Virus record (IMG/VR): IMGVR_UViG_3300029623_000256
Source: a virus
Lineage: Duplodnaviria; Heunggongvirae; Uroviricota; Caudoviricetes
Reading direction: 5' to 3' (one strand)
Length of the DNA: 5,226 nucleotides
The translations under genes were made by a program, and so were the position numbers. The notes beneath the pieces were generated by a model. The model worked only from the letters and a program-made list of their open reading frames with translations. It had not been told where the DNA came from and searched no databases. Shown here piece by piece: positions 1 to 5,226 of the stretch; within the stretch, counting starts at the first letter, position 1, and every line of letters begins with the position of its first letter.

Positions 1-71
1 ATGACTGGACGGGGGCGTTAATTGCGCTTTGCGGCATGTTGATCATTGTTGCGGGCTGGGGGCGCACGTAG
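1..71 (+). CDS. ynfA: 3' end of a small inner-membrane protein gene (YnfA/UPF0060-like), truncated at the left window edge
   Basis: The frame beginning at nt 3 reads DWTGALIALCGMLIIVAGWGRT and stops at TAG 69-71. It is a hydrophobic transmembrane-like C-terminus, and its position upstream of rspA matches the ynfA-rspA-rspB arrangement I recall in E. coli. Only 23 codons are visible, so identity rests on recalled synteny. Confidence 0.45.
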   Translation, partial: DWTGALIALCGMLIIVAGWGRT

Positions 72-108
72 GAACATAAATCCATTTTATCAATAAGATA
101 CGAGGAAG

Positions 109-240
109 TGTCAGCTGACAAAAGGTATTCTGTTTCATCTTTTGTCAACCATTCACGGCGCAAATATACGCCTTTTTTTGTGATCACTCCGGCTTTTTTT
201 GATCTTCATACTTGTATGGTAGTAGCTCAGTTGCGTAGAT
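109..240 (+). promoter_or_regulatory. rspA upstream regulatory region with a candidate sigma70 promoter and palindromic candidate operators
   Basis: Seen in sequence: TTGTCA (142-147), 17-nt spacer, TATACG (165-170) as a -35/-10 candidate; a perfect 12-bp palindrome TGTCAGCTGACA (109-120); an 8-bp palindrome GTGATCAC (180-187) overlapping a CRP-like half-site TGTGA (179-183) and flanked by two T7 runs (173-179, 194-200). The AAGGAA ribosome-binding site at 264-269 lies 8 nt before the rspA ATG. The transcription start is not determinable from sequence alone. Confidence 0.25.
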
Positions 241-276
241 TTCATGCATCACGACAAGCGATGCAAGGAATCGAAC

Positions 277-1476
277 ATGAAGATCGTAAAGGCTGAAGTT
301 TTTGTTACCTGTCCGGGGCGTAATTTCGTCACATTAAAAATCACCACTGAGGACGGTATTACGGGCCTTGGGGATGCCACCCTAAATGGACGTGAGCTTT
401 CCGTGGCCTCTTATTTGCAGGATCACCTTTGTCCGCAGCTTATTGGTCGCGATGCACACCGTATCGAAGATATCTGGCAGTTTTTCTATAAAGGTGCTTA
501 CTGGCGTCGCGGTCCGGTTACGATGTCGGCCATTTCAGCGGTTGATATGGCGCTGTGGGATATTAAAGCCAAAGCTGCCAACATGCCGCTTTACCAGTTA
601 CTCGGCGGCGCGTCTCGTGAAGGGGTGATGGTTTATTGCCATACCACCGGTCACAGTATTGATGAAGCTCTGGATGATTATGCCCGTCATCAGGAGCTGG
701 GATTCAAAGCCATCCGCGTGCAGTGCGGAATCCCTGGTATGAAAACCACCTACGGCATGTCGAAAGGTAAAGGTCTGGCTTATGAACCCGCAACCAAAGG
801 ACAGTGGCCGGAAGAGCAGCTGTGGTCGACGGAGAAATACCTCGATTTCATGCCGAAATTGTTTGACGCGGTACGTAACAAGTTTGGTTTTGATGAACAT
901 CTGCTGCATGACATGCACCATCGCTTAACGCCTATTGAAGCGGCGCGCTTTGGTAAGAGCATTGAAGATTATCGCATGTTCTGGATGGAAGACCCGACGC
1001 CTGCGGAAAACCAGGAATGCTTCCGTCTCATTCGCCAACATACCGTCACACCCATCGCGGTGGGTGAAGTCTTCAACAGCATCTGGGACTGCAAACAACT
1101 GATTGAAGAGCAACTCATCGATTATATCCGCACCACGCTGACCCATGCAGGCGGAATTACCGGTATGCGTCGGATTGCCGATTTTGCTTCGCTGTATCAG
1201 GTACGTACTGGCTCACACGGTCCTTCCGATTTGTCACCAGTCTGCANNNNNNNNNNNNNNNNNNNNNNNNNNNNNNNNNNNNNNNNCATGGGTTATTCCG
1301 AACAAATGCTCGAAGTCTTCCCGCACAACTGGACTTTCGATAACGGCTATATGCATCCGGGAGAAAAACCGGGCCTTGGCATCGAATTCGATGAAAAGCT
1401 GGCGGCGAAATATCCCTATGAACCTGCTTATCTGCCAGTCGCACGTCTGGAAGATGGCACGCTGTGGAACTGGTAA
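277..1476 (+). CDS. rspA: Starvation-sensing protein RspA, an enolase-superfamily mannonate/galactonate dehydratase-family enzyme
   Basis: The translation [40 protein letters not shown]...LEDGTLWNW is recognisable as E. coli RspA. The start at ATG 277 is preferred over the ORF-track start at 244 because of the AAGGAA site 8 nt upstream. The stop is TAA 1474-1476. The CDS contains a 40-nt N run (1247-1286), so 14 codons are unknown. The visible product is 399 aa against a recalled 404 aa for RspA, so the N run may not equal the true length. Confidence 0.93.
1247..1286. other. Run of 40 ambiguous bases (N) inside rspA, either an assembly gap or masked sequence
   Basis: Literal n characters in the sequence. 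The rspA frame is the same on both sides of the run. Confidence 0.97.
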
Positions 1477-1487
1477 GGAGTAAGGTA

Positions 1488-2507
1488 ATGAAAAGCATTT
1501 TAATTGAAAAACCGAATCAACTGTCGATTATCGAACGTGAAATACCCACCCCGTCAGCGGGTGAAGTACGAGTAAAAGTTAAACTTGCCGGAATTTGTGG
1601 TTCAGATAGCCATATTTACCGTGGGCATAATCCTTTTGCGAAATATCCGCGCGTCATTGGTCATGAATTCTTTGGCGTCATTGATGCAGTGGGTGACGGC
1701 GTGGAAAGCGCCAGAGTCGGTGAACGCGTTGCTGTCGATCCGGTGGTCAGCTGTGGGCATTGCTATCCGTGCTCTATAGGTAAGCCGAACGTTTGTACGA
1801 CACTTGCTGTATTAGGTGTGCACGCTGACGGTGGTTTCAGTGAATATGCCGTGGTTCCGGCAAAAAATGCGTGGAAAATTCCTGAAGCAGTGGCCGATCA
1901 ATATGCGGTGATGATCGAACCTTTTACCATTGCGGCTAACGTTACCGGTCATGGTCAACCGACTGAAAATGATACCGTTCTGGTTTACGGTGCCGGCCCA
2001 ATCGGCCTGACGATCGTTCAGGTATTAAAAGGCGTCTATAACGTTAAAAATGTGATTGTTGCCGATCGCATTGATGAACGACTGGAAAAAGCGAAAGAGA
2101 GCGGGGCAGACTGGGCGATTAATAACAGCCAGACACCGCTTGGCGAGAGTTTCGCTGAAAAAGGCATCAAGCCGACTTTAATTATCGATGCCGCTTGTCA
2201 TCCTTCAATCTTGAAAGAGGCCGTAACGCTGGCTTCTCCAGCGGCACGTATTGTATTGATGGGCTTCTCCAGTGAACCGTCTGAAGTGATTCAGCAAGGA
2301 ATTACCGGCAAAGAACTCTCTATTTTCTCTTCACGCTTAAATGCAAATAAATTCCCGGTCGTTATCGACTGGTTAAGTAAAGGGTTAATTAAACCAGAAA
2401 AACTAATTACCCATACGTTTGATTTCCAGCATGTTGCGGATGCCATTAGTTTATTTGAACAGGATCAAAAACATTGCTGCAAAGTCTTACTCACTTTTTC
2501 TGAATAA
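1488..2507 (+). CDS. rspB: Starvation-sensing protein RspB, a zinc-binding medium-chain alcohol/polyol dehydrogenase
   Basis: The translation MKSILIEKPNQLSIIEREIPTPSAGEVRVKVKLAGICGSDSHIYRGH... carries a GHEFFG zinc-ligand region, a C-x2-C-x2-C-x7-C structural zinc motif (CGHCYPCSIGKPNVC) and a GAGPIG Rossmann motif. It is 339 aa, matching recalled RspB. An AAGGAG site at 1475-1480 overlaps the rspA stop codon and sits 7 nt before ATG 1488, indicating translational coupling. The ORF-track start at GTG 1464 is rejected. Confidence 0.95.
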   Translation: MKSILIEKPNQLSIIEREIPTPSAGEVRVKVKLAGICGSDSHIYRGHNPFAKYPRVIGHEFFGVIDAVGDGVESARVGERVAVDPVVSCGHCYPCSIGKPNVCTTLAVLGVHADGGFSEYAVVPAKNAWKIPEAVADQYAVMIEPFTIAANVTGHGQPTENDTVLVYGAGPIGLTIVQVLKGVYNVKNVIVADRIDERLEKAKESGADWAINNSQTPLGESFAEKGIKPTLIIDAACHPSILKEAVTLASPAARIVLMGFSSEPSEVIQQGITGKELSIFSSRLNANKFPVVIDWLSKGLIKPEKLITHTFDFQHVADAISLFEQDQKHCCKVLLTFSE

Positions 2508-2564
2508 TACCAATAACGGCGAGTAAGTAGTACGCATCTTACCTCTTTTTTAGAGATAACCATT

Positions 2565-2669
2565 ATGACAATAGAAAAACACGAAAGAAGCACTAAGGAT
2601 TTGGTGAAAGCAGCAGTATCGGGATGGTTGGGCACTGCGCTTGAATTTATGGATTTCAAGAGTCATTGA
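2565..2669 (+). pseudogene. ydfJ: 5' fragment (34 codons) of an MFS metabolite:H+ symporter gene (ydfJ-like), truncated by prophage insertion
   Basis: ATG 2565 opens MTIEKHERSTKDLVKAAVSGWLGTALEFMDFKSH followed by TGA 2667-2669. The G-x3-E-x-x-DF segment resembles the conserved N-terminal signature of ProP/KgtP-type MFS transporters. The frame ends abruptly about 25 nt before the integrase stop codon, consistent with the Qin-type insertion into ydfJ recalled for E. coli K-12. Confidence 0.6.
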
Positions 2670-2697
2670 TAGTAACTATTTGATAATTAACAGTTTA
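2660..2697. other. Probable prophage/chromosome junction (att core region) between the truncated ydfJ fragment and the integrase 3' end
   Basis: AT-rich segment tcattgatagtaactatttgataattaacagtttaatt lying where the host reading frame is lost and the integrase stop (TAA, complement of 2695-2697) begins. Phage att sites typically abut the integrase 3' end. The exact core cannot be defined without the other prophage end or an empty-site allele. Confidence 0.35.
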
Positions 2698-3960
2698 ATT
2701 TTGCGTCGCCTTGTTTTGGGGCATGGTTGGGGCAAACTCGCTTAGCTGTGTATTTAACAGGGCTACCTGTGCATTATTGTTTTCAGACATCCATTTCCCG
2801 TATACCTGAAACACCATTTGCGCATCTGCATGTCCCATCTGGTTTGCTATGAATGCCGGGTTGGCACCGGCTGTCAGCGACCAGCAGGCATAAGTATGTC
2901 TCGACTGATATGATTTGCGGTGGCGGAGGCCAGCGCGCTTTATCGCTGCGTCCCACATCTGCCTTATTGAGTCAACGGTAAAATGGTCACCATAATTTTT
3001 TACTCTCGCTGACACTTCAGGTTGAAAAACAAAGGTGCATTTTTGTTTTTCTGTTCTGCCAAACTCTCTGAGGTGAACGTCAATAATATGCTCTTTGCTC
3101 AGCCTCGTTANNNNNNNNNNGATTGCAGGCTTGATAAGGTGAATTACCCGATTGGTACCAGCCTGTGTTTTCGGTACCGTAAAACGATCTTTTGCTAAAT
3201 TTCTTCTGATCATCATTGTTCCATTTTTCAGATCTATGTCCTCCCAGCCAAGCGCGCACAGCTCACCAGGGCGAATGCCTGTATAAACAGAAACGCACCA
3301 TAAATTTTTGGCCTGCTGATTCCTGCAGGCGTCGATAAGACGGATAAATTCCTCCCGTGAAAGAGGATCAGGAATGGTTCTTGATTCCTTTAATGGCGAG
3401 ATCCCCTTAAACGGATTATCTGCCAGGTAACCGTTATCAACACCAAACTGGAACACGGCGTAAAGATTTGTCATGTAATTATTTACGGTGACAGCCGATC
3501 TCCCCGGTTGCGTAACAATATAATTACTTTTGGGGATCTGGTATCCAGTAAGTAACTCTTTACGTACCGCCAGCAATTTTTCTTTATTAATCGACGATGC
3601 AAGATTTTTTTCACCGATTATGCTCAGAATATTTTTGATGACGGCACGGTACGTGTTGAGTGACGTTTTTGCGACTTCCGTTTCTTTCAGTGCCAGAAAT
3701 TTTTCAGCCAGTTCCTTTATGGTTAAATCTTGTCGGGCCTCACCAAATTTTTCCAGATTGTGTGAGGAGGGAAACTGTTTTGCATAGTCGAAAACACCAG
3801 TTTTTATTGCGTAACAAACAGAGGCGCGCAGCTCACCTGCAATGCGCCTGTTTTTTGCCGTGTCAGGAACCCCCAGATTTTCTCTGACTCTTACACCTTT
3901 ATAAACAAACCAGATACGCAATTTCCCTCCATGGTTTTCCACGCCTGTCGGATATTTCAT
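2695..3960 (-). CDS. int: Prophage site-specific tyrosine recombinase (lambdoid, Qin-site-type integrase)
   Basis: A 421-aa product beginning MKYPTGVENHGGKLRIWFVYKGVRVRENL (arm-binding N-terminal domain typical of phage integrases). The C-terminal region has tyrosine-recombinase box motifs: GIRPGEL, SRHTYACW, MGHAD and a candidate catalytic Tyr in QVYGKW. The start at ATG 3960 has a purine-rich AGAGAAG stretch upstream; the ORF-track start at 3975 has no ribosome-binding site. The CDS contains a 10-nt N run (3111-3120), so 4 codons are unknown. Confidence 0.9.
   Translation of the reverse strand: MKYPTGVENHGGKLRIWFVYKGVRVRENLGVPDTAKNRRIAGELRASVCYAIKTGVFDYAKQFPSSHNLEKFGEARQDLTIKELAEKFLALKETEVAKTSLNTYRAVIKNILSIIGEKNLASSINKEKLLAVRKELLTGYQIPKSNYIVTQPGRSAVTVNNYMTNLYAVFQFGVDNGYLADNPFKGISPLKESRTIPDPLSREEFIRLIDACRNQQAKNLWCVSVYTGIRPGELCALGWEDIDLKNGTMMIRRNLAKDRFTVPKTQAGTNRVIHLIKPAIXXXXTRLSKEHIIDVHLREFGRTEKQKCTFVFQPEVSARVKNYGDHFTVDSIRQMWDAAIKRAGLRHRKSYQSRHTYACWSLTAGANPAFIANQMGHADAQMVFQVYGKWMSENNNAQVALLNTQLSEFAPTMPQNKATQN
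3111..3120. other. Run of 10 ambiguous bases (N) inside the integrase gene
   Basis: Literal n characters. The integrase frame is maintained across the run. Confidence 0.97.
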
Positions 3961-3994
3961 TTCAGCTTCTCTCATTGGTTAGTGTGGCTTTTAG

Positions 3995-4246
3995 TCAAGT
4001 AAGATGGCGTCTTGGTCTTGCTAATGCCTGGCGCTCAATCCAGCGGTCAATTTCTTCCAGGTTGTAAAAGCATGGGCTGTTATCCCATGGCATACAGTCA
4101 TGGGCGACATGCTTATACTCTCTTCCTTCCATAAACGATTTTTCCCTGGCTTTTTTTAGCGTTCCCTTTTTTATTCCTTTCAGTGCAATTAGCTGTTCTT
4201 CGGATACCCATTTACCGGGAGAGACAATCATGACTACTTCGCTCAT
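3995..4246 (-). CDS. xis: Excisionase (lambda Xis-like winged-helix recombination directionality factor)
   Basis: An 83-aa basic protein encoded immediately upstream of int on the same strand, with a 34-nt gap. The segment KKGTLKKAREKSFMEGREYKHVAHD resembles the lambda Xis region ending DGREYLFHESA. An AAGAG purine-rich site precedes ATG 4246. Confidence 0.7.
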   Translation of the reverse strand: MSEVVMIVSPGKWVSEEQLIALKGIKKGTLKKAREKSFMEGREYKHVAHDCMPWDNSPCFYNLEEIDRWIERQALARPRRHLT

Positions 4247-4315
4247 TGCTTTTATCTCTTACTTCAGATGAGCGCCGGTTGCAGAATACCAGTTACAACC
4301 GGCGATGGTTGAACA

Positions 4316-5226
4316 TTAAAAATCAGCCTGACTCGGGATCAGTTTTTGCCAGATAGCTGAAACGTATTTTGCCTGGTAACGGGCGTCATCAAGTGCATTG
4401 TGGCGCTCACCGTCGAATGGAATATCCGTTCTGGCATCGAAGTTCAGGGTTTTTCCCAGCTCAACGATTGTGCGCACATCGCGATCGTTGCAATAACGCC
4501 ACGGGCAGGGGATCCCCTGCCGTTCGTATGAACGGCGTAAAATCACGTTGTCGAAGTTGGCTCCATTTCCCCAGACCTGAACAAAAAATTCACCGGAGTT
4601 TTCGTCGATAAATTCCCGCAATTGCAGTAGTGCATCATCTAACGGGATTTCATCGGTCAGAATGGCAGATTGCGCCTCGCGTGATTGCTTAAGCCACCAT
4701 TTAATGACGTCACGATCAATGACTCCGCCAGCAGTATCCAGATCGATGGTCTTGCTAAATTCCGGCCCCATCTCTCCGGTTTCGGGATCAAAGAATTTAC
4801 CGCCAATAGAGTTGATTGGCGCATCAGGATTTGTTCCCATCGTTTCAAGGTCGATCATCAGATGGTGCCACACTCTGCTGGTGGATGTGATAACGTGATG
4901 ACCGTTCACCGCAATTAAGGAATCTGCCGTCTCGCCAGTTTCATTATCGCTGGCGTGGTCCTGAGCGCTGCCAGCATTCTCCTTGTGTGGATGTTCAGCG
5001 CCTTCCATTTCCTCCGGATCATTTTCCTGAACTTCAGCCTGATTCTCTTCATCGAATGTTTCCTGGTATGTTGCGTCGCCCATCACCGCACCACAATCAG
5101 GGCAGTTGCCGCCGCCGGTCTGACCACAGGCGGTGCAGACTTTTTCCGCTTCCTGTTGCGCTACTGGCTCAGGTTGTTTCGTTTCTGGCTCGTTTTGTAA
5201 CGCATTTGGGCTGTTTTGTTCCGCTT
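4316..5226 (-). CDS. Prophage exonuclease with a C-terminal DEDDh (DnaQ-like) 3'-5' exonuclease domain, preceded by an acidic linker and a CxxC-x7-CxxC zinc ribbon; the 5' end lies beyond the right window edge
   Basis: The three DEDDh motifs are visible: Exo I MIDLETMG, Exo [13 protein letters not shown], Exo [16 protein letters not shown]. The ORF-track start at 5086 is a GTG, and the same frame stays open upstream to the window edge (...[48 protein letters not shown]...), so the gene is 5'-truncated by the window. The stop is TAA, complement of 4316-4318. Confidence 0.85.

Follow-up and report, generated by a model that had tools for sequence, protein, structure and literature searches.

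Where, in a piece of DNA that carries rspA and rspB on one side and phage integration genes on the other, does the chromosome give way to the prophage, and what became of the host gene at the boundary? The DNA analysed here (the window) is 5,226 nucleotides long, and a sequence-only reading of it had proposed that a prophage had split an MFS transporter gene directly downstream of rspB. Our comparisons indicate that positions 2508-2700 are almost certainly the attL (BOP') of a lambdoid prophage, inserted by its integrase at codons 28-31 of ydfJ, directly downstream of rspAB. The window is laid out as follows.

277-1476, plus strand: rspA, starvation-sensing protein of the mandelate racemase/enolase family, host flank (Pfam MR_MLE_N, MR_MLE_C)
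1488-2507, plus strand: rspB, Zn-dependent oxidoreductase, host flank, stop codon at 2505-2507 (Pfam ADH_N, ADH_zinc_N)
2565-2669, plus strand: N-terminal remnant of ydfJ (ydfJ'), a 34-aa allele of K-12 ynfP
2647-2657, no strand: att core identity TTATGGATTTC, common to attB and attP in an eight-sequence alignment
2658-2760, no strand: phage P' arm, overlapping the int 3' end from 2695, with homology to Qin attL and to attP (right side) of mEp460 and Tritos
2695-3975, minus strand: tyrosine integrase of the IntQ / ydfJ-site type (Pfam Arm-DNA-bind_2, 5.4e-24; Phage_integrase, 4.2e-18)
3995-4246, minus strand: excisionase xis, called xisR in AR_0017 (Pfam DUF1233, putative excisionase, 2.5e-30)
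4316-5226, minus strand: 3' part of a large prophage exonuclease gene (Rv2179c-like 3'-5' exonuclease domain, Pfam, 2.2e-64)

A search of complete E. coli genomes identified the host flank: the matching region carries the rspB annotation in thousands of genomes, and the rspA region is annotated as rspA in matching genomes. Over positions 2300-3000 the window is 100% identical to E. coli AR_0017 (NZ_CP024886.1). Two runs of N, at 1247-1286 (inside rspA) and 3111-3120 (inside the integrase gene), are compressed masks, shorter than the DNA that they stand for. Other strains have an rspA of 1215 nt, against 1200 nt in the window, and the 40 N of the rspA run therefore stand in for about 55 bases; the 10 N in the integrase gene stand for 25 real bases (9 codons, DALRNQMTL, in AR_0017), so that the true protein has 431 aa. 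Both differences amount to 15 nt, and the reading frames therefore survive, with downstream coordinates shifted relative to real genomes. The integrase start called by PGAP seemed to disagree with the ORF of the window, but the disagreement is only apparent, the N run being such a mask. Rfam, applied to the whole window at the gathering threshold, returned no RNA family.

The short ORF at 2565-2669 encodes MTIEKHERSTKDLVKAAVSGWLGTALEFMDFKSH (34 aa) and begins after a spacer of exactly 57 nt from the rspB stop codon. Pfam gave no match for the 34-aa fragment alone, which is too short, and its identity was therefore set by comparison with intact YdfJ of WP5-S18-ESBL-09 (locus L001, 455 aa), a strain without a prophage at ydfJ. 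The fragment agrees with residues 1-32 of this protein at 31 of 32 positions (E = 1e-20), the sole difference being Q32 to K, at the junction. From rspB through codon 31 the DNA of the two is nearly identical (two single-base differences), and the start, the context and the sequence of the stub all match the true ydfJ N-terminus. Intact YdfJ scores 462.9 bits against TIGR00883 (metabolite/H+ symporter, MFS; curated cut-off 443.45) over residues 23-418. The claim that a transporter N-terminus lies 57 nt after rspB thus holds, and the fragment, far from being unrelated to MFS transporters, is the beginning of a TIGR00883-family protein. In genomes with an empty site, where the gene order is rspB-ydfJ-ydfI, intact ydfJ runs past codon 31 directly after rspB, as had been anticipated. 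The description of the fragment as a clean N-terminus of 34 codons is right for the length of the ORF but not for its origin: codons 1-31 come from host ydfJ, and the phage P' arm supplies codons 32-34 (K, S, H) with the stop.

K-12 carries a counterpart at the same position, ynfP (b4534), which reads MTIEKHERSTKDLVKAAVSGWLGTALEFMDFKSHAC and is 36 aa long versus 34 aa in the window; the stub ends in KSH* here and in KSHAC* in K-12, a consequence of the different P' arm sequence immediately past the core. The K-12 RefSeq entry is 'protein YnfP', the tagged protein has been detected (PMC6001520, Table 1), and a ynfP deletion delays recovery from nitrogen starvation (bioRxiv 10.1101/2020.03.30.016519), which would fit an independent small-protein gene that only resembles a transporter N-terminus. 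We consider such a gene very improbable. In the 2009 genomes whose site is unoccupied, intact ydfJ is collinear with the stub in its first 31 codons, its ribosome-binding region and its 57-nt distance from rspB, which refutes an independent origin; the C-terminal codons and the stop track the phage arm, as expected of an accidental fusion, and being expressed says nothing for where ynfP came from. Annotation should treat the 34-aa ORF as what remains of ydfJ, of the ynfP type, and not as a new gene.

A remnant may nevertheless be expressed. In a scan of positions 2300-2900, neither a sigma-70-like promoter nor a terminator was found between rspB and the stub (the only terminator-like match, at 2757-2770 inside int, is at chance level), which suggests that the stub is co-transcribed with rspAB. 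It is thus probably still transcribed with these genes and translated, as YnfP is in K-12. That the chimeric stub (31 host and three phage codons, under rspAB control) is a functional small membrane-associated peptide is hinted at by the detection of YnfP and by the nitrogen-starvation phenotype of its deletion, and appears unlikely to us; if true, a new small-protein gene, with a C-terminus that varies with the phage arm (KSH* or KSHAC*), would have arisen from the insertion of the prophage at ydfJ.

To the base, the junction can be read from an alignment of eight sequences, comprising attL (window, K-12), attB, attR (AR_0017, K-12) and attP (mEp460, Tritos). The aligned sites are:

attB: GCGCTTGAATTTATGGATTTCCAGTTATATT
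attP: CACCTGTGAATTATGGATTTCAAGAGTCATACG (recombining stretch …CACCTGTGAATTATGGATTTCAAGAGTCAT…)
attL (window): GCGCTTGAATTTATGGATTTCAAGAGTCATTGA
attR (K-12): CACCTGTGAATTATGGATTTCCAGTTATATT

The 11-bp core lies inside the ORF, in ydfJ codons 28-31. On its left the window has the host-type extra T (2646-2648) and on its right the phage-type A (2658), which places strand exchange within the 11 bp. Compared with the empty site of WP5-S18-ESBL-09, the window stays in register to 2657, differs at 2658 (C in the empty site, A in the window), shares AG at 2659-2660 and is unrelated thereafter, so that host homology ends at 2657-2660. Positions 2658-2720 align with the right side of attP in mEp460 and Tritos, and the left side of the same attP aligns with attR of AR_0017 and K-12, where the reciprocal junction has the pattern …GTGAATTATGGA(T/C)TTCCAGTTATATT…. 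Judged from this alignment, the junction in the window is the int-proximal attL (BOP') in the lambda convention. A looser imperfect repeat, TGAATT(T)ATGGATTTC(A/C)AG, spans 2642-2660; it agrees in size with the published att of ydfJ prophages, an 18- or 19-bp sequence according to the S7 Fig legend of PMC8112680, the comparison being one of length.

The host/prophage boundary had been put at 2660-2697, with the AT-rich stretch in front of the integrase gene as the att site. A junction is indeed present, and the end of host homology falls at the lower edge of that range; the core, however, is inside the ORF, 10-40 bp further left. The AT-rich stretch (2661-2697) is instead the phage P' arm, which continues into the 3' end of int, where the integrase stop codon (2695-2697) lies 25 nt past that of the stub. 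Because the sequence beside the integrase matches the attP of free phages, it is phage DNA and not contiguous chromosome. For annotation, these results fix the host/prophage boundary at 2647-2660.

The alignment shows that attP (…CACCTGTGAATTATGGATTTCAAGAGTCAT…) and attB (…GCGCTTGAATTTATGGATTTCCAGTTATATT…) recombined within the common TTATGGATTTC in an Int-type reaction. This fused the first 31 ydfJ codons to three phage codons and a stop, giving the 34-aa ORF, an allele of ynfP, and displaced the remaining ydfJ (Met29 onward, 427 codons) by about 46.9 kb to the other end of the prophage. Two-domain Int, adjacent Xis, a short core in attP and attB and reciprocal junctions together make up the anatomy of classical lambda-type integration, and nothing contradictory to this structural reading was found among the sequence comparisons. 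We also weighed a rearrangement that is not site-specific (for instance by deletion, IS activity or faulty assembly), since K-12 Qin carries IS2 and deletions near its junction end, and PMC8112680 reports inversions in which a prophage at ydfJ and one at ompW take part. We give this reading almost no credence, for the window, K-12 and thousands of genomes break at exactly the same base, and this breakpoint coincides with the core common to the attP of independently sequenced free phages. Further, a reciprocal junction exists in AR_0017, no ydfJ bases were lost or duplicated beyond the core, and the alignment of attL, attR, attB and attP as reciprocal products contradicts a rearrangement of this sort.

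Integration at the att site of ydfJ leaves a second junction. The window holds one junction only, and the far end was inferred from AR_0017, which is identical to the window over the tested stretches. The other prophage end, which the sequence-only reading had suggested locating, was found there, about 46.9 kb away core to core by coordinate arithmetic, with a repeat of the core and the rest of ydfJ. The attR core (locus L003, 18311-18321) reads TTATGGACTTC, identical at 10 of 11 positions, and is followed by ydfJ from Met29 and then by ydfI. This remnant of ydfJ (1284 nt) is annotated as a pseudogene 'missing N-terminus', and phage tail genes and sitABCD precede it; the AR_0017 element as a whole has a full set of structural genes plus sitABCD.

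The consequences for ydfJ can be read from attR. The distal ORF begins at its own Met29 (ATG GAC TTC CAG…), which is the first in-frame ATG there, and is intact over 427 codons. The phage P arm gives no in-frame replacement N-terminus, and ydfJ is thus truncated rather than repaired. The distal ORF is without 28 residues, among them the first six positions of the TIGR00883 profile; the prophage separates it from the rspAB side, and the nearest gene at the phage end, sitA, points away from it. As the promoter and ribosome-binding site on the rspAB side, the 28 N-terminal residues and the start of the conserved region are all gone, we infer that full-length YdfJ is not made, and ydfJ is likely to have been inactivated by the insertion. 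Annotations are split on this point: PGAP calls the gene a pseudogene in AR_0017, and K-12 RefSeq keeps b1543 as a CDS. The intact 427-aa distal ORF and the RefSeq CDS leave room for residual expression of the transporter from a promoter at the phage end. A sequence search of the PDB with YdfJ gave no solved relative at E <= 1e-5, and the structural effect of losing residues 1-28 is therefore judged from the start of the TIGR00883 match (residue 23) and from a mild rise in hydropathy near residues 19-43.

On the prophage side, the integrase gene is intact in the window. Its product is identical to the AR_0017 integrase (WP_024188207.1) at all 422 of 422 readable residues, and is 95% identical in amino acids to Int of the free phage mEp460. 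The exonuclease frame is open to the window end and identical to the C-terminal part of an 824-aa AR_0017 protein, which places the Rv2179c-like domain at the C-terminus of a far larger protein. A 256-aa exonuclease ORF with a GTG start at 5086 was rejected as a listing artefact, given the frame open to the window end. With int, xis and both att junctions looking intact, the element may be excisable. The attR core TTATGGACTTC carries a T-to-C change relative to attB, attP, the attL of the window and the attR of K-12, and excision might be less efficient between two unequal cores; in the AR_0017 prophage, the tape-measure gene is annotated as frameshifted. Together, the changed core and the frameshifted gene suggest that the prophage may be defective rather than inducible.

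The sitABCD operon of AR_0017 (L003 18760-22209) encodes an iron/manganese ABC transporter and is cargo, located between attR and the tail-fibre genes; its transcription is directed away from what is left of ydfJ. In the matching genome, one insertion thus truncates one transporter and delivers another.

The junction and the ydfJ site are already known: this is the site of Qin, ynfP is annotated, and the att of ydfJ prophages is published. In K-12 MG1655, 'cryptic prophage Qin' occupies 1632277-1652745, between ydfJ (b1543) and ynfP/rspB, and a published description (PMC6379469) has Qin integrated at the 5' end of ydfJ, which cost the gene its promoter and 28 codons. Qin and the present element share the attB in ydfJ, the sequence across the junction, from the core on into the P' arm, the integrase family (with about 95% DNA identity across rspB-int), the ynfP stub and the 427-codon distal ydfJ from Met29. 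Qin, in contrast, is a decayed remnant of 20.5 kb in which intQ is truncated by IS2 and xis is absent, whereas int and xis of the window are intact; its cargo and its far lesser decay are all that set the present element apart from Qin.

A second group of relatives comprises the PPydfJ lambdoid prophages of STEC and EPEC and the free phages mEp460, Tritos, HannyBb and PhiR42_1, which share integration at ydfJ and a closely related integrase (the gene is 93% identical to that of the window in the four free phages). The attP core and the int-xis-exonuclease order are the same as in the window, but the P' arm diverges right after the core, and the cargo consists of nleC/nleG effectors or stx2a rather than sitABCD. 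On these comparisons the element is probably an intact relative of Qin and of mEp460-like phages. According to Nakamura et al. (PMC8112680), ydfJ prophages occur in many strains, and their att and attP have been defined, attP by PCR; the S7 Fig legend of the paper covers integration and excision for a related PPydfJ, that of strain 11368.

In our survey of 5426 complete E. coli genomes, in which a junction was called when at least 80% of a 701-nt query was covered, the rspB-stub-integrase junction was present in 2672 (about 49%), and uninterrupted attB in 2009 (about 37%). Any match to the query was seen in 5148 genomes, 319 of them at 99% identity or more. Few lambdoid sites in E. coli are occupied as often as ydfJ.

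Other lambdoid or defective prophages likewise have attB within a host coding sequence and remodel the end of the gene. The e14 element and phage 21 sit in icd, where the replacement 3' end that they bring keeps icd functional. Rac uses an intragenic site in ttcA (PMC6379469) and supplies an alternative TtcA N-terminus. The insertion at ydfJ is unlike these, in that the host gene is truncated and receives no replacement end.

The P' arm also contains candidate binding sites for Int, found in a motif scan:

2716-2723, P' arm: candidate arm-type site TTGGGGCA
2727-2734, P' arm: candidate arm-type site TTGGGGCA

The motif TKGGGRCA has two matches in the window, both in the P' arm, a count that is not significant alone (34 of 200 shuffles reach two matches). 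A repeat, TT(T/A)TGGGGCAT... (repeat family D2), is common to the P and P' arms of mEp460 attP, and for this reason we retain the hypothesis that the repeats containing GGGGCA are arm-type sites for Int.

The P' arm diverges right after AGTCAT, with TGATAG in the window, GCGTGT or ACGTGT in Qin and mEp460, and GCATAG in Stx2a_EH1535; the C-terminal residues of Int differ too (…PQNKATQN versus …PHNEAMKN). The P' arm and the part of int nearest att may thus form one mosaic segment and change in concert. Inside the int 3' end, at 2765-2785, the window carries ACCTGTGCATTATTGTTTTCA, a near-copy (18 of 21 positions) of the core region on the P side of attP (ACCTGTGAATTATGGATTTCA). In mEp460 the equivalents of the near-copy and the core region lie at 1592-1612 and 1465-1485 (L005), which leaves 127 bp between the near-copy and the true core. 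The near-copy may be the relic of a duplication, or it may serve Int as an additional core-type binding site. In Stx2a_EH1535 (L007, 1480-1500) a different left flank (…GTGCGAGTATTTATGGATTTCAAG) is joined to the core. The same flank lies in mEp460 (L005, 1262-1276) about 220 bp upstream of attP and holds the core-like TTGAATGATTTCCAG, which suggests either that a secondary site resembling att exists or that DNA between two core-like sequences was deleted.

Follow-up and report, generated by a model that had tools for sequence, protein, structure and literature searches.

RecET is the workhorse of recombineering. Full-length RecE improves linear-linear recombination, and the function of the N-terminal ~560 residues of RecE is not known (PMC11611040). 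Lambdoid phages can also carry DnaQ-like 3'-5' nucleases, often near int, as described by Zheng et al. (2025; PMC12315714). According to the same study, phages without a recombination system of their own rely on Chi and RecBCD, and a 'Tritos' class has a nuclease and many Chi sites and is without an annealase, an SSB or an anti-RecBCD protein. Related nucleases have been studied in defence: EcD, an E. coli DexA homologue encoded on a plasmid, digests 5hmC DNA, cleaves the DNA of T4 while sparing unmodified DNA and gives protection against this phage, and bacterial homologues of DexA come most often from Escherichia (Kang et al., 2025; PMC12153337). Here we describe an 824-aa prophage protein that is an uncharacterised variant of RecE. 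It is very common, it is catalogued and it was partly noted in 2025 (PMC12315714); what is new here is the explicit junction of the swap, together with the matrix of modules and a candidate Rad52-like third head.

The DNA analysed (the window, 5,226 nt) carries rspA and rspB, followed by the left end of a lambdoid prophage. The prophage end that adjoins rspB is int, which encodes a tyrosine integrase with an Arm-DNA-binding domain by Pfam (2695-3975, minus strand). Next come xis, an excisionase gene of the DUF1233, xisR type (3995-4246, minus strand; Pfam E 2.5e-30), and the 3' part of the exonuclease gene (4316-5226, minus strand), which covers residues 523-824 plus the stop codon and matches WP_021538002.1 and the protein P0124 of our collection. 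Because of runs of N at 1247-1286 (40 bases) and 3111-3120 (10 bases), rspA and the integrase gene are partly masked, and the translations show X at these places. Translation of 4316-5224 on the minus strand gave 302 open codons with the stop codon at 4316-4318, and the frame leaves the right edge of the window, in agreement with a sequence-only reading made before this analysis. That reading had also put xis directly after the nuclease gene; this was confirmed, with 69 bases separating the exonuclease stop codon from the xis start. The stretch 3900-5226 is present at 100% identity in nine complete E. coli genomes. At the identical locus of E. coli SCU-125, the complete gene has 2475 nt, encodes 824 aa and is annotated 'exonuclease'; P0124 is identical to this product, and NCBI names the gene product 'exonuclease' or '3'-5' exoribonuclease' (WP_021538002.1). 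A search with the window fragment as the query returned near-identical partial proteins only.

The host element is a Qin/mEp460-type lambdoid prophage integrated beside rspB. In K-12, the same site (rspB-ynfP-intQ) is occupied by the cryptic prophage Qin, and the K-12 pseudogene ydfE (L004 5079-5999) corresponds to the first 257 residues of the present gene family, with 68% identity. Because Qin shares the site and its ydfE fragment belongs to this gene family, the window shows the left end of Qin in its intact form, and by sequence comparison the 824-aa gene is the intact counterpart of ydfE. The SCU-125 prophage (L001/L009; NZ_CP051700.1 674300-718350) is about 44 kb long. Its tape-measure gene is frameshifted and its gpJ is split by IS903B (L009 13371-15870, 18273-22818 and 27400-30849), and this prophage is probably defective. 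The sitABCD iron/manganese transporter genes lie just past its tail-fibre genes.

The full-length protein has four parts, namely YdfE_N (residues 1-~205), YdfE_C (~248-340), a RecE-type zinc ribbon with an acidic linker (479-626) and a DEDDh domain (642-814). The two scaffold domains, YdfE_N (PF27430) and YdfE_C (PF27432), are both present according to precomputed Pfam matches on the identical protein P0124, and the family is already catalogued as PHROG 2082 and under the Pfam names YdfE_N/YdfE_C. We regard the identity and the architecture of the protein as secure, with very little room for doubt. The sequence-only reading had pointed to a zinc-ribbon-like motif at about 5093-5137 and a strongly acidic linker in the same frame, and both are present. 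The putative zinc ribbon, CTAC-x7-CPDC (C552/C555/C563/C566; 5090-5137, minus strand), is kept in Rac RecE (CNAC...CPDC) and gave a weak NCBIfam zinc-ribbon match. The linker (4922-5065, minus strand) is a low-complexity segment of 48 aa with 17 D/E and one K; Rac RecE shares it, and the two proteins part at its C-terminal end, the divergence junction described below. No SSAP (Rad52/RecT/ERF) fold or profile match was found in residues 1-497.

Outside the window, residues 386-435 (L001 about 16587-16736) form a small, confidently modelled beta-hairpin/helix domain with the motif ERxGPFYF...GRANKL...EEYxARKNGTY. This mini-domain has disordered linkers on either side, is invariant in the DEDDh and Rad52-like families and is missing in K-12 RecE. 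Shorter forms of the protein are also common: a 526-528-aa form begins near residue 296 (PHROG 20376; P0015, P0027 and P0043 have 528 aa). P0242 (527 aa) is a deletion form in which the scaffold passes straight into the DEDDh domain without the Exo I motif, and forms of this type are presumably inactive.

The C-terminal ~200 aa had been read as a DEDDh exonuclease, and the Pfam domain search agrees. The match to PF16473 (Rv2179c-like; residues 642-814 of the full-length protein; 4349-4867, minus strand) has an E value of 3.2e-64 and spans residues 120-292 of the fragment and the whole profile (positions 1-177 of 177), with 216 bits against a cut-off of 27. The catalytic residues are intact. 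On the minus strand, they are encoded by the codons for D647 (4850-4852), E649 (4844-4846), D747 (4550-4552), H797 (4400-4402) and D802 (4385-4387), and they align with D7, E9, D119, H186 and D191 of T4 DexA as the Exo I (DxE), Exo II (D) and Exo III (Hx4D) motifs. All five are also conserved among homologues, and T4 DexA (8KEL) was the only solved structure found by the PDB sequence search. In three pairwise comparisons, the pN/pS of the nuclease domain was 0.19-0.25, and the domain is therefore under purifying selection. We conclude that the C-terminal domain is, as predicted from its sequence, a DEDDh 3'-5' exonuclease domain of the DexA/Rv2179c-like subfamily.

The sequence-only reading had suggested, with reserve, that the linker and zinc ribbon resemble a central segment of Rac RecE, and BLASTP and blastn proved this right. 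In BLASTP against K-12 Rac RecE, residues 263-627 align with RecE 278-592 (E 2e-61). The match is near-identical between residues 479-626 and RecE 458-591 (in-window part 4913-5226, minus strand), a stretch that contains both the zinc ribbon and the linker, and weak between residues 263-476 and RecE 278-455. At the DNA level, blastn of the RecE-shared module gave 78% identity over 442 nt. The similarity stops at 'ETGE(T/V)AD', at the end of the linker and just ahead of either nuclease domain. Past this junction, the 824-aa protein goes on with PF16473, whereas in RecE the PD-(D/E)XK domain PF12684 follows (RecE residues 615-850). Pfam detected no match to PF12684 in the 824-aa protein, against E 4e-28 for RecE itself, and no match to PF06630. 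The RecE equivalog model NF007259 scored 275 bits against a cut-off of 1269, and only residues 241-626 matched. The idea of a RecE-like N-terminal scaffold carrying a different nuclease thus holds for the middle (263-627) and for the clean swap at the linker; it does not hold for residues 1-240, which are YdfE_N and not RecE-like. Homology of YdfE_N to the PF06630 domain of RecE was considered and was not supported (hhalign probability 4%). The opposite outcome, a short, common and characterised exonuclease without a RecE-like region, applies in so far as the family is common and catalogued; however, the protein has 824 aa and a RecE-like middle, and no biochemical characterisation of it was found.

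The junction can also be followed between sister prophages. A sibling prophage at the same rspB site (EC21Z-048; L005 7417-9873) encodes a RecE-type N-terminus and middle, the shared module and the DEDDh domain, and its xis and DEDDh domain are near-identical to those of the window. Compared with the 824-aa gene, the first 476 residues are highly divergent (pN 0.44-0.61), whereas the last 350 are about 95% identical, and this contrast places a sharp mosaic boundary inside the gene. To map the modules more widely, we used local phmmer and confirmed the assignments with Pfam. YdfE_N is joined to DEDDh in the 824-aa protein of the window and to PD-(D/E)XK in P0252 and P0306; PF06630 is joined to PD-(D/E)XK in RecE and to DEDDh in P0258, P0349 and P0372. 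When the N-terminal 497 residues were compared with 1.84 billion representative proteins, only 184 clusters matched.

A further large group carries YdfE_N and YdfE_C followed by a C-terminal region of ~280 aa without a Pfam match. These nuclease-less proteins (~120 members; P0253 and P0391-P0507; L003 8001-10412) have about 740-800 aa, belong to PHROG 2489, occur in Enterobacter, Klebsiella, Kosakonia and Pantoea and are named 'exodeoxyribonuclease VIII' by NCBI. In the structure model, the ~280-residue third head resembles a Rad52/Mgm101-type annealase with a long coiled coil behind it, and its consensus carries the motif KKSLTDAxKKALSxLGF. Weak Rad52_Rad22 matches were obtained for six of seven members (best E 0.0027), and the model matched phage Rad52-like, SSAP and ERF proteins in BFVD, the named matches having E values of 5e-10 to 5e-3. 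The profile of the third head gave no match among PDB sequences, and the Rad52 relationship is visible by fold comparison alone. From these results, and above all from the predicted structure, we infer that the third head belongs to the annealases of the Rad52 superfamily rather than to the nucleases. In Kosakonia, the third-head gene is located after kilR and ahead of a Gp157-family gene. Two N-terminal types, YdfE_N and PF06630, would then combine with three heads, PD-(D/E)XK, DEDDh and a predicted Rad52-like one. PF06630 ('Exonuc_VIII') covers residues 2-178 of RecE (L002 6790-9387), is non-catalytic and is also found on DEDDh-headed proteins; it is probably because PF06630 spans a non-catalytic domain that the 'exodeoxyribonuclease VIII' label has come to stand on three enzymatically different proteins.

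The sequence-only reading had found no annealase gene between the nuclease gene and xis, and the upstream check as far as the repressor was likewise without recT, bet or erf. In SCU-125, the interval from the repressor to the exonuclease gene contains only kil, a dicB fragment, sieB, ydfB and a DUF1391 gene, with no recT, bet or erf gene and no room for one. The order repressor ... dicB-ydfD-exonuclease-xis-int was found in two other prophages and in the viable phage mEp460_ev081. In all of these, the interval from the repressor to int is free of annealase genes, and the same is true of the viable relatives mEp460 and Tritos. Inside the exonuclease gene lies a Chi site, GCTGGTGG (4877-4884, plus strand), one of the six top-strand Chi sites of the prophage. 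The SCU-125 prophage has these six and two on the bottom strand, where about one per strand is expected. All of its Chi sites lie between the exonuclease gene and the right lysis/cos end, with none in the 24-kb structural region; the same pattern has been reported for lambdoid phages that lack an anti-RecBCD function.

DNA of the DEDDh domain was detected in 4067 of 5426 complete E. coli genomes (75%), with up to seven copies per genome, and DNA of the recE nuclease domain in 1736 of the 5426 (32%). Full-length copies with 80-87% identity are present in mEp460_ev081, Evi, Tritos, HannyBb and PhiR42_1 and in PPompW prophage records. Some of the PPompW prophage records with a full-length copy also contain an adjacent Stx2a phage.

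Our favoured explanation, to which we assign a probability of roughly 45%, is that the protein acts as a DNA-end 3'-5' exonuclease serving host RecBCD/Chi recombination. After induction, the gene would be transcribed from pL along with kil and dicB, and the scaffold would deliver the exonuclease to phage DNA ends or to replication and recombination intermediates, the same destinations to which it would bring the nuclease of RecE or the predicted annealase. There, the DEDDh domain would remove nucleotides from 3' ends; 3' tails trimmed to near-blunt could then be loaded by RecBCD, which would act at the phage Chi sites. Alternatively, the enzyme may expose 5' tails or remove 3' flaps. A role in phage DNA-end processing is favoured because the same scaffold, in the same operon position, carries the RecE nuclease or the predicted annealase in sister proteins, and the phage itself probably depends on host RecBCD/RecA, since it lacks both an annealase and a RecBCD inhibitor and has an excess of Chi sites in the correct orientation. 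Several published observations speak against such a role. DnaQ-type 3'-5' exonucleases usually lower recombination in E. coli, and DnaQ-type genes near int were judged probably not to be members of Rec modules, single-gene 'modules' being suspect, as stated by Zheng et al. (PMC12315714); in addition, one E. coli homologue of DexA that has been characterised serves defence rather than recombination (PMC12153337). Our literature search found no paper on a RecE-scaffold fusion or on the function or biochemistry of this protein.

The main rival, which we hold to be rather unlikely, is anti-phage defence, in which the DexA-like domain would digest superinfecting phage DNA, for example that of 5hmC T-even phages, in an HREX-like manner as EcD does. 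It draws on T4 DexA as the sole PDB sequence relative, on the precedent of an E. coli DexA homologue that protects against T4 (PMC12153337), on the position of the gene next to int, where accessory genes often sit, and on the up to seven copies per genome. However, the loss of the DexA D90 tetramer contact that defines EcD was not seen, as D719 is kept. The DexA 5hmC-recognition residues W152 and D169 align with C767 and F784; in this gapped region of the alignment, W764 and D785 lie three and one positions off. The exonuclease gene has no PADLOC match and lies within the repressed early-left operon. Three promoter-like sites were counted against 7.2 in shuffled sequence, so that a promoter of its own does not rise above chance, a result that is uninformative on expression in the lysogen. 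Defence also leaves the fusion to a scaffold common to RecE and the Rad52-like annealase unexplained. Another reading is an exoribonuclease or oligonucleotide degrader that would act on RNA or small nucleotide signals, for example in RNA turnover or in the removal of defence second messengers. The name of PF16473 goes back to Rv2179c of M. tuberculosis, which has been described as a 3'-5' exoribonuclease, and many copies carry the NCBI name '3'-5' exoribonuclease'; the scaffold partners, however, are DNA recombination enzymes, the closest characterised and structurally solved sequence relative, T4 DexA, is a DNA exonuclease, and no gene of the locus indicates RNA or signalling, and we consider this role improbable. 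The frameshifted tape-measure gene and the IS903B insertion of the SCU-125 prophage, the IS2-cut ydfE fragment that alone is retained in K-12 and the many truncated variants, including the 528-aa forms and the P0242 deletion, would fit a functionless, decaying mosaic relic of prophage recombination. Against this, the 824-aa frame runs through without interruption, the catalytic residues are conserved, the pN/pS values of the nuclease domain are low (0.19-0.25) and full-length copies occur in the named phage isolates mEp460_ev081, Evi, Tritos, HannyBb and PhiR42_1, which makes a relic very unlikely.

These comparisons indicate that part of the RecE N-terminal region is a conserved mobile scaffold that has been joined to nucleases of opposite polarity and apparently to an annealase too. 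The role of the scaffold is directly testable, because the natural scaffold carries different heads. The gene and its wide spread (75% of complete genomes, against 32% for the recE nuclease domain) also suggest that DNA-end processing without an annealase of the phage's own takes place in many E. coli prophages. A systematic misannotation is exposed as well, in which proteins with three different enzymatic activities all bear one name. Only tentatively do we extend this to a wider proposal: the RecE/YdfE N-terminal region might be a general delivery platform of enterobacterial lambdoid phages, to which enzymes for DNA ends can be fitted in exchange for one another, be it an exonuclease of 5'-3' or of 3'-5' polarity or a Rad52-like annealase. 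The annealase-headed form, with its hundreds of 'exodeoxyribonuclease VIII' proteins, would then be an unrecognised class of phage recombinase, and the DEDDh form a RecBCD/Chi-assisting, annealase-free strategy that is wider in E. coli than RecET.

Compared with Rac RecE, the 824-aa protein is likewise a large early-left-operon protein of a lambdoid prophage, and its catalytic domain is joined at the identical point, after the linker. The two differ in the catalytic domain, which is the 5'-3' PD-(D/E)XK domain PF12684 in RecE and the DEDDh domain PF16473, with an expected 3'-5' polarity, in the 824-aa protein. They also differ at the N-terminus, which is PF06630 in RecE and YdfE_N plus the extra mini-domain (386-435) here, and in their neighbours: recE has its partner recT adjacent, whereas the 824-aa gene has no adjacent recT. 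K-12 ydfE is the same gene at the same chromosomal site (rspB-int) and is the namesake of Pfam YdfE_N and YdfE_C; in contrast to the intact gene, it is an N-terminal fragment alone, cut by IS2E, and has lost the zinc ribbon, the linker, the exonuclease domain and xis.

DexA and EcD share with the protein the DEDDh subfamily, and the five catalytic residues are aligned in the case of DexA. DexA (227 aa) and EcD (short by its numbering) are apparently single-domain proteins, whereas here the domain makes up the last quarter of a scaffold protein of 824 aa; the numbering of EcD (HAK9828821.1), which puts A78 where DexA has D90, is not the one that simply truncating the 824-aa protein would give. 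Relative to Zheng et al., the available text of that study does not describe the fusion to a RecE scaffold and gives no Rad52-like identity for the 'RecE-2' proteins, which it says are without a nuclease domain (PMC12315714). As for the Tritos-type phages, Tritos carries a full-length copy with 80% identity, and the SCU-125 prophage shows the pattern of that class.
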